From: an uncultured Cyclobacteriaceae bacterium | GTDB taxonomy: Bacteria; Bacteroidota; Bacteroidia; Cytophagales; Cyclobacteriaceae | DNA: 64,000 bases | Direction: 5' to 3' | NCBI GenBank assembly: GCA_966095315.1 | Contig: CBHTSG010000009.1 | Location: 29,082 to 93,081, forward strand | Shown: piece after piece, positions 1 through 64,000 of the stretch | Position numbering within the stretch: position 1 is the stretch's first letter | Layout of the letters: every line of letters begins with the position of its first letter | Notes under the pieces: model-generated | The model's input: only the letters and a program-made list of their open reading frames with translations | Databases searched by the model: none | What the model was told of the DNA's origin: nothing | Position numbers and translations under genes: made by a program

Positions 1-1056
1 TCCCCCGAAAATCTAAAAGCTGCCATTGCCGCGGCTGCGAAAAACATCGAGAAATTTCACGCAGCTCAGCAAAAAGAAACGCTGCAAATAGAAACTATGC
101 CAGGAGTGATGTGCTGGCGAAAAGGAACCGCCATTGAAAAAGTAGGGATCTATATTCCTGGCGGTACGGCTCCATTATTTTCGACAGTGCTTATGCTCGC
201 GATACCTGCAAAACTAGCGGGCTGTTCAGAAATTGTATTGTGTACCCCACCGGGTAAGAATGGGAAGATCAATTCATCCATTCTCTTTGCGGCTCACCTT
301 ACCGGCATAAAGACAATCTATAAAGTTGGCGGAGCACAGGCCATTGCAGCAATGGCGTACGGAACCGAATCCATTCCACAGGTTTATAAAATATTCGGGC
401 CAGGGAATCAATACGTGACAAAAGCAAAACAGATGGTAAACCAGCAAGGCATTGCTATTGATATGCCGGCTGGCCCTTCGGAAGTATTAGTGATGGCTAA
501 TGATCAAACTAACCCCGTATACGCTGCAGCGGATTTGCTTTCGCAGGCAGAACATGGTGCGGATTCGCAAGTGATTTTGGTAAGTACAAGTGAAGCCGTC
601 ATCAACAAAATTATGGACGAAGTCTCGCTTCAAGTGAAGATTTTACCAAGGCGAGAGACCGCAGAAGCCGCGCTGCAAAATAGCCGTGCCATTCTGTTTA
701 GCAACGATCATGATGCTGTTGCATTCGTTAATCACTATGCTCCTGAGCATTTGATTATAAACTTTGAAGATTGCGATCGAATTGCAGAGAACATTACCAA
801 CGCGGGATCAATATTTTTGGGACCTTTCACACCCGAATCTGCCGGTGATTATGCTTCGGGCACCAATCACACGTTGCCCACCAATGGATTTGCAAAAGCT
901 TATGGTGGTGTTTCATTAGAAAGCTTCATGAAATTTACTACTCTTCAAAAGATTACCCGATCCGGTTTGCAATCTTTGGGGCCGGTCATTGAATTGATGG
1001 CCGAAGCAGAGCAGTTGAAGGCACACGCAGAAGCTGTAAGAGTACGTTATAAATGA
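1..1056 (+). CDS. hisD: histidinol dehydrogenase (5'-truncated by window edge)
   Basis: Frame is open from base 1 (SPENLKAAIAAAAKNIEKFH...). Motifs GIYIPGG, KIFGPGNQYV, DMPAGPSEV, SQAEH, ESAGDYASGTNHTLPT. First gene of the his cluster. Confidence 0.97.
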   Translation, partial: SPENLKAAIAAAAKNIEKFHAAQQKETLQIETMPGVMCWRKGTAIEKVGIYIPGGTAPLFSTVLMLAIPAKLAGCSEIVLCTPPGKNGKINSSILFAAHLTGIKTIYKVGGAQAIAAMAYGTESIPQVYKIFGPGNQYVTKAKQMVNQQGIAIDMPAGPSEVLVMANDQTNPVYAAADLLSQAEHGADSQVILVSTSEAVINKIMDEVSLQVKILPRRETAEAALQNSRAILFSNDHDAVAFVNHYAPEHLIINFEDCDRIAENITNAGSIFLGPFTPESAGDYASGTNHTLPTNGFAKAYGGVSLESFMKFTTLQKITRSGLQSLGPVIELMAEAEQLKAHAEAVRVRYK

Positions 1057-2099
1057 TGCGAATGGAATTAGCAACGATAAAGAGCCTCGTAAGAAAGAAC
1101 GTGTTGAATTTGAAACCGTATTCTTCCGCACGAGATGAATTTAAGGGCACTGCTTCCGTTTACCTGGATGCAAACGAAAACCCCTATCCTTCAGAGTTCA
1201 ATCGCTATCCTGATCCGCACCAAGCGAAATTAAAAGCGAGGATTAGTGAAATTAAAAAAATCGATTCTGCAAAAATCTTCATCGGCAACGGAAGTGATGA
1301 ACCAATTGATTTGCTTATCCGCGCGTTTTGTGAACCTGGTCAGGATGAAATTTTGATACCACAGCCAACCTATGGAATGTATCAGGTGAGCGCTGATATC
1401 AATAATGTAGCAGTAAATTCCGTTTCGCTCACGCGTGATTTTGATTTGGACGTAGCTGCGATGAAACGAGCATGGAGCGAGAAAACAAAATTGCTTTTTC
1501 TATGTACCCCCAATAATCCATCAGGAAATCGGTTCACAGAAGAAAAAATGATTGATTTAATAGAGACGTTTCCGGGCATTGTGGTGATTGATGAAGCCTA
1601 TATTGATTTTGTTGATGGAACGAGTTTCACAACCAAACTAAGTTCTAACAATAATCTGGTTGTTCTGCAAACCCTTTCAAAAGCCTGGGGCATGGCTTCG
1701 CTGCGGATTGGATTATGCTTCGCCAACGAGTTTATTATTTCGATTCTGAACAAGATAAAGCCACCGTACAACCTTAGCGGTATAACTCAATCCATCGCAT
1801 TAGAAAGATTGAACCACGAAAATGAGAAGCAGAGGCAGGTTGAAGAAATCAAAGCACAACGAAAGGAACTTAGTCAAAAGCTTTCGAACCTTGAAGGCAT
1901 TGTAAAAGTCTTCCCTTCTGATGCAAATTTTCTACTTGTAAAAATGCAGAATGCACCAGCGGCTTATCAGCAACTGCTTAACAAAGGTGTTATTGTTAGG
2001 GATCGTTCAAAAGTGGTTTTGTGCGACCAGTGCCTTCGCATTACGGTTGGCACTCCGAAGGAGAATCAAGAACTTGTGAATGAATTAAGTAACCTATGA
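1053..2099 (+). CDS. hisC: histidinol-phosphate aminotransferase
   Basis: [37 protein letters not shown] (PLP lysine). Overlaps the hisD stop. Confidence 0.97.
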
Positions 2100-3217
2100 A
2101 GAAAGTTCTATTCATTGATCGGGATGGGGTACTGATTTTTGAATCACCTACTGATCCACAAATCGACAGCCTGGAGAAACTAGAATTCATTCCCGGAGTG
2201 TTTTCATGGCTCGGTAAGATTGCTCGGGAAACCGATTATGAATTGGTGATGGTCACTAATCAGGATGGACTGGGCACAACAAGCTTTCCGGAAGAAACAT
2301 TTTGGCCTGTACAAAACAAACTCATAAAAACATTGAAGGGCGAAGGAATTGAATTTACAGCAATTCATATCGATCGATCGATGCCTCACGAGAACAAGCC
2401 TACTCGCAAGCCAGGCATTGGCATGTTGGGGCAATATTTCAGCAACGAATATGATTTGAAAAACTCTTACGTCATCGGTGACCGTCTCACGGATATTCAG
2501 CTCGCAAAAAACCTAGGCGCGAAAGGCATTCTATTGCGCAGCAGTGAACTTAGCCCTGTCATTATTCCCGATGAACTCTCTGATACTTGCATTTTAAGCA
2601 CCAATACATGGAGAGATGTTTATGAACAAGTACTTACCAAAAGAGTTGCCAGTGTACATCGCAAAACAAAAGAGACAGACATACAGATAGGGATTAATCT
2701 TGATGGCAGTGGAAAGTCATCTATCACTACAGGGCTAGGATTCTTTGATCATATGCTTGATCAGGTGGCACGGCACGGACTAGTGGATCTTGCCATCAAT
2801 GTAAAAGGTGACCTTCATATTGATGAACATCATACTATTGAAGATACAGCCTTAGCGTTGGGTGAAGCATTTCTATTAGCCCTTGGTAACAAAAAGGGAA
2901 TTGAACGATATGGCTTTTGCTTACCCATGGATGATTGCCTTGCGCAAAGTGCAATCGACTTTGGCGGCAGACCTTGGCTGGTGTGGGATGCCGAATTCAA
3001 AAGAGAGAAAATTGGAGAAATGCCTACGGAGATGTTTTACCATTTCTTCAAGTCCTTTAGTGATGCCGCTAAATGCAACTTAAATCTAAAAGCAGAAGGT
3101 ACAAATGAACATCATAAGATTGAGGCAATTTTCAAAGCCTTCGCAAAGTCAATAAAAATGGCTGTTAGAAAAGATCCGTTTAATGATCAACTGCCTTCAA
3201 CCAAAGGAACATTGTAA
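2096..3217 (+). CDS. hisB: bifunctional histidinol-phosphatase / imidazoleglycerol-phosphate dehydratase
   Basis: N-terminal HAD DRDG, TNQDG, RKP, GDRLTD. C-terminal IGPD motifs DEHHTIED and [11 protein letters not shown]. Confidence 0.97.
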
Positions 3218-3297
3218 ATCAATCATAAATTGAAACGTCAACCTGTTATTTCAAAATTAATGTTCATCAATTCCATCTTCCTAATTTTTGCTCACCC

Positions 3298-3888
3298 ATG
3301 AAAGTCGCTGTCATCCGATACAATGCCGGCAATATCCGCTCTGTTTCTTTTGCGCTGGAGAGAATGAAGATCGATCACATCATCACCGATGATGCTGAGC
3401 AAATCGCCACTGCAGACAAAGTAATTTTTCCAGGCGTTGGTGAAGCCAGTTCCACTATGAAATACCTTAAAGATCATAAACTTGACCAGGTAATTGCCAA
3501 TTTAAAACAACCCGTTTTAGGTATCTGTCTGGGTATGCAATTATTATGTTCTTATTCGGAGGAGAACCAGACAACTTGCCTGGGTGTTTTTAAGGAAGAG
3601 GTGAAATTGTTCAATCCAACAAATCATCAAAAAGTACCTCATATGGGGTGGAATTCTCTTACCCAAACAAGCGGCTGGTTGGCAGGTGATTTGAGGGATC
3701 AATATTTCTATTTTGTTCATAGCTTTTATGTTCCCCTAAATGACTTTACTACTGCCGTTTGTGATTACATACAACCGTTCAGCGCGGCCTTGAAAAAGGA
3801 TAATTTTTATGCTGTTCAATTTCACCCTGAAAAATCTGCGGATGTCGGAGAAAAAGTTTTATTTCGTTTTTTAAATGCTGACCTGTGA
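3298..3888 (+). CDS. hisH: imidazole glycerol phosphate synthase glutaminase subunit
   Basis: FPGVG, LGICLGMQ, PHMGWN, YFVHS, QFHPEKS. Confidence 0.97.
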   Translation: MKVAVIRYNAGNIRSVSFALERMKIDHIITDDAEQIATADKVIFPGVGEASSTMKYLKDHKLDQVIANLKQPVLGICLGMQLLCSYSEENQTTCLGVFKEEVKLFNPTNHQKVPHMGWNSLTQTSGWLAGDLRDQYFYFVHSFYVPLNDFTTAVCDYIQPFSAALKKDNFYAVQFHPEKSADVGEKVLFRFLNADL

Positions 3889-4607
3889 AAATTATTCCAG
3901 CTATTGATATTATCGATGGGAAGTGTGTTCGGCTGACACAAGGGGACTACAAAAAAATGAAGGTCTACCGGGAAGACCCTCTGGAAGTGGCGTTAGAGTT
4001 TCAAAATGCAGACCTGGAGTATTTACACCTTGTTGATTTGGATGGCGCAAAAAAGGGACGTGTAATCAACTGGAGTGTGATCAACAATATTCAGGCGGAA
4101 ACAGCACTCAATGTAGATTTTGGTGGCGGTGTAAAAACCGATGACGAAATTGAAAGGCTGCTGGACCTGGGGATAAATCAAATTAACATTGGAAGCCTTG
4201 CTGTAAAAGAGCCTGAAACATTCAAGCGGTGGTTAACCACCTTTGGCCCTGAGAATTTTATTCTAAGTGCTGATGTAAAGGGAGAAAACATCATGGTGAA
4301 CGGCTGGCTTGAAGAATCAAAGTTTAGGCTGTATGACCTTGTGCAGGAATATGTGGACGTAGGACTAGAGTATCTTACGTGCACCGATATCACCACAGAT
4401 GGCATGTTGAAAGGCCCCAACTTTGGCCTTTACAAAAAATTAAAAAAGAGATTCCCTAGCTTGAAGATTACAGCAAGTGGTGGCGTAAGTTCAGTTGATG
4501 ATCTGCTAGAATTGAAATATGCTAAAGTGTATGGTGTGATCATTGGCAAAGCCCTCTATGAAGGCAAAATCAAATTGGAAGATCTTAAGGCCATCCAGAA
4601 CTCCTAA
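3885..4607 (+). CDS. hisA: ProFAR isomerase
   Basis: IIPAIDI..GKCVRLTQGD, HLVDLDGA, DFGGG, TDITTDGML.GPN, SGGVSS. Confidence 0.97.
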   Translation: MKIIPAIDIIDGKCVRLTQGDYKKMKVYREDPLEVALEFQNADLEYLHLVDLDGAKKGRVINWSVINNIQAETALNVDFGGGVKTDDEIERLLDLGINQINIGSLAVKEPETFKRWLTTFGPENFILSADVKGENIMVNGWLEESKFRLYDLVQEYVDVGLEYLTCTDITTDGMLKGPNFGLYKKLKKRFPSLKITASGGVSSVDDLLELKYAKVYGVIIGKALYEGKIKLEDLKAIQNS

Positions 4608-4610
4608 GTT

Positions 4611-5366
4611 ATGCTTACCAAAAGGATTATCCCTTGCCTGGATATCAAGGACGGCCGCACCGTAAAAGGTATCAATTTCGTAAACCTCAGAGATGCCGGT
4701 GATCCGGTAGAACTTGGCGCTACCTATGCAACGCAAGGTGCTGATGAACTTGTTTTTTTAGATATCTCCGCTACGGAAGAAAAAAGAAAAACGTTTGCCC
4801 ATCTGGTAAAGCAGATTGCCAGTAATGTAAACATACCCTTTACGGTAGGCGGTGGCATCAGTACAGTACAAGATGTTGCTCCCCTATTGGAAGCTGGCGC
4901 AGACAAAGTAAGTATCAACTCTGCAGCGGTAAAGAACCCTAATTTGATTAATCAACTTGCAAAGGAGTTTGGATCACAGTTCGTGGTGGTGGCTATCGAT
5001 GGCCGCAAGATTGATAACCAATGGACAGTGCATACACATGGAGGAAAGCAGCCGACTGATCGCAAACTTTTTTCGTGGGCCAGGGAAGCACAGGAACGTG
5101 GTGCGGGAGAAATTCTCTTCACCAGTATGGACAATGATGGCACCAAGCATGGGTTTGCTAATGATCCCTTATCGAAATTATATGAGCTGCTGCAGATACC
5201 GGTGATTGCTTCCGGAGGTGCCGGCAGCAAGGAACACTTTCTGGAAGCTTTTATTTTGGGAAAAGCTGATGCTGCGCTGGCGGCCACAACATTTCACTTT
5301 GGTGAAATCAAAATACCTGAACTAAAATCGTATTTATTCAACAACGGAATACCCGTAAGACTCTGA
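4611..5366 (+). CDS. hisF: imidazole glycerol phosphate synthase cyclase subunit
   Basis: [52 protein letters not shown]. Confidence 0.98.
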
Positions 5367-5369
5367 TTT

Positions 5370-5972
5370 ATGGCAACATTTTCGTCAATAGATTTCACTA
5401 AATCAGGTGGCCTCGTTCCCTGCATTGTTCAGGATCATGCCACACGGACTGTATTGATGCTTGGCTTTATGAATGAAGAGGCGCTGCAAAAAACGATCAG
5501 CGAAAAACGCGTTACCTTCTACAGCAGATCGAAACAACGCTTGTGGACGAAAGGTGAGACATCCGGTAATTTTCTGAGGGTTATAGAGATCAAGGAAGAT
5601 TGCGATCACGATACACTTTTAGTTTATGCGGAACCCTCCGGACCTATTTGTCACACGGGAAGTGATACCTGTTTTAATGAGGTAAATAAAGGGACGGGGC
5701 TCTCCTTTCTGGAGCGAATTATCCATGATAGAAAAGCAAACCCAATGGCAGGATCGTATACGAATTCTCTCTTTGACTCCGGTATCAACAAAATTGCACA
5801 AAAGGTGGGCGAAGAAGCGGTAGAACTGGTGATTGAATCAAAGGACGATAACAGAGACCTCTTCCTTGGCGAAGCGGCTGATCTGATGTATCACTATCTG
5901 GTGCTCCTTGCTGCAAAGAATACTAATCTTGAGGAAGTAATTGAAGTGCTTCGCAAGCGACACAGCAAATAA
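5370..5972 (+). CDS. hisIE: bifunctional phosphoribosyl-AMP cyclohydrolase / phosphoribosyl-ATP pyrophosphatase
   Basis: SRSKQRLWTKGETSGN, DCDHDTLL, CHTG, KVGEEAVE, EAADLMYH. Confidence 0.97.
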   Translation: MATFSSIDFTKSGGLVPCIVQDHATRTVLMLGFMNEEALQKTISEKRVTFYSRSKQRLWTKGETSGNFLRVIEIKEDCDHDTLLVYAEPSGPICHTGSDTCFNEVNKGTGLSFLERIIHDRKANPMAGSYTNSLFDSGINKIAQKVGEEAVELVIESKDDNRDLFLGEAADLMYHYLVLLAAKNTNLEEVIEVLRKRHSK

Positions 5973-6042
5973 TTTTGTCAGCAGAATTACATTGCATTAA
6001 TAAAATGTAGTGCGTTGGCACGATCCTCATTATCTTGAGGGC

Positions 6043-6732
6043 ATGAGTAATTCAAGCACCAAGATTATTAATGGATACGAGTTCGTAAACCACCAATTTA
6101 CAGAATATGCAGAAGGTGAAATGATCACTCGAAGTGAGCAATTTTACCAATGGATAAATACACGAAGGAGTGTTCGCGATTTTTCTGACAGACCCATTCC
6201 AAAAGAGGTTATTGAATCAATCCTGAGAGCAGCATCTACTGCACCCTCCGGAGCGCACAAACAGCCGTGGACATTTTGTGTAATAACCAATCCTGAGATC
6301 AAAAGGGAAATAAGAATTGCAGCCGAACAGGAGGAGCATGAAAGCTATACCAGTCGCATGAGCGAAGAATGGCTGGAAGATTTGAAAAAGCTGCAAACCG
6401 ACTGGCACAAACCATTCCTGGAAATTGCTCCCTACCTTATTGTTGTGTTCAAAAAAGCGTATGACCTGATGCCTGATGGAACAAAGCGAAACAACTATTA
6501 TGTGAACGAATCCGTTGGCCTGGCATGTGGATTTATGCTGGCCGCCATCCATCATGCGGGATTGGTCGCCCTTACACACACACCAAGTCCCATGAACTTC
6601 CTCACCAAAATTTTGCGTAGGCCCGAAAATGAAAGACCTTTTCTTCTTATTCCCGTGGGATACCCTGCAAAAGAAACCTTCGTTCCAAAGTTAGAGAGAA
6701 AGGGACTGAATGAAGTAGTACACTATTTTTGA
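6043..6732 (+). CDS. nitroreductase-superfamily protein, iodotyrosine deiodinase-like
   Basis: RRSVRDFS, TAPSGAHKQPW, EE..SY..RM, DW.KPFLE.AP, THTP, LLIPVGYP track the IYD family closely. ATG at 6043 preferred over the GTG at 6010. Confidence 0.85.
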   Translation: MSNSSTKIINGYEFVNHQFTEYAEGEMITRSEQFYQWINTRRSVRDFSDRPIPKEVIESILRAASTAPSGAHKQPWTFCVITNPEIKREIRIAAEQEEHESYTSRMSEEWLEDLKKLQTDWHKPFLEIAPYLIVVFKKAYDLMPDGTKRNNYYVNESVGLACGFMLAAIHHAGLVALTHTPSPMNFLTKILRRPENERPFLLIPVGYPAKETFVPKLERKGLNEVVHYF

Positions 6733-7286
6733 TTCGACTTGGGCGTTAACTTTAGATAGGTGAGTTTGTAGGTGAAAACAAAGTTTCCATTGTTCTCCGT
6801 TCGCACGCCCTCCAGCATATCGCGAGCATTATCAAAGGTGAAAGTATATGTCTCTGCTCTGCCACGCGATTCAAAGTGCTTGTATACCAAAATATTTCCT
6901 TCTGTCATTCCAGTGAATTCGCCTCGCACATCATACGATGGAAGAAAATCTTTGGTAATGGGTACCTCGAGATACTCCCTTCCTGCATGATCAGTATCTT
7001 TTATAATGGCCACTTTCGAAAAATTTTCATCCCTGCTCACTACTTTTTCCTTTTCGGTGGACGACAAAAGTCCCTTTCCCTTTTTCGTAACTAAACTGGA
7101 AACGGAATAAATGCCTTCGATCGTGCCCACACTGGACTGAGTCTTGGTCATGTAGCGCGAAACCATATTTGTAAACTCAATCTGCTCGTAGGCATGTATC
7201 TTTTGCCTTTGCCGCATCTTGTAAAGCGTTTCAAAAGAGCAAGAGGAGAAGGTAACGAGTGCAATAACTGTAAAGAGTGCCTTCAT
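6723..7286 (-). CDS. hypothetical lipoprotein
   Basis: 187-aa ORF with signal peptide and lipobox-like FSSC. Converges on and overlaps the nitroreductase 3' end. Confidence 0.75.
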   Translation of the reverse strand: MKALFTVIALVTFSSCSFETLYKMRQRQKIHAYEQIEFTNMVSRYMTKTQSSVGTIEGIYSVSSLVTKKGKGLLSSTEKEKVVSRDENFSKVAIIKDTDHAGREYLEVPITKDFLPSYDVRGEFTGMTEGNILVYKHFESRGRAETYTFTFDNARDMLEGVRTENNGNFVFTYKLTYLKLTPKSNQK

Positions 7287-7335
7287 TGAGAATTAATGTT
7301 TACCGTAGTCAGAAGACACGCAATCCGTCAAAGAT

Positions 7336-8817
7336 TTAGAAAATGATGTCCTCGTATTTTCCTTGTGAATATTTCCTACAGGAAAGTCGTCCGCGCAACG
7401 CAGAAGGTTTGAACAACGACTTGCCCATCAGCATACGAACACACTCTTGAATACCTTCCGTGATACTGGGGTGAGGATGCACGCACTCCGCCAATTCTTC
7501 AATTCCTTTGTCCATTGAAATAAGGACAGCCACCGCTTGTATAGCACTGCTGGCGTGATTGCCCACTACTTTCATTCCAAGAATTTTCATATGGTCATCG
7601 CAAGTCACCAGAAGTTTAATAAATCCCTGAGTATTTCGCTTGGCGATGGCACGAGGGATTACACCGTACTCAAGTGTTACCACTTTGTAATCGATTCCTT
7701 TTTCTTTTGCATGGGTTTCATTTAACCCCACTCCTGCTACCTCAGGGTTCAAAAACATAATGGTACTTATGTTTTCATACACGAGTTTTCGATCAGGATT
7801 ACCAAAAATCTTTTCTACTGCATACCGCCCTTCTAGCTCCCCAACGTTGACCAACGAAATGTCAGCAGTAAGATCGCCCACCGCATAGATATTGGATACG
7901 TTGGTTTGTGTGTCGTTATTATCAATTCCTCTCTTGGTAATATTTATTCCTACCCGATCATCCCACAAGTCTTCAAGGTTAGCAACGCGCCCCACGGAGA
8001 CCAGTGCTTTTTCAACGTTGAATATTTCTCTACTTCCATCGGTATATTCTAGTTCGTACTCCACTCTTCCATTTACGATTTTCATATTCACCAATCTGGA
8101 ATTGCGATGGATGAGTACGCCATTGTTTTCCATGTTGCGTTCGATAATGCGCACCACATCTTCATCTTCGAATGGAAGGATGCGATCGCCCTTATCAATC
8201 AGATGCACTTTGGTTCTGCCAAATCCGCTAAAGATCGTGGCATACTCGCAGCCAATTACCCCAGCACCCACAATCACCATGCTTTCCGGAAAATCTGCCA
8301 TCCCCTCGATGCCTTCGCTGGTCATTACGGTGTGCTCATCAATGGGAAGCTCAGGCAAGTAGCGTGGGCGGCTGCCAGTGGCCAGGATGATGTTCTCTGC
8401 GTACACCACTTCCTTTTGAGCGCCATGGGTAATCTCTACTTCATGCTGATTAATCAATCGCGCTTCGCCCACTTTAAACTCCAGAAGATTCGAATAGGGT
8501 GAATTATTTAATTGATCGAGATGCTCCTCGAGCATTCCTTTCCGTTCCTGAACTGCTTTACGGACTTCTGCCTGAATTTCGGAGTAGCTGATCGAAGGGA
8601 CTTGAATATTATAGCGCTTCAAACTTTTACGGAATGCAGATGCTTCGCGCGAAAGTTCCCACCACGTTTTTGAAGACAGTGCACCGTTGGTGACACCAGC
8701 ACCACCCACTCTGGATTTCTCTACCAGCAGAGTCTTCTTTTTAAAATCAATTGCGCGCATAGCCGCTGCATAGCCTGAAGGACCAGCTCCAATAACAATG
8801 AGATCAAAGCGTTTCAT
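7336..8817 (-). CDS. flavoprotein disulfide reductase family protein (Lpd/SthA-like) lacking the redox-active cysteines
   Basis: GAGPSG FAD motif, ATGSRP, GAGVIGCE, IYAVGD, HPHPSITE. The CxxxxC region reads GGAGVTNGALSSKT. Start placed at MKRFDL. Confidence 0.85.
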   Translation of the reverse strand: MKRFDLIVIGAGPSGYAAAMRAIDFKKKTLLVEKSRVGGAGVTNGALSSKTWWELSREASAFRKSLKRYNIQVPSISYSEIQAEVRKAVQERKGMLEEHLDQLNNSPYSNLLEFKVGEARLINQHEVEITHGAQKEVVYAENIILATGSRPRYLPELPIDEHTVMTSEGIEGMADFPESMVIVGAGVIGCEYATIFSGFGRTKVHLIDKGDRILPFEDEDVVRIIERNMENNGVLIHRNSRLVNMKIVNGRVEYELEYTDGSREIFNVEKALVSVGRVANLEDLWDDRVGINITKRGIDNNDTQTNVSNIYAVGDLTADISLVNVGELEGRYAVEKIFGNPDRKLVYENISTIMFLNPEVAGVGLNETHAKEKGIDYKVVTLEYGVIPRAIAKRNTQGFIKLLVTCDDHMKILGMKVVGNHASSAIQAVAVLISMDKGIEELAECVHPHPSITEGIQECVRMLMGKSLFKPSALRGRLSCRKYSQGKYEDIIF

Positions 8818-8933
8818 AGACAGTATTATTCGGTAAAAATTAGGATATTTGCATGAGCTTAACAACAAGAATATTTTCTAATATTCCACCATTAGCGTGA
8901 CCACATTTGAAGATACGATTGAATTGAGGGAGA

Positions 8934-9527
8934 ATGATTGAGGGCCTTATTGAACTTGACAAAAAACTACTGCTGTTTCTAAACAGTTTTCATCATCCTG
9001 CATTGGACCCCGCGATGCTGCTGGTGACCAAGACATTATTCTGGCTGCCATTATATGTACTCTTCATCTATTTGATTTTTAGAAAACATGGAATGAATGG
9101 TTTCCTGTTCCTTGCCGGTGCAGGCCTTACTATTTTGCTTGCCGATCAGATCACCGCCAATCTTATGAAGCCATTCTTTGCGCGGCTACGCCCTTCACAA
9201 GACCCCACTCTGGAAGGACTTGTGCATTTGGTAAATGGCTACAAAGGAGGACTTTATGGATTTGCTTCGAGCCATGCCGCCAACACGTTTGGAACGGCTC
9301 TCTTCGTTTGGCTCACCCTGAAAGATAAACACCGCTGGATATGGCTTGCCTTTCTTTGGGCTGCTGCGATGACGTATACCCGAATTTATCTGGGTGTTCA
9401 CTATCCTGGTGATATCCTTGCCGGGGCTACTGTCGGCTTACTTAGCGGATGGGCCGGATTTCGTTTCGCAATCTGGTTAGTGAGTAAGAAGAGTTTGAGA
9501 AAGCATTCTTCTGCACAACATCCCTAA
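8934..9527 (+). CDS. PAP2 family membrane phosphatase
   Basis: KPFFARLRP, GFASSHAAN, TRIYLGVHYPGD in a hydrophobic protein. Confidence 0.92.
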   Translation: MIEGLIELDKKLLLFLNSFHHPALDPAMLLVTKTLFWLPLYVLFIYLIFRKHGMNGFLFLAGAGLTILLADQITANLMKPFFARLRPSQDPTLEGLVHLVNGYKGGLYGFASSHAANTFGTALFVWLTLKDKHRWIWLAFLWAAAMTYTRIYLGVHYPGDILAGATVGLLSGWAGFRFAIWLVSKKSLRKHSSAQHP

Positions 9528-9539
9528 GTGGAATCTTTC

Positions 9540-10133
9540 TTAAGAATGCTGAGGAGACAAAAGTCGCTTCACGTATTTCCCGATAATATCAAATTCAAGA
9601 TTCACCGCATCGCCTTGCTGCAACGTTTTGAATCCTGTATTTTCAAACGTATAAGGAATGATGGCCACTCTGAATGAGTTGGGTTTTGAATTAAAGCACG
9701 TCAGACTCACCCCATTGATTGCGATGGATCCTTTCTCTACCGTAATATTCCCTTGTGAGGCATCGTATTGAAAATCAAAAAGCCAACTGCCCTGCTCCTC
9801 TTTAATGGAAATGCACGTTGCCGTTTGATCCACATGACCTTGCACAATATGACCATCAAATCTTCCGTTGGCAATCATACATCGCTCAAGATTAACTATA
9901 CTTCCCTCTTTCAGTTGCGAAAGATTTGATTTTTGAAGTGTCTCCTGAATTGCTACTACGCGATGAAAACCATCCCCAACTTCTACCACCGTGAGGCACA
10001 CTCCACTGTGCGACACGCTTTGGTCTACGCGAAGTTCGTTACTGATGCGGCTGGAGATTTTGAAATTGATATTGCTCCCCTCTTTTCGCAATGAAGAGAC
10101 CGATCCAATAGCTTCAATGATGCCTGTGAACAT
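9540..10133 (-). CDS. ribE: riboflavin synthase (alpha chain)
   Basis: N-terminal MFTGIIE, VNLER, GHIVQGHVD, KGSIAINGVSLT, VNLEFDIIGKYV. Confidence 0.96.
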   Translation of the reverse strand: MFTGIIEAIGSVSSLRKEGSNINFKISSRISNELRVDQSVSHSGVCLTVVEVGDGFHRVVAIQETLQKSNLSQLKEGSIVNLERCMIANGRFDGHIVQGHVDQTATCISIKEEQGSWLFDFQYDASQGNITVEKGSIAINGVSLTCFNSKPNSFRVAIIPYTFENTGFKTLQQGDAVNLEFDIIGKYVKRLLSPQHS

Positions 10134-10156
10134 AGATTAGCAATTCCTTAGAAGGG

Positions 10157-10164
10157 CAAAGATA
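10157..10164 (-). promoter_or_regulatory. Bacteroidota sigma70 -7 box (TATCTTTG) for riboflavin synthase
   Basis: Exact TAnnTTTG about 24 nt upstream of the ATG, with TTG 19 nt further upstream. Confidence 0.6.
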
Positions 10165-10175
10165 GTTCGTTATGC

Positions 10176-12191
10176 TTAAGCCGCAATCAGCGGAAGCTTA
10201 ATGATGAACTTGCTTCCATTTCCTTTAACGCTGTCCAGTTCAATATCGCCTCCGAGGCGGTCTACCAATGTCTTAACAATGGCGAGTCCAAGACCATTCG
10301 AACTTTCACCGGCTGTGGGGCGTGCGCTCAGCTTTTTGAATTTTTTAAAGAGGAGTTTTTTATCCTGATCCGTAAAGCCAGGGCCCTTGTCTTCCACGAT
10401 CAGCATAATTTGATTGTCATTTTTTTCAAGACTAATTTTCACTTCGGATTCTGCCGGGGAAAATTTAATGGCATTGGAAACGAGATTATCGGTAATGCGC
10501 CCAAGGTAATCGCGATCCGATTTGATAATCACTGATTCAAGTAACAATTTCAGTTTGATATTTTTTCCTTCTGCTACACCAAAGGCAGCATCAATTTTAC
10601 TTTTGATCACCTCAGCGGCATCAAACTCCGAAATATCCGGCACACGCTGTTCTTCCAAGGCGTGTACAGAAAGAAGATCGGATATAAACGACATGCCATC
10701 ATGTGTTACTTTATCCATCAAATCAATATACTCCTTTTGGTTAGGAGTGAGTTGGCCCTCCATTTTTAATAGACTGCTCAGCCCATAAATTTTATTTAAT
10801 GGCGCTTTCAAATCGTGCGCTACAATACTCATCAACGAATCTTTTTCGTGATTAAGTTGAAGAAGCATTTCATTCTGCTTTGCCAATTGATCGTTAACTT
10901 TCTTTCGTTTCTTAGCATTCCACCAAATAATATAGCCGATAATGAGCACAAACAGTAAGAAGGAACCGAACAGTACTGCCTGAAAAATATTTCGCTGTTC
11001 AATAACGCTATTCCTGGATTTCAGTGCCAGGTTTTCTCGCTCCCGATCAAGAATCTTGCGCTGAAAATTAAGCTGTTCTTCCTGACGCGCTACGTCCAGA
11101 CTTTTCAATGAATCGCGCACGAGCAAGTATTGATTTTGATACGAAAGCGCACCAAGCTTATCGTTTTTCTTTTCGTGAAGCTTCCACAGTTGAAAATAGA
11201 CATCCTGCGTAGTAGACCGATCACCCATTTTTCTTGAGTTCGTCAGTGCCTCGTCCAGCAGCGTTTTGGATTTGTTCAAGTCATTGCGGGCCATGGCTAT
11301 TTGAGAGCCAACCAACAGGCCATTCGATAGAATTCGAACACTATTTTTTTCTCGTATGATTTTCAATGAAGCGCTTAGAAGAGAATCGGCTTTTTTTGTC
11401 AATCCTTTTTCGAGGTAACTGTTCGCCAGATAAATCCAAGTTTCCGCCAACTGGATGGCATCGCCTTGAATTCTTCCAACTGAGTCAGCTTTGGTGAGAT
11501 ACATTAATGATTTATCTACCAACCCCTGCTCGGAATAAAGTCTACCTACAAGGTAATATCCACCGTGAACGTTTCGCAGGTTATTCAGCTTTACGCGGAT
11601 GTTCAAAGCTTTCAAATAATTCTCCTCGGCCTTCTGGTAATTGCGCTGCGATTGATAAAGATTACCAAGACTTTGATAGCAGTATGCAAGGCCGGTAGAG
11701 TCTTTTAATTTGGTAAAGAGTTCGGACGCTTTGGCAATGTTAGGAAACGCATTTTGCATAAGGCCTTGTTCCTGAAAAATCCGGCCAAGGTTATTATGGG
11801 TGTACGCAATTTGAACGGAATCTTGTTGCTGCTGCGAAACATCCAGTGCCCACATGTAGTAATCATAGGCCGATAATTTATTGCCTTTATAATTATTGCA
11901 AAGCCCAAGGATATTCAAGGAACGGGCTAGGTCTTTCTGCAGCTTGATAAAGGAACCTAATGCATAAGCTTCGTTCGCAAGAATGATGGAGCTGTCAGGG
12001 TTAGCAAACCGGTACTCCCAGGCCAGGTCGTTGAGCAAATCATACCGCTGCTTACCTTCGGCATTGACCAGCTTGCGTCTTATTTCAGTAATATTAGATT
12101 GGATTTGAGAATATCCGGATGAGGCAGCCAGGGTTGCCACCGTGATTCCAACTAATGTAAATATCCTCCGCATGAAGGTTTTAGAATTCAA
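10176..12191 (-). CDS. TPR-containing membrane sensor histidine kinase
   Basis: Signal-like N-terminus, TPR-like repeats, one TM segment, H-box VAHDLKAPL, N-box NLVSNAIKFS, DKGPG and GLGLAIVK. Confidence 0.92.
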   Translation of the reverse strand: MNSKTFMRRIFTLVGITVATLAASSGYSQIQSNITEIRRKLVNAEGKQRYDLLNDLAWEYRFANPDSSIILANEAYALGSFIKLQKDLARSLNILGLCNNYKGNKLSAYDYYMWALDVSQQQQDSVQIAYTHNNLGRIFQEQGLMQNAFPNIAKASELFTKLKDSTGLAYCYQSLGNLYQSQRNYQKAEENYLKALNIRVKLNNLRNVHGGYYLVGRLYSEQGLVDKSLMYLTKADSVGRIQGDAIQLAETWIYLANSYLEKGLTKKADSLLSASLKIIREKNSVRILSNGLLVGSQIAMARNDLNKSKTLLDEALTNSRKMGDRSTTQDVYFQLWKLHEKKNDKLGALSYQNQYLLVRDSLKSLDVARQEEQLNFQRKILDRERENLALKSRNSVIEQRNIFQAVLFGSFLLFVLIIGYIIWWNAKKRKKVNDQLAKQNEMLLQLNHEKDSLMSIVAHDLKAPLNKIYGLSSLLKMEGQLTPNQKEYIDLMDKVTHDGMSFISDLLSVHALEEQRVPDISEFDAAEVIKSKIDAAFGVAEGKNIKLKLLLESVIIKSDRDYLGRITDNLVSNAIKFSPAESEVKISLEKNDNQIMLIVEDKGPGFTDQDKKLLFKKFKKLSARPTAGESSNGLGLAIVKTLVDRLGGDIELDSVKGNGSKFIIKLPLIAA

Positions 12192-12282
12192 TTTTAAAAT
12201 TAACGGTAATATTCCTATTTCCGTTTCATTCTGGCATTGAACTCATGAAATCATCGCGCGATGTAACATTTATCTTGAAATT

Positions 12283-13920
12283 TCATTTTTTCTTCAGTGC
12301 TTCTCGTTGATCATCTCGCAATGTGGGATAAGTGATACCGAGTTGCTCCAGGTAAGTCTTATATTTTGCTGGATTATAATAGAATTTTTGAAGCTGTGGT
12401 TTGAAGCGCGCCATGATATCCTTATTGAGATTTATTGCTGGATTATCCTTCTCCCCGATCAGCGGAATGTACTGAGTATCTTTCGTTTGCTCATTCTTAT
12501 AGTAACTCCAATTTGCTTCAATCAGTTTTGGATCGGTGAAGAGATCAAGGAGTGTAAGCGCCTCTGCTTTGGCACCCACCACAATTCCTTTATGAGCAAT
12601 GGGTGTGGCCATGGAAATTGCATTTGACCAATGGTGACCAGGCAGATTTGGAATGTTGGAAGGATAACGCAACACCACAGTGGGCACCGTCCAGGAGATA
12701 TCAGCGATATCGTCTGAACCACCACCCATGGAGAACAACTGACGACCACCCATCATTACCGGTTTTGTTTCTACCGGTAACCCTATAGTATCCACTTTCA
12801 TCGCGAGTCCATCCACACTTTTTGATTTCATCTCCATCTGCGCTGCCTTAGCCAGCAGCTGATCTTCATCGCTCCACACCGGCACCCCTACCCGCTTGAT
12901 GTTATTGTACATGGCTGATGCTAATGGCTTGCTAAAGTGACCGGGCCAAGCCGACCCTAAAATTTCATAGGTATACTTTGTGTCCGTCATCATGGCAGCA
13001 GCATCGGCCATCTTCACACCGATATCGAATAATTTCTTGATATCAGGATAGGTTCGCTCACGGAAGTAGTACCACACAGATGCTTTTGATGGAACAACAT
13101 TGGGCTGATCTCCACCATCTGGAATCACATAATGAGAGCGCTGCGTAAGTTCAAGATGTTCTCTGCGGTAGTTCCAACCGATGTTCATGAGTTCGACAGC
13201 ATCCAGTGCACTTCGGCCACGCCACGGTGCCCCTGCCGCATGAGCAGCCTGCCCTTCGAAATTGAATTTTACGGAGATCACACCGTTATAACCAGCATCA
13301 CCATAAGATACCCCAAGCTTATCGGATACATGCGTGAAAATACAAGCATCAACATTTTTGAAATATCCTGCGCGAACATAATATGCTTTTGTTCCGAGTA
13401 ATTCTTCTGCAACGCCTGGCCACAACATTAATGTGCCTTGGATTTTCTCGCGCTCCATTATCTTCTTGATCACCAACGCAGTAATTACATTCAGTGCCTG
13501 ACCAGAATTGTGCCCTTCACCATGCCCTGGGGCTCCTTCAACAATCGGATCGTGATAAGCAACGCCTGGCTTTTGCGAAGCCTTTGGAATGCAGTCAATG
13601 TCTGATCCCAGCGCAATGAAGGGTTTACCATTACCCCAAGTCGCAGTCCATGCTGTGGGAATTCCGGCTATACCCTTTTCAATTTTAAATCCATTTTTTT
13701 CAAGAATTCCCGTGAGGTAATTCATCGTTTCATATTCCTGAAAGCCTAGCTCTGAAAAGCTAAAGAGCATGTCATTAATCTGCTGACCCAACACTGCCTG
13801 CTTCTCAATTTCTGCGAGCGCTTCCGCTTTGAGTTTTTCAACATTCACTTGCGCGATGGATGCTACGGACAAAATACATCCGAAGATCAGGCCAATAATT
13901 TTCTTCATGGAGCGAGTCAT
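12283..13920 (-). CDS. exported M20-family amidohydrolase (AbgB-like)
   Basis: Signal peptide. GHGEGHN, AEE, HAAGAPWRGRSALDAVELM, GGDQPNVVP, GGGSDD. Confidence 0.85.
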   Translation of the reverse strand: MTRSMKKIIGLIFGCILSVASIAQVNVEKLKAEALAEIEKQAVLGQQINDMLFSFSELGFQEYETMNYLTGILEKNGFKIEKGIAGIPTAWTATWGNGKPFIALGSDIDCIPKASQKPGVAYHDPIVEGAPGHGEGHNSGQALNVITALVIKKIMEREKIQGTLMLWPGVAEELLGTKAYYVRAGYFKNVDACIFTHVSDKLGVSYGDAGYNGVISVKFNFEGQAAHAAGAPWRGRSALDAVELMNIGWNYRREHLELTQRSHYVIPDGGDQPNVVPSKASVWYYFRERTYPDIKKLFDIGVKMADAAAMMTDTKYTYEILGSAWPGHFSKPLASAMYNNIKRVGVPVWSDEDQLLAKAAQMEMKSKSVDGLAMKVDTIGLPVETKPVMMGGRQLFSMGGGSDDIADISWTVPTVVLRYPSNIPNLPGHHWSNAISMATPIAHKGIVVGAKAEALTLLDLFTDPKLIEANWSYYKNEQTKDTQYIPLIGEKDNPAINLNKDIMARFKPQLQKFYYNPAKYKTYLEQLGITYPTLRDDQREALKKK

Positions 13921-14085
13921 TTTTTAGGAGAGTTAAATTGCACATAATTCTGTAAATGCATTTGATGAAATCTCATTCTACGGCTTTTTTATTTTAACGA
14001 GCCGATTAACAGGTTAAGTGGCAATTATTGAATTGAGATAAAACTCTAAATTGATTCTCGATTAAAGAACCTAAGCCTTAAGCCC

Positions 14086-15333
14086 GTGAAGCATGGAATA
14101 ACTGTTTTCTTAATTGCCTATGCGCTTGTTCTTGGTGCCGTACCTTTACATGCGCAGCAGGAAAAGACTCCTTATGTAATCCTCGTTTCCTTCGATGGGT
14201 TTCGGAGTGACTACGTTGAAAAATACAACCTCCCTAATTTTAAGTCATTCATCAAAGAAGGTGCACAAGCCGAAGCGCTCATTCCAAGTTTTCCAAGTCT
14301 TACTTTCCCAAATCATTATACATTGGTTACCGGTCTTTATCCGGGGCATCATGGATTGGTAGACAATAACTTTTATGACTCCGCGAGAAAGACGGTGTAT
14401 GGAATGCGGTGGAAAGGTGAAGTAGCGGAGCCCGGCTATTATGGTGGCAAGCCTCTGTGGACACTCGCAAAAGAAAATGGATTAAAAACTGCTTCCTTTT
14501 TCTGGGTAGGTTCGGAAGTATCGGACCCATTGCGAAGACCCGATTATTTCTATCAGTATGCTGATTCAATAACTTTTGAAACAAGAATAAATCAGGTATT
14601 CACCTGGCTAAAACTTCCCGAAAAGGAAAGACCGCACTTCATCACTTTATACTTTTCAATTCCTGATCATGAGTCTCACTCTTTCGGTCCGTGGTCTCCT
14701 GAAACTCAGCATATGATCGTAAAGGCTGACTCACTTTTAGGCACGCTAATGAAAGGACTAAAGGAGATTTCACTGCCAATCAATACAATTCTGGTCTCTG
14801 ACCATGGCATGAGCGAGGTAAAGGTTGAAAATGACTCCTATATTTTTCTGGATGAACTTATGGACATTAATCGCAGTGCCATCCGAGCCGTTGCTAGTGG
14901 CGCTCAGGCCCACATCTATTGCCAAACTCAAAAGCAAACGGATTCCTTATACCTACTTCTTAAGCAAAAAGAAAAGAACTTTACGGTATACCGAAGACAA
15001 GATTTTCCGGAGCGCTGGCATTATCAGCATCCACGTGTTGGCAATTTGCTGATCCTGGCCAGCCCCAATCATTACATCAGAAGAAATGGCCGCGCCAACC
15101 TAATGAAGAATGTGAAGCCCGGAGCGATGCGCGGTGAGCATGGGTACGATCCGGTTATAGTGCACGATATGTATGGAATATTTTATGCGAAAGGCCCGAA
15201 CATAAAGCCCGGAACAAAAGTGCCTGCCTTCCAAAATGTGGATGTCTTTCCGCTCATTGCGAGTATCCTCAATCTGAAGCTGCCGTCTATTGATGGAAAT
15301 ACTGCTACACTCAAAAAGATTTACAGAAAGTAA
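14086..15333 (+). CDS. alkaline phosphatase-superfamily nucleotide pyrophosphatase/phosphodiesterase (ENPP-like)
   Basis: SFDGFR, PSLTFPNHYTLVTGLYP (Thr nucleophile), DHESH, SDHGM, GEHGYD. Signal peptide. Confidence 0.92.
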   Translation: MKHGITVFLIAYALVLGAVPLHAQQEKTPYVILVSFDGFRSDYVEKYNLPNFKSFIKEGAQAEALIPSFPSLTFPNHYTLVTGLYPGHHGLVDNNFYDSARKTVYGMRWKGEVAEPGYYGGKPLWTLAKENGLKTASFFWVGSEVSDPLRRPDYFYQYADSITFETRINQVFTWLKLPEKERPHFITLYFSIPDHESHSFGPWSPETQHMIVKADSLLGTLMKGLKEISLPINTILVSDHGMSEVKVENDSYIFLDELMDINRSAIRAVASGAQAHIYCQTQKQTDSLYLLLKQKEKNFTVYRRQDFPERWHYQHPRVGNLLILASPNHYIRRNGRANLMKNVKPGAMRGEHGYDPVIVHDMYGIFYAKGPNIKPGTKVPAFQNVDVFPLIASILNLKLPSIDGNTATLKKIYRK

Positions 15334-15407
15334 TTGAGCTGATCCTGCGCTTTAAAAAGTATCGCAAAAATGCTCCGATTATCAGACGGCCCTAGTAAAT
15401 TTATTGC

Positions 15408-17186
15408 ATGACAAAATTACTCTTAACGATTGGGATACTGGCTGCAACCATAAACTCCTTTGCCCAAGCCAACGACAGCATTTACTTCCGAATCAATCTT
15501 GCCGGATATTTACCAAATGACTCCAAGATTGCCATTGCTTTTTCAAACGAACTCATAAAAGGCACTTTCAATCTTACCGATAAGGTGGGCAACAAAGTGT
15601 ACAGCGGAAAAATAGCTCCAGTTCATCAGAATGGATTTGCTCCCTTCAAACATTATTATGAATTGGATTTTTCAAAAGTAATCGAAGAGGGCAATTACTA
15701 CCTTGAGATTCAACGCTTCAAATCGCAGGAAGTAATTATCAGTGCAGCCGCTTATCATAAAACACCAGATTTGCTGCTGGGATTCATGCAACAACAGCGA
15801 TGTGGCTACAATCCATTCTTCGATGCGGTGTGTCATCAAAAAGATGGTCGTGTAATGGATGGTCCCATGAAAGACTCCACCTATCTTGACGTAAGCGGTG
15901 GATGGCATGATGCGGGTGATCAACTAAAATACCTGATCACAGGAAGCAATGCTACAGCCCGCATGCTGATGTCCTATCAGCTGTTTCCTGATACATTTGA
16001 AGATCATGTGAACGATTTGGGTCAAGCGGAACCAAATGGAATTCCAGACGTGCTCGATGAAGCAAAATGGGGCCTCGACTGGATTCATAAATTGCATCCT
16101 GCCAAAGATCAACTCATTCATCAAGTAGGTGATGATCGCGATCATTTAGGATGGAAACTGCCGGCCTACGATCCCAGTAATTATGGATGGGGAAAAGATT
16201 CGTATCGCGTAGCCTATTTCGCCACCGGAAAACCACAAGGACTTGGCAAATTCAAAAGTGAATCCACCGGTGTATCCAATATTGCCGGTCGCTCTGCAGC
16301 AGCGATGGCAATCGCTTACCAGGTGTGGAAGAAAAATGGTATTGATAATGCCTATGCTCAAAAGTGTTTGAACGCTGCAATTGAACTTTATGATATGGCC
16401 AAAGTACAAAAGGGTTTTCAGCAAGGGAATTCTTATGGTGCTCCGTATCGGTATAATGAAGATACCTGGACCGATGACATGGAATGGGCCGCAACCGAAC
16501 TCTACAAAGCCACCGGCAAGATTGACTATCGCGAGGATGCTGTTCATTACGCAGAGCTTACCGGAGAGTTATCGTGGATACAAAATGATACCACCTCACA
16601 CTATCAGCATTATCCATTCTTAAATATTGCACACTATTCACTCTACAGTGCAGTGGACAATAATTTCAAAAAGAAACTGGCTACTTATTATAAGAATGGA
16701 ATCGAGCGAACGCTGATGCGGGCCAATAAAAATGTGTATCAAAATGGTGTTCCGTTTATCTGGTGTTCTGCAAATGTGACGGTGGATTTGATCATACAAA
16801 TTATCCTTTACGAAAAGATGACCGGTGACCAACATTATCATTCCTATCTGCTGGCTATGCGCGATTGGTTATTGGGTAAAAACCCATGGGGCATCAGCAT
16901 GTTTATGAATATTCCAGGGCGTGGCCCATATGCAAAGGATGTACACACCAGCACGTGGGCACTTACTAAAAAGGAAGTGCCAGGAGGGTTGGTGGATGGC
17001 CCCATTTATGCCAAAATATTTCAGAATCTAAAAGGTTTGAAGCTCACCCATGCCGATGCCTTCGCTGCCTTTCAGAATTCTTATGTGGTGTATCATGACG
17101 ATATCGGTGATTACTCCACCAATGAGCCCACGATGGATGGCACTGCGTGCGCCATTATGCTTATGGCCTACCTGGCTAATAACTAA
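15408..17186 (+). CDS. glycoside hydrolase family 9 with N-terminal Ig-like domain
   Basis: GGWHDAGD, DEAKWGLDW, QVGD, LLGKNPWG, C-terminal NEPTMDG catalytic region. Signal peptide. Confidence 0.88.
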   Translation: MTKLLLTIGILAATINSFAQANDSIYFRINLAGYLPNDSKIAIAFSNELIKGTFNLTDKVGNKVYSGKIAPVHQNGFAPFKHYYELDFSKVIEEGNYYLEIQRFKSQEVIISAAAYHKTPDLLLGFMQQQRCGYNPFFDAVCHQKDGRVMDGPMKDSTYLDVSGGWHDAGDQLKYLITGSNATARMLMSYQLFPDTFEDHVNDLGQAEPNGIPDVLDEAKWGLDWIHKLHPAKDQLIHQVGDDRDHLGWKLPAYDPSNYGWGKDSYRVAYFATGKPQGLGKFKSESTGVSNIAGRSAAAMAIAYQVWKKNGIDNAYAQKCLNAAIELYDMAKVQKGFQQGNSYGAPYRYNEDTWTDDMEWAATELYKATGKIDYREDAVHYAELTGELSWIQNDTTSHYQHYPFLNIAHYSLYSAVDNNFKKKLATYYKNGIERTLMRANKNVYQNGVPFIWCSANVTVDLIIQIILYEKMTGDQHYHSYLLAMRDWLLGKNPWGISMFMNIPGRGPYAKDVHTSTWALTKKEVPGGLVDGPIYAKIFQNLKGLKLTHADAFAAFQNSYVVYHDDIGDYSTNEPTMDGTACAIMLMAYLANN

Positions 17187-17188
17187 AA

Positions 17189-17968
17189 ATGATACCGAGA
17201 AAAATTGGTCTACTGCTTGTTATTCTTGCCATCCATGCAGCTTCATTTGCTCAAACGCGTACAGTGTTTGACGTGTTCGGAGCCATCATTCGCGGAGATA
17301 CCACGGAGAAAAAAATAGCGATTGTTTTCACGGGCGATCAATTTGCCGATGGCGGGAAAATAATTCGAGCAACCTTGGCGAAACATGAAGTTAAGGCGGG
17401 GTTTTTCCTTACGGGAAATTTTTATTCAAATCCGCAATTCAAAACCTTGATCAAGAGTTTAAAAAAAGATCGTCATTACTTAGGGGCCCACTCTGATAAA
17501 CATCTTCTTTATAATGATTGGACCAGGCGTGATAGTCTGCTGGTGACGAATGAAGAATTCGTGCATGATTTAACTGCGAACTACGAAAGAATGGCTCGGT
17601 TCGGAGCAACAAAATCTGAGGCTGCGTTCTTCCTGCCACCTTATGAGTGGTACAACAAAACCGTTAGCGAATGGACAAAAGAACTTGGATTACAACTAAT
17701 CAACTTCACACCGGGCACACGCTCCACTGCGGACTACACCTTTCCTGAAATGGGTAAGGCATATGTTGACTCTGAAAAAATCTATCAGTCTATTGTTACT
17801 AAGGAGCGCACAGACCCGAACGGACTAAATGGATTTATCCTTTTGATCCACATTGGCACTGATCCCAGGAGAACCGATAAATTTTATAACCGCCTTGACT
17901 CGCTCCTCTCCCAACTGAAGCTAAAGGGATACACCTTCGTGAGAATAGATTCCCTGCTGCAAGAATAA
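17189..17968 (+). CDS. polysaccharide deacetylase (NodB-fold) family protein
   Basis: FFLTG, GAHSDKH metal motif, FLPPYE, ILLIH. Starts 2 nt after the GH9 stop. Signal peptide. Confidence 0.8.
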   Translation: MIPRKIGLLLVILAIHAASFAQTRTVFDVFGAIIRGDTTEKKIAIVFTGDQFADGGKIIRATLAKHEVKAGFFLTGNFYSNPQFKTLIKSLKKDRHYLGAHSDKHLLYNDWTRRDSLLVTNEEFVHDLTANYERMARFGATKSEAAFFLPPYEWYNKTVSEWTKELGLQLINFTPGTRSTADYTFPEMGKAYVDSEKIYQSIVTKERTDPNGLNGFILLIHIGTDPRRTDKFYNRLDSLLSQLKLKGYTFVRIDSLLQE

Positions 17969-17983
17969 AATTTTTAAGATTTT

Positions 17984-18008
17984 GGTTTATTTTATAAACT
18001 ACTTTATA
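17984..18008. promoter_or_regulatory. operator-like site, copy 1 (GGTTTATTTTATAAACTACTTTATA)
   Basis: 19/25 identical to 19442-19466. Contains GTTT-N7-AAAC overlapping TATAAAC-N2-CTTTATA. Confidence 0.55.
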
Positions 18009-18041
18009 TTTATCTCGTTAATAAGGTAAAAGAACGCAAAC

Positions 18042-18569
18042 ATGGATTACTCTCTCGAAATCAGGAAAACGTATCTGGGCGCTGTACCCCATACAATCTT
18101 TACAGCCCTCGTGTGGATTAGCAGTGCGGTAATTGCCGAGCAGTTTTCAAAGAATTTTGCCATTGCTTTTTTCATCATCTCCGCCTCTTTTATTTTTCCA
18201 GGAGGCGAGCTGATTAGAAAATTGATGAAGGCCAAAAACGTAATCTCTCCCGGCAATCACCTGCCCCAATTTTTCACACTGCTTGCATTCACCATACCGC
18301 TTAGCTATCCTTTGATATACCTTGCCTGTAAAAGCAATATCAACTATTTCTTCCCTGCCTTTACTATTTTGATTGGCGCTCACTATTTGCCTTTCATCTA
18401 TGGGTATCGCATGATCACTTTTGGTATGCTTTCATCCATGCTCGTTGCCCAAGGCATTGCTATTGCGCTGTATTTTCCTAAAAACTTCAGTTTGTCTGGC
18501 TACCTCACGGGCGCTACTCTTTTATTCTTTGCCTTAATGCATTACCACAGAATCAAAAAAGAAATATAA
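18042..18569 (+). CDS. polytopic membrane protein (DUF7010-like)
   Basis: About 6 hydrophobic segments and a GAHYLPF motif. Confidence 0.75.
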   Translation: MDYSLEIRKTYLGAVPHTIFTALVWISSAVIAEQFSKNFAIAFFIISASFIFPGGELIRKLMKAKNVISPGNHLPQFFTLLAFTIPLSYPLIYLACKSNINYFFPAFTILIGAHYLPFIYGYRMITFGMLSSMLVAQGIAIALYFPKNFSLSGYLTGATLLFFALMHYHRIKKEI

Positions 18570-18573
18570 TATC

Positions 18574-19149
18574 ATGGAAAAGGAATTATCACCCCAGCAA
18601 AGTCTGGCCATCATCACAGCAATGATTGATCAAACGAAAGGGAATATGAAGAAGAATGGATTTTTCTTTATTCTTTGGGGATGGACCCTGGTAGTTGCCA
18701 ATGTAGGAGTCTATTACATGTTCAAATTTTCAACGTACGGCAATCCCTACATTGTTTATCTCGTCACTATTGTGGCAGCCATTGCTTCAGTGATCTATGG
18801 AAGCCGCATGGAGAAAAGTGCCGGCACTATGACGCACCTGGATGTGATTATCAAATGGATGTGGATGAGCCTTGGAATATCCTGCTTTATACTTTGCCTC
18901 TTTGGCTCAAAAATAAATTGGCAACTGAACCCAGTAATCATTGTGATGATGGCAGCCCCTACCCTGACCTCCGGCATCATTTCTAAATTCAAACCACTGA
19001 TCTATGGTGGTATTGCGTTATGGCTTCTGGGCATTTGTATGTTTATCGTGCAAGACGAAAATCAATTTTTACTTGCAGCACTTGCAATTGCGGTTGGCTA
19101 TCTTGTGCCGGGCTATGCACTAAAATCAAAGCAATCCGCAGATGCTTAA
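18574..19149 (+). CDS. polytopic membrane protein, typical partner of winged-helix regulators
   Basis: Amphipathic N-terminus (QQSLAIITAMIDQTK) followed by about 6 TM segments. Its stop overlaps the regulator start. Confidence 0.8.
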   Translation: MEKELSPQQSLAIITAMIDQTKGNMKKNGFFFILWGWTLVVANVGVYYMFKFSTYGNPYIVYLVTIVAAIASVIYGSRMEKSAGTMTHLDVIIKWMWMSLGISCFILCLFGSKINWQLNPVIIVMMAAPTLTSGIISKFKPLIYGGIALWLLGICMFIVQDENQFLLAALAIAVGYLVPGYALKSKQSADA

Positions 19150-19426
19150 AGACCTTGATCCATTATTACATTCTCAACTCCGCCTTGGAGTGATGTCCAT
19201 CCTCATGTCTGCTGAGTACGCAGAGTTTACATTTCTGAAAGAGAAAACAAACGCTACAGCAGGTAACTTAAGTGTGCAGCTCGATAAGCTTTCGGAAGCT
19301 GGTTACATCACGATTCATAAGTCTTTCAATGGCAAAAAGCCATTGACCACTTGCAAGATTACCAAGAAGGGCATGAAAGCATTTGAAGAGTACGTCAATT
19401 CACTAAAAGATTATATCAAAAAGTAA
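19142..19426 (+). CDS. winged-helix transcriptional regulator (MarR/ArsR-like, HTH_34 type)
   Basis: LDPLLHSQLRLGVMSIL, FTFLKE, TAGNLSVQLDKL..AGYI, KPLT..KIT..G..AFEEYV. Confidence 0.9.
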   Translation: MLKDLDPLLHSQLRLGVMSILMSAEYAEFTFLKEKTNATAGNLSVQLDKLSEAGYITIHKSFNGKKPLTTCKITKKGMKAFEEYVNSLKDYIKK

Positions 19427-19441
19427 TTTTTTTAAATTTTT

Positions 19442-19466
19442 AGTTTACAATATAAACCAGTTTATA
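19442..19466. promoter_or_regulatory. operator-like site, copy 2 (AGTTTACAATATAAACCAGTTTATA)
   Basis: Perfect TATAAAC-CA-GTTTATA palindrome (19451-19466) ending 3 nt before the ATG at 19470. Confidence 0.6.
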
Positions 19467-19469
19467 ATC

Positions 19470-20015
19470 ATGAAAAAAGTAGCATACCTTGTGTTGATTA
19501 TTCTAATCACGGGCGTTGGCCAGGTTTTCGCACAAGCGCCAACGGCAGCACCCATTAAAGAAGAAATGAAAAAGCTGGCACATTGGGCCGGCCGGTGGAA
19601 AGGTGAAGGCTCCACCCGGATGGGTCCCGGGGAACCAAAGAAATCTGCTGTGGAAGAAACCATTCAATTTAAATTAGACGACACGGTAATTTTAATTGAG
19701 GGCGTAGGAAAAGCCAGGGATTCAGATGGAAAGGAAACGGTTGTTCATAATGCGATGGGAATTCTTTCGTACGATATCACCTCCAGGGAGTACAAGTTTA
19801 AATCTTACCTGGCTAATGGCCGCAGCACCGATGCATGGTTCACCATCACCGGTGATAATCAATATCAGTGGGGTTTCGACACTCCGCAGGGAAAGATAAA
19901 GTATTCTATCGCAATTGATCCGGTAAAAAAATCATGGACTGAAATCGGTGAGTTCTCCGGAGATGGAAGCGCATGGTCAAAATTTTTTGAAATGAATCTT
20001 ACCAGAGTCGAATAA
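19470..20015 (+). CDS. exported DUF1579-like beta-barrel protein
   Basis: Signal peptide. MKKLAHWAGRWKGEG, GILSYD...YKF, W..FFEM pattern. Confidence 0.7.
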   Translation: MKKVAYLVLIILITGVGQVFAQAPTAAPIKEEMKKLAHWAGRWKGEGSTRMGPGEPKKSAVEETIQFKLDDTVILIEGVGKARDSDGKETVVHNAMGILSYDITSREYKFKSYLANGRSTDAWFTITGDNQYQWGFDTPQGKIKYSIAIDPVKKSWTEIGEFSGDGSAWSKFFEMNLTRVE

Positions 20016-20041
20016 GATAAAATCCACACGGCAAGTTTAAG

Positions 20042-20087
20042 AGTGTTGATGTGCAGGAGTTTTGTAAATTCCCACATTAACACTTTT
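20042..20087 (+). terminator. long imperfect hairpin followed by a short T tract
   Basis: AGTGTTGATGTG (20042-53) / CACATTAACACT (20073-84) plus inner GGAGTTT/AAATTCC, then TTT. Confidence 0.45.
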
Positions 20088-20091
20088 ACTT

Positions 20092-21009
20092 GTGAAAAGA
20101 AGAAACTTCCTCACCACGGTCGGCCTGTCTGTAGCTGCATCTGCACTTTCGTCTGATGTATTTGCTGCTAAAAAGAAAAAATCGTTTCGCGTGGCTCACA
20201 TTACCGATATCCATGTGAAACCGGGAGAAATACCAGAAAAAGGTATGGCGAAAGCGCTTCAGGCAGTGCAGTCGTTGAGTGATAAGCCTGAATTCATTAT
20301 CAATACCGGAGATTCCATCATGGATGCCCTGGAGGCGGATAAACCGAAAGTACAAACCCAGTGGGATCTCTTTCATAAAATCATGAAGAGTGAAAACAAG
20401 CTTACCACTTACAGCTGCATTGGCAATCATGATGTGTGGGGCTGGTTTAACAAAAGCGAAGCGGATAAACAGGATAAAGTTTACGGCAAGCAATGGGCTG
20501 TGGATGAACTTCAACTCTCAGGAAGGTATTATTCTATTGAAAGAGGAAATTGGGCCTTCATCATGTTGGATAGCACGCAACTTAATCCGGCAGGTGGCTA
20601 TATCGCATATTTGGATAGCGAGCAGCTTGAATGGTTCCAGGCAACTCTTCTAAAGCTAAAAGGCAAACATATCTGCATCGTATCGCACATTCCCATCCTC
20701 TCGATTTGTGCCGGCTTGTTCTTCAACAAAACGCAACCGAATGGTGATTTAGTAATTCAGCGAAATCTGATGCATACCGATTTTTTAAAATTGAAAGAAA
20801 TTTTTGCTGCTAACCCAAATATCAAAGCGTGCATTAGCGGGCACATCCATCTGCAAGATGAAATCAACTACATGGGCGTTCGGTACTTTTGTAATGGAGC
20901 GGTGAGCGGCAACTGGTGGAAAGGTAGCTTTCAAGGCTTTGCCCCTGCCTTTGCTACGCTTGATTTTTTTGATGATGGGACGATGGAGCGCAATATGATT
21001 GTCTATTAA
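20092..21009 (+). CDS. Tat-exported calcineurin-like metallophosphoesterase
   Basis: MKRRNFL twin-arginine signal. HITDIH, NTGD, GNHD, SGHIH. Confidence 0.9.
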   Translation: MKRRNFLTTVGLSVAASALSSDVFAAKKKKSFRVAHITDIHVKPGEIPEKGMAKALQAVQSLSDKPEFIINTGDSIMDALEADKPKVQTQWDLFHKIMKSENKLTTYSCIGNHDVWGWFNKSEADKQDKVYGKQWAVDELQLSGRYYSIERGNWAFIMLDSTQLNPAGGYIAYLDSEQLEWFQATLLKLKGKHICIVSHIPILSICAGLFFNKTQPNGDLVIQRNLMHTDFLKLKEIFAANPNIKACISGHIHLQDEINYMGVRYFCNGAVSGNWWKGSFQGFAPAFATLDFFDDGTMERNMIVY

Positions 21010-21024
21010 TGCAAGTGTATTGAA

Positions 21025-21399
21025 TTAAATCTCCACCGCTCTTCCGTCTTCCCATATCAATCCGAAGTGGTGGCCGTATTTCTTAACCCAACTTTTATCG
21101 GTCGCATAATCGAAGAGTTCAATAATGCCTCTTGCCTTTAATGAAAGAAGGGCCTCATCTGATAATCCTTTCACTTCAATGTATCCGCCATCGGCAAAAT
21201 GAAATTGTGCTCCGGCCGAAAATTTTCCTGTCTTCAGTAAATCGTTTAACTGCTCAAGCCGGCTGCTGATTTCACGATTTAATTCAAGGGCCTGCTTAAG
21301 AGTTTCTTCAATGTTTTTAATGTGCCCGTCATTATTAAAATCATCATTCCTTAAAACCGGAATGGGGTTAATTCGGATCTCACCTGAGTATCGATTCAT
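21025..21399 (-). CDS. hypothetical protein (ORFan-like)
   Basis: 124-aa ORF exactly filling the gap between two genes. No recognisable motif. Confidence 0.55.
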   Translation of the reverse strand: MNRYSGEIRINPIPVLRNDDFNNDGHIKNIEETLKQALELNREISSRLEQLNDLLKTGKFSAGAQFHFADGGYIEVKGLSDEALLSLKARGIIELFDYATDKSWVKKYGHHFGLIWEDGRAVEI

Positions 21400-21412
21400 C
21401 TGCGAAAAAATT

Positions 21413-21444
21413 AAAAAAAGAGCGCTCCCCTTTCGGAGAGCGCT
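21413..21444 (-). terminator. intrinsic terminator
   Basis: Minus strand AGCGCTCTCC-GAAA-GGGGAGCGCT followed by CTTTTTTT, downstream of 21472-21996. Confidence 0.85.
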
Positions 21445-21471
21445 GCAAATTTACCTAAACCTTATGAAATT

Positions 21472-21996
21472 CTATTTTGCCGATAGTGCTGCGTTGATCG
21501 GGGCCCGATCGATGTACTGCACAACCTGATCAATCATGTCGGTACTGTCAAGATGCATATCGGTATGCACCCACATGGAAATGGATTTTCCATTCATATA
21601 GGTTGTGCTCACTTGATACCATCCCATTAACCATATGCCCGCCCGATCAGGTCCTTTTTGTGGCTTGTTGATCTTGATGGCCAGCCAGACATCATTATTA
21701 AACGAAATTGTGTCTATTACTTTCGTCCTTCGATCTTTCCAATAGTTGGTAATTGCCTCCTTCCCAACCAGGCTATCTCCGGCAGACCAATAATACTTGG
21801 CGTTACTGGCATAGCGGGTCATCCATCCATCAATATCTCCTGCGGCTAATTGATCAAGTCCCATTTTTCCCATTTGAAGGTACTTAGCATCAGCAATTTC
21901 AACAGGAGGCGTTTCCTTTGGCGGTTCTTCAGTTTTAGGTTGAGTGCATCCGAGATATAGCAGAGCACCCAGAATTGTTATGATTGATTTTCTCAT
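21472..21996 (-). CDS. SnoaL/NTF2-like lipoprotein
   Basis: Lipobox YLGC. DIDGWMTRYASNA..YW..GDSLVGKEAI NTF2-like pattern. Confidence 0.7.
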   Translation of the reverse strand: MRKSIITILGALLYLGCTQPKTEEPPKETPPVEIADAKYLQMGKMGLDQLAAGDIDGWMTRYASNAKYYWSAGDSLVGKEAITNYWKDRRTKVIDTISFNNDVWLAIKINKPQKGPDRAGIWLMGWYQVSTTYMNGKSISMWVHTDMHLDSTDMIDQVVQYIDRAPINAALSAK

Positions 21997-22011
21997 GGCA
22001 ATTAGTTTTAG

Positions 22012-22815
22012 TTATTCTATGGCCATCAGTACTTCCCAAAGTTCAGATCTGGTAATCGTTCTGGTGCGCTCGGTTTGGCTTCCTAAATTATCAGGCGACC
22101 GAGTGGGATACACCTTCTTGATTGTCTCTCCAAAATTTCCTGAATTGATTTTATTGTAATCTTGATAGCTATTCACGGTTACAAAGTCGTGCTGCAACTG
22201 CGAGTCGCTGGGCATAATTAAACTCCAAAATCCCCAGCCCAGTGTTTGTCCTGATTTCACAAACTCCTGATGAATCGGCTTCCACACAGATTTCTCTTCT
22301 TCAATATAAGCTGATGTTAGGCCAGGCGCGGATTTCATATAACTGACCATGATATATTTGGCTTGGGTGTTTGTAGGACCAGAAACATTATCCTGCTGCG
22401 CATAGAACTCTTGCTTCACAAATTTCCTGATGGAGGCGAGTTTAGCCGCAGTTGCCACGGCATCCACTTTGGGGTTTGATTTTCTCAGCAGATCCTCAAG
22501 ATCCGGCAATGTTTCCGTTTTAGCCCACGAATCATAAATTAAAACAGAGACAAAATTATAAGGCGATTCCGTTCCGGTAAATTTTACTTCATAAAAATAC
22601 CAGCCTGCTATAGCCCCGTTTTGTTTTGCTAACTGTAAGGCAGGCTTAACATTTTCCTTCATTATTTTTAAGTAGGCTTGAACATTGCCACTCTCCACCT
22701 TGCCGTAAAGAACGCGCGCAAAGATGGTGGGCGGCTGTTGAGCTTGAGCAGATGAAGCCAGCAGTAGTAGCAAAACTGCCAACGATGGTAATTTTGGTTT
22801 GATTAAAGCACTCAT
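22012..22815 (-). CDS. exported hypothetical protein with two tandem alpha/beta (NIPSNAP/EthD-like) repeats
   Basis: Signal peptide. Repeated unit ...YLKIMKENVKP..GWYF..YNFVSV..YDSW versus ...YIEEEKSVWKP..GWGF..HDFVTV..YQDY. Confidence 0.75.
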   Translation of the reverse strand: MSALIKPKLPSLAVLLLLLASSAQAQQPPTIFARVLYGKVESGNVQAYLKIMKENVKPALQLAKQNGAIAGWYFYEVKFTGTESPYNFVSVLIYDSWAKTETLPDLEDLLRKSNPKVDAVATAAKLASIRKFVKQEFYAQQDNVSGPTNTQAKYIMVSYMKSAPGLTSAYIEEEKSVWKPIHQEFVKSGQTLGWGFWSLIMPSDSQLQHDFVTVNSYQDYNKINSGNFGETIKKVYPTRSPDNLGSQTERTRTITRSELWEVLMAIE

Positions 22816-23441
22816 AGGTTGATTGGGTTAGATTTATAAAATAGCACACTATAAACTCCAGCTAATAAATCGCATACGTTCACGGGTTCTCTTTTGAACG
22901 TCATACCAACCTCTCATTTGTCCAAATGATCTGTAATACCTTGGCGGGCAAGCAAGCAAATCAACAGGGATATTTGCCAAGACTTACAAAGCTTATCAAT
23001 TTTTAGGGAGAAATACAAGTCATTGGTATCAAATAATAGGAATCTGTACCTAAGTAAAATTCAACTCTGCCTTACCGAAAGCTTGTAGGATGATTAAAGG
23101 AAAATGGAAAATTGATTCTAATTACTTGCATTTGCCGTTCGCTTAAATCAATTCCATCACCGGAAAGGGAGCTTTTTTGAAATTGAAACCGTTTGAAATA
23201 AACAATATGATCCATTCACACAAAATAAAAATCTGCTGACGCGAACAAAATTCAGCGTTCACCCTAATCTACATCACCTGACAGATATATTCTACTGATT
23301 AAAATTTATTGAGACAATAAAATTCTGTTGGTTCACTTCTCCTTATTTCCTTACACAGCTATTTCAATAAGGGTCATTCTAAAATGAAGCTTGTGTAGTT
23401 CATGCACCTTTGCGTCACCAAAAAAATATAAACAACCAAAA

Positions 23442-24020
23442 ATGAAATCGAAATTTAGTATTGTTCTACTTGCTGGTATCTTGATCTCCTTTGTTACGAC
23501 TGCAGGTACATCTTTTTTAAGCATCACTCCTGCCGCAAAAGCTAACGTTTTCAACATTCGCTACCAGGGAACGGAAGTTGGCAATGTACGTGTCTCCATA
23601 TTTTCAGAGAAGAATTATGAAATTTTTTCTGAAGTATTTTTTAACGTAAGCACCTTTGTTCGTCCATATAATTTCAGCGAACTGAATGCTGGTGAATATA
23701 CCGTGATAGTGACAGACAAGTATGGTAAGCAGGTTGAGAAAATTAACTATTCTCAAAATCAGGTTTCAAGTTCAGTAACCGTTTCTGAAGTTGCCAACAA
23801 GGAGAATAAATACTTATTGAATGTAACCAATAATGGCACTGAAAACATCTATGTCAGAATCCTTGCAGAGGATGGCACTACGCTTCACGAACAATCGGTG
23901 GAGGTTACAGGAAATTTTTCATTGATCTATGATTTGAATAAAGTGAAAACATACAAGCCTACTTCCGTTACTTTCGAAGTTACTTCCGGAAGCGGAAAAG
24001 TGGAGTACATCAAGTTCTAG
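23442..24020 (+). CDS. exported hypothetical protein with two small Ig-like (T9SS-CTD/DUF3244-like) domains
   Basis: Signal peptide. Repeat V.V.I..E....(I/L)..E and YNFSEL..GEYTV / YDLNKV. Start placed at MKSKF. Confidence 0.7.
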   Translation: MKSKFSIVLLAGILISFVTTAGTSFLSITPAAKANVFNIRYQGTEVGNVRVSIFSEKNYEIFSEVFFNVSTFVRPYNFSELNAGEYTVIVTDKYGKQVEKINYSQNQVSSSVTVSEVANKENKYLLNVTNNGTENIYVRILAEDGTTLHEQSVEVTGNFSLIYDLNKVKTYKPTSVTFEVTSGSGKVEYIKF

Positions 24021-24041
24021 TTGCGATCCGAAGCCACGCAT

Positions 24042-24076
24042 AAAAACCGGTTGGAGTTCATCCAGCCGGTTTTTTT
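24042..24076. terminator. bidirectional intrinsic terminator
   Basis: AAAAACCGGTTGGA-GTTCA-TCCAGCCGGTTTTTTT. Confidence 0.85.
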
Positions 24077-24095
24077 ATTTTATTTACCTTTAGTC

Positions 24096-24479
24096 ATGAA
24101 AAAGATACATACAGACGAGGCTCCAAAAGCTATTGGTCCTTACGCGCAGGCATGGCAATCGGGCAACTTCATTTTTTGCGCTGGGCAAACCCCACTCAAT
24201 CCGGCAACCATGCTCATTGAGGGTGCTTCCGTTTCCGAGCAAACTACTCTTGTACTTTCCAACCTTGAAGCTGTTTTAAAGGCTGCCGGTTGCGATCGCA
24301 CACACATCCTGAAGACATCAGTATTCCTGAAAAACTTTGCCGATTTTGAAAAGATGAACAAAGCGTATGAGATCTTCTTTGGAGATCATAAGCCCGCCCG
24401 CACAACGGTAGAAGTAAGCCGTCTACCAAAGGAGGCGTTGGTAGAAATTGAATGCATCGCAGAGATTGTTAAAAGCTGA
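24096..24479 (+). CDS. RidA/YjgF/UK114 family protein
   Basis: APKAIGPYAQA, FCAGQTP, KTSVFL, MNKAY, PARTTVEVSRLP..ALVEIE. Confidence 0.93.
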   Translation: MKKIHTDEAPKAIGPYAQAWQSGNFIFCAGQTPLNPATMLIEGASVSEQTTLVLSNLEAVLKAAGCDRTHILKTSVFLKNFADFEKMNKAYEIFFGDHKPARTTVEVSRLPKEALVEIECIAEIVKS

Positions 24480-24490
24480 CTTACCTTACA

Positions 24491-24523
24491 AAAAAATCCT
24501 GAGCAGACTGCCCAGGATTTTTT
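24491..24523. terminator. bidirectional intrinsic terminator between convergent genes
   Basis: AAAAAATCCTG...CAGGATTTTTT with inner GCAG/CTGC. Confidence 0.85.
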
Positions 24524-24540
24524 CATTCAGTTTGAACACA

Positions 24541-25656
24541 TTAATTGATTGATTCGCCTTTCTCCAGTTTTTTAACCATTCCATCAATGCTGGTCTTAGC
24601 AGCAGGATTAGTTTCTGCTTTCAATGCCTCTTGGGCAAACTTTAGTGCTTTCTTGCTATCGCCCATGGCAGAATAGCCGCGTGCCATGCCCATCATTGCC
24701 ATTACTTCTTTTGGATAGCGTTTATAGTTTGTCTCAAATACCGTCATGGCCTCCTGATTTCGTTTTTGCGTGATCAATGATCGTCCATAATTGGTGATCT
24801 GTCCGGCCGTTGCATCCGGTAAATTGATTGCCTCTTTCATTACTGCATCTGCCTCTGCTTTTTTATCCATCGCGTTAAGCAAATTAGCCTTTGAGAAATA
24901 GATGGGATAATAAATCACCTTCCGATCTATCAATGACTGCACCCAACCTAATGCTTCATCCAAATTAGTTTTTTTACTAGCGCAAAAATTTGCGGCCGAA
25001 ACAACGTTCTGCCAGGCAAATCCTTTCTGGCCAGTCATCTCTTCTTTCAATCGTTTAATATAAAGCTCATCACCATTGGGCACCGTAATTTTAAATGGAA
25101 CCGAAAGCTTTTCCCATTTCATGCGGGCAGTGGCACTATTCTGCAGACGATCCGTAAACTCATAAGTCAAATATTCATTGTGCTCACAAGCGACAGGCTT
25201 AGTAGTCACCCGCAAAACATCTTCTGCCGGCATGTAGGAGAAACTTCCCCAGGCTGAAGAGTTACTTGAAAAAATAATCGTCCACTCCTCCTGACCGGGA
25301 ATCATATGCAAGCCGTATGTTCCAGCTTTAAGGGGTTTTCCTTCCACTTCCACATCATTAGAAAAAGTGATGATCGTATTTTCATTTGCCCCGGCTCTCC
25401 ATGGAGAAGGGTTTTGATCACTGCTCTTTCCAGTATTTAAATTGTTCAGACCATAAGGCACTAGCTTCCCCCAAATTTCCCTGCCACCAACATCGGGGCT
25501 GCTGTAGGCTATGGTCACTTTTACCAATCCGAGATACTGACTCACCTCACTTTTCTGATTATTGCCGCTGGGTGGCAATGTCATTTGAGACCAAGACACT
25601 ATGCTTGTAAAAATACCAAGCATCACTACTAAAGGTTTGAAAAGATTTTTAATCAT
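24541..25656 (-). CDS. DUF2911 domain protein with C-terminal TPR
   Basis: YSSP.V.GREIWG.LVPYG, PWRAGANE.T, AGTYGL..IPG..EWTIIF, plus C-terminal helical repeats. Start placed at MIKNL. Confidence 0.85.
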   Translation of the reverse strand: MIKNLFKPLVVMLGIFTSIVSWSQMTLPPSGNNQKSEVSQYLGLVKVTIAYSSPDVGGREIWGKLVPYGLNNLNTGKSSDQNPSPWRAGANENTIITFSNDVEVEGKPLKAGTYGLHMIPGQEEWTIIFSSNSSAWGSFSYMPAEDVLRVTTKPVACEHNEYLTYEFTDRLQNSATARMKWEKLSVPFKITVPNGDELYIKRLKEEMTGQKGFAWQNVVSAANFCASKKTNLDEALGWVQSLIDRKVIYYPIYFSKANLLNAMDKKAEADAVMKEAINLPDATAGQITNYGRSLITQKRNQEAMTVFETNYKRYPKEVMAMMGMARGYSAMGDSKKALKFAQEALKAETNPAAKTSIDGMVKKLEKGESIN

Positions 25657-25781
25657 AACATTTTCGAAGTTTAGACTAAATAACGAAGAACTACCTCCCG
25701 TGAGAAGTAGTTTGTGAACAGCGGTTGAATTATTCTCTATAGCCACAAATCGTTTACGCAAATCGGCCTATGGATCAAATG

Positions 25782-25814
25782 AAAAAAGCCTTCGATCAAT
25801 GACCGAAGGCTTTT
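25782..25814 (-). terminator. intrinsic terminator
   Basis: AAAAGCCTTCG-N9-CGAAGGCTTTT, with the longer A run giving a U tract on the minus strand. Confidence 0.8.
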
Positions 25815-25833
25815 AACAAGTTCATTTTTTATT

Positions 25834-26556
25834 CTAAAGTGCGCTGAGATCAGATCTTAGCACACGCAATTCCGACCGTGTTGATTTCAAAAGTGAATAG
25901 TAGCGAAGATTCATGCTATAGAAAGCATTGTTGCCAAATACTTTGTCATACATTTCTTCAAAGTTCTCCTGCAGGTCAAGTTCTTCCAGTTTTTCAACAT
26001 ACCTAACCATTGCAAAAGCATTGCCCGGGCCGCTTGCGCTAGGCCTGAAAAAATCAATATCCATCTTTGAGCCACCCTTATCTGCAGCCTCCTTTTCCTT
26101 TTTGATTTGTCCATAAATTTCGCCCCAACTTCCTATGGTTATCTCATTATAGGTAACGAGCAGGTACTTTAGTTTTCGATCCGGCTTGGCCGAGCTAATC
26201 TCATTTTGCCTTCTCAAATAGCTTACTTGAAAAGAGTTGGAAAGAGCATCAAGACCCTGACCATCAATTTTCATTTGAGCCTCTCCCTTTGGACTAATCA
26301 AAGGTATATCCATCTCTTTATAGCTGGTGGGGCCCACCACAATTACATACGCGCCAGTATTTTCGCCACTGATGATTTCATACGTTCGATACTTCAACTG
26401 AGGCATGTGCGTTTTGGTATAGGCAGTGAGTTTCTTTTCCCATTCTAACTTCTTATCCAGTTTTACATTAACTGTCATTGTCCAGTAGAGGTTATCCTGA
26501 GAAAACACTACGGAAGCCATCAGCATCGCAGCAAAGAGCATGATCAATCGTTTCAT
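25834..26556 (-). CDS. exported hypothetical protein with two tandem alpha/beta repeats
   Basis: Signal peptide MKRLIML...FSQD. Two-fold internal repeat, similar in size and layout to 22012-22815. Confidence 0.75.
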   Translation of the reverse strand: MKRLIMLFAAMLMASVVFSQDNLYWTMTVNVKLDKKLEWEKKLTAYTKTHMPQLKYRTYEIISGENTGAYVIVVGPTSYKEMDIPLISPKGEAQMKIDGQGLDALSNSFQVSYLRRQNEISSAKPDRKLKYLLVTYNEITIGSWGEIYGQIKKEKEAADKGGSKMDIDFFRPSASGPGNAFAMVRYVEKLEELDLQENFEEMYDKVFGNNAFYSMNLRYYSLLKSTRSELRVLRSDLSAL

Positions 26557-26754
26557 AGGTAGTTGGGGTTTATGGTTTAACAGATTAATTCCAAAGCCAA
26601 TTGACAAAAGAGAAACAGAAATGATCGGATCAGAAAAGCCGAGGGTTAGCGCTGAGGAGGAAAATAGAAAATAAACCCATGAAAATCCCAGCGGAGATTC
26701 CCGGTTGACTTAGGTAAAGTAAGTAATTACAACGACTTTTCCTTGCAAAAGGAA

Positions 26755-27405
26755 TTAAATAACATATACCATAACCGAGATGACATGGCATGCTGTGCCT
26801 GCGAGTACAAAAAGATGCCAAATGAAATGGCTGTACTTAATGCGATGGTCAAATGCAAAGAATATTACTCCGATAGAATACATGGCACCACCGGCAATTA
26901 GCCAACCTAAACCACCCATGGGTAGCGCATCATAAAGCGGTTTAGCCGCAATTAAAGCCAGCCATCCCATTCCTAGATAAAGCATTGTTGAAATTTTGCT
27001 GGGTCGAACAGATACGCTTGATTTCATCACCACACCAAAAGCTGCGAGGGCCCAAATCACTCCGAACAGCGGCCATCCCCATGCAACGGGCAATACGCAG
27101 AGTGTGAAGGGTGTGTACGTACCGGCAATCAAAAGGAATATGGCGCTATGATCAAAAATTTGGAAAACACGTTTGGTTCTACTTTGAGGAAAGGCATGAT
27201 AAAGTGTAGATGCCATGTAGAGGATCATCATCGTAGCTCCGAAAATACTGACCCCTACAATCGCTGTGGCTCCCGATGGAACTGCTTTAATAATCAGTAA
27301 AGGGGTAACGGCAAGAGCTGCTAAAAAACCAACACCGTGACTAATGCTATTGGCAATCTCCTCGCCTAGTGATTGATTTCTTTTTCCTTCCGATCTTTCG
27401 CTCAT
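26755..27405 (-). CDS. hemolysin III / PAQR family membrane protein
   Basis: EEIANSISHG, STLYH, DHSAIFLLIAGTYTP, HFIWHLFV. Confidence 0.92.
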   Translation of the reverse strand: MSERSEGKRNQSLGEEIANSISHGVGFLAALAVTPLLIIKAVPSGATAIVGVSIFGATMMILYMASTLYHAFPQSRTKRVFQIFDHSAIFLLIAGTYTPFTLCVLPVAWGWPLFGVIWALAAFGVVMKSSVSVRPSKISTMLYLGMGWLALIAAKPLYDALPMGGLGWLIAGGAMYSIGVIFFAFDHRIKYSHFIWHLFVLAGTACHVISVMVYVI

Positions 27406-27446
27406 AAGTACAACGCTACAGGGCTAAAAGTAATAAGTTCACAGAT

Positions 27447-27454
27447 TATATTTG
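27447..27454 (+). promoter_or_regulatory. Bacteroidota -7 box (TATATTTG)
   Basis: Exact TAnnTTTG in the divergent intergenic region upstream of the SRPBCC gene. Confidence 0.45.
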
Positions 27455-27541
27455 TCGTAAATAGCCCTTTACTTTGCCGCGATGAGCCACCTTAGTATTT
27501 TGTGAGTTGATCTAAGTTTGCCTCAACAAAACAACACCACT

Positions 27542-27964
27542 ATGGAAATCACGAAAACAGCCATCACCGTAGAAACTTTAGTAAATGCACCTTTATCAAA
27601 AGTATGGGCAGCCTGGACAGAGCCGGAGCACATTGTAAAATGGAATTTTGCATCTGACGATTGGCACTGCCCAAAAGCTGAAAATGACCTTCGCGTTGGC
27701 GGCAAGCTAAAATGCACTATGGCTGCAAAAGATGGCAGCATGAGTTTCGATTTTGAGGGGACGTACACCACGGTAACACCCAATAAGAAGATTGACTTTA
27801 GCCTTGACGATCAACGAAAAGTAAGCGTCAGCTTTACCGCCAGTGGAAATGAAACGAAAGTGACGGAAACCTTTGATGCCGAAAACACAAATTCATTGGA
27901 ATTACAGCGAAACGGATGGCAGGCGATTTTGAACAATTTTAGGAAACATGCCGAGACGATTTGA
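27542..27964 (+). CDS. SRPBCC/AHSA1-like domain protein
   Basis: VWAAWTEPEHIVKWNFASDDWHCP, DLRVGG, GWQAILNNF. ATG at 27542. Confidence 0.88.
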   Translation: MEITKTAITVETLVNAPLSKVWAAWTEPEHIVKWNFASDDWHCPKAENDLRVGGKLKCTMAAKDGSMSFDFEGTYTTVTPNKKIDFSLDDQRKVSVSFTASGNETKVTETFDAENTNSLELQRNGWQAILNNFRKHAETI

Positions 27965-27997
27965 TTGATCGGTGGTTCACAGAGTGTAAATTGATTT

Positions 27998-28672
27998 ATG
28001 GAAGAAATCATTGACTACCTGCGCAAAACCATTACTGACGAAGTATTCTCCAAAGATGAAAAGCGGACCTTAAAGTCCCTACTCGCGGAGCGATTACCCG
28101 ACCAGCATCAATTAACTTTCTTGCGAAGTAAAGTTTATGAATTGGCGGGGCAGCATGCTAATGCGAATAACTACGCTTTCATTCTGGATTGGATAAAAGT
28201 TGCTAATAGCGCGTTGACGTTACCACCGCAGGAAACAGCACGCGTGTACTTCAGCCCTGGAGATGCTTGCCGCAATGCCATTGTTCAGCAAATTGAAAAG
28301 GCCTCGCAGCAATTGAACATCTGCGTGTTTACCATTAGTGATGACAGCATCACTGATCAATTGCTGGCCGCGCATCGAAAAGGAGTAAGCATTAAGATCA
28401 TTACTGATAATGATAAGTCGCTCGATGAAGGCTCTGACATTGAACAACTGGCAAAGGCTGGAATTGCAGTAAAGATGGACACCAGTCCTAACCACATGCA
28501 CCACAAATTTATGGTGACCGATCAGCAATCACTGATCACCGGGAGCTATAATTGGACACGCAGTGCCGCACGCTTCAATCATGAAAACATCCTGCTCACC
28601 AGTGAAGCTGGAGTGATCAAATCATTCTCTCAGCAGTTTGATCAACTGTGGAGGATTATGGAGCAATACTAG
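27998..28672 (+). CDS. single-HKD phospholipase D-family (Nuc/MitoPLD-like) protein with N-terminal helical extension
   Basis: YFSPG, CVFTISDD, HMHHKFMVTD (HxKx4D), TGSYNWT.SA...NHENI. Confidence 0.88.
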   Translation: MEEIIDYLRKTITDEVFSKDEKRTLKSLLAERLPDQHQLTFLRSKVYELAGQHANANNYAFILDWIKVANSALTLPPQETARVYFSPGDACRNAIVQQIEKASQQLNICVFTISDDSITDQLLAAHRKGVSIKIITDNDKSLDEGSDIEQLAKAGIAVKMDTSPNHMHHKFMVTDQQSLITGSYNWTRSAARFNHENILLTSEAGVIKSFSQQFDQLWRIMEQY

Positions 28673-28676
28673 ATGC

Positions 28677-29123
28677 TTATGATTCCATTGCCTTGCTCAC
28701 CTTGCGGTACACAAAGGAATGGTAGATGTGCCTTCTCGCAAAACGATCAGGAGTGTTAGAGCTGATAAATTTCTCGTAGGTACTCTTCGGCAGTCCAAAG
28801 TATTCGTAGCAACTGCCGTCCGCAAAATTGATTTGCAGGGTTTGTGACTTGTAAAGAAAATCAACGATGCGAGAAGAGTTGATCATCTCTTCATACTGCG
28901 CTGCCTGTTGCGCATGCGTTTCGGGAGCGATACTTACCAGCAGGTGATATGCTTCAATAAACGATTTGCTTTTCTCTTCTGCTTCGCGCTTCGCATCTTC
29001 ATTGTTCTGAATTTTGTCTGGGTGCCAGTCTTTCATGAAGGTGCGATAAATGGATTTCAGCTCCTTCAGCTCAACATCTTTGTCAACACCTAACAACTTT
29101 CGGGATTCAATGATTTTTTTCAT
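28677..29123 (-). CDS. J-domain + KTSC domain protein
   Basis: N-terminal J-like domain with WHPDK. C-terminal SS.I...Y....LQINF.DG..YEYFG.P...YE.F KTSC pattern. Confidence 0.85.
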   Translation of the reverse strand: MKKIIESRKLLGVDKDVELKELKSIYRTFMKDWHPDKIQNNEDAKREAEEKSKSFIEAYHLLVSIAPETHAQQAAQYEEMINSSRIVDFLYKSQTLQINFADGSCYEYFGLPKSTYEKFISSNTPDRFARRHIYHSFVYRKVSKAMES

Positions 29124-29130
29124 GCGGGCG

Positions 29131-29138
29131 CAAAAATA
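29131..29138 (-). promoter_or_regulatory. Bacteroidota -7 box (TATTTTTG)
   Basis: TAnnTTTG 7 nt upstream of the KTSC ATG, implying a near-leaderless mRNA. Confidence 0.55.
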
Positions 29139-29264
29139 AAGCATTTACCCGACACTGCGGAATCCCCTTTTCAGTGCGAAAGGAATGCTTGCCGATATGG
29201 AAATAGGCCAATTGAAATTTGCTCTTGCCACCTGCGTGCAATAGATTAGTCTTTTGCAAATCGT

Positions 29265-30431
29265 ATGGCTTACCTCATTTCTACCGCTACCCCATCAAAA
29301 ATCACGTTGCTCAGGGAATCACAGAAAGGAGCATCTACTTTATTTATCATCGTGGGGAGCATTTTTGTTTTGATTGGTATTGGGTTGAACGTGGTGATCG
29401 AACAATGGGAATTTCCGTTTTTGTTGTTCAAGTTGTTGTTTCCAGCATTTGGACTTATGGCTGTATTTTCCGGGATATTTTTGCCGGGGAATGTGCGTAA
29501 GACCACTCCCGAACAAATCACTTTTGATCATAGTAAGGGAGCCGTAATCATTGAGATGATCAAAAATGGTAATGAGGTGGGCTACATTCGATACGATGAA
29601 ATTGAAGGGTTTGATATTTATGTAGAGAAGCGCAGCTCATCTTCGTCTTCTTCGGGTCGAAGCTCAACTTATTACGATTATCATGTTTTTCTAAAAAAGA
29701 AAGATGGTGGAGAGTGGTTTCTCACAAAATCTTCCACACGCGATGAGGCGGAAGTGATCTTGAATACCTTTCGCACGCAAGTGCCGTTAGCCAATCCATT
29801 TACGATATCTCCTTCAGCAAAGCTATCTTCGAAACTTGCCAAACAGGAAGGAGTCGATAAAACGGTAGTTCATTGGCAAAATAAAATTACCTGGTGGACA
29901 CCCATCTTCCTGATCTTTTTTGCCACCGTGTTCACCAGCATCTTGAGCATACCCTTTACATCATTTGCATCCGGTGGTCCTGACGTATTTATTTTGATAG
30001 TAGTTGGCTTTATATTCACAATATTCTTGCTGGTGATGTTTATGGTGGTGCGCAAATTACTTAAGGATGCCACCACACGATACGCCATATCAATTGGCAA
30101 AACCCAAGTGGAGTATTACGAATTCTCAAAATCGAATGGCGCCATGAAAAATCACAAAGGAATTTCGTGCGATGCACTCGATCGTATCATTTATTCCTAC
30201 ACTCCTGGCAAATCTACTGATCACTCTGACCTCAAACTTTTAACCAAGGAAGATGTTGCTTACTGGCAGAAGACACAAGAGAATCCATTGATGGCATTGA
30301 AAGATATTTTCAAAAGTGTCAATCAACCAATCACACTATCAATCACTGCGTTAAATCCCGTGGAATGTTTGCAACTGGAAACATGGCTTCAGGAGTTGAT
30401 TTTAAAAAAATCTGAAAAGAAAGTTCTCTGA
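29265..30431 (+). CDS. membrane protein with duplicated 2TM + soluble-domain module
   Basis: Two TM hairpins, each followed by a beta-rich segment. Contains a poly-Ser insert. Confidence 0.75.
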   Translation: MAYLISTATPSKITLLRESQKGASTLFIIVGSIFVLIGIGLNVVIEQWEFPFLLFKLLFPAFGLMAVFSGIFLPGNVRKTTPEQITFDHSKGAVIIEMIKNGNEVGYIRYDEIEGFDIYVEKRSSSSSSSGRSSTYYDYHVFLKKKDGGEWFLTKSSTRDEAEVILNTFRTQVPLANPFTISPSAKLSSKLAKQEGVDKTVVHWQNKITWWTPIFLIFFATVFTSILSIPFTSFASGGPDVFILIVVGFIFTIFLLVMFMVVRKLLKDATTRYAISIGKTQVEYYEFSKSNGAMKNHKGISCDALDRIIYSYTPGKSTDHSDLKLLTKEDVAYWQKTQENPLMALKDIFKSVNQPITLSITALNPVECLQLETWLQELILKKSEKKVL

Positions 30432-30899
30432 TCACCGTTCTATATCACCAGCTTCCACTCCTATCCCATCAATCAAGTAAGGTTTACTTTTATCAAAACG
30501 CAAATTAAACGTGCCCGTCATCCCCATTCCGCCTCTAAGAACCATTTCCAACCTGTCCCCCAAAGGTTTGATCGATATTATTTTGCTATCGCCAAAATCA
30601 GCATGCAATTGTCCAAACATCGCAACTTTTGATTCGAGGTTGCTTTCCTCACTTGTGGCCGAGTCGGAAGCAGCGCCATTGTCGGACTTTGATATTTTTG
30701 CGCGCATCGGCTTATTAATCAAGGCTTGAGTATAGTTTTCCTTAATGAACTTTCTCCATTGCTCCTTATCAGGATGGCAGATAACACGGTGCATTTCGCG
30801 CGTACGCTTTTCCATTACCTTCTTCATAGATTCCTGAGCAAAAACACTCAAGGTCATTCCAGAAAATATCAATAGTGCAATCAGTTTATTCATAGTCAT
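30432..30899 (-). CDS. exported hypothetical protein
   Basis: Signal peptide ending FAQE. Its stop abuts the stop of the convergent gene. Confidence 0.7.
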   Translation of the reverse strand: MTMNKLIALLIFSGMTLSVFAQESMKKVMEKRTREMHRVICHPDKEQWRKFIKENYTQALINKPMRAKISKSDNGAASDSATSEESNLESKVAMFGQLHADFGDSKIISIKPLGDRLEMVLRGGMGMTGTFNLRFDKSKPYLIDGIGVEAGDIER

Positions 30900-30976
30900 T
30901 CGTTCTATTATCTTTAGATGAGTAATCCAAAGAATAAGTTTTACAATTTAGTCAGTAGCGATTAGAAAAATTACAA

Positions 30977-31339
30977 ATGAGAAAAGCTCTTGCTGAGGAG
31001 AACGGAAACAGAAAGAGATTCAGGGCGATCATGGCGTGCCTGGGTAAGAAAACCGGATATAATGGATACTCTGAAGAAACTATTTTACTAAAAAACATCG
31101 TAGACCTTGAAACGAACCAAAAGATGACTGACCATGTTTGGTTTAGTTATACAAAAGGGTTTCAGCAAGCAAAAATTTCTGAAGGCGATGCGGTTGAATT
31201 TGATGCCCGCATAAAGGAATACAAAAAAGGCTACGTGAACACCCGTTACAACATTGATCATCAAAAGCACGATTTCAAACTGAGTAATCCTACAAAAATT
31301 AAAAGAGTATCATTAAAAAGTGCACTTAACCAACAATGA
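30977..31339 (+). CDS. hypothetical basic beta-rich protein
   Basis: 120 aa, DHVWFSYTKGF...GDAVEFDARIKEYKKGY...FKLSNPTKI. Overlaps the next start by 4 nt. Confidence 0.7.
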   Translation: MRKALAEENGNRKRFRAIMACLGKKTGYNGYSEETILLKNIVDLETNQKMTDHVWFSYTKGFQQAKISEGDAVEFDARIKEYKKGYVNTRYNIDHQKHDFKLSNPTKIKRVSLKSALNQQ

Positions 31340-31746
31340 AAAACAGATTCTTTCAATTAGCTTTAGCACAAGCCTCCAGATTGATTGGGAAGCCTGCCCG
31401 ATTGATTAAACTGGCAACATCATTATTACATCGGCTGTATCTGCATAATCAGCGTCAACGAATTACAGTCAAATCGTTCAACGAGCAACTGCAAACCTTT
31501 GGCCGAATGATTAAGGCGTATGCTCGTGGTGAATATCGAGCCATGCCAGCCAAAACATTGATCAGCATTATTGCTGCTGTACTATATTTTCTAAATCCAT
31601 TTGATCTTATCCCAGACGCCATTATTGGCATTGGGCTCACCGATGATTTAGCTGTGCTTACCTGGGTTTACAAAACCTCACAGCAAGAGCTTAATAATTT
31701 TATTGCTTGGGAAGAAAACAAATTCTCTCAAGCTAGTCTGTTATAA
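31336..31746 (+). CDS. YkvA/DUF1232 family protein
   Basis: AVLYFLNPFDLIPD..IGIGLTDDLAVL. Confidence 0.9.
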   Translation: MKNRFFQLALAQASRLIGKPARLIKLATSLLHRLYLHNQRQRITVKSFNEQLQTFGRMIKAYARGEYRAMPAKTLISIIAAVLYFLNPFDLIPDAIIGIGLTDDLAVLTWVYKTSQQELNNFIAWEENKFSQASLL

Positions 31747-31777
31747 TTCTACGAATAAAACCCTAAACAACTAAATA

Positions 31778-32248
31778 ATGACAACACTTGACATCTGCCT
31801 GCTACAATGGGACGCGTACAACAAACGAATGGAAAAAATGATCGAATCAACCAGCTCGGATAATTTTTCAAAAGCAATCGTACCCGGTGGCAATTCACCT
31901 TCATGGCTCTTTGGACACCTTGCCGATACAGATGATAAACTTCTTGAACTATTTGGCATTCGCCAAAGGATGTATCCTGAACTGAGCACTATTTATCATC
32001 ACGAGCGTGGCGCCAATCAGGAAGGGCATCTTTCCAAAGATGAATTGCTCAAAAAATGGAAAGCGATTTCTGCTGAACTAGACCGAGCATTCAAAGCGAT
32101 GAACGAAAGCGATTGGCATGCGCGCCACGTGGCCGTTACTGAAGAAGATTTCAAGAAAGAACCGCACCGAAATAAATTAAATGTGATGCTTAGCAGGGTT
32201 ACCCACAAAGCATCACATTTAGGACAGATTGCGATGCAACCGAAATAA
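31778..32248 (+). CDS. DinB family protein
   Basis: NSPSWLFGHLA and C-terminal HKASHLGQI metal-binding helix. Confidence 0.85.
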   Translation: MTTLDICLLQWDAYNKRMEKMIESTSSDNFSKAIVPGGNSPSWLFGHLADTDDKLLELFGIRQRMYPELSTIYHHERGANQEGHLSKDELLKKWKAISAELDRAFKAMNESDWHARHVAVTEEDFKKEPHRNKLNVMLSRVTHKASHLGQIAMQPK

Positions 32249-32250
32249 CA

Positions 32251-35200
32251 TTAATTCTCCTTCCACTCCGGCCAGCGACCCGGAGTGTAAGGGGCATTAT
32301 TAATCTCAAGTTCCTTTTCAACAGTCTCGATTGCGGTGTGAACCTTCCGCATATCCACTAACAGTTGTGTGAATTGCCTGGCTGCTACTCCGTACGATTC
32401 AACATAAAGTTTTGGAATCTGATCGGTTGAACTCCATACAGCACCCTCAATACCACCAATACGATCATTGATGGATGGAATGGTTTCAAACTCTCTCCTA
32501 CTCAGTGTTTGATCTCCTGACAAAGAAAGATTAAGCAGTTGCAAATCTTTCTGAAGTGAGTATGCTTTCTCCAACAGCGCTTTGGCCGGAGCAGGCATAT
32601 CTTGAATGGCAAGGTTAATATTTTTCAGGCGCTGGCCCATGGAATTTACGATATCATTCGCGGCACTCACCGCTTTGCGGATGTCGGTCACTTTTTGGTA
32701 GAACGTAACATTTGCATTCATATTCGTAGGCAAGCTTCCATTCTCCAACAGCTTCACTGAAAACGCTACGGGCCCCGCCAATTCTGAGAGTACACCATCT
32801 TCATATTTGGATAGCGTTACTTTATATTGACCGGGAGCCACTAAAGAACCTTCTTCGGGGCCACCAAATAATTGATCGGCAGCCGGAGTGAATCTTCCTA
32901 CTACCGGTGCGGGATTGTTCGTACGGAAATCCCATACCAGGCGCTTTAGCCCCTTCTTCGCAGGCGCCTTCAAGTGCCGAACTACTGCTCCTGATTGATC
33001 CGTGATGGTAAACAGAAGATAAGGATCAGGTTGACTATCTTCTAACCGAAGTGTATCGATACTAGGGTAATACACTTTCTGTTTCTTCTCATACTTGGCC
33101 TTCTCCGCCTCCTGTCGCTTCTCCTTTAGTTTTTTGATGTCGTCTTTTAAGTAGTAGGAAAATACTGCACCCACCTTAGGATTCTTTGCCGAATAATAGC
33201 TGCTTCCCAAATGCCCCTTATCACGCAAGCCCAACGGAAAGCGCTCTACAAACATCAAACTCTCTTTCACAGGAAAGAGAATAGCAGTCTTATTCAAATC
33301 ATCTTTCTTAAGATTGCGGAGCAAGGAATAATCATCAAGAATGTAAAAGCCTCTTCCGAACGTAGCTAATACAAGGTCATTCTCTCTGCGTTGTATTTCA
33401 ATATCGCGCACAGCGATCGTTGGCAATCCTCCTTTCAATTGCGTCCAACTACTTCCTCCAGTGTTGGAAAAGAAAACACCGAACTCGGTACCAACAAATA
33501 ACAGATTAGGATCTACATGATCTTCTGCGATGGAGTAAACACTACCACGCACAGGCAGGTTGGCTTGGATGGGTTTCCAGGTCTTACCCGCATCAGATGT
33601 TTTTAATACATAGGGTTTGAAATCTCCGTTGCGATGTTGATTGAAGCAAACATAGGCGGTATTCTTATCGTGAAGCGAAGCAATGACCTGGTGAACATAG
33701 CTCTGCGGGGGAACTCCAGGCAGGTTATCAAACTTTGTCCAGGAGGAACCGCCATTTGTGGTAAGGTGTATTAGGCCATCATCCGTGCCAACCCATAATA
33801 CATTCGCATCCAGTTTTGATTCGGCAATAGTGGTGGTCTGTCCATAAATATCAGTGCTGCCATTCTTGGCAATGGCATCTACCGACCACACTCTGCCCAT
33901 CACTTCAATTTTATTGCGATCAACCTGACGGCTTAAGTCAGGACTGATCACCGTCCACGAATCGCCTCGATCGTCCGTGCGAAAGATCTTGTTAGCTCCG
34001 AAATAGAGTCGCGCATTGTTATGCTGACTAATTAGCAAAGGCGCGTCCCAATTCCATCGATAAGCAGGCTCCCCTTCTTTTTCAATCGGCCGGATGGATA
34101 AATACTGTCCTGTCTTCCGATCAAAACGATTCAGTCCTCCGTATTGACTTTGTGCATAAATTATATTTGGGTTCGACTGATCTACTTGCGTTTCAAAGCC
34201 ATCACCAATAGAAGTGATGTACCAATCCGAATTGACGATGCCATTGGCTGAAGTTGTACGGCTTGGCCCACCGAGGCTAAGATTATCCTGCGTTCCGCCA
34301 TGCACGCTATAAAATGGATAATCATTATCAGTAGCTACTTTATAGAATTGTGTTACGGGAAGGTTTGATTTAAAATCCCATGAGCCTGCAAAATCCCATG
34401 TTTCATACACGCCACCATCGCAGCCTACCAGCAAATGATTAGTGTCTTTCGGATCGACCCAAATGCAATGATTGTCAATGTGCTTATTGATTTCGCCCAG
34501 GTTTGAAACAGTTTTTCCACCATCATTGCTGACTTTATAGTACGTATCGGTAATAAAAATGCGGTCAACATTTTTCGGATCGCAGGTAATTTCCTGGTAG
34601 TAGTTGCCAGAGGTAAAAAATGAGTTACGCTTTTCCCAACTGGCTCCTTGATTTTCTGAACGATAGATGCCTCCTTTATCGTCTTTAGCTTCCACCACCG
34701 TGTAGAGCACATCAGGATTCACCGGGCTGATGGCCAATCCCATTCTTCCTACATCGCCACCAGGCAAGCCACCCTCCAATTTTTTCCAGGTGGTGCCACC
34801 ATCAGTTGTCTTATATAACGCTGACTCCGGGCCACCGCCAATGTAGGTAAAAACTTTGCGCATGCGCTGATGAAAGGCAGCGTACAACACGTTTGGATTT
34901 CGGGGATCCATCACCAGATCATTGCAACCTGTGTAGGCACTCACCGATTTCACACAGCTCCACGTTGCACCTCCATCCGTTGATTTATACACTCCGCGAT
35001 CTCCGCCCTCACTCCACACAGGACCATACGCTGCTACATAAATTATATTAGGATCAGTAGGGTGAACAACTATTTCTGCAATGTGTTCCGAATTCTTCAA
35101 TCCCATATTTTTCCAACTCTTGCCTCCATCTTCACTCTTGTACACACCATCGCCATAGGAAACCGAACGCTGATTGTTATTTTCACCAGACCCTACCCAG

Positions 35201-35535
35201 ATCGTACTGGTATTCGATGGATCAATAGTTACACAGCCAATAGAATAGGATCCTTGACCATCAAAGAGCGGAGTGAACGTAACACCATGATTGGTAGTCT
35301 TCCAAACGCCTCCCGCTGAAGAAGCCACATAATATTCACTGGAATTGTTTGGATTCACCGCAAAGTCTGAAATGCGACCAGAAGTAACAGCCGGGCCAAT
35401 GGATCGAAAGCTCAAACTGGAAAAAGTTTCGGATGCGAATCCGCTGACATCTGTAGCTGGTTTCTGCTGACCCCAAAGTGTGATCGATGCTCCCACCAGA
35501 AGCGTTAGCAAAATTGATTTTATAGAGAAGTGCAT
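32251..35535 (-). CDS. exported VPS10/BNR-repeat beta-propeller protein (sialidase/GH74-like fold)
   Basis: Multiple S/T-x-D-G-G-x-T/S-W Asp-box repeats, RSIGPA..SGRI, GG.QDN. Signal peptide. Confidence 0.88.
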   Translation of the reverse strand: MHFSIKSILLTLLVGASITLWGQQKPATDVSGFASETFSSLSFRSIGPAVTSGRISDFAVNPNNSSEYYVASSAGGVWKTTNHGVTFTPLFDGQGSYSIGCVTIDPSNTSTIWVGSGENNNQRSVSYGDGVYKSEDGGKSWKNMGLKNSEHIAEIVVHPTDPNIIYVAAYGPVWSEGGDRGVYKSTDGGATWSCVKSVSAYTGCNDLVMDPRNPNVLYAAFHQRMRKVFTYIGGGPESALYKTTDGGTTWKKLEGGLPGGDVGRMGLAISPVNPDVLYTVVEAKDDKGGIYRSENQGASWEKRNSFFTSGNYYQEITCDPKNVDRIFITDTYYKVSNDGGKTVSNLGEINKHIDNHCIWVDPKDTNHLLVGCDGGVYETWDFAGSWDFKSNLPVTQFYKVATDNDYPFYSVHGGTQDNLSLGGPSRTTSANGIVNSDWYITSIGDGFETQVDQSNPNIIYAQSQYGGLNRFDRKTGQYLSIRPIEKEGEPAYRWNWDAPLLISQHNNARLYFGANKIFRTDDRGDSWTVISPDLSRQVDRNKIEVMGRVWSVDAIAKNGSTDIYGQTTTIAESKLDANVLWVGTDDGLIHLTTNGGSSWTKFDNLPGVPPQSYVHQVIASLHDKNTAYVCFNQHRNGDFKPYVLKTSDAGKTWKPIQANLPVRGSVYSIAEDHVDPNLLFVGTEFGVFFSNTGGSSWTQLKGGLPTIAVRDIEIQRRENDLVLATFGRGFYILDDYSLLRNLKKDDLNKTAILFPVKESLMFVERFPLGLRDKGHLGSSYYSAKNPKVGAVFSYYLKDDIKKLKEKRQEAEKAKYEKKQKVYYPSIDTLRLEDSQPDPYLLFTITDQSGAVVRHLKAPAKKGLKRLVWDFRTNNPAPVVGRFTPAADQLFGGPEEGSLVAPGQYKVTLSKYEDGVLSELAGPVAFSVKLLENGSLPTNMNANVTFYQKVTDIRKAVSAANDIVNSMGQRLKNINLAIQDMPAPAKALLEKAYSLQKDLQLLNLSLSGDQTLSRREFETIPSINDRIGGIEGAVWSSTDQIPKLYVESYGVAARQFTQLLVDMRKVHTAIETVEKELEINNAPYTPGRWPEWKEN

Positions 35536-35689
35536 AGCGTTTGATTTTAATATTAGAAAGATACGAGTACCAATCCTTTAATGGAGAAAGATTGTGATGA
35601 AAGGAAGAGTGTACTACCAAGGGGCTAACTTTCAGAAATCGAGATTGCCTTGATAAACTATTTTCAGTTCAATGGATGAAATAGAGAAA

Positions 35690-35717
35690 GAAGGCTGGGC
35701 AATTTTACCCAGCCTTC
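35690..35717. terminator. terminator-like hairpin
   Basis: Perfect 10-bp stem GAAGGCTGGG-N8-CCCAGCCTTC just downstream of the 35728 stop. Confidence 0.7.
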
Positions 35718-35727
35718 AAGAAATTTA

Positions 35728-37464
35728 TTAATAGCGCCAGCTTTTTGTATCTGCACCTTTTGGTGCGCTCTCCTGAATACGTTTCAAAATCTTTGGAAGG
35801 TACATGGTATTGTAACGCAACCGCGATATGTAGTTGGGATTTTCCTGATCACCATTCCAACAATGCTCGGCACGATCGCCATAATCTACTTCACCTTTGT
35901 AAAATGGAGAGTTAGTTTTCTTGAGAAAATCTTCCATCAGGTATACGGCATTGTTCAAATAATAATTATCCATATCACCGCAGTAGATGTGAATTTTACC
36001 TTCCAGCTTGGGGCCAAGTGTTTTCCAATCGCGCTCAAGGATATAGCGCAGATCATAATGCTCCCGCCAATATTCGGCTACGCTTTTGTCGATCTCACCC
36101 GTCTCCTTATCAAAAATTCTTTTAGGATAACCATCTTCACCTTGTGGCGAGTACACTGCTTCCCAAATATCCCATTGCTGACCACTGCGCGATTTCGTTC
36201 CTAATGCCAGCTCAAGATGATTTGCTTCCGCCATGGTGCTTTGAATTTGCCCTAAGTAATTTCGATGTGCCGGCTTTGGCAGTTTTTTAAATTCACTGTC
36301 GTACCAGTATGCATTCTTGTCTTTATAAATGTCCACCAGGCAATAGGCACGAAAATCAATCGGATCAGGGCATGCCGCGAAACAACCATTAAAGTCATCC
36401 GGATAAAACATTTGCACGGCCAGTGCTTCCCATCCACCGGTTGAGCCACCGTAAGTAAATCGCGCCCAACCCTCTCCTATTCCTCGAAATTTACTTTCGA
36501 TCTCCGGCACTAACTCTTTCATAATAGCATCTCCGTAAGGGCCAAGATTGGCAGAGTTCACTGCATAAGAATCATCGTAATATGGATTTGCATGTTGAAC
36601 TTCGATAACGATAAAGCGTGGAAAGTTTTTGCTTGTCCATTGATTGTAGAAATTGTAGGCTTCCTGCTTCTCAAATTTCTTGTATCCATAAATTCCAAAA
36701 CGTGCTGAATAATCTGAGGTATCCATATCTGCAGGTGGCGGCTCAGTGCTAAAGCCTCCGAAGTCGCTGGGAAAATGACCATGATAAATCATTAAAGGAT
36801 ATCGGGCTTGTGGATGTTCATCAAATCCTTCTGGCAGCAAAACGTGCGCACCTATATACATTGGCTTACCCCAAAATTCGGTAAGCAACTTACTCTGAAT
36901 CTTGATGTGCTTGATGTACTTCGTATCTGCTGGCTCGGGAATTGGAGCAATCTTTTGATCCATTACTATTTTAATTTCAGCGCGCTTGGATGGATCGAAA
37001 GAAATTTTGATTGGCGTGCTATAGAAATTACCTGGCTTGCGATTCCATTGCTGTCCTTCACCCTGATCGGGTGGCAGCTTCACGGTGTGCCCTGTCTTCA
37101 ATTGAAAAGTCTCATAACGATTGATGAGTGCTTGCACGCTATAGTCTCCTGCCGGAACATCAGCTAACGAGCGGAACGGAAATCCAAACGCATTTTTTGC
37201 ATCGAGGACTATTTCCTGCCCAGGCTTCATGCCTTCCACATCAATACCAAAAACCAGTTGCGCATCCAGGCCATCGCTAATCTGAAAACGCGGTTCAGAC
37301 TTATCATTTTTAGAAAGCATCAGCAACAATCGCCCGTCCTGTGCCTGATCGTTTAATGCCTGATTAAATGTTATTGAAAAAGTAACTGGGCTTGTCGAAT
37401 TTTGTTGAGAACAGTTAGTGACGATAGCCAGAACTGAAATCAAAACGAATTGAAAGTATCTCAT
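35728..37464 (-). CDS. exported alpha/beta-hydrolase (putative esterase) with N-terminal beta domain
   Basis: GGSTGG nucleophile elbow, VLLP.GF, GDMD and final EH (putative triad). Lipoprotein-like signal peptide (TNC). Confidence 0.75.
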   Translation of the reverse strand: MRYFQFVLISVLAIVTNCSQQNSTSPVTFSITFNQALNDQAQDGRLLLMLSKNDKSEPRFQISDGLDAQLVFGIDVEGMKPGQEIVLDAKNAFGFPFRSLADVPAGDYSVQALINRYETFQLKTGHTVKLPPDQGEGQQWNRKPGNFYSTPIKISFDPSKRAEIKIVMDQKIAPIPEPADTKYIKHIKIQSKLLTEFWGKPMYIGAHVLLPEGFDEHPQARYPLMIYHGHFPSDFGGFSTEPPPADMDTSDYSARFGIYGYKKFEKQEAYNFYNQWTSKNFPRFIVIEVQHANPYYDDSYAVNSANLGPYGDAIMKELVPEIESKFRGIGEGWARFTYGGSTGGWEALAVQMFYPDDFNGCFAACPDPIDFRAYCLVDIYKDKNAYWYDSEFKKLPKPAHRNYLGQIQSTMAEANHLELALGTKSRSGQQWDIWEAVYSPQGEDGYPKRIFDKETGEIDKSVAEYWREHYDLRYILERDWKTLGPKLEGKIHIYCGDMDNYYLNNAVYLMEDFLKKTNSPFYKGEVDYGDRAEHCWNGDQENPNYISRLRYNTMYLPKILKRIQESAPKGADTKSWRY

Positions 37465-37640
37465 AGATAAGCTGCTTTAAGGAAGGAAGTTAAGGAGATT
37501 CGCGAATTAATACACCGAACGGTGCGCACTTGTAAACAAAATGTTAAAAGGGTAAACAAAGACGATGACGGCATAAATGCATACGAATTTTCCTGCATCA
37601 AACTGTTTACTTTTTAGTAGCTTCGCCCGTTTATTGAGCT

Positions 37641-39146
37641 ATGAATTTGTTCCAACGCTATCCGGTTTCCATCACCAACTCACTGAGTGGTAAAAAAGAA
37701 TTGTTCGAACCCATCAACCCACCTTTTGTAGGGTTGTATTCCTGCGGCCCAACGGTGTACAATGAAGTGCATCTCGGCAACCTGCGCACTTTTACTGCCT
37801 TTGATGTGGTGTATCGCTACCTCACGCACATTGGCTACAAAGTTCGGTACGTTCGAAACATCACCGATGCTGGTCATCTGACTAACGATGCCGGTGAAGG
37901 TGTAGATCGTATTGAAGAACGCGCCAAGTTAGAGCAACTGGAGCCAATGGAAGTGGTACAAAAGTATACATATGGGTTTCATGAAGTGTGCCGCATCTTC
38001 AACATCCTGCCACCAAGCATTGAGCCAACTGCCACCGGTCATATTGTTGAGCAAATTGAAATGGTGAAGAAGATTCTTGATAATGGTTTTGCATATGAAA
38101 AGAATGGCTCCGTTTATTTTGACGTGCGCAAGTTTATGGAGAAGCATAAGTATGGTGAACTGAGCGGAAGAAATATTGATGACCTCCTGGAAGGAACACG
38201 CGAGCTTGACGGACAAGACGAAAAGAAAAACTCAATCGACTTCGCGATTTGGAAGTCCGTGTCTCCTAACCATATTCAACGCTGGCCCTCTCCGTGGGGC
38301 GATGGAATTCCAGGCTGGCACTTAGAATGTTCTGCCATGGGCACAAAATACCTGGGCAAGCAATTCGATATACACGGTGGTGGCATGGACTTGAAATTTC
38401 CTCATCACGAGTGTGAGATTGCTCAAAATGTAGGCGCATTCGGCAATACTCCTGTGCGGTACTGGATGCATTCTAATATGCTTACGGTGAATGGCGAGAA
38501 AATGAGCAAGTCTAAAGGAAATTCATTTTTACCTCGCGAATTATTTGCAGGTGATCATCCCTTACTTGATAAGCCATACAGCCCAATGTCGGTGCGGTTC
38601 TTTATGCTGCAATCGCACTACAGCAGCACACTTGATTTTTCAAATGAAGCATTGAGTGCTGCGGAAAAAGGGTACAAGAAATTGAGTGCTGCATTAACCG
38701 CGGTGAAAAATCTCTCTTACACTTCGCAGACAACCGTGAATGCTGAATTGGTGAAGGACATCGATCGGATGACCGAGGAATGCTATCAGAATATGAGCGA
38801 TGATTTCAATACCGCAAAAACGCTTGCCGTGTTATTTGAAATGTCAGCACGAATCAATGATTTCAAATCTGGCAACGTGGCACTGAGCACCATTGATTTC
38901 CGAACATTTGAAAAACTTAAAAAGACCTACGTCAGTTTTATGGAAGATGTGCTTGGACTGATCGAAGAAAAAAGTGCTAGCAACAACTTGCTGGACGGAA
39001 CCATTAAAGTGTTGATTGAGTTACGAAAGAAATCGCGCCTGGATCGCAACTATGCATTGTCAGATAAAATTCGTGATGATTTAAAGGCAATTGGTGTGCA
39101 ATTGAAAGATGGAAAAGATGGAATGATGGAGTACACAATTGAATAA
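37641..39146 (+). CDS. cysS: cysteine--tRNA ligase
   Basis: CGPTVY..VHLGN, NITD, PGWHLECSAM, DIHGGGMDLKFPHHECE, KMSKS. Confidence 0.98.
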   Translation: MNLFQRYPVSITNSLSGKKELFEPINPPFVGLYSCGPTVYNEVHLGNLRTFTAFDVVYRYLTHIGYKVRYVRNITDAGHLTNDAGEGVDRIEERAKLEQLEPMEVVQKYTYGFHEVCRIFNILPPSIEPTATGHIVEQIEMVKKILDNGFAYEKNGSVYFDVRKFMEKHKYGELSGRNIDDLLEGTRELDGQDEKKNSIDFAIWKSVSPNHIQRWPSPWGDGIPGWHLECSAMGTKYLGKQFDIHGGGMDLKFPHHECEIAQNVGAFGNTPVRYWMHSNMLTVNGEKMSKSKGNSFLPRELFAGDHPLLDKPYSPMSVRFFMLQSHYSSTLDFSNEALSAAEKGYKKLSAALTAVKNLSYTSQTTVNAELVKDIDRMTEECYQNMSDDFNTAKTLAVLFEMSARINDFKSGNVALSTIDFRTFEKLKKTYVSFMEDVLGLIEEKSASNNLLDGTIKVLIELRKKSRLDRNYALSDKIRDDLKAIGVQLKDGKDGMMEYTIE

Positions 39147-39148
39147 CC

Positions 39149-39370
39149 TTGCTAAAGAAACTTTTCATACTGCCCATTAAAATCTACCAATACACACTAT
39201 CACCAATGTTGGGTGCGCATTGCAGGCATACACCATCATGCTCTGCCTATACGATTGAAGCGATTAATGAATGGGGTGTTTTGAAAGGAATATGGATCGG
39301 TGCAAAGCGAATTGCGCGATGTCACCCCTGGGGCACCAGCGGCTACGATCCTATACCAAGAAAAAAGTGA
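39149..39370 (+). CDS. yidD: membrane protein insertion efficiency factor
   Basis: YQYTLSP, CRHTPSCSAY, RIARCHPWG..GYDP. Confidence 0.93.
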   Translation: MLKKLFILPIKIYQYTLSPMLGAHCRHTPSCSAYTIEAINEWGVLKGIWIGAKRIARCHPWGTSGYDPIPRKK

Positions 39371-39371
39371 A

Positions 39372-39650
39372 TTAGAGAATAGGCTTACCCTTGAGGGAGC
39401 GAATTGATTCTACGCGGATAGGAATTGCACCATTGAGTTTGATGTACCCTGTGTTCTCATCGGTCTGATAAAGGGACATTTTCCAGTTACCATTACTGTT
39501 CCATAAGCTCATAGCAAGACTTTCGGCACCGATAAACAATCGCTTCCAATTGTCACCGGTAAGCTTACACGGAACTTTTGCTACAATTTTATGATGTTGA
39601 TAGAGATTGATAAAAGAAGTAGACTCATCCAACACCGCACGATACTCCAT
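39372..39650 (-). CDS. hypothetical protein
   Basis: 92-aa ORF from MEYRAV filling the gap. Protein-like beta-strand pattern, no motif. Confidence 0.55.
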   Translation of the reverse strand: MEYRAVLDESTSFINLYQHHKIVAKVPCKLTGDNWKRLFIGAESLAMSLWNSNGNWKMSLYQTDENTGYIKLNGAIPIRVESIRSLKGKPIL

Positions 39651-39844
39651 TCCCCTGCGAAAAAATTTTGCGCAAAGAAAGCATAAAACAAGCAATCGAT
39701 TGATATTGTTTTCTAAACAATTTTACCTCGGCTTAAGAAAATTCTGACGACAGTACCATTCACAGAATATTTTCCTGTCAAATCATATTAATCTTTCGTT
39801 TTTATAGACCATCACTTACTTTTAGTTCAATAAAAAATTTATTC

Positions 39845-41587
39845 ATGCCTGATTTTCAAATCAAGAAAAACTCGAAGCAGTACGATGTAGTGATTGTTGG
39901 TTCTGGCGCTGGTGGCGGCATGGCTGCGTACACACTTGCAAATGCCGGCATAAACGTGCTGGTATTAGAGGCAGGTCCTATGTACGATCCCGCAAAAAAT
40001 GTCATGCAGCTAAAATGGCCATGGGAGTCACCGCGAAGAGGAGCGAATACTCAATTCAGGTATTTCGGAGATTTTGATGCTGCCTACGGTGGCTGGCAAC
40101 TGGAGGGTGAACCTTACACCCATAAAGACGGTACTAAGTTCGACTGGTTTCGTGCGCGCATGCTGGGTGGACGCACCAATCACTGGGGAAGAATTTCATT
40201 GCGCTTCGGCCCAAAGGATTTTAAGCACAAAAGTATTGATGGGTTGGGCGATGATTGGCCGATTGGCTATGAAGATGTAGCACCGTACTACGATAAGGTT
40301 GATCAATTGATCGGTGTTTTCGGTTCAAAAGAAAATCTCCCAAACGATCCGGATAGTATTTTTCTTCCACCACCTAAGCCACGCCTGCACGAGTTGATGA
40401 TCAAAAATGCCGGCACTTCATTGGGCATTCCAGTGATTCCTTCACGACTTTCTATCTTAACCAAACCGATTAATAAAGACAGAGGTGTGTGTTTCTATTG
40501 TGCGCAATGCAACAGGGGCTGCACGGTGTATGGCGATTTCTCTTCCTCTTCTGTACTGATAAAGCCAGCAGCGAAATCTGGTTATGTTGAAGTGGTGACG
40601 GATGCAATGGTTCGAGAAGTATTAACTGATGAGCAGGGACTCGCTTCAGGTGTATCGTATGTTGACAAGAATGATTTACAGGAATACCAGGTTAGTGCAC
40701 GTGTTGTTGTGCTCGCTGCGAGTGCATGTGAGTCTGCCAGATTGCTCTTAAATTCTAAATCTTCGAATCACCCTAATGGGTTAGCAAACTCTAGTAATGT
40801 TGTTGGAAAATATTTACATGATTCCACCGGTGCAGGCATGGGCGGCATTCTTCCGGGCCTGGTGGGGAGAAAGCGCTACAATGAAGATGGCGTTGGCGGA
40901 CTGCACGTTTACTCTCCATGGTGGCTTGATAACAAGAAATTAGATTTCCCGCGAGGCTATCATATTGAATATTATGGTGGCATGGGAATGCCGGGCTATG
41001 GCTTTGGATTCGGAATGCAAAATACAAATGGAAAATATCCGGGCAGAGACGGGAAAATGAAAGAAGCCGGAGGCTATGGTGCATCACTCAAAGATGACTA
41101 TCGATACTTTTATGGCGCCACATTTGGAATGGATGGACGCGGTGAAGCCATTGCCAGGGAAGATAACTACTGCGAGATTGATCCGACTACAGTCGATAAA
41201 TTTGGAATACCTGTTTTGCGTTTTCATTACAAGTGGAGCGACTATGAAGTGAAGCAAGCCAAGCACATGAAAGATACGTTCCGCGAAATCATTCATAAAG
41301 CAGGTGGCGTGATCACGTGGGGTGATAAAGACGGCCCTGAAAATGATTATGGCTTGCAAGCACCCGGAAAAATCATTCATGAAGTAGGCACTACTCGTAT
41401 GGGAGATAATCCCAAAACTTCGGTGCTCAATAAATTTAACCAGGCACATGATTGCAAAAATCTTTTTGTAGTGGATGGAGGCGCCTTTGTATCGCAGGCC
41501 GACAAAAATCCTACTTGGACAATTCTCGCCCTTTCGATGCGAGCGTCAGAATATATAATCGAAGAATTGAAGAAGAAAAATATTTAG
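39845..41587 (+). CDS. GMC family oxidoreductase (glycoside 3-dehydrogenase / gluconate dehydrogenase flavoprotein-like)
   Basis: [16 protein letters not shown]-x2-C-x2-C-x3-C cluster, [24 protein letters not shown]. Confidence 0.92.
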
Positions 41588-41617
41588 TGGTTGGTTGAAC
41601 GAATAACGAATACTAAC

Positions 41618-42280
41618 ATGGACAGAAGAAAATATCTTAAAACACTTGCAGTGGGTACGGTTGGTGCAATCTCCGCTCCTGCCCTGCTTCAATCCTGCAA
41701 AACGGATGAGAAACCAAAAGTTGAATCAAATGCTCCAACCATTGATCGTACTCCGGCAGAACTTGCTCATTACAATAAATTAATGAGTGAGAAATTCTTT
41801 GATGATCACGAAATGAAGACCATTCGAATTTTGGCTGACATCATTATCCCAAAAGATGAAATATCGGGTAGTGCTACAGATGCTGGAGTGCCTGATTTCA
41901 TTGAGTTTATTGTAAAAGATATTCCCGCACACCAAGTGCCGATGCGCGGTGGCTTGAAATGGCTTGATGTACAATGCATGAAACGTTTCAATGCAGACTT
42001 TGCATCCTGCACGGCCGCGCAGCAAATTGAAATGATAGATGAAATTGCTTTTCCTGAAAAAGCTAAGCCTGAAATGACACCCGGTGTTGTATTCTTCAAC
42101 AAGATGCGAGACCTTACAGCAACCGGCTTTTTCACCAGCGAAATCGGAATCAAAGATTTAGGGTATGCTGGCAACCGCCCCAACCAATGGGATGGTGTTC
42201 CTCAGGAAGTACTTGATCAGTATGGATTAAAGTATGATGAGCGTACGCTGGAAATCAGCGTGAAGTTTGAGAATGGCTAG
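41618..42280 (+). CDS. gluconate 2-dehydrogenase subunit 3 family protein (Tat-exported partner)
   Basis: MDRRKYL Tat signal. LADIIIP.D..SGSA.DAGV, FF...R.LT.TGFFTS..G..DLGY.GN. Confidence 0.9.
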   Translation: MDRRKYLKTLAVGTVGAISAPALLQSCKTDEKPKVESNAPTIDRTPAELAHYNKLMSEKFFDDHEMKTIRILADIIIPKDEISGSATDAGVPDFIEFIVKDIPAHQVPMRGGLKWLDVQCMKRFNADFASCTAAQQIEMIDEIAFPEKAKPEMTPGVVFFNKMRDLTATGFFTSEIGIKDLGYAGNRPNQWDGVPQEVLDQYGLKYDERTLEISVKFENG

Positions 42281-42334
42281 GACGAGAGTCGCAAAATGTG
42301 AATTGAAAAATAGTACTGAACTTAATAATCAAAA

Positions 42335-43756
42335 ATGACATCCAGGAGAAAATTCATTCAGCAAGCAGCAACGGCCGCAGCAGCATTTACTATTCTTCCA
42401 CGCTTTGTTTTGGGAGGCAAAGGTTTTATCGCCCCGAGTGACACACTTTACATTGCAGGTATTGGCGTAGGCGGCAAGGGAACCAGCGACCTCACCGGGT
42501 TTGCGAAACATCCCAATGCAAAAATTGCATTTCTATGCGATGTGGACGATCGCATGGCAGTAAAATCAAAGGAGAATTTTCCGCAGGCTAAATACTACAA
42601 AGACTTTCGTGTGATGTTGGATAAAGAAGCCAGTGGTATCGATGCTGTTTCGGTTTCTACTGCCGACCATACTCATGCTGTGGCCGCAATGGCAGCAATG
42701 GTTCGCGGCAAGCATGTGTATGTACAAAAACCGCTGACACATGATATTTATGAAGCACGCATGCTTGCGGAAGCTGCAAAAAAATACAAAGTGGTAACGC
42801 AGATGGGTAACCAGCACGCATCCGCAGATCACGTGCGTGTGGCCAAAGAATGGGTGGATGCCAAACTAATCGGTGACGTGAAGCGCGTAATCACCTGGAC
42901 TAATCGGCCTGTGTGGCCTCAAGGCATCGCTGCGCCCACCGGCCAGCATGAAATTCCAAAAGAACTTGACTGGGACCTTTGGCTGGGCCCTGCAAAATTT
43001 ATTGATTTCAATCCTGCCTACTTACCGTTCAACTGGCGCGGATGGTGGAACTTTGGCACAGGAGCATTGGGCGACATGGCCTGCCATATTATGGATGCTG
43101 CCTTTCGCATTTTGCCGATTGATTTTCCCACGGAAGTGGAGTGCAGTACTTCCACAGCTTGGGAGGGCTCATTCAAAGAAGCAAACTATACCGATAGTTG
43201 CCCCGCCTCTTCAGTCATCCATTTAAAGTTCCCGCGAAAGGATGGCAAAGGCGACATTAAATTTACCTGGATGGACGGAGGTATTCTGCCCGAACGCCCC
43301 GAGGAGTTGTTGCCCGATGAACAACTTGGATCGTGGGATGGCGGATACATTTTTGAAGGCACCAAAGGAAAGCTGATGGGAAGTTACAATGCACCGCCAA
43401 AATTGCTACCCACATCTCGTATGGAAAAAACAAAATTTCCGAAGCCTACCATTCCTAGAATACCTGGCGCAGAAGCCGGACATTACACACAATGGGTGGA
43501 AGCATGCCTGAAAGGCTATGGCCAGATGCAATTGAGCTCTCCCTTTGAGTATGCAGGTCCGTTCACAGAAGCAGTGCTCATGGGTAACCTTGCTATTCGT
43601 AGTTATCAAATGCAAAAAATCTCTGCTGATGGAAAGAGTAAATCATACCCCGGCAGAAAGAAGCTTTTGTGGGATGCCAAAAATATGAAGATCACCAACT
43701 TTGATGAAGCCAATCAATTTGTAAAGCGTGAGTATCGCGAAGGGTGGACTTTGTAG
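42335..43756 (+). CDS. Tat-exported Gfo/Idh/MocA oxidoreductase
   Basis: SRRKFI signal, GIGVGGKG, STADHTH, HVYVQKPL, LDWDLWLGPA, GALGDMACH. Confidence 0.92.
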   Translation: MTSRRKFIQQAATAAAAFTILPRFVLGGKGFIAPSDTLYIAGIGVGGKGTSDLTGFAKHPNAKIAFLCDVDDRMAVKSKENFPQAKYYKDFRVMLDKEASGIDAVSVSTADHTHAVAAMAAMVRGKHVYVQKPLTHDIYEARMLAEAAKKYKVVTQMGNQHASADHVRVAKEWVDAKLIGDVKRVITWTNRPVWPQGIAAPTGQHEIPKELDWDLWLGPAKFIDFNPAYLPFNWRGWWNFGTGALGDMACHIMDAAFRILPIDFPTEVECSTSTAWEGSFKEANYTDSCPASSVIHLKFPRKDGKGDIKFTWMDGGILPERPEELLPDEQLGSWDGGYIFEGTKGKLMGSYNAPPKLLPTSRMEKTKFPKPTIPRIPGAEAGHYTQWVEACLKGYGQMQLSSPFEYAGPFTEAVLMGNLAIRSYQMQKISADGKSKSYPGRKKLLWDAKNMKITNFDEANQFVKREYREGWTL

Positions 43757-43765
43757 GGCAGTGGA

Positions 43766-43857
43766 TAGAATATAGAATATAGAATTTAGTAGTTAGTAAG
43801 GCTCCCAACCATTACCTACTTACTACTAAATTCTTATTACTAACTCTACTAACTCCC
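43766..43857. repeat. inverted array of degenerate heptamer repeats
   Basis: TAGAATA TAGAATA TAGAATT TAGTAGT TAGTAAG (43766-43800) followed by a reverse-complement array. Perfect 11-bp IR GAATTTAGTAG (43782-92) / CTACTAAATTC (43823-33). Confidence 0.75.
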
Positions 43858-43937
43858 TTTCCAAAATAAATACTTACCGCACAACGCTTGATACTTACTA
43901 CTAACAACCTGATATTGCGGGATTATATTTTTCTGAA

Positions 43938-44954
43938 GTGTTAAAAATCGATAGTCACACGCACATTCTTCCCAAGAAGATGCCCAACTGGACGGAGAAG
44001 TTCGGATACGGTGACTTCATTTATCTTCAGCATCATAAGAAAGGCGCAGCCAAAATGATGCGCGGCAATCAATTCTTTAGAGAGATCAAAGAAAATGCAT
44101 GGAACCCAACGCTTCGCATTACCGAATATGAAAAATTCAAAACACAGGTGCAGGTAGTGTGTACGGTGCCGGTTATGTTCTCGTATTGGGCCAAGCCTTT
44201 GGATTGCCTTGACCTATCGAAATTTTTGAATGATCATCTGGCAAACCTTGCTGATAAGTATCCACAAAATTATGTGGCACTGGCAACCGTGCCAATGCAA
44301 GACGCTGAACTGGCAGTGAAGGAATTGGAGCGCTGCAAAAAAATTGGAATCAAAGGAATACAAATCGGTTCTAACATCAACGATGAGAATCTTAACGAGG
44401 AGCGCTTCTACCCTATCTTCGAAGCATGCGAACGATTAGGGCTTGCCGTGATGGTGCACCCTTGGAACATGATGGGACAAAAACAAATGCAACGCTACTG
44501 GTTGCCATGGCTCGTGGGCATGCCTGCAGAAACCGCACGCGCAGTTTGCTCGATGATCTTTGGCGGGATTTTTGAAAGACTTCCAAAACTCAGAGTAATG
44601 TTTGCCCATGCTGGCGGATCGTTTTTATCAACCATTGGCAGAATTGAACATGGTTTTGAGTGCCGACCAGATTTGGTGGCGATCGATAATAACGTAAACC
44701 CAAGAAAATATTTAGGAAAGTTTTGGGTTGATAGTGTGACGCACGACCCATTGATGTTGGAATATGTACTAAAACTTCAAGGGTCAAAGAAGGTAATGTT
44801 AGGATCTGATTACCCCTTCCCGTTGGGCGACCTGGAGATCGGAAAATTCATTGAAGAAATGGATTTGACTAAAAAAGTAAAAGAAGACATCTTCAGTAAC
44901 TCTGCGCTTGAGTGGCTTGGGATGAGCAAAAAAGATTTTATCAAATCGAAGTAA
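43938..44954 (+). CDS. aminocarboxymuconate-semialdehyde decarboxylase (ACMSD), amidohydrolase 2 family
   Basis: KIDSHTHILP, TVPVMFSYWAKP, VHPW, YWLPWLVGMPAET, AHAGG, GSDYPFPLG follow the ACMSD sequence closely. Confidence 0.9.
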   Translation: MLKIDSHTHILPKKMPNWTEKFGYGDFIYLQHHKKGAAKMMRGNQFFREIKENAWNPTLRITEYEKFKTQVQVVCTVPVMFSYWAKPLDCLDLSKFLNDHLANLADKYPQNYVALATVPMQDAELAVKELERCKKIGIKGIQIGSNINDENLNEERFYPIFEACERLGLAVMVHPWNMMGQKQMQRYWLPWLVGMPAETARAVCSMIFGGIFERLPKLRVMFAHAGGSFLSTIGRIEHGFECRPDLVAIDNNVNPRKYLGKFWVDSVTHDPLMLEYVLKLQGSKKVMLGSDYPFPLGDLEIGKFIEEMDLTKKVKEDIFSNSALEWLGMSKKDFIKSK

Positions 44955-45589
44955 TGGTGAAGTTGAAATTTAGTCTTTCGATAATTTTGTTATTCGTGGG
45001 ACTCTGCTCCTATGCGCAAAGCGAAGCCGAGCGATTGAGATTGCAGGAGATTGAGTTGCAAAAGCAGGCAGATCGGCAGCGCCAAATTACCATGCGCATG
45101 GATTCTGCCATACGACTTTCAGAAGATGGAAAGTATGAAGATGCGGATAAAAAATTTCGCGCTATCCTATCCACCATAAAAAGTGTTCCCTCCGATTTTA
45201 CATTTCACTTCGGTAAGAATTCTTATTTCTTGAAAAAATACAAACAAAGCATCGACTGGCTGAGCAAGTACATTCAGTTGAAAGGAACCACAGGCCAATT
45301 TTCAAACCAGGCAGTGGAATGGAAAGCCAAGGCAGAGGCGGAACTTTTAAAAGAAAAGAAAGAGCAAATGCAACAAGCGAGTCAGGTGTTCTCACAAGAT
45401 TATAATATTGACTGCGGCCCTTCCGGGAAAGCCATTTGTCCCGTTTGCAACGGCACCACGGTGATTATCAAAAAAGACTATCTGGGCACCAAATACAAAA
45501 CCTGCCCGTATTGCGATAAACACGGATTTCTTTCCTGTGATGACTACAACAAATTGTTGCGTGGTGAACTAAAGCCAGTAGCGAATTAG
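44954..45589 (+). CDS. exported protein with TPR-like helices and a C-terminal DnaJ-like zinc finger
   Basis: Signal peptide, TPR-like centre, CPVCNGT and CPYCDKHG plus flanking Cys. ATG overlaps the ACMSD TAA. Confidence 0.75.
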   Translation: MVKLKFSLSIILLFVGLCSYAQSEAERLRLQEIELQKQADRQRQITMRMDSAIRLSEDGKYEDADKKFRAILSTIKSVPSDFTFHFGKNSYFLKKYKQSIDWLSKYIQLKGTTGQFSNQAVEWKAKAEAELLKEKKEQMQQASQVFSQDYNIDCGPSGKAICPVCNGTTVIIKKDYLGTKYKTCPYCDKHGFLSCDDYNKLLRGELKPVAN

Positions 45590-45637
45590 GCTCTTTTTCT
45601 CCTCTGGGCCCTCGACCTTCAAAAGGCTGAATTTTCT

Positions 45638-45645
45638 TACCTTTG
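45638..45645 (+). promoter_or_regulatory. Bacteroidota -7 box (TACCTTTG)
   Basis: Exact TAnnTTTG 19 nt upstream of the trhO ATG at 45665. Confidence 0.6.
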
Positions 45646-45664
45646 CGGTTTGAAAATTGGAAAT

Positions 45665-46705
45665 ATGGCCCTCTATAATCGTATTGATGGAAAAGTCTTG
45701 AAGGAGCAACTAAAAAACTCCACCGAAGAGCGCGTTACCATCTCCTTTTACAAGTATCATTTCATATCTGAGCCCAAAGCTTTTCGCGATGAGCTTTACA
45801 AACAATTTGATGCAATGGGCGTTCGTGGAAGAATTTATGTGGCGAACGAAGGCATCAATGCACAGATCAGTTTACCAAAAACGAATATTGATCTTTTCAG
45901 GAATGAATTGTATTCAATTGATTGGCTAAACAATGTAAGGCTGAATATTGCAGTGGATGATAACGGGAAATCATTTTTCAAATTAAAAATTCTGGCGCGC
46001 AAAAAAATTGTGGCCGATGGCCTCGATGACGCTACGTTTGATGTCACCAATCAAGGTGAGCATGTGAATGCTTCACAATTCAATCAGCTAGCAAATGATC
46101 CCAACACCATGATTATTGACATGCGCAATCACTATGAAAGCGAAGTGGGGCATTTCAAGGGAGCCATCCTGCCGGATGTAGATACCTTTCGGGAAGAATT
46201 ACAAATTGCTGAAGACCTGCTGAAGGAAAATAAAGACAAGAATCTGTTAATGTATTGCACGGGCGGCATCCGCTGTGAGAAAGCAAGCGCATGGATGAAG
46301 CACCGTGGTTTTAAAAATGTATTTCAGCTTGAAGGAGGAATCATTAAATACGCTCGCGAAGTTCGCGAGCAAGGACTTGAAAATAAATTCATCGGAAAGA
46401 ATTTTGTTTTTGATGAGCGTCTGGGCGAACGCATCACACCAGATGTAATTGCAGTATGCCATCAATGTGGCCAGCCGTGCGATGATCATACCAATTGCAA
46501 GAATGACGGATGCCACCTTCTTTTCATACAATGCAAAAGCTGCGCAGCAAAATACAATGGATGTTGCTCGGAAGAGTGTAAAAATATCATTGAGCTTCCT
46601 GTGGAAAAGCAAAAAGAAATAAGAAAAGGAATAAACAAAGGAAGACAGGTATTCAAAAAAGGCCGGTCAGAAAAAATTCAATTTAAGCCTAGCACCACAG
46701 TATGA
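45665..46705 (+). CDS. trhO: rhodanese-domain tRNA U34 hydroxylase (YceA/TrhO family)
   Basis: GRIYVANEGINAQIS, IDMRNHYESEVGHFKGA, YCTGGIRCEKAS, QLEGGI, NFVFDER, C-terminal Cys-rich domain. Confidence 0.88.
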   Translation: MALYNRIDGKVLKEQLKNSTEERVTISFYKYHFISEPKAFRDELYKQFDAMGVRGRIYVANEGINAQISLPKTNIDLFRNELYSIDWLNNVRLNIAVDDNGKSFFKLKILARKKIVADGLDDATFDVTNQGEHVNASQFNQLANDPNTMIIDMRNHYESEVGHFKGAILPDVDTFREELQIAEDLLKENKDKNLLMYCTGGIRCEKASAWMKHRGFKNVFQLEGGIIKYAREVREQGLENKFIGKNFVFDERLGERITPDVIAVCHQCGQPCDDHTNCKNDGCHLLFIQCKSCAAKYNGCCSEECKNIIELPVEKQKEIRKGINKGRQVFKKGRSEKIQFKPSTTV

Positions 46706-47229
46706 TTCGAATCGGCATCATTAACGTTTCGGATCGGGCAAGCAAAGGCATTTATGAAGACCTTCCCGGCAAGGCCATTGTGGCTACTCTGAATGAATAT
46801 TTGATTAGCGCGTGGGAAAAAGAGTATCGCGTCATTCCGGATGAACAAGATCAAATTGAGGCTGCCCTCATTGAAATGGCCGATGTAAAAAATTGCTGCC
46901 TGGTGGTAACATGCGGTGGCACCGGCCCAGCGGTAAGGGATGTAACCCCGGAGGCTACCGAAGCCGTTTGTAGCAAAATGCTGCCTGGTTTTGGCGAGTT
47001 GATGAGGGCTAAAAGTCTTACGTACGTGCCTACAGCCATTCTATCGCGCCAAACGGCCGGCATCCGAAATAAAACTTTAATCGTAAATTTGCCCGGCAAA
47101 CCAAAGTCGATACGCGAATGCCTGGATGCTGTTTTTCCGGCAATCCCCTACTGTATCGATCTTTTGGAAGGCCCTTATCTGGAATGCAATGAAGAGGTGA
47201 TGAAAGCTTTCAGGCCTCAGGTAAAATAA
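46702..47229 (+). CDS. mog: molybdopterin adenylyltransferase
   Basis: VSDRAS.G.YED, TCGGTGPA.RDVTPEAT, GFGELMR.KSL..VPTAILSRQ, NLPGKPK. Confidence 0.92.
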   Translation: MIRIGIINVSDRASKGIYEDLPGKAIVATLNEYLISAWEKEYRVIPDEQDQIEAALIEMADVKNCCLVVTCGGTGPAVRDVTPEATEAVCSKMLPGFGELMRAKSLTYVPTAILSRQTAGIRNKTLIVNLPGKPKSIRECLDAVFPAIPYCIDLLEGPYLECNEEVMKAFRPQVK

Positions 47230-47236
47230 TTAGTGT

Positions 47237-48217
47237 ATGGCAAGAATTAAGTATTACTACGACACCGAAACCTGCAAATACGAAAGGATAAAAACTTCTA
47301 CCGGTGATTTCATTTTGAACACCCTTGGATTTCTATCGCTTACCCTTGCGCTTGCAGTAGGACTGCTCATGCTTTACAGCAGCTATTTCGAGTCGCCCAA
47401 AGAACTGCTTTTAAAAAATGAAGTGAAAGAGCTGGAGTTTTATTATGAAAACCTTCAGCATGAAGTAGAAAAGCTAAGCACGATTTTGGCGGGCATGGAA
47501 TACCGTGATGATAATATTTACCGCGCTGTGCTTGGCGCGGAGCCAATTGAAAAAACCATACGCGAAGCCGGAGTAGGTGGTGTAGATCGGTACGAAGAGA
47601 TCAAAAACAAAAATGTAATTCACGAAGACATCATCATCAAATTATCCGAAGGAGTTGATAAACTAAGGCGCAAAGTGTACATCGAATCAAAATCGCAAGA
47701 CGATGTGGTGGCGCTGGCCAAGGATAAGGAGAATCTTTTTGCGGCTATTCCTGCCATACAGCCGGTGGCAAACAAAGAATTAATCGCGCTAGCCTCCGGG
47801 TTTGGCCTCCGAATTCACCCTGTATATAAAGTTAGAAAAATGCACACCGGTGTCGATTTTGCTGCTGTAATCGGCACACCCATTTATGCCACTGCTGATG
47901 GGGTAATCGATAAACTGGATGTAAGCTTTAGTGGTTATGGAAAGATGATTGAGATCGATCATGGATTTGGCTACCGCACGCGGTACGCACACATGCATGG
48001 CTTTGCCGTTCGCCAGGGGCAACGCGTGAAACGTGGCGACCTTATTGGTTATGTTGGCGACACGGGATTATCAACCGCGCCACACCTTCACTATGAAGTT
48101 TTCGTAAACGGAGTTCATGTAAATCCAATTCATTATTTCTTCAATGACCTCAACGCTGCCGAATACGAAAAGATCATTGAACTTGCCTCCGTTGAGAATC
48201 AATCATTGGGAATGTAA
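47237..48217 (+). CDS. M23 family metallopeptidase
   Basis: TM anchor plus coiled coil. HTGVD, YGKMIEIDHG, STAPHLHYEV. Confidence 0.93.
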   Translation: MARIKYYYDTETCKYERIKTSTGDFILNTLGFLSLTLALAVGLLMLYSSYFESPKELLLKNEVKELEFYYENLQHEVEKLSTILAGMEYRDDNIYRAVLGAEPIEKTIREAGVGGVDRYEEIKNKNVIHEDIIIKLSEGVDKLRRKVYIESKSQDDVVALAKDKENLFAAIPAIQPVANKELIALASGFGLRIHPVYKVRKMHTGVDFAAVIGTPIYATADGVIDKLDVSFSGYGKMIEIDHGFGYRTRYAHMHGFAVRQGQRVKRGDLIGYVGDTGLSTAPHLHYEVFVNGVHVNPIHYFFNDLNAAEYEKIIELASVENQSLGM

Positions 48218-48245
48218 CCGTCAGTATCTCCAATATTAATTGGGG

Positions 48246-48371
48246 GGCTGTCTCAAAGATTGCTTTGTCATTCCGACCGTTGGGAGGAATCATTGAAAAT
48301 AGTTTCACTACGCTACTTCAAAGATTTCTCGTTCCTCGAAATGACAATTCAAAAGAGCTTTTGAGACAGCC
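48246..48371. repeat. 126-bp MITE-like element with internal REP-type palindromes
   Basis: 12-bp perfect terminal IR GGCTGTCTCAAA (48246-57) / TTTGAGACAGCC (48360-71). Inside are two inverted GTCATT[C/T]CG...GG/GAAATC units. Confidence 0.75.
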
Positions 48372-48423
48372 TCTTTTTTATTGAGCGCTTTTTAGATTGA
48401 GCCGTCATCTCTACCTTAGTGAA

Positions 48424-49362
48424 ATGATAAGAGCCTTTGCCGCAAGTCTATTGTTTCTATCATCAACGATTATTGGTTTTACGCAAGGATGCAGTGATGC
48501 CGGCTTCTGCACAATGGGCGCCATGAAGCCCGATCAGCCCTATAACAAACGCGTTTCTGTGCGCCTGACTTCGATGGACCTGAGTTTCTATCGGGGCACC
48601 ACTACGCTCACTCCTATTGTTTATGTAGCCACTGCCGATATGAGTTTCAGTTTAACCCGCAGAAGTTCGTTTCAGGTAAAGCTCCCCTACCAGGCAGTTA
48701 CTGGAAGACTTGCCGACACCAATGGTCTGGGTGATATCTCCCTGTGTTACACACGAAATATTTACAGCTCAGATCAGTTTGATTTGAATTTCTCCTTGGG
48801 CGGGAAAATTCCAAGCAATCATTCTGATAAATCAACGCAAGGATTACCGCTGCCGATGTATTATCAGACAAGCCTGGGCACTTATGACTTCATCTCTGGA
48901 ATATCGCTTATCAATCGCAAATGGCTGTTTGCAACAGGTATTCAGATACCCTTGAATCAAAATCAAAATCAGTTCTTGTGGGGAGCGTGGAAAAATGGTC
49001 CTGAAGATTTTGCCTACATCGAACGCTACGCGCGTGCAAAAGATTTACGAAGAGGAATTGATGTGATGTTTCGGGCAGAGCGCAATTTCCGTTTCTCAAA
49101 GTTTAATTTTTCAGTTGGCTTATTGCCGATCTATAGGATTACAAAAGACGAATTCACGAATCCTTTAGGTGAACGCGAGAAACCCTCAGGGGCCTATGGG
49201 CTTGCATTGTCTGGCATTGGTACCGTTGGATATAATTTTGATGTGCGCTCTGGAATTAAATTACTGGTGGGCCATAAAATTCAGCAGCGAAAAGATAACC
49301 CTGATGGATTAACACGGGAGTTGGTGACTTCTATAATATACAATTACCGATTCCTTCGATGA
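48424..49362 (+). CDS. exported, probable outer-membrane beta-barrel protein with N-terminal CSDAGFC motif
   Basis: Signal peptide then QGCSDAGFCTMG. Alternating beta-strand pattern, ends YNYRFLR. Confidence 0.65.
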   Translation: MIRAFAASLLFLSSTIIGFTQGCSDAGFCTMGAMKPDQPYNKRVSVRLTSMDLSFYRGTTTLTPIVYVATADMSFSLTRRSSFQVKLPYQAVTGRLADTNGLGDISLCYTRNIYSSDQFDLNFSLGGKIPSNHSDKSTQGLPLPMYYQTSLGTYDFISGISLINRKWLFATGIQIPLNQNQNQFLWGAWKNGPEDFAYIERYARAKDLRRGIDVMFRAERNFRFSKFNFSVGLLPIYRITKDEFTNPLGEREKPSGAYGLALSGIGTVGYNFDVRSGIKLLVGHKIQQRKDNPDGLTRELVTSIIYNYRFLR

Positions 49363-52016
49363 GAAAATTTTTGATTTTACTGCTATTTGGTTTCGGGATA
49401 AGTAACACCTATAGCCAAAATAGTGCTATTCGAAAAATTGATTCACTCATTACCCTTGCAGATTATAATCAGGCTTTCATCGAAGTAAATATTTTTTCAT
49501 CAACTGTTAGCGATCCTTCACAACTGACACTTCTATCAAATAAAAAGGCAGAACTATTAACCCTTCAAGGAAAGCTAATAGAGGCAGAAAAAGTCATTGA
49601 AGAAATTAAACCATCCACTACTTTTTTGGAAGGCATCACTCTTACCAATCTTGGTTTCATTCAGCTTAACAAAGCACGCTTTGATCTTGCCCTGGAAAAG
49701 CTAGAGCTTGCGTTGGAGAAGTTTCGCGCTGCCAATCAACTCAACACCCGCGAAGGCGCAAAATGTCTTGCCCATCTGGCGTTGGTTTATTCCAGCATGG
49801 GAAAATACAATCAAGCAAGGGACAATGAATTGCAAGCATTGCAAATCCGTCAGCAACTTTATGGAGATCAAAGCGAGGAAGTTGCAGCCTCATTGAACGA
49901 CCTCGGATTAATTCTCTTGCAAAGCGATGGTGACAAAGCACTGGAGTATTATGAAAAGGCATTGGCCATCTATCAAAAACTTCACGGAAACAATCACCCC
50001 AAAATTGCCATCTCTAATACAAACATCGGAATCCTTTATCGGCAACAGGAACTCTACGGGGATGCAATCAACAACTTTGAAAGCGCACGCGCGATTTGGG
50101 AAAAGATTTACCCGAATGGCCATCCAAACACAGCATTGGTCAACTCCTACCTGGGACAAACTTACCAGCGAATGAGAAATCCTTCGGTTGCCTTTCAGTT
50201 TTACGAAAAAGCGTTGGAGTTATATAGAAGGGCATATGGAGAAAAACATCCCGACATTTCACAAACACTAAATCAAATTGGATTAGTAAAGCTCGAAAGC
50301 AAGAAGTTTGACGAGGCAATAACTAATTTTCATCAGGCCATCATCGCAAACTCTCCGCGATTTAATTCACCAGATTACAAAGCTAGTCCTGCCATTACCG
50401 ATTACTACAATGCTAAAGTGATGCTTTATTCGGTGCACTTCAAAGCACAGGCGCTGGAGGCAAGACACTATGGCAAAACATTAAGGCTTGAAGATCTGAA
50501 ACTGGCGCTGCAAAATTTATTGGTATGCGACTCCATTATTGATGACATACGCCACCACAGTAGCGATGAGGGTGATAAATTGGCGTTGGGAGAATCAGCA
50601 AATGAAGTTTATGAGGATGGTGTTCGTATTGCTGAGGCAATCAGCATTATGACCATAAAATCAGATCACTATCGGCAGTTCGCATTCTATTTTGCAGAGA
50701 AGAGTAAATCAGCAGTGCTGCTTGAATCAATTGCCGATGTTCAGGCCAAATCTTTTGCGGGAATTCCTGACGGATTGATTGAGGAGGAAAAGACTTTAAA
50801 ATCAACCATTACGCTTCTCTCACAAAAATTAGCACTCAAGCCCTCACCGGAGGAAGAGCGTACGTTGCGCGAACAACTATTCACTAACAATCAAAAGTAC
50901 ATTGCCTTTACCCGAAAACTGGAACATGATTATCCCAACTATTATGATTTAAAATTCAATCAGTCTACAGCCACCATTGCACAAATTCAAAATAGCCTGG
51001 AGGATGGAACCACTGTGCTGAGCTACTTTATATCGGAGAAATCCAAACGACTTTATCTTTTCAAGATCAGCAAGTCGAACGTTACGCTGTTGAATTTAAC
51101 CTTACCCGATGACTTCGATCGACAAGTAAAAGGACTCACCAATGGAATATACTATTCCGATTTTTCAACCTATAAAAAGAGTGCCATCACCCTATCAAAG
51201 CTATTGCTTCCTTCAATTAAAGATGATCGGGTTATTATTATTCCTTCAGGCCGATTAGGAACACTTCCTTTTGAAGCTTTAGTGACCAATAAAAAGCTCA
51301 GTGATTTTCCGGATGCCGCTTATGCACTGGAGAAATACAAAATCAGTTATGAATTTTCGTCAAGCCTGATGTTACAGAAAAAACAGAAGTCGAAAGATAA
51401 TATCAATCCATCCATATTTCTATGTGCACCCGTTCAATTCAACGAGCGCGACAATTTGAATGATTTGCCCGGCACAGAGCAAGAAGTCAACACCATAGCT
51501 GGTTTATTCGGGGCAAATTCAAAGTCCGTAAAATTTAAAGATGCTTCCGAAAGTTTGATTAAGTCCAAATCCATTGCTAATTATACCTTCTTACATTTTG
51601 CTACACACGGCATTGTGGACGAAACTGAGCCAGAACTCTCACGCATTTTTTTACAGGCGAGTGACCGGGAAGACGGAAATTTGTATGCAGGTGAAATCTA
51701 TAACATGAATCTTCAAGCCAACCTCGCAGTGCTATCCGCTTGCCAGACGGGGCTTGGAAAATTTTCGAAAGGTGAAGGCGTCATCGGATTGTCCAGGGCG
51801 TTGGTGTATGCGGGGGCAAAAAATATTATCGTTTCATTCTGGAGCGTAAGTGATGAATCTACCGCACAACTGATGGAAGAATTTTATAAAATTCTGCTCA
51901 AAGAAAATTCATCAGATTTTGGTTCGGCTTTGCAAAAAGCCAAGCTGAAAATGATCACCGAAAAGAACTATTCAGCCCCATATTATTGGGCACCCTTTGT
52001 ATTGATTGGCAACTGA
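49359..52016 (+). CDS. exported TPR + CHAT (caspase-like, C14-clan) protease
   Basis: Signal peptide and tandem TPR repeats. LHFATHG and VLSACQTGLG His/Cys dyad, SFWSVSD, PYYWAPFVLIG. Confidence 0.93.
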   Translation: MRKFLILLLFGFGISNTYSQNSAIRKIDSLITLADYNQAFIEVNIFSSTVSDPSQLTLLSNKKAELLTLQGKLIEAEKVIEEIKPSTTFLEGITLTNLGFIQLNKARFDLALEKLELALEKFRAANQLNTREGAKCLAHLALVYSSMGKYNQARDNELQALQIRQQLYGDQSEEVAASLNDLGLILLQSDGDKALEYYEKALAIYQKLHGNNHPKIAISNTNIGILYRQQELYGDAINNFESARAIWEKIYPNGHPNTALVNSYLGQTYQRMRNPSVAFQFYEKALELYRRAYGEKHPDISQTLNQIGLVKLESKKFDEAITNFHQAIIANSPRFNSPDYKASPAITDYYNAKVMLYSVHFKAQALEARHYGKTLRLEDLKLALQNLLVCDSIIDDIRHHSSDEGDKLALGESANEVYEDGVRIAEAISIMTIKSDHYRQFAFYFAEKSKSAVLLESIADVQAKSFAGIPDGLIEEEKTLKSTITLLSQKLALKPSPEEERTLREQLFTNNQKYIAFTRKLEHDYPNYYDLKFNQSTATIAQIQNSLEDGTTVLSYFISEKSKRLYLFKISKSNVTLLNLTLPDDFDRQVKGLTNGIYYSDFSTYKKSAITLSKLLLPSIKDDRVIIIPSGRLGTLPFEALVTNKKLSDFPDAAYALEKYKISYEFSSSLMLQKKQKSKDNINPSIFLCAPVQFNERDNLNDLPGTEQEVNTIAGLFGANSKSVKFKDASESLIKSKSIANYTFLHFATHGIVDETEPELSRIFLQASDREDGNLYAGEIYNMNLQANLAVLSACQTGLGKFSKGEGVIGLSRALVYAGAKNIIVSFWSVSDESTAQLMEEFYKILLKENSSDFGSALQKAKLKMITEKNYSAPYYWAPFVLIGN

Positions 52017-52033
52017 TTTTTGGAGGAGATCTT

Positions 52034-52156
52034 ACCTGCCCTACAGTAGAGGGTGGTTTTGGCCACTCCTACTGTTCAGGTCAGGTGTCACACAGATTAA
52101 CGCTATGGCAAATAGATTTTTTCTGTGCGCTTAGAGAACCCCAAAGTAGAAGGTTC
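52034..52156. other. structured non-coding element (candidate ncRNA), identity unknown
   Basis: Three consecutive hairpins in an intergenic gap; see findings. Confidence 0.45.
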
Positions 52157-52244
52157 GGTTTCAATTTTCCTAAGAAAAAACTAAAACTTTGTTGGGCATG
52201 AAAAAATGGCCTTTTTTGCGTCAAAATGACCATATTTGCTACCG

Positions 52245-52889
52245 ATGGAGGATAACTACAAGCAGCGAGGTTTGCGCAATAAATTGGTCAAAAAACTGGC
52301 TTTAAAGGGCATAAAAGACCATCGGGTTTTGGATGCCATCGGGAAAGTGCCCAGACACGTTTTTTTCGATGATGCCCTGCTAAACCATGCCTATGAAGAC
52401 AAGGCTTTCCCCATCGGGGAAGGCCAGACAATTTCACAGCCTTACACGGTTGCATTTCAGTCTGAAAAATTGGAAATCAAACCGGGGGACAAGGTACTGG
52501 AAATTGGTACCGGCTCGGGCTACCAGGCTGCCGTACTTTTGGAGTTGGGGGCCAAAGTGTACACCATAGAATACAACCGAAAATTGTACGAAAAGACAAA
52601 AGACTTTTTACCTCAAATGGGGTACCGCCCATTCTTTTTTTATGGGGATGGCTCAAAAGGAATTAGCGCTAAAGCTCCCTTCGATAAAATAATTGTCACA
52701 GCTGGTGCCCCCATCATTCCACAAGCTTTAATTGATCAACTTACTGATAATGGAATCATGATTATTCCGGTTGGCGATCGTGAAAAACAAAAGATGTTAA
52801 GGATCACCAAAAAAAATGGAAAAGTTAAGCAGGAAGAGTTTGACAATTTTGCCTTCGTGCCGCTCCTAGGCGAACAAGGCTGGAAGTGA
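52245..52889 (+). CDS. pcm: protein-L-isoaspartate O-methyltransferase
   Basis: VPRH.F, AY.DKAFPIG.GQTISQPYTVA, LEIGTGSGYQAAVL, FDKIIVTAG, FVPL. Confidence 0.95.
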   Translation: MEDNYKQRGLRNKLVKKLALKGIKDHRVLDAIGKVPRHVFFDDALLNHAYEDKAFPIGEGQTISQPYTVAFQSEKLEIKPGDKVLEIGTGSGYQAAVLLELGAKVYTIEYNRKLYEKTKDFLPQMGYRPFFFYGDGSKGISAKAPFDKIIVTAGAPIIPQALIDQLTDNGIMIIPVGDREKQKMLRITKKNGKVKQEEFDNFAFVPLLGEQGWK

Positions 52890-53743
52890 TGAAAAAAGGT
52901 TTCACCATTCTTATTTTATTTCTGGCAGACTGCTTTTCGTTAGCGGCTCAAAATGATTCTTTACATTTTGCCACATCAATTTGGGAAGTAAAAAGATTAA
53001 CACGCGGAGTTGAGAAGAAAACTATTCACTTCGACTCAGATCTCTTCCATTCCAGCCAAAATATTTCGATCGTTTCCGTAAAAAAGAAAAAGAGAATTTT
53101 TGCGATTGGATATGAGGCAAAAGAATTAAAAATCACCAGTGAATTTGGAAAAGCACATCGCGCACTTGCGGCAATCAACGGAACATTCTTCGATACAAAA
53201 AATGGTGGCTCGGTTGATTATCTCCGAATGGATGGTAAAGTGATCAGCGAAAACACATTGCTCAAATCCGGTGCTCGTGCAGTCCATCAAAAGGCAGCCA
53301 TCATAATCAAAAAGGGCAGATTGGAAATCAGCAAGTGGAATGGCCTTGACGATTGGGAAGCCAAAATCGAAGGCGATGAGGTAATGAATTCAGGGCCGCT
53401 GCTGATTGAAGATAGAATATCTCAAAAGTTGGATTCTTCTGGTTTTACGTTCACACGACACCCACGATCAGCAATTGCCACTACTAGGCGTCACGTCTTG
53501 CTCATCACCATCGATGGCCGAAATGAAAATGCCGCAGGAATGAATCTCTACGAACTACAATCCATCATGCGTTGGCTTAATGCAAAAGATGCCATCAATT
53601 TGGACGGAGGGGGTTCCACCACATTGTGGATTGATGGCGAAGGAGTAATCAACTATCCAAGTGATAATAAACGATGGGATCACGAAGGTGAACGAAAAGT
53701 AGCCAATGTGATACTGGTAATGAAAGGCTCAAAGCGAAAGTAG
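52886..53743 (+). CDS. phosphodiester glycosidase (NAGPA-like) family protein
   Basis: AINGTFF, GPLL, RHPRSAI, DGR...A.GM, AINLDGGGSTT, ERKVAN. Signal peptide. Confidence 0.88.
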   Translation: MMKKGFTILILFLADCFSLAAQNDSLHFATSIWEVKRLTRGVEKKTIHFDSDLFHSSQNISIVSVKKKKRIFAIGYEAKELKITSEFGKAHRALAAINGTFFDTKNGGSVDYLRMDGKVISENTLLKSGARAVHQKAAIIIKKGRLEISKWNGLDDWEAKIEGDEVMNSGPLLIEDRISQKLDSSGFTFTRHPRSAIATTRRHVLLITIDGRNENAAGMNLYELQSIMRWLNAKDAINLDGGGSTTLWIDGEGVINYPSDNKRWDHEGERKVANVILVMKGSKRK

Positions 53744-55024
53744 ATATTCTTTCAGGCTTTCAAAGCGATCGCTCAATGGAGTACATTTTTTTTGTCTTGC
53801 TAAAAGTCTGCTAAGCCGTTCCGGGATTTCACAATCGATCCCTAACACATCATCTACCACCTCCTTAAATTTTGAAGGGTGAGCCGTTTCTAAAAACACA
53901 CCTGTACAATCCGGATTTTTATCCATGTAATTTTTCAATCCCAGATATCCGACAGCTCCATGTGGATCTAACATGTAAGCATCTTCGCGAAAAACGCTTA
54001 TCATCACATCTCGTGTTTCTTTATCCGAAAAAGAATACCCGGTAATCTCACTTCTAAAAGATTCCAGTTCCTCATGGTAAAGGGAGTTGAGCCTTGCAAA
54101 ATTGCTGGGGCTGCCAACATCCATTGCGTTGCTGATAGTGGTAACGGAAGGCCGCGCTTTGAATAATCCAGTGCTCAAAAATTCTGGAACAATGTCATTC
54201 TGGTTCGTTGCGGCTATAAACTTATGAACAGGCAATCCCATTCGCTTGGCCATCACGCCAGCGGTCAGATTCCCAAAATTACCGCTAGGAACAGAAACAA
54301 CGATTGGTCGGTCAGTCTTTATTTGAGCATAGGCACGGAAGTAGTAAAACATTTGCGGGATTAATCGCGCGATGTTAATTGAATTTGCAGACGTGAGAAA
54401 AAGCTTTGATGTGAGATCACGGTCAAGAAAGGCTTGCTTCACCACGCGCTGGCAATCATCAAACGAACCATTGATCTCTATCGCATGAATGTTTCCGCCA
54501 AGTGATGCAAATTGCATTTCTTGCAAAGCGCTCACTCGACCCTTTGGATACAGCACAACCACACGAGTGCCATTTACATTATAAAACCCGCTTGCCACTG
54601 CGCCTCCGGTATCGCCTGATGTGGCCACCAAAACCGTAATCTCACGATTCAGTTGCTGAGCGTAATGTGACATCACTGCGGAAAGAAATCTCGCACCAAA
54701 ATCTTTGAATGCTAATGTGGGTCCATGAAACAATTCAAACGCGAAAATATTTTCCTCAACGCTTTTTAGTGGAGCATCAAAAATGAGCGTGTGCTCAATG
54801 ATTGCCATTAATTCTTCGCGAGTGAAATCATCTTTCAAAAAAGCATTGGCAACCTCGAAGGATAATTCGCGAAATGATTTTCGATTTGCCTCCGAAAAAA
54901 AAGATTCAGGAAATTGTGGAATAGATTCAGGAAGATATAGGCCCTGATCATCGGCAAGCCCTTTTAATACTGCTGACCGAAAATCGACAAGATGTTTCTT
55001 ATTGTTGGTACTGAAATACTTCAT
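53729..55024 (-). CDS. thrC: threonine synthase
   Basis: ELFHGPTLAFKDFG, ATSGDTGGA, NSINIARL, VPSGNFGN, ETAHPSKF. Confidence 0.97.
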   Translation of the reverse strand: MKYFSTNNKKHLVDFRSAVLKGLADDQGLYLPESIPQFPESFFSEANRKSFRELSFEVANAFLKDDFTREELMAIIEHTLIFDAPLKSVEENIFAFELFHGPTLAFKDFGARFLSAVMSHYAQQLNREITVLVATSGDTGGAVASGFYNVNGTRVVVLYPKGRVSALQEMQFASLGGNIHAIEINGSFDDCQRVVKQAFLDRDLTSKLFLTSANSINIARLIPQMFYYFRAYAQIKTDRPIVVSVPSGNFGNLTAGVMAKRMGLPVHKFIAATNQNDIVPEFLSTGLFKARPSVTTISNAMDVGSPSNFARLNSLYHEELESFRSEITGYSFSDKETRDVMISVFREDAYMLDPHGAVGYLGLKNYMDKNPDCTGVFLETAHPSKFKEVVDDVLGIDCEIPERLSRLLARQKKCTPLSDRFESLKEYLLSL

Positions 55025-55959
55025 GGTAATAAATTTTCGGTGCGTGCCCCGGTAAGGTTAATTTTAGAATGATGAACTTCACTTGCTAATCCACAATTGA
55101 CAAAGTGTAATTTAGCGCTGGCCCCAGCACGGTGCGAGCTTTGCTCATCAGCGCTGAGTGCAAACATGGTAGGCCCGGAGCCAGAGATGCCGCACCCTAA
55201 TGCTCCCGCCTCAATCATTACTTTTTTGCATTCTTCAAAACCAGGAATGAATACCGAACGTGAAGGTTCTACCAGCACATCTTTCAGCGATCTTCCAATC
55301 AGTGAATAGTCGGGTTGCATCAATCCCACCATTAGACCTGCAATATTACCGGCTTGAGCAATGGCGTCTTGCAATCTGACCACAGGCTTGAGTACACGCC
55401 TGGAATCCTCCGTTTTTATTTCCATCATTGGGTGAATTAATGTACAGAATAGTTGTGCCGCAACGGGAATCTGCACGATGTCCAACGGATGATAATCTTT
55501 TATCAAAACGCATCCGCCCAGCAATGAAGGAGCAACATTATCGGCATGAGCTGAACCGCAGGCGACTCGTTCGGCTTCCATGGCATGTGGTATTAATTCC
55601 GTCCGGGATAGTGGACTACCGAGCAACTGATTAATTGCTACCAATGCAGCTGCTGCGCTTGCCGCACTGGATCCCATCCCACTTCCAAGGGGTAATTTTT
55701 TTATCAATTCAATTTCAGCACCGCCATGATGTCCTTGCGAATGCAAAAAAGATAGTACCGCAACACTTGCAGTGTTCTTTGTAGGTTCTAACGGCAGCCT
55801 GCCTTCATCACCGCGTATCGACTTCACTACAACACCCGGCTCTTCCACCAGTGTCACAATCACTTCATCTTCTGGTGCATCAACAGCAAATCCCAACACA
55901 TCAAAACCGCAGCACACATTCGCCACAGTAGCGGGTGCAAAAGCTTTTATGGATCTCAT
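55021..55959 (-). CDS. thrB: homoserine kinase
   Basis: APATVANVCCGFDVLG, LPLGSGMGSSAASA, HADNVAP, ISGSGPT. Start placed at MRSIKAF. Confidence 0.96.
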   Translation of the reverse strand: MRSIKAFAPATVANVCCGFDVLGFAVDAPEDEVIVTLVEEPGVVVKSIRGDEGRLPLEPTKNTASVAVLSFLHSQGHHGGAEIELIKKLPLGSGMGSSAASAAAALVAINQLLGSPLSRTELIPHAMEAERVACGSAHADNVAPSLLGGCVLIKDYHPLDIVQIPVAAQLFCTLIHPMMEIKTEDSRRVLKPVVRLQDAIAQAGNIAGLMVGLMQPDYSLIGRSLKDVLVEPSRSVFIPGFEECKKVMIEAGALGCGISGSGPTMFALSADEQSSHRAGASAKLHFVNCGLASEVHHSKINLTGARTENLLP

Positions 55960-55963
55960 ATTT

Positions 55964-58420
55964 TTAATTTGAATAATTTCCAATTCGAATGATATCTGCA
56001 AACACGCCTGCTGCGGTAACAGTGGCCCCCGCACCCGGACCACGGATTACCATGGGGCGTTCATGATACCGGTTGGTTGAAATTAAAATGACATTATCAC
56101 TTCCGGAAAGAGAATAAAACGGATGAGATGCATCTACCCGCACCAACGAAACTTTCACTTTACCTTTTTCGATGGTAGCACTGTAGCGAAGCTTAAGGCC
56201 CTCCGCCTCGGCTTGGTTTTTCATTGCATCAAAATAATGGTCATGATGCTGAAGCTGTTTGAAAAATAGCTCAGTGCTCAGCTCTCCGCGACAATCTTCT
56301 GGCACCAGATTATCCACTTCGATATCAGTGAGTTCAATGGCATTCCCAATTTCTCTTGAGAGTATCAGAGCTTTGCGAGCCACATCCATACCATTGAGAT
56401 CATCGCGTGGATCAGGTTCGGTGAATCCTTTCTCCTTTGCGAGCCTCACGATCTCACTAAACTTTGCATCTCCCTGAAGCGATGAGAAGATAAAATTCAA
56501 TGTTCCACTCAATACCGCCTCAATTCGAATGATTTTATCGCCACTGATTTGTAAATCATTCAGCGTATTTATTACCGGCAGGCCGGCACCTACGTTTGTT
56601 TCATAAAAGAATTTTACACCTCTTCGGGAAACAGATTTTCGAATCTGACGATATTTTTCAAGGGCACCGGAATTTGCTTTCTTATTTGGAGTAACAACCG
56701 AAATATTTGCTTCTAAAATTTCTGAATAATAGTCAGTAAGATGCTCACTTGATGTGCAATCGACAAAAATGCTATTGGACAAATTCATATCGATCATTCT
56801 TTTGATAAAATCATCAAGCCGCATTGGTTCGCCTGTCGATTTCATCAGGTCGATTGAAGCCTTCGAGAGTGACAAGCCTCCTTCATCAAAAATCATTTTA
56901 GTTGAATTAGCGATACCCAGCAGATTAATTTCAATGTCTGTGTTCTCAGAAAGATTATTGAACTCCTCTCCCATCATATGAAGGAGCTCCGATCCAATGA
57001 GCCCAGTACCAATCAGAAAAATATTCAACGCCTTTTTGTCAGAAAGGAAGAAGGCTTCATGCAGTGAATTCAGTGCTTTGCTTACATCACTTTGCCGAAT
57101 AACAGCGGAGATATTGAGCTCTGACGATCCCTGAGCAATTGCCTGAACATTAATACCATTTTTTCCCAGTGTTACAAACATGCGTCCGCTAGTGCCAGGG
57201 TTGTGCTTCATATTTTCACCAACAATCGCAATAATCGCTAAATCATTTTCAATGATCACTTCGTCCATTTCCTTACTCTTAATTTCATACTGAAATTCCG
57301 ACTCAATGGCGGACTTGGCTCTTGCTGCGTAAGCACTTTCAATGGCAAAGCAAATGGAGTGCTCTGAAGAAGCCTGACTGATAAGTATTACGTTGATTCG
57401 TTCACGTGCAAGAGCTTCGAACAGGCGCATGGAGACACCAACCACTCCTAATAATCCACTGCCTTGAACATTTAACAAACTCACATTCATTACTGAAGAA
57501 ATCCCCTTGATGATCAAGTTTTTTCCATTGCCCTTTGCATTGATGAGCGTGCCGGCAAACTCCGGGTTGAATGTATTTTTAATGAGGATTGGAATTCCGT
57601 TAATCATAGCAGGCTGCATCGTAGCCGGAAAAATCACTTTTGCCCCGAAGTGTGAAAGCTCCATCGCTTCTTCATAAGACATTTCATGAACGGTGAAGGC
57701 TTTCTTTACCTTACGGGGATCAGCGGTCATCATCCCATCCACATCGGTCCATATCTCCAGCACTTCTGCTTGCAAAGCCCCGGCAAATATTGCTGCGGTG
57801 TAATCCGATCCACTCCTGCCCAGCGTAGTGGTTTCGCCTTCGGGAGAACTCGCAATAAACCCTGTAATAACCTGCAACCCCTTTGCTGCACTGAAGTAAT
57901 CTTGAATTCTCCGATTAGTAATTTCGAAATTCACTTTTGCGTGATTGAACTGACTATCCGTCACAATCACCTGTCGGGCATCGAGGTAATAAGCATCTAT
58001 GCCAGATACCTTAAAGGCTTCCGAGATAATCAGTGCCGAAAGTCGCTCGCCAAAACTCATGATGTAATCGAGCGATCGCGGTGTGCGCTCTTTGATCAGG
58101 AATATTCCATGAAGAATGTCATCAAGTTCATTGATGAGCACTTTTACTTTTGCCAGCACATGACTTTGATTTTGAATCGGTATGAGTTCACGCACGCTAT
58201 CTAAGTGACGTTTCTCTATAGCTTCCAATTGCAACTTGTATTGATCATTCCCCGAAAGGGCTAATGCACTTGTACTGATAAGTTGATCCGTTACACCACC
58301 AAAAGCAGAGAAAACAACCGCCATCGAATCGCTCGACAATCGTGCTTTTATGATGCTGATAATACTTTTTATTCGTTCGGGCTTTGCAACAGAAGAGCCA
58401 CCAAATTTTATAATTTTCAT
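55964..58420 (-). CDS. thrA: bifunctional aspartokinase / homoserine dehydrogenase I
   Basis: KFGGSSV, LGRSGSDY, WTDVDG, two ACT repeats, G.GLIG, TPNKKA, YETNVGAGLP, GPGAG...TAAGVFAD. Confidence 0.97.
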   Translation of the reverse strand: MKIIKFGGSSVAKPERIKSIISIIKARLSSDSMAVVFSAFGGVTDQLISTSALALSGNDQYKLQLEAIEKRHLDSVRELIPIQNQSHVLAKVKVLINELDDILHGIFLIKERTPRSLDYIMSFGERLSALIISEAFKVSGIDAYYLDARQVIVTDSQFNHAKVNFEITNRRIQDYFSAAKGLQVITGFIASSPEGETTTLGRSGSDYTAAIFAGALQAEVLEIWTDVDGMMTADPRKVKKAFTVHEMSYEEAMELSHFGAKVIFPATMQPAMINGIPILIKNTFNPEFAGTLINAKGNGKNLIIKGISSVMNVSLLNVQGSGLLGVVGVSMRLFEALARERINVILISQASSEHSICFAIESAYAARAKSAIESEFQYEIKSKEMDEVIIENDLAIIAIVGENMKHNPGTSGRMFVTLGKNGINVQAIAQGSSELNISAVIRQSDVSKALNSLHEAFFLSDKKALNIFLIGTGLIGSELLHMMGEEFNNLSENTDIEINLLGIANSTKMIFDEGGLSLSKASIDLMKSTGEPMRLDDFIKRMIDMNLSNSIFVDCTSSEHLTDYYSEILEANISVVTPNKKANSGALEKYRQIRKSVSRRGVKFFYETNVGAGLPVINTLNDLQISGDKIIRIEAVLSGTLNFIFSSLQGDAKFSEIVRLAKEKGFTEPDPRDDLNGMDVARKALILSREIGNAIELTDIEVDNLVPEDCRGELSTELFFKQLQHHDHYFDAMKNQAEAEGLKLRYSATIEKGKVKVSLVRVDASHPFYSLSGSDNVILISTNRYHERPMVIRGPGAGATVTAAGVFADIIRIGNYSN

Positions 58421-58457
58421 AAACAGAAATAAATTAAAAGGCTTAGAAATTGAATGC

Positions 58458-58535
58458 TTGATTGGCAATCAACTCCTGGAGTAGTTGCCATCAACAGTGA
58501 TCGGGTAATATGGTGGCGATGACGGGTTACCCCGT
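58458..58535 (-). promoter_or_regulatory. putative thr operon attenuator (alternative RNA helices)
   Basis: Minus strand: ACGGG-GTAA-CCCGT over the leader stop; GTCATC/GATGGC alternative helix; TTGATGGCAA...TTGCCAATCAA hairpin. Confidence 0.65.
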
Positions 58536-58628
58536 AATGGTTGTTGTAGTAATGATCGAAGCAAAGCAAGCCACTGTTTCAATTGCTGAAACAGTCTTTG
58601 AAGTGATTGAATTGGCTTGGTGATTCAT
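58527..58628 (-). CDS. thrL: thr operon leader peptide (33 aa, MNHQANSITSKTVSAIETVACFASIITTTTITG)
   Basis: Ends IITTTTIT. 8 Thr + 5 Ile of 33 residues, 106 nt upstream of thrA on the same strand. Confidence 0.75.
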   Translation of the reverse strand: MNHQANSITSKTVSAIETVACFASIITTTTITG

Positions 58629-58635
58629 TACGCTG

Positions 58636-58666
58636 CAAATAATCTTTTTCAATGATGTATTGCAAA
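58636..58666 (-). promoter_or_regulatory. putative sigma70 promoter for the thr leader (TTTG-N19-ATTATTTG)
   Basis: Near-consensus -33/-7 boxes ending 7 nt before the leader ATG. Confidence 0.5.
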
Positions 58667-58727
58667 GTTTTTTTGTGATTTTTGTGCGACTAAAACACAA
58701 ACGAACACTTAGTAGGAACATAAAATT

Positions 58728-59249
58728 ATGCCACGCAAGAAAAAATCTCCACGCGAATCATTCGTCAGTATGACTGAGTTGGTATTACCCAACGACACTA
58801 ACACACTGAATAATTTAATGGGTGGCCGCTTAATGCATTGGATGGATATTGTGTCGGCAATCGCGGCACAAAAGCACGCCAATCGAATTGTAGTAACTGC
58901 TTCGGTGGATAATATATCGTTTCGTCAATCCATTCAACTTGGAAACGTGGTGACACTAAAAGCCAGAGTGACGCGTGCATTCAACTCTTCGATGGAGGTA
59001 AGAATTGATGTGGAAGCGGAAGACATACCTGCTAATAAAAAATTCTCAAGCAATAGTGCGTACCTGACTTTTGTAGCGGTTGACCAAAATGGCCAGCCCA
59101 TTGATGTGCCTGAAGTTGAACCAGAAACTGCGGAAGAAAAAGAATTATACGAGGGCGCACTTCGCAGAAGACAACTTCGTCTGATTTTAGCAGGAAGAAT
59201 GAAACCGAGTGAAGCCAATGAATTAAAATCTATTTTCGATATCAAATAG
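58728..59249 (+). CDS. acyl-CoA thioesterase (HotDog fold, YciA-like)
   Basis: VLPNDTN.L.NLMGG.LMHWMD, VTASVD...F, TRAF.SSMEV, AYLTFVAVD. Confidence 0.92.
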   Translation: MPRKKKSPRESFVSMTELVLPNDTNTLNNLMGGRLMHWMDIVSAIAAQKHANRIVVTASVDNISFRQSIQLGNVVTLKARVTRAFNSSMEVRIDVEAEDIPANKKFSSNSAYLTFVAVDQNGQPIDVPEVEPETAEEKELYEGALRRRQLRLILAGRMKPSEANELKSIFDIK

Positions 59250-59253
59250 ATTT

Positions 59254-59637
59254 ATGGAGCCATCCCTACTCGATGCCATTTTCTCTGAGGAGATTTTTCT
59301 TATTCCCGCCAAGGTAACAGTTGTTATTGACCGACCTTGGAAACTAGTATCTTCTGAAGAAAAAATTTTGCTGGAGAAAATTCTGGGAGCGCTAAAGCTT
59401 TCAGTTGATAAAGTCAGTGTTTTGAATGTTGCGTTAACAGACCTTGAACTTCCATCTGACAAAGTAGAAAAGATCATCTCTTTTGGTGTGCCCTTTTCTG
59501 GAGCACCTCACTACGAGGTATCTTCATTAGGGCCTATCCCAATGGTAATTTCGGATAGCCTCGACAAGCTATTAACCAACGATGAATCCAAAAAAATGCT
59601 TTGGCAAGCCCTAAAAAGGCTGTTTTCGGGCTCCTAA
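59254..59637 (+). CDS. hypothetical protein (small alpha/beta domain)
   Basis: 127 aa, LL.KIL.ALKL, IISFG, SLDKL.....KK.LWQALK. No confident function. Confidence 0.7.
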   Translation: MEPSLLDAIFSEEIFLIPAKVTVVIDRPWKLVSSEEKILLEKILGALKLSVDKVSVLNVALTDLELPSDKVEKIISFGVPFSGAPHYEVSSLGPIPMVISDSLDKLLTNDESKKMLWQALKRLFSGS

Positions 59638-59666
59638 CAAGGATTTTAATTTTTTAGGTCTTCTTC

Positions 59667-59674
59667 TATCTTTG
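59667..59674 (+). promoter_or_regulatory. Bacteroidota -7 box (TATCTTTG)
   Basis: Exact TAnnTTTG upstream of hppA. Confidence 0.6.
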
Positions 59675-59736
59675 CGGTGCTTTTAAAAAGCCTTACCGAT
59701 AGTTTTCGGAAGCATTATTTAAATCTATAAACCTGT

Positions 59737-62037
59737 ATGCAAACATTATTGTACTCGTTGCCCCTGTTCGGAGTATTGGGGTTGTTGTATGTCGTTTGGA
59801 AGAGTGCCTGGGTAGCCAAGCAAGATGAAGGAACCGACAAAATGAAAAAAATTGCCAGTCACATCGCTGAAGGTGCAATGGCGTTCCTCAAAGCAGAGTA
59901 TAAAATCCTCGCTATTTTCGTGGTGTGTGTGGCCGCCCTCCTTGCCTTCACTGCAAACCGCGAAACATCATCTCCTCTAGTTGGTCTGTCATTCGTACTT
60001 GGTGCCTTCTGTTCTGCCCTTGCCGGTTTCATCGGTATGAAGGTGGCAACAAAAGCAAACGTGCGGACTACTAACGCAGCGCGAACAAGCCTTGGCAAAG
60101 CTCTTGAAGTAGCTTTCACAGGCGGTTCAGTAATGGGTATGGGTGTTGTTGGTCTTGGCGTATTAGGATTGAGCACCCTCTTCATTGTGTACTCTAATAT
60201 TTATGGAGTTGACACACAAATGAATCTTAATCAGGTGATCACAATCATTACCGGCTTTTCATTTGGTGCATCATCCATTGCATTGTTTGCACGTGTTGGC
60301 GGTGGAATCTATACTAAAGCTGCTGACGTAGGTGCTGACCTTGTAGGTAAAGTAGAAGCTGGCATTCCTGAAGATCACCCGCTGAACCCTGCAACCATTG
60401 CAGACAACGTGGGTGACAACGTAGGTGACGTAGCTGGTATGGGTGCCGATTTGTTTGAATCCTATGTAGGCTCGATTGTGGGTACCATGGTATTAGGTGC
60501 TGCATTTATGGTACCTGGTTTTACTGATGCTTATAATGGTCTTTCAGCAGTTCTTCTTCCGTTGGTATTGGCGGGAGTTGGTATCATCATGTCCTTCTTG
60601 GGAACTTTTTTCGTGAGAGTAAAAGAAGGTGGCGATCCTCAAAAAGCATTGAACACAGGCGAAATTGTTTCTTCATTAATAATGATCATCGCCTCATGGT
60701 TCATCATCAAAGGAATGCTTCCCAACGAATGGTGGTTCCAGGATCCACTCTATGCTTGGAGTGATCCTGAAAAAGGTAATTTGTATACGTCTACCGGTGT
60801 GTTCATTGCAACAGTGATTGGACTTGTTGCCGGTGTGGTGATTGGTTTGATTACCGAGTACTATACAGGCATGGGTAAAAAGCCGGTGCTTTCGATTGTA
60901 AGGCAATCGTCAACAGGCGCTGCTACCAACATTATTGCAGGTCTTGGTGTGGGCATGATGTCAACGATGTGGCCGATCATCATCATTGCTATCTCTATCA
61001 TTGGAGCCTTCCAGTTTGGAGGATTATATGGTATTGCAATCGCAGCAGTGGGTATGTTATCAAATCTTGGTATTCAATTAGCCGTGGATGCTTACGGACC
61101 AATCTCTGACAATGCCGGTGGTATTGCCGAGATGTCGGAGCTTCCAAAAGATGTTCGTTCTAAAACTGATAAGCTTGATGCTGTAGGTAACACTACAGCA
61201 GCTATTGGTAAAGGTTTTGCGATTGCTTCTGCAGCGCTTACTGCACTTGCTTTGTTTGGCGCCTTCATGACAACAGCTCACCTGAAATCAATCGATGTAT
61301 CGAAGGCGAACGTGATGGCGGGATTATTCATCGGTGGAATGTTGCCTTTTGTATTCTCCGCTTTGGCGATGGGTGCCGTAGGTCGTGCCGCCATGTCAAT
61401 GATTGAGGAAGTGCGCAGACAATTCAGTGACATCCCTGCCCTGAAAGCCGCTCTTGCGGTAATGAAGAAAAATGGTGAGAAGGAAATGAGCGAATGGTCT
61501 GCAGAGGATCAGAAAACTTTCCATGATGCAGACGGAAAAGCAGAGTACGGAAAGTGTGTTGAAATCTCAACCAAGGCTGCAATCAGAGAAATGGTTGTGC
61601 CTGGATTGATGGCTGTAATTGTGCCAGTTGTAATTGCTTTCCTACCCGGTTTTGGTGTTGAGGCTTTGGGTGGAATGCTTGCTGGTGTTACCGTATCCGG
61701 TGTATTGATGGCGATCTTCCAATCAAATGCTGGTGGCGCGTGGGATAATGCCAAGAAGAGCTTTGAAGAAGGCGTTGAGATCAATGGACAGAAATACTTT
61801 AAGAAATCAGAGCCTCATAAAGCTGCGGTTGTTGGTGATACTGTTGGAGATCCATTTAAGGATACCTCTGGTCCATCATTGAACATCTTGCTGAAATTAA
61901 TGTCAGTAGTAGCGTTGGTCATTGCTCCTTTCCTTGTACCTGCAAATGAGGGCACTGCTAAAGTGGAGGAGCCAAAAGCAAAAATTGAAGTTGTTAGCTC
62001 AACTCCTAAAACCACTGAGACTGTTCCAGCTCAGTAG
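59737..62037 (+). CDS. hppA: membrane-bound ion-translocating pyrophosphatase, K+-dependent type
   Basis: [67 protein letters not shown]. Confidence 0.97.
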
Positions 62038-62060
62038 CCATTTAGATTAAGTTCCATAAG

Positions 62061-62094
62061 AAAAGAGTCACGAAAAATGCGTGACTCTTTTTTT
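62061..62094 (+). terminator. intrinsic terminator after hppA
   Basis: AAAAGAGTCACG-N7-CGTGACTCTTTTTTT. Confidence 0.9.
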
Positions 62095-62119
62095 GTTATT
62101 TTAGAAGCATCAAAACGTT

Positions 62120-62548
62120 ATGAAATACGCCTTCACAATTTGCCTTCTAAGTCTAAGCTTCATTTCATTCGCCCAATCTGGCCCTCACGGCAAGTGGAAG
62201 ACGATTGATGACACTTCCGGTGAGCCTAAGTCCATCATTGAGATTTCTGAACGAGGCGGAAAATTCTATGGTAAAATCACTAAGCTATTCAGAAAGCCTG
62301 GCGAAGACCCAGACCCTGTTTGTGACGATTGTGATGCTTCGGATGCCCGCTATAAAAAGAAAATTATTGGGATGGAAATCATGGAAGGGCTCGTAAAATC
62401 CGGTGATTCATTCGAGGGCGGAACAATCTTGGACCCGCAAAATGGAAAAGTCTATCGGTGTAAAATCTGGATAGAAGGTGAATTACTGAAAGTGAGGGGT
62501 TACTGGGGGCCTTTTTATCGTACTCAAACCTGGCATAAAGCTTTATGA
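62120..62548 (+). CDS. DUF2147 domain protein
   Basis: Signal peptide. GKWKTIDD, G.ILDPQNGKVY.C, LKVRGY.G..YRTQTW. Confidence 0.88.
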   Translation: MKYAFTICLLSLSFISFAQSGPHGKWKTIDDTSGEPKSIIEISERGGKFYGKITKLFRKPGEDPDPVCDDCDASDARYKKKIIGMEIMEGLVKSGDSFEGGTILDPQNGKVYRCKIWIEGELLKVRGYWGPFYRTQTWHKAL

Positions 62549-62617
62549 AATTTAACCCTGCTTTACTGCGATCAGTCCAAAAATTAATGCATTCATCCAC
62601 GCTAAAGGGTTACCACT

Positions 62618-63190
62618 GTGGCGCTTAGAGTATTTAAAAAAGAATCTTCCGTAAACGAGGCGGAGCTTTTTGATCGGATTCAAAAAGGCGATGAGAAGGC
62701 TCTGGAGGTCATCTACATCAAGTACTATCGAATGATGACCAAAATGGTGATCACTAATAGTGGCACGGAAGAGGAAGCGAGGGATATTTATCAAGACGCG
62801 TTGGTAGTTTTCTGGCAAAAAGCCAGATCAGGCAACTTGATTTTAACCTCTAAAATGAGTACCTACATCTACAGTATTTGTCAAAATCTGTGGAGAAAGG
62901 AACTCGACCGGAAGAAGAGACTTTCCAATGAGGCTAAAGATTCCTCTGAATCGATAGACATGGATAGTCCAGAGCGAGAGAAGATCATTGCCAAGTGCCT
63001 TGATCAATTGGGTGAAACTTGTCGAAAGGTATTGATGTATTACTATTTCGATGAGATGTCTATGCAGGAAATAGCGGACAAACTTGGCTTTGCCAATACC
63101 GACACTGCAAAGACGAAAAAATATAAGTGCAAACAAAAATTAGACGAGCTTGTGAAAGCTCAATATTCAGAACACGATTTTTTAGACTAA
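62618..63190 (+). CDS. ECF-type RNA polymerase sigma factor
   Basis: GDEKALE.IY..Y, EEARDIYQDA..VFW, TYIYSIC.NLWRK, region 4 MSMQEIA..LG.ANTDTAKTKKYKC. Confidence 0.92.
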   Translation: MALRVFKKESSVNEAELFDRIQKGDEKALEVIYIKYYRMMTKMVITNSGTEEEARDIYQDALVVFWQKARSGNLILTSKMSTYIYSICQNLWRKELDRKKRLSNEAKDSSESIDMDSPEREKIIAKCLDQLGETCRKVLMYYYFDEMSMQEIADKLGFANTDTAKTKKYKCKQKLDELVKAQYSEHDFLD

Positions 63191-63197
63191 TGACATT

Positions 63198-64000
63198 ATG
63201 AACAATTTCGAATTAATAGAGCAGTATTTGACCAACAAGCTTGAGGGGGATGAAAAAGTGAAGTTTGAACAACAGCTTACAAGTGATCCTGCACTAAAAA
63301 GCGAAGTTGAAACGCAAAGATTGATTATTAGAACACTCCAGAAAGCACGGGCAGCAGAATTAAAATCAATGCTGAACAATGTACCTGTTGCATCCGCTTC
63401 CTATTCCCTTTTCAACTCTCCTTCGTTTAGAATAGCGGCTTCCATAGTTGGAATCGGAGCATTGATTACGGCTTTTTATTTCTTTAATAATAAGCCAGAA
63501 GGAAATATTCCTGCACCCCAAATGTCATCCTCGATTGAGGACTCGGTGACGGGAAAGGCATTAATTGATTCCAGTGCAAAAGTTGAAGAGCAAGTGCAAT
63601 CAGAAATAACTCAGCCTGAGGAGAAAGTAGCTGAAACGAAAACCCCAATTCAAAAGAAGACCATTCCGGCAAACGCTGAGGTAAAGCAGCCTAAGATTGA
63701 AGTGCAAGATCCAACTGAAGACCTGGCGCAGCATGAAAATAATATGGCTATCAAAAGCTCGCCTAAAATTTCCATTGAACCATCTAAGATTTCAGTGGAA
63801 ACGGTTAGCAACGATAAGAAGCATCCTTTCCATTATCAGTTTGTTCAAGGTAAGCTTGTTTTATTTGGTTCATTCGATCATGAGCCCTACGAGGTGCTTG
63901 AAATTAACAGTAATGACCAGACCCACTTCCTGTATTACAAGTCAACCTATTATTTATTGGATCAGAAACAGTCTGCGATAACGCGCCTGGAGCCCATCAC
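63198..64000 (+). CDS. probable single-pass anti-sigma factor (3'-truncated; absent from the ORF track)
   Basis: Translated by hand, open to the window end: MNNFELIEQYLTNKLEGDEKVKFEQQL..D..LK.EV, TM segment IAASIVGIGALITAFYFF, then a Pro/Glu/Lys-rich linker. Confidence 0.85.
   Translation, partial: MNNFELIEQYLTNKLEGDEKVKFEQQLTSDPALKSEVETQRLIIRTLQKARAAELKSMLNNVPVASASYSLFNSPSFRIAASIVGIGALITAFYFFNNKPEGNIPAPQMSSSIEDSVTGKALIDSSAKVEEQVQSEITQPEEKVAETKTPIQKKTIPANAEVKQPKIEVQDPTEDLAQHENNMAIKSSPKISIEPSKISVETVSNDKKHPFHYQFVQGKLVLFGSFDHEPYEVLEINSNDQTHFLYYKSTYYLLDQKQSAITRLEPI

Follow-up and report, generated by a model that had tools for sequence, protein, structure and literature searches.

A Thr/Ile leader peptide conserved upstream of thrABC in Cytophagales, read as a thrL-like regulator with no conserved antiterminator

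Analysis of a 64,000-nucleotide stretch of DNA from an uncultured Cyclobacteriaceae bacterium (hereafter the window) revealed a conserved upstream open reading frame (uORF) that ends in a run of threonine and isoleucine codons and lies directly 5' of the threonine operon. The element is best read, with slightly more confidence than doubt, as a thrL-like leader-peptide regulator of thrABC, for which Rho-type premature termination is the favoured, tentative output. The sensing half, consisting of the codon run and a hairpin over the stop codon, is unmistakable, and the classical output half is missing. The promoter, the uORF and the helices described in a first-pass annotation of this DNA were all found in the sequence where that annotation had placed them. 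The features of the region are listed below in the order of transcription, with the evidence for each in parenthesis.

58663..58666, minus strand: TTTG, -33-like promoter element (sequence and group-A comparison).
58636..58642, minus strand: TTATTTG, -7-like promoter element (20 nt after TTTG and 7 nt before the ATG).
58527..58628, minus strand: leader uORF, 33 codons plus TAA, MNHQANSITSKTVSAIETVACFASIITTTTITG, ending ...IITTTTITG and stop (sequence and conserved equivalents).
58614..58619, minus strand: CAAGCC, 5' strand of helix P0, close to the mRNA 5' end (minimum-energy folds and covariation).
58573..58595, minus strand: inner uORF hairpin, ACTGTTTCA-GCAAT-TGAAACAGT (folds and relatives).
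58567..58572, minus strand: GGCTTG, 3' strand of P0, encoding the conserved peptide Ala-Cys (folds and covariation).
58533..58556, minus strand: regulatory codon run ATC ATT ACT ACA ACA ACC ATT ACG, IITTTTIT (sequence and in-frame enrichment).
58522..58535, minus strand: P1 hairpin (helix 1:2), with G-box ACGGG, loop GUAA containing the stop codon, and C-box 1 CCCGU (sequence and folds).
58502..58508, minus strand: C-box 2, TTACCCG, a complement of CGGG-G-UAA (the G-box with the stop codon).
58458..58494, minus strand: P3 hairpin (helix 3:4), apex CUC-CAG-GAG, triloop at 58478-58476 (covariance model and covariation).
55964..58420, minus strand: thrA, bifunctional aspartate kinase / homoserine dehydrogenase I (ATG at 58420; NF006959, 1052 bits).
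55021..56043, minus strand: thrB, homoserine kinase (profile match from residue 33).
53729..55024, minus strand: thrC, threonine synthase.

The genes 3' of the leader occur in the order thrA, thrB and thrC, and the true start of thrB probably lies later than 56043, since its profile match begins only at residue 33. Upstream of the uORF, TTTG or TTGG is kept at the -33-like position in most group-A relatives (group A being the group of the window), and the family consensus of the -7-like element is TTATTTCG. Transcription in F. johnsoniae starts 4-5 nt after the -7 element (PMC6847099), which at the spacing seen in the window would leave a 5' UTR of about 1-3 nt; for the family the predicted length is 3-8 nt. 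Counted from the first base of the uORF ATG, RNA contigs from two relatives start between 4 nt upstream and 18 nt downstream, and none was found starting further upstream. These contigs begin 6 and 18 nt after that base in L086 (group A) and at positions 218-224 in L122 (group C), where the ATG is at 222. Two RNA contigs from relatives extend into thrA; being assembled and of low depth, they are uninformative on termination. Promoter spacing and RNA contigs together suggest that the transcript probably begins at, or a few nucleotides from, the uORF AUG, in agreement with the earlier proposal that a nearly leaderless mRNA carries the uORF. A scan for sigma-70 promoters and terminators, which is uninformative for this phylum, picked up nothing beyond the inner uORF hairpin and P1 read on the reverse strand.

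The uORF begins with the ATG at 58628 and ends with the TAA at 58529-58527, and eight Thr/Ile codons are its last sense codons before Gly-stop. Within this codon run G occurs only once, at the third position of the final ACG, and that base is part of the G-box. Of 78 related Cytophagales genome loci (ThrA 55-71% identical), about 74 have a Thr/Ile-rich uORF ending ATT-ACG-GGG-stop 5' of thrA. Its equivalent was found in about 105 of 109 metagenome loci, which were collected with a scan pattern that itself required helix 1:2. Cultivable carriers of this leader include Ohtaekwangia koreensis DSM 25262 (L031), Chryseosolibacter indicus (L029) and Chryseolinea sp. H1M3-3 (L038), and group C is represented by Algoriphagus species. 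The element was linked to thrA in every case, genome and metagenome loci alike. Among 96 group-A sequences, the 12 codons that precede ACG-GGG-stop specify threonine or isoleucine at a frequency of 0.68 in frame, compared with 0.01 in the other two frames. Across relatives the amino acid identity of the run is kept and synonymous codons vary; the replacement of codons in the run by Met codons in one clade is consistent with the logic of the pathway. No such uORF is present at the single Sphingobacteriales locus, L076 (Anseongella). A ThrA protein search returned only relatives at 68-72% identity and did not reach other Bacteroidota classes. The organism of the window is present in soil and rhizosphere DNA runs only, and the leader is widespread in Cytophagales of soil, rhizosphere, wastewater and aquatic samples. 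Judged by its sequence, the uORF is genuine beyond chance, in agreement with the Thr/Ile leader peptide proposed upstream of thrABC for this Bacteroidota lineage, and the peptide very probably senses the supply of threonine and isoleucine.

It is very improbable that the uORF is not a sensor, being either a small hydrophobic peptide with a function of its own or an untranslated, riboswitch-like or protein-binding RNA in which the frame is incidental. The dense RNA structure of the leader (P0, inner hairpin, P1 and P3) and the conservation of the P1 sequence and the P3 apex, as in a ligand or protein site, fit such an element. However, nearly all loci retain the frame, the ATG or GTG start and the stop, in spite of uORF lengths that range from 17 to about 48 codons among the genome loci. 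Thr/Ile identity with free synonymous choice is the sole conserved feature of the peptide, as the conservation of MQA...AC at its N-terminus is accounted for by P0 pairing. The constant linkage to thrA and the Met codons of one clade likewise speak against an element that does not sense.

P0 is a conserved pairing of the mRNA 5' end, often including the AUG, with the middle of the uORF. The pairing CAAGCC:GGCTTG is present in minimum-energy folds of the window, and family-wide it shows many compensatory variants and a z of about -6 when cognate strands are compared with non-cognate strands. P0 encloses the inner hairpin and holds the 5' half of the uORF in a helix; relatives have a hairpin at the same place, with a covariation signal (orfmid vs AC). 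The first-pass annotation had overlooked P0, the inner hairpin and the complementarity of C-box 2 to the GGGG box.

Sequestration of the 5' end, often with the AUG, by P0 would suit a uORF acting after transcription on thrA translation or mRNA stability, for example through opening or closing of P0 that alters decay from the 5' end, or through altered structure near the start of thrA. Such an action agrees with the nature of start sites in Bacteroidota, which rely on an unstructured, A-rich context and not on a Shine-Dalgarno sequence (PMC6847099), with the existence of RNA contigs spanning the leader and the thrA start, and with the lack of an evident terminator. We nevertheless consider it distinctly unlikely. 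Neither for the 33 nt that precede the thrA AUG nor for the sequence from P3 to thrA did any leader element prove to be a conserved complement (best z -2.1), the distance of 75-110 nt from the uORF stop to the thrA start is far for coupling, and nothing ties the opening of P0 to thrA output. The stretch between P3 and thrA is A/U-rich, and a 'UCAAU' motif 5' of thrA occurs in only about a quarter of relatives.

P1 consists of the arms ACGGG (58535-58531) and CCCGT (58526-58522) around the loop GTAA. Its five pairs are invariant across 95 distinct sequences, an invariance that is not independent in the metagenome set since the scan pattern demanded P1. The pairing probability of P1 in free RNA is 0.81, and its loop depends on the stop codon, being GNRA-type in the UAA and UGA families and different in the UAG family. 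Extension of P1 into the codon run was no better for cognate than for non-cognate sequences. P1 is followed by a C-rich spacer that contains C-box 2, with P3 after it. Complementarity between the G-box and the spacer exceeded that of shuffled spacers in all three groups (-9.25 compared with -7.50 in group A). A terminator composed of the G-box:C-box 2 pairing and the T-run of group B was considered and is not favoured: its loops of 20-25 nt are closed by stems of no more than 4-7 bp, and its logic fails with a ribosome at the stop codon. Two relatives, L019 and L041, show an arrangement of C-box 1 with CGCGGG followed by U6.

Analysis of P3 revealed the arms TTGATGGCAA (58494-58485) and TTGCCAATCAA (58468-58458), and the covariance model matched the window at 58451-58540 with 50.2 bits. 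Compensatory changes were found in 14 of 15 pairs. The covariation score of 0.337, compared with 0.145 for shuffled alignments, was reached by none of 500 shuffles, and sliding the partners gave at most 0.094. The apex (UC-MAG-GA) is conserved at the sequence level. RNAalifold on MAFFT alignments recovered only P1 and the P3 apex; the lower P3 stem required the covariance-model alignment. The invariance of the hairpin over the stop codon and the covariation of the downstream hairpin bear out both helices as originally proposed. An alternative hairpin in the window, AGGAGUUGA...UCAAUUUCU, with GGC/GCC as its closing pairs and UUUUAAUUUAUUU directly after it, competes with P3 and was rejected as it is not conserved.

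The remaining helix of the first-pass annotation, 2:3, was described there as excluding both 1:2 and 3:4, within what was called a complete attenuator-like architecture. In the window it pairs GTCATC (58523-58518) with GATGGC (58492-58487). Across 95 relatives the helix shows no covariation, and its duplex energy is -2.39 kcal/mol for cognate compared with -2.44 kcal/mol for non-cognate partners. Uncovering region 2 cuts the P3 pairing probability by 0.060, and uncovering a shuffled segment cuts it by 0.056. In silico, the P3 probability over 91 relatives stays at 0.72-0.75 for free RNA, for early and late stalls and for a ribosome at the stop codon, with a mean family change of -0.018. This independence of P3 formation from ribosome position indicates that classical helix competition is not the conserved mechanism. 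By these comparisons the putative antiterminator 2:3 is a peculiarity of this window and at chance level, equal to its shuffled control. A comparison with related Cytophagales, suggested at the outset, thus upheld conservation of the Thr/Ile uORF and covariation of 3:4 and failed to find covariation of 2:3; without a conserved 2:3 helix and with P3 unaffected by the ribosome, the architecture cannot be called complete. Comparison of cognate and non-cognate duplex energies likewise gave no signal for pairing of the C-boxes with the P3 3' arm, of the Thr/Ile run with either arm of P3, of the 5' end of the mRNA with the segment that follows C-box 1 (a recurrent UGCAU motif) or of uORF segments with C-box 2.

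In group A, 3 of 106 leaders have a hairpin followed by a U tract, and the U fraction of the 10-nt tail is 0.29; the corresponding hairpin counts are 2 of 26 for group B and 10 of 41 for group C. The earlier observation that the 3:4 hairpin has no immediate U tract therefore holds family-wide. A canonical terminator is present elsewhere in the same genome (62056-62096). Some members of groups B and C have hairpins with U-rich tails, and together with the arrangement in L019 and L041 these suggest that the output may differ between clades.

These results bear on classical intrinsic attenuation, in which 1:2 would form without stalling, 2:3 (GUCAUC:GAUGGC) would form when the ribosome covers region 1, and 3:4 would be the terminator. 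Folding of the window alone goes in the expected direction, with a P3 apex probability of 0.04 with a late-stalled ribosome compared with 0.36 with the ribosome at the stop codon; a U tract directly follows P3 in a few relatives (L016, L087 and L110/L134), and the Flavobacterium ilvE and hisG leaders have canonical terminators. The mechanism is nevertheless disfavoured, and we regard it as unlikely, because there is no conserved antiterminator, P3 folds at any ribosome position and the U tract is missing in all but a few group-A leaders. Furthermore, the non-conserved downstream hairpin also competes with P3 in the window.

The output is rather probably premature transcription termination. According to the model that we favour, a ribosome would load on the near-leaderless AUG during transcription of the leader, ahead of P0 closure. 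Under a shortage of charged tRNA-Thr or tRNA-Ile, it would stall in the G-poor run and thrABC would be transcribed. When supply is good, it would reach the stop codon and depart, P0 and P1 would re-form, and transcription would end 5' of thrA. The putative Rho loading site, about 78 nt long, would combine the G-poor Thr/Ile run with the C-rich spacer; a stalled ribosome would cover part of it, and P3 would be a pause hairpin. The C/G ratio over -33..+45 (78 nt) is 2.0, a value that places this segment in the top 5% of all windows of that size in the 64 kb. This high C/G stretch comprises the run and the spacer, is interrupted by P1 and is partly due to the Thr/Ile codons; as these codons make the run G-poor by themselves, the run is not independent support for a Rho site. 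Rho-dependent termination governed by ribosomal occlusion of this site is put forward tentatively, with somewhat less than an even chance, and against it stands the consideration that a stalled ribosome would leave about 45 nt of C-rich spacer free and so give only partial cover. The Rho-type model leaves unexplained the sequence invariance of P1, the retained second C-box and the sequence conservation of the P3 apex.

A further possibility, which we hold to be rather doubtful, is an attenuator on a near-leaderless uORF without any RNA terminator/antiterminator switch, in which the GGGG box with its two C-box partners would be the sole ribosome-sensitive element and a trans-acting factor would provide the read-out. 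This read-out would be Rho loading on the run and spacer and/or contact of a factor or the polymerase with the UC-MAG-GA apex of P3, and P0 would limit translation to one ribosome, loaded during transcription. If true, this design would be a form of amino-acid attenuation undescribed for biosynthetic operons and maybe typical of Bacteroidota.

Leader-peptide attenuation is textbook biology that comes almost entirely from proteobacterial cases with an intrinsic terminator. The Cytophagales thr leader offers a tractable case for transcription-translation coupling in a phylum without Shine-Dalgarno-led initiation, and it bears on the translation of very short leaders and on whether Rho or another factor substitutes for a terminator hairpin. 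The uORF merits annotation, and the covariance model could be the starting point of an RNA family with which to annotate thr regulation in genomes of Bacteroidota.

Within the same phylum, the Bacteroid-trp motif (Rfam) and, in Flavobacterium psychrophilum, the ilvE, hisG and trpE leaders (PMC9723704) share the principle of a uORF rich in the end-product amino acid before a biosynthetic operon, with other operons and sequences; these candidates are computational or transcriptome-based predictions. The ilvE and hisG leaders of Flavobacterium end in strong hairpins, with a long U tract after the ilvE one (PMC9723704). The thr leader described here has no such terminator. In the literature searched, no description of a Bacteroidota thr leader was found.

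With respect to the proposed output, the closest parallels are leader ORFs such as E. coli tnaC and Salmonella mgtL/mgtA and mgtCBR, in which the translation state of a uORF gates factor-dependent termination at adjacent C-rich unstructured RNA. Attenuators of the tnaC/mgtL type have no intrinsic terminator. In the Cytophagales leader the signal would instead be charging of tRNA-Thr and tRNA-Ile and the target a biosynthetic operon, the role of Rho is a proposal, and no alternative structure hiding the C-rich region was detected. The mycobacterial polycysteine uORF attenuators resemble it in that a short, leaderless or nearly leaderless ORF with end-product codons controls downstream biosynthetic genes; phylum and amino acid differ, and to our knowledge a structured 5' helix including the AUG is not a feature of these uORFs.

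The nearest counterpart is enterobacterial thrL (Rfam Thr_leader, RF00506), which shares the leader peptide with a Thr/Ile run directly 5' of thrABC, the stop codon at a hairpin and presumably the same logic, in which stalling turns the operon on. Neither RF00506 nor any other Rfam leader family, including Bacteroid-trp, was among the 11 cmscan matches to 58300-58800 (both strands, E up to 10), all of them weak and unrelated. Unlike thrL, the Cytophagales leader has no conserved antiterminator and no U-tract terminator, and it combines a Bacteroidota-type promoter and a predicted 5' UTR of 1-8 nt with a 5' end paired to the middle of the uORF and a G-box with two C-boxes. As the lineages are unrelated, the Cytophagales thr leader probably arose independently of thrL.

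Analysis of the window revealed the gene order thrA, thrB and thrC on the minus strand, with a Thr/Ile-rich upstream open reading frame (uORF) before thrA. The features of this leader are as follows.

58420-55964, minus strand: thrA, bifunctional aspartate kinase/homoserine dehydrogenase I (profile match of 1052 bits)
58666-58663, minus strand: promoter element TTTG, read in the sequence
58642-58636, minus strand: promoter element TTATTTG, 20 nt past TTTG
58628, minus strand: ATG of the uORF, 7 nt past TTATTTG
58619-58614 and 58572-58567, minus strand: CAAGCC and GGCUUG, the two strands of P0, the 5'-end helix
58595-58573, minus strand: inner hairpin enclosed by P0
58529-58527, minus strand: TAA stop of the uORF (33 codons, ending ATC ATT ACT ACA ACA ACC ATT ACG GGG TAA)
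58508-58502, minus strand: TTACCCG (C-box 2) in the spacer, complementary to GGGG and the stop codon

The promoter elements, the ATG and the 33-codon ORF read exactly as the first-pass annotation had placed them, and its three helices (1:2, 2:3 and 3:4) are all present in the window sequence. The mechanical ORF list has no separate entry for the uORF, which forms the last part of a 64-codon ORF whose ATG lies upstream of the promoter. The mechanical ORF of thrB and the end of thrA share 80 nt (55964-56043); the true start of thrB is probably further downstream, since the homoserine kinase profile match begins only at residue 33. Roughly 100 nt separate the uORF ATG from the start of a divergent gene for a YciA-like acyl-CoA thioesterase (58728-59249, plus strand), which places both promoters in one short intergenic region.

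A ThrA genome scan gave 80 loci from Cyclobacteriaceae, Ohtaekwangia/Chryseolinea-like lineages, and Algoriphagus and relatives, among which ThrA identity was only 55-71%. About 74 of the 78 loci having enough upstream sequence carry, before thrA, a short ORF with Thr/Ile-rich last codons, ending at the DNA level in ATT ACG GGG TAA/TGA/TAG. A metagenome scan with the pattern AYNATTACGGGGTRACCCGT gave 109 matches; about 105 were such Thr/Ile uORFs and four were unrelated, and at least 98 had a recognisable thrA start 73-212 nt 3' of the uORF stop. Over the 12 codons before ACG-GGG-stop in architectural groups A and B, threonine and isoleucine account for 0.68 of in-frame codons and for only 0.01-0.03 in the two other frames, and every Thr codon and the two common Ile codons occur in the run. 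This in-frame excess with free synonymous choice points to selection on codon identity, as a regulatory leader peptide would predict. One locus, L032 (an Ohtaekwangia MAG), reads ACGGGGGTAAACCCGTG with one extra G, and the resulting frameshift moves the end of the uORF by five codons (..ITGVNP-stop); the extra G may stem from misassembly of the homopolymer, or else be a natural variant breaking the stop-in-loop arrangement.

Comparison of the leaders revealed three architectures. Group A, to which the window belongs (about 100 distinct sequences), has a GUAA/GUGA loop holding the stop, CCCGU, a C-rich spacer and a hairpin whose apex reads YUC-MAG-GAR. In group B a UAG stop is followed by C(G/U)CCC, a spacer almost devoid of G, a T-run and a variable hairpin; the Algoriphagus-like group C has UCCCGU, GUACCCGCCCC and a short GC hairpin whose tail is U-rich. 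In a group B subgroup (L005, L009-L013, L019, L020, L022, L026, L043) the Thr/Ile uORF lacks an in-frame ATG, and a conserved GTG seems to be its start; in several members a three-codon mini-ORF, AUG AAA UAA, adjoins the predicted transcription start. Group C (L047-L080, and L082, L105, L117, L122 and others) has runs such as FFxMTTGMTTMITG, in which Met and Phe codons accompany Thr. This composition suggests that thrA of the Algoriphagus-like clade also responds to methionine supply, as would suit one aspartokinase/homoserine dehydrogenase that supplies both branches. In the Algoriphagus loci L052, L066, L067, L068, L072 and L074 another short ORF, MKSS[MI]...II.N.ARFH... (24-31 codons), lies directly before thrA, with two copies between leader and thrA in L067. 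It may represent an additional uORF or else a small element that is repeated.

In the relatives the promoter keeps the form TTTG, about 20 nt and TTATTTCG, and the second element lies 9-13 nt from the ATG in most of them (7 nt in the window). In F. johnsoniae transcription starts 4-5 nt past the -7 element (PMC6847099); with these distances, this spacing predicts a 5' UTR of about 1-8 nt. A search of sequencing runs for the window yielded no RNA run. For L122 (group C, uORF ATG at 222), several metatranscriptome or RNA-seq runs gave assembled contigs with starts at 218, 219, 224 and 245 and none upstream; for L086 (group A, uORF ATG at 171), contigs begin at 177 and 189. These starts are weakly consistent with transcription beginning at the uORF or just before it. 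One L122 contig (224-422) extends past the thrA ATG and one L086 contig reaches into thrA; read-through transcripts therefore exist in these relatives, while the contigs, being about read length, cannot reveal termination.

Among the proposed helices, 3:4 (P3) is supported. Apex-anchored counts revealed covarying pairs (e.g. CG 53/UA 33; AU 41/GC 23). A covariance model built on 40 seeds hits 97 loci, and in the window it aligns to 58451-58540 with 50.2 bits. Its alignment holds compensatory changes in 14 of the 15 P3 pairs, and on it P3 scored 0.337 for covariation; shuffles gave 0.145 (none of 500 as high), and slid partners did not exceed 0.094. The P3 apex is also conserved in sequence, as a C/A-A-G triloop closed by C-G and U-A (UC-MAG-GA; window triloop 58476-58478), and its 3' side is a Shine-Dalgarno-like AGGAG paired with CUCC. 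Shine-Dalgarno sequences are largely ignored by ribosomes of this phylum.

Helix 1:2 (P1, ACGGG/CCCGU) forms with a probability of 0.81 in unconstrained folds. It is identical in 95 distinct sequences, an invariance that as such is silent on pairing; the UAG group retains a hairpin there with a different loop, and one locus (L057) has a GGGC/GCCC variant. The G-box (ACGGG of the last sense codons) is more complementary to the spacer than to shuffled spacers in all three groups (-9.25 vs -7.50, -8.09 vs -6.64 and -9.78 vs -6.81 kcal/mol). Two pairing partners, C-box 1 (CCCGU after the stop) and C-box 2, together with the coding of Thr-Gly-stop, would account for its frozen sequence. The 5' half of the uORF is also structured: P0 pairs the first mRNA nucleotides, often including the AUG (AUGCAAGC...GCUUGCAU), with a GCUUGC-type segment about 55-70 nt downstream. 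Many lineage-specific compensatory versions occur (AUGAAAGCAGG.../...CCUGCU, AUGAACGCAAGCC/GGCUUGUUCGUUCAU, ACAGGC/GCCUGU and others), and an alignment-free comparison of cognate with non-cognate duplex energies gave z of about -6. This pairing accounts for the conserved 'MQA...AC' of the peptides.

Helix 2:3, the antiterminator of the first-pass annotation, is not supported: the post-stop segment pairs with the P3 5' arm no better in cognate (-2.39) than in non-cognate combinations (-2.44 kcal/mol). When 91 full leaders were folded with the ribosome footprint masked, the P3 apex probability was 0.75 (early stall), 0.72 (late stall) and 0.74 (stop codon), and 0.74 also for ribosome-free RNA. 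Exposing the 13 nt that follow the stop lowered P3 by 0.060, and shuffled 13 nt lowered it by 0.056. In the window alone P3 changed with the classical sign (0.04 stalled vs 0.36 with the ribosome at the stop); there it additionally competes with a downstream hairpin that is not conserved. No conserved pairing of any leader element to the thrA start region was found. The first-pass annotation was largely right in its observation and in the identity of the element, and wrong in how the helices would work.

A canonical terminator (hairpin and U tract) occurs in only 3 of 106 group A leaders, in 2 of 26 in group B and in 10 of 41 in group C, and U makes up 29% and A 40% of the 10 nt past the group A hairpin. 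Elsewhere, a 766-codon ORF (59737-62037) is followed by a textbook intrinsic terminator with a 17-bp stem and then a T-run (62056-62096, plus strand), so this organism does use canonical terminators. In L019 and L041, C-box 1 (CUCCCGA/CCCGAU) can pair with a downstream CGCGGG directly followed by UUUUUU, which looks like a terminator with C-box 1 as its 5' arm; if so, P1 would be the antiterminator and the classical roles would be reversed.

Our analysis establishes the anatomy of the leader, its conservation and the lack of a classical switch. From these we infer that uORF translation senses the charging of tRNA-Thr and tRNA-Ile. Ribosome position would be read through the G-box and P1, the only downstream element that a ribosome can affect from within the run or from the stop codon. 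P0 could narrow uORF initiation to a short window during transcription, probably confining it to the time before the mid-uORF is transcribed. The output is most likely premature termination before thrA, and factor-dependent termination is favoured because there is neither a U tract nor an antiterminator. The Thr/Ile run is G-poor and the spacer C-rich (C/G of 2.0 over -33 to +45, which ranks among the highest 5% of all 78-nt segments of the 64 kb). A model in which run and spacer form the loading site, a stalled ribosome covers it in part and P3 acts as pause hairpin is offered tentatively, as something short of probable. It leaves the invariant P1, C-box 2 and the conserved P3 apex unexplained; these hint at a further partner, be it a protein or the polymerase, or at a tertiary contact made by the P1 loop, which is of the GNRA type.

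Rfam gave no relevant match for the leader region even at E up to 10, and it is not a Thr_leader member. No description of a thr leader in Bacteroidota was found in our literature search. Vitreschak et al. (2004) reportedly mentioned some attenuators in Bacteroidetes/Chlorobi. Leader-peptide control in Bacteroidota has been proposed earlier for trp (Bacteroid-trp motif) and for ilvE and hisG of F. psychrophilum (PMC9723704 and supplement), and in B. thetaiotaomicron some short ORFs have been described as 'reminiscent of leader peptides' (PMC7366714). The F. psychrophilum ilvE leader shows a canonical terminator (PMC9723704 supplement), whereas group A thr leaders mostly lack one. As an unannotated regulator, the thr leader is solid and widely conserved, and its output mechanism can be put to the test. 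It is the functional counterpart of enterobacterial thrL, and its sensing principle is ordinary. What is unusual is the architecture: the uORF is nearly leaderless, the 5' end is paired, the G-box has two C-box partners, and the hairpin forms autonomously and has no terminator tail.
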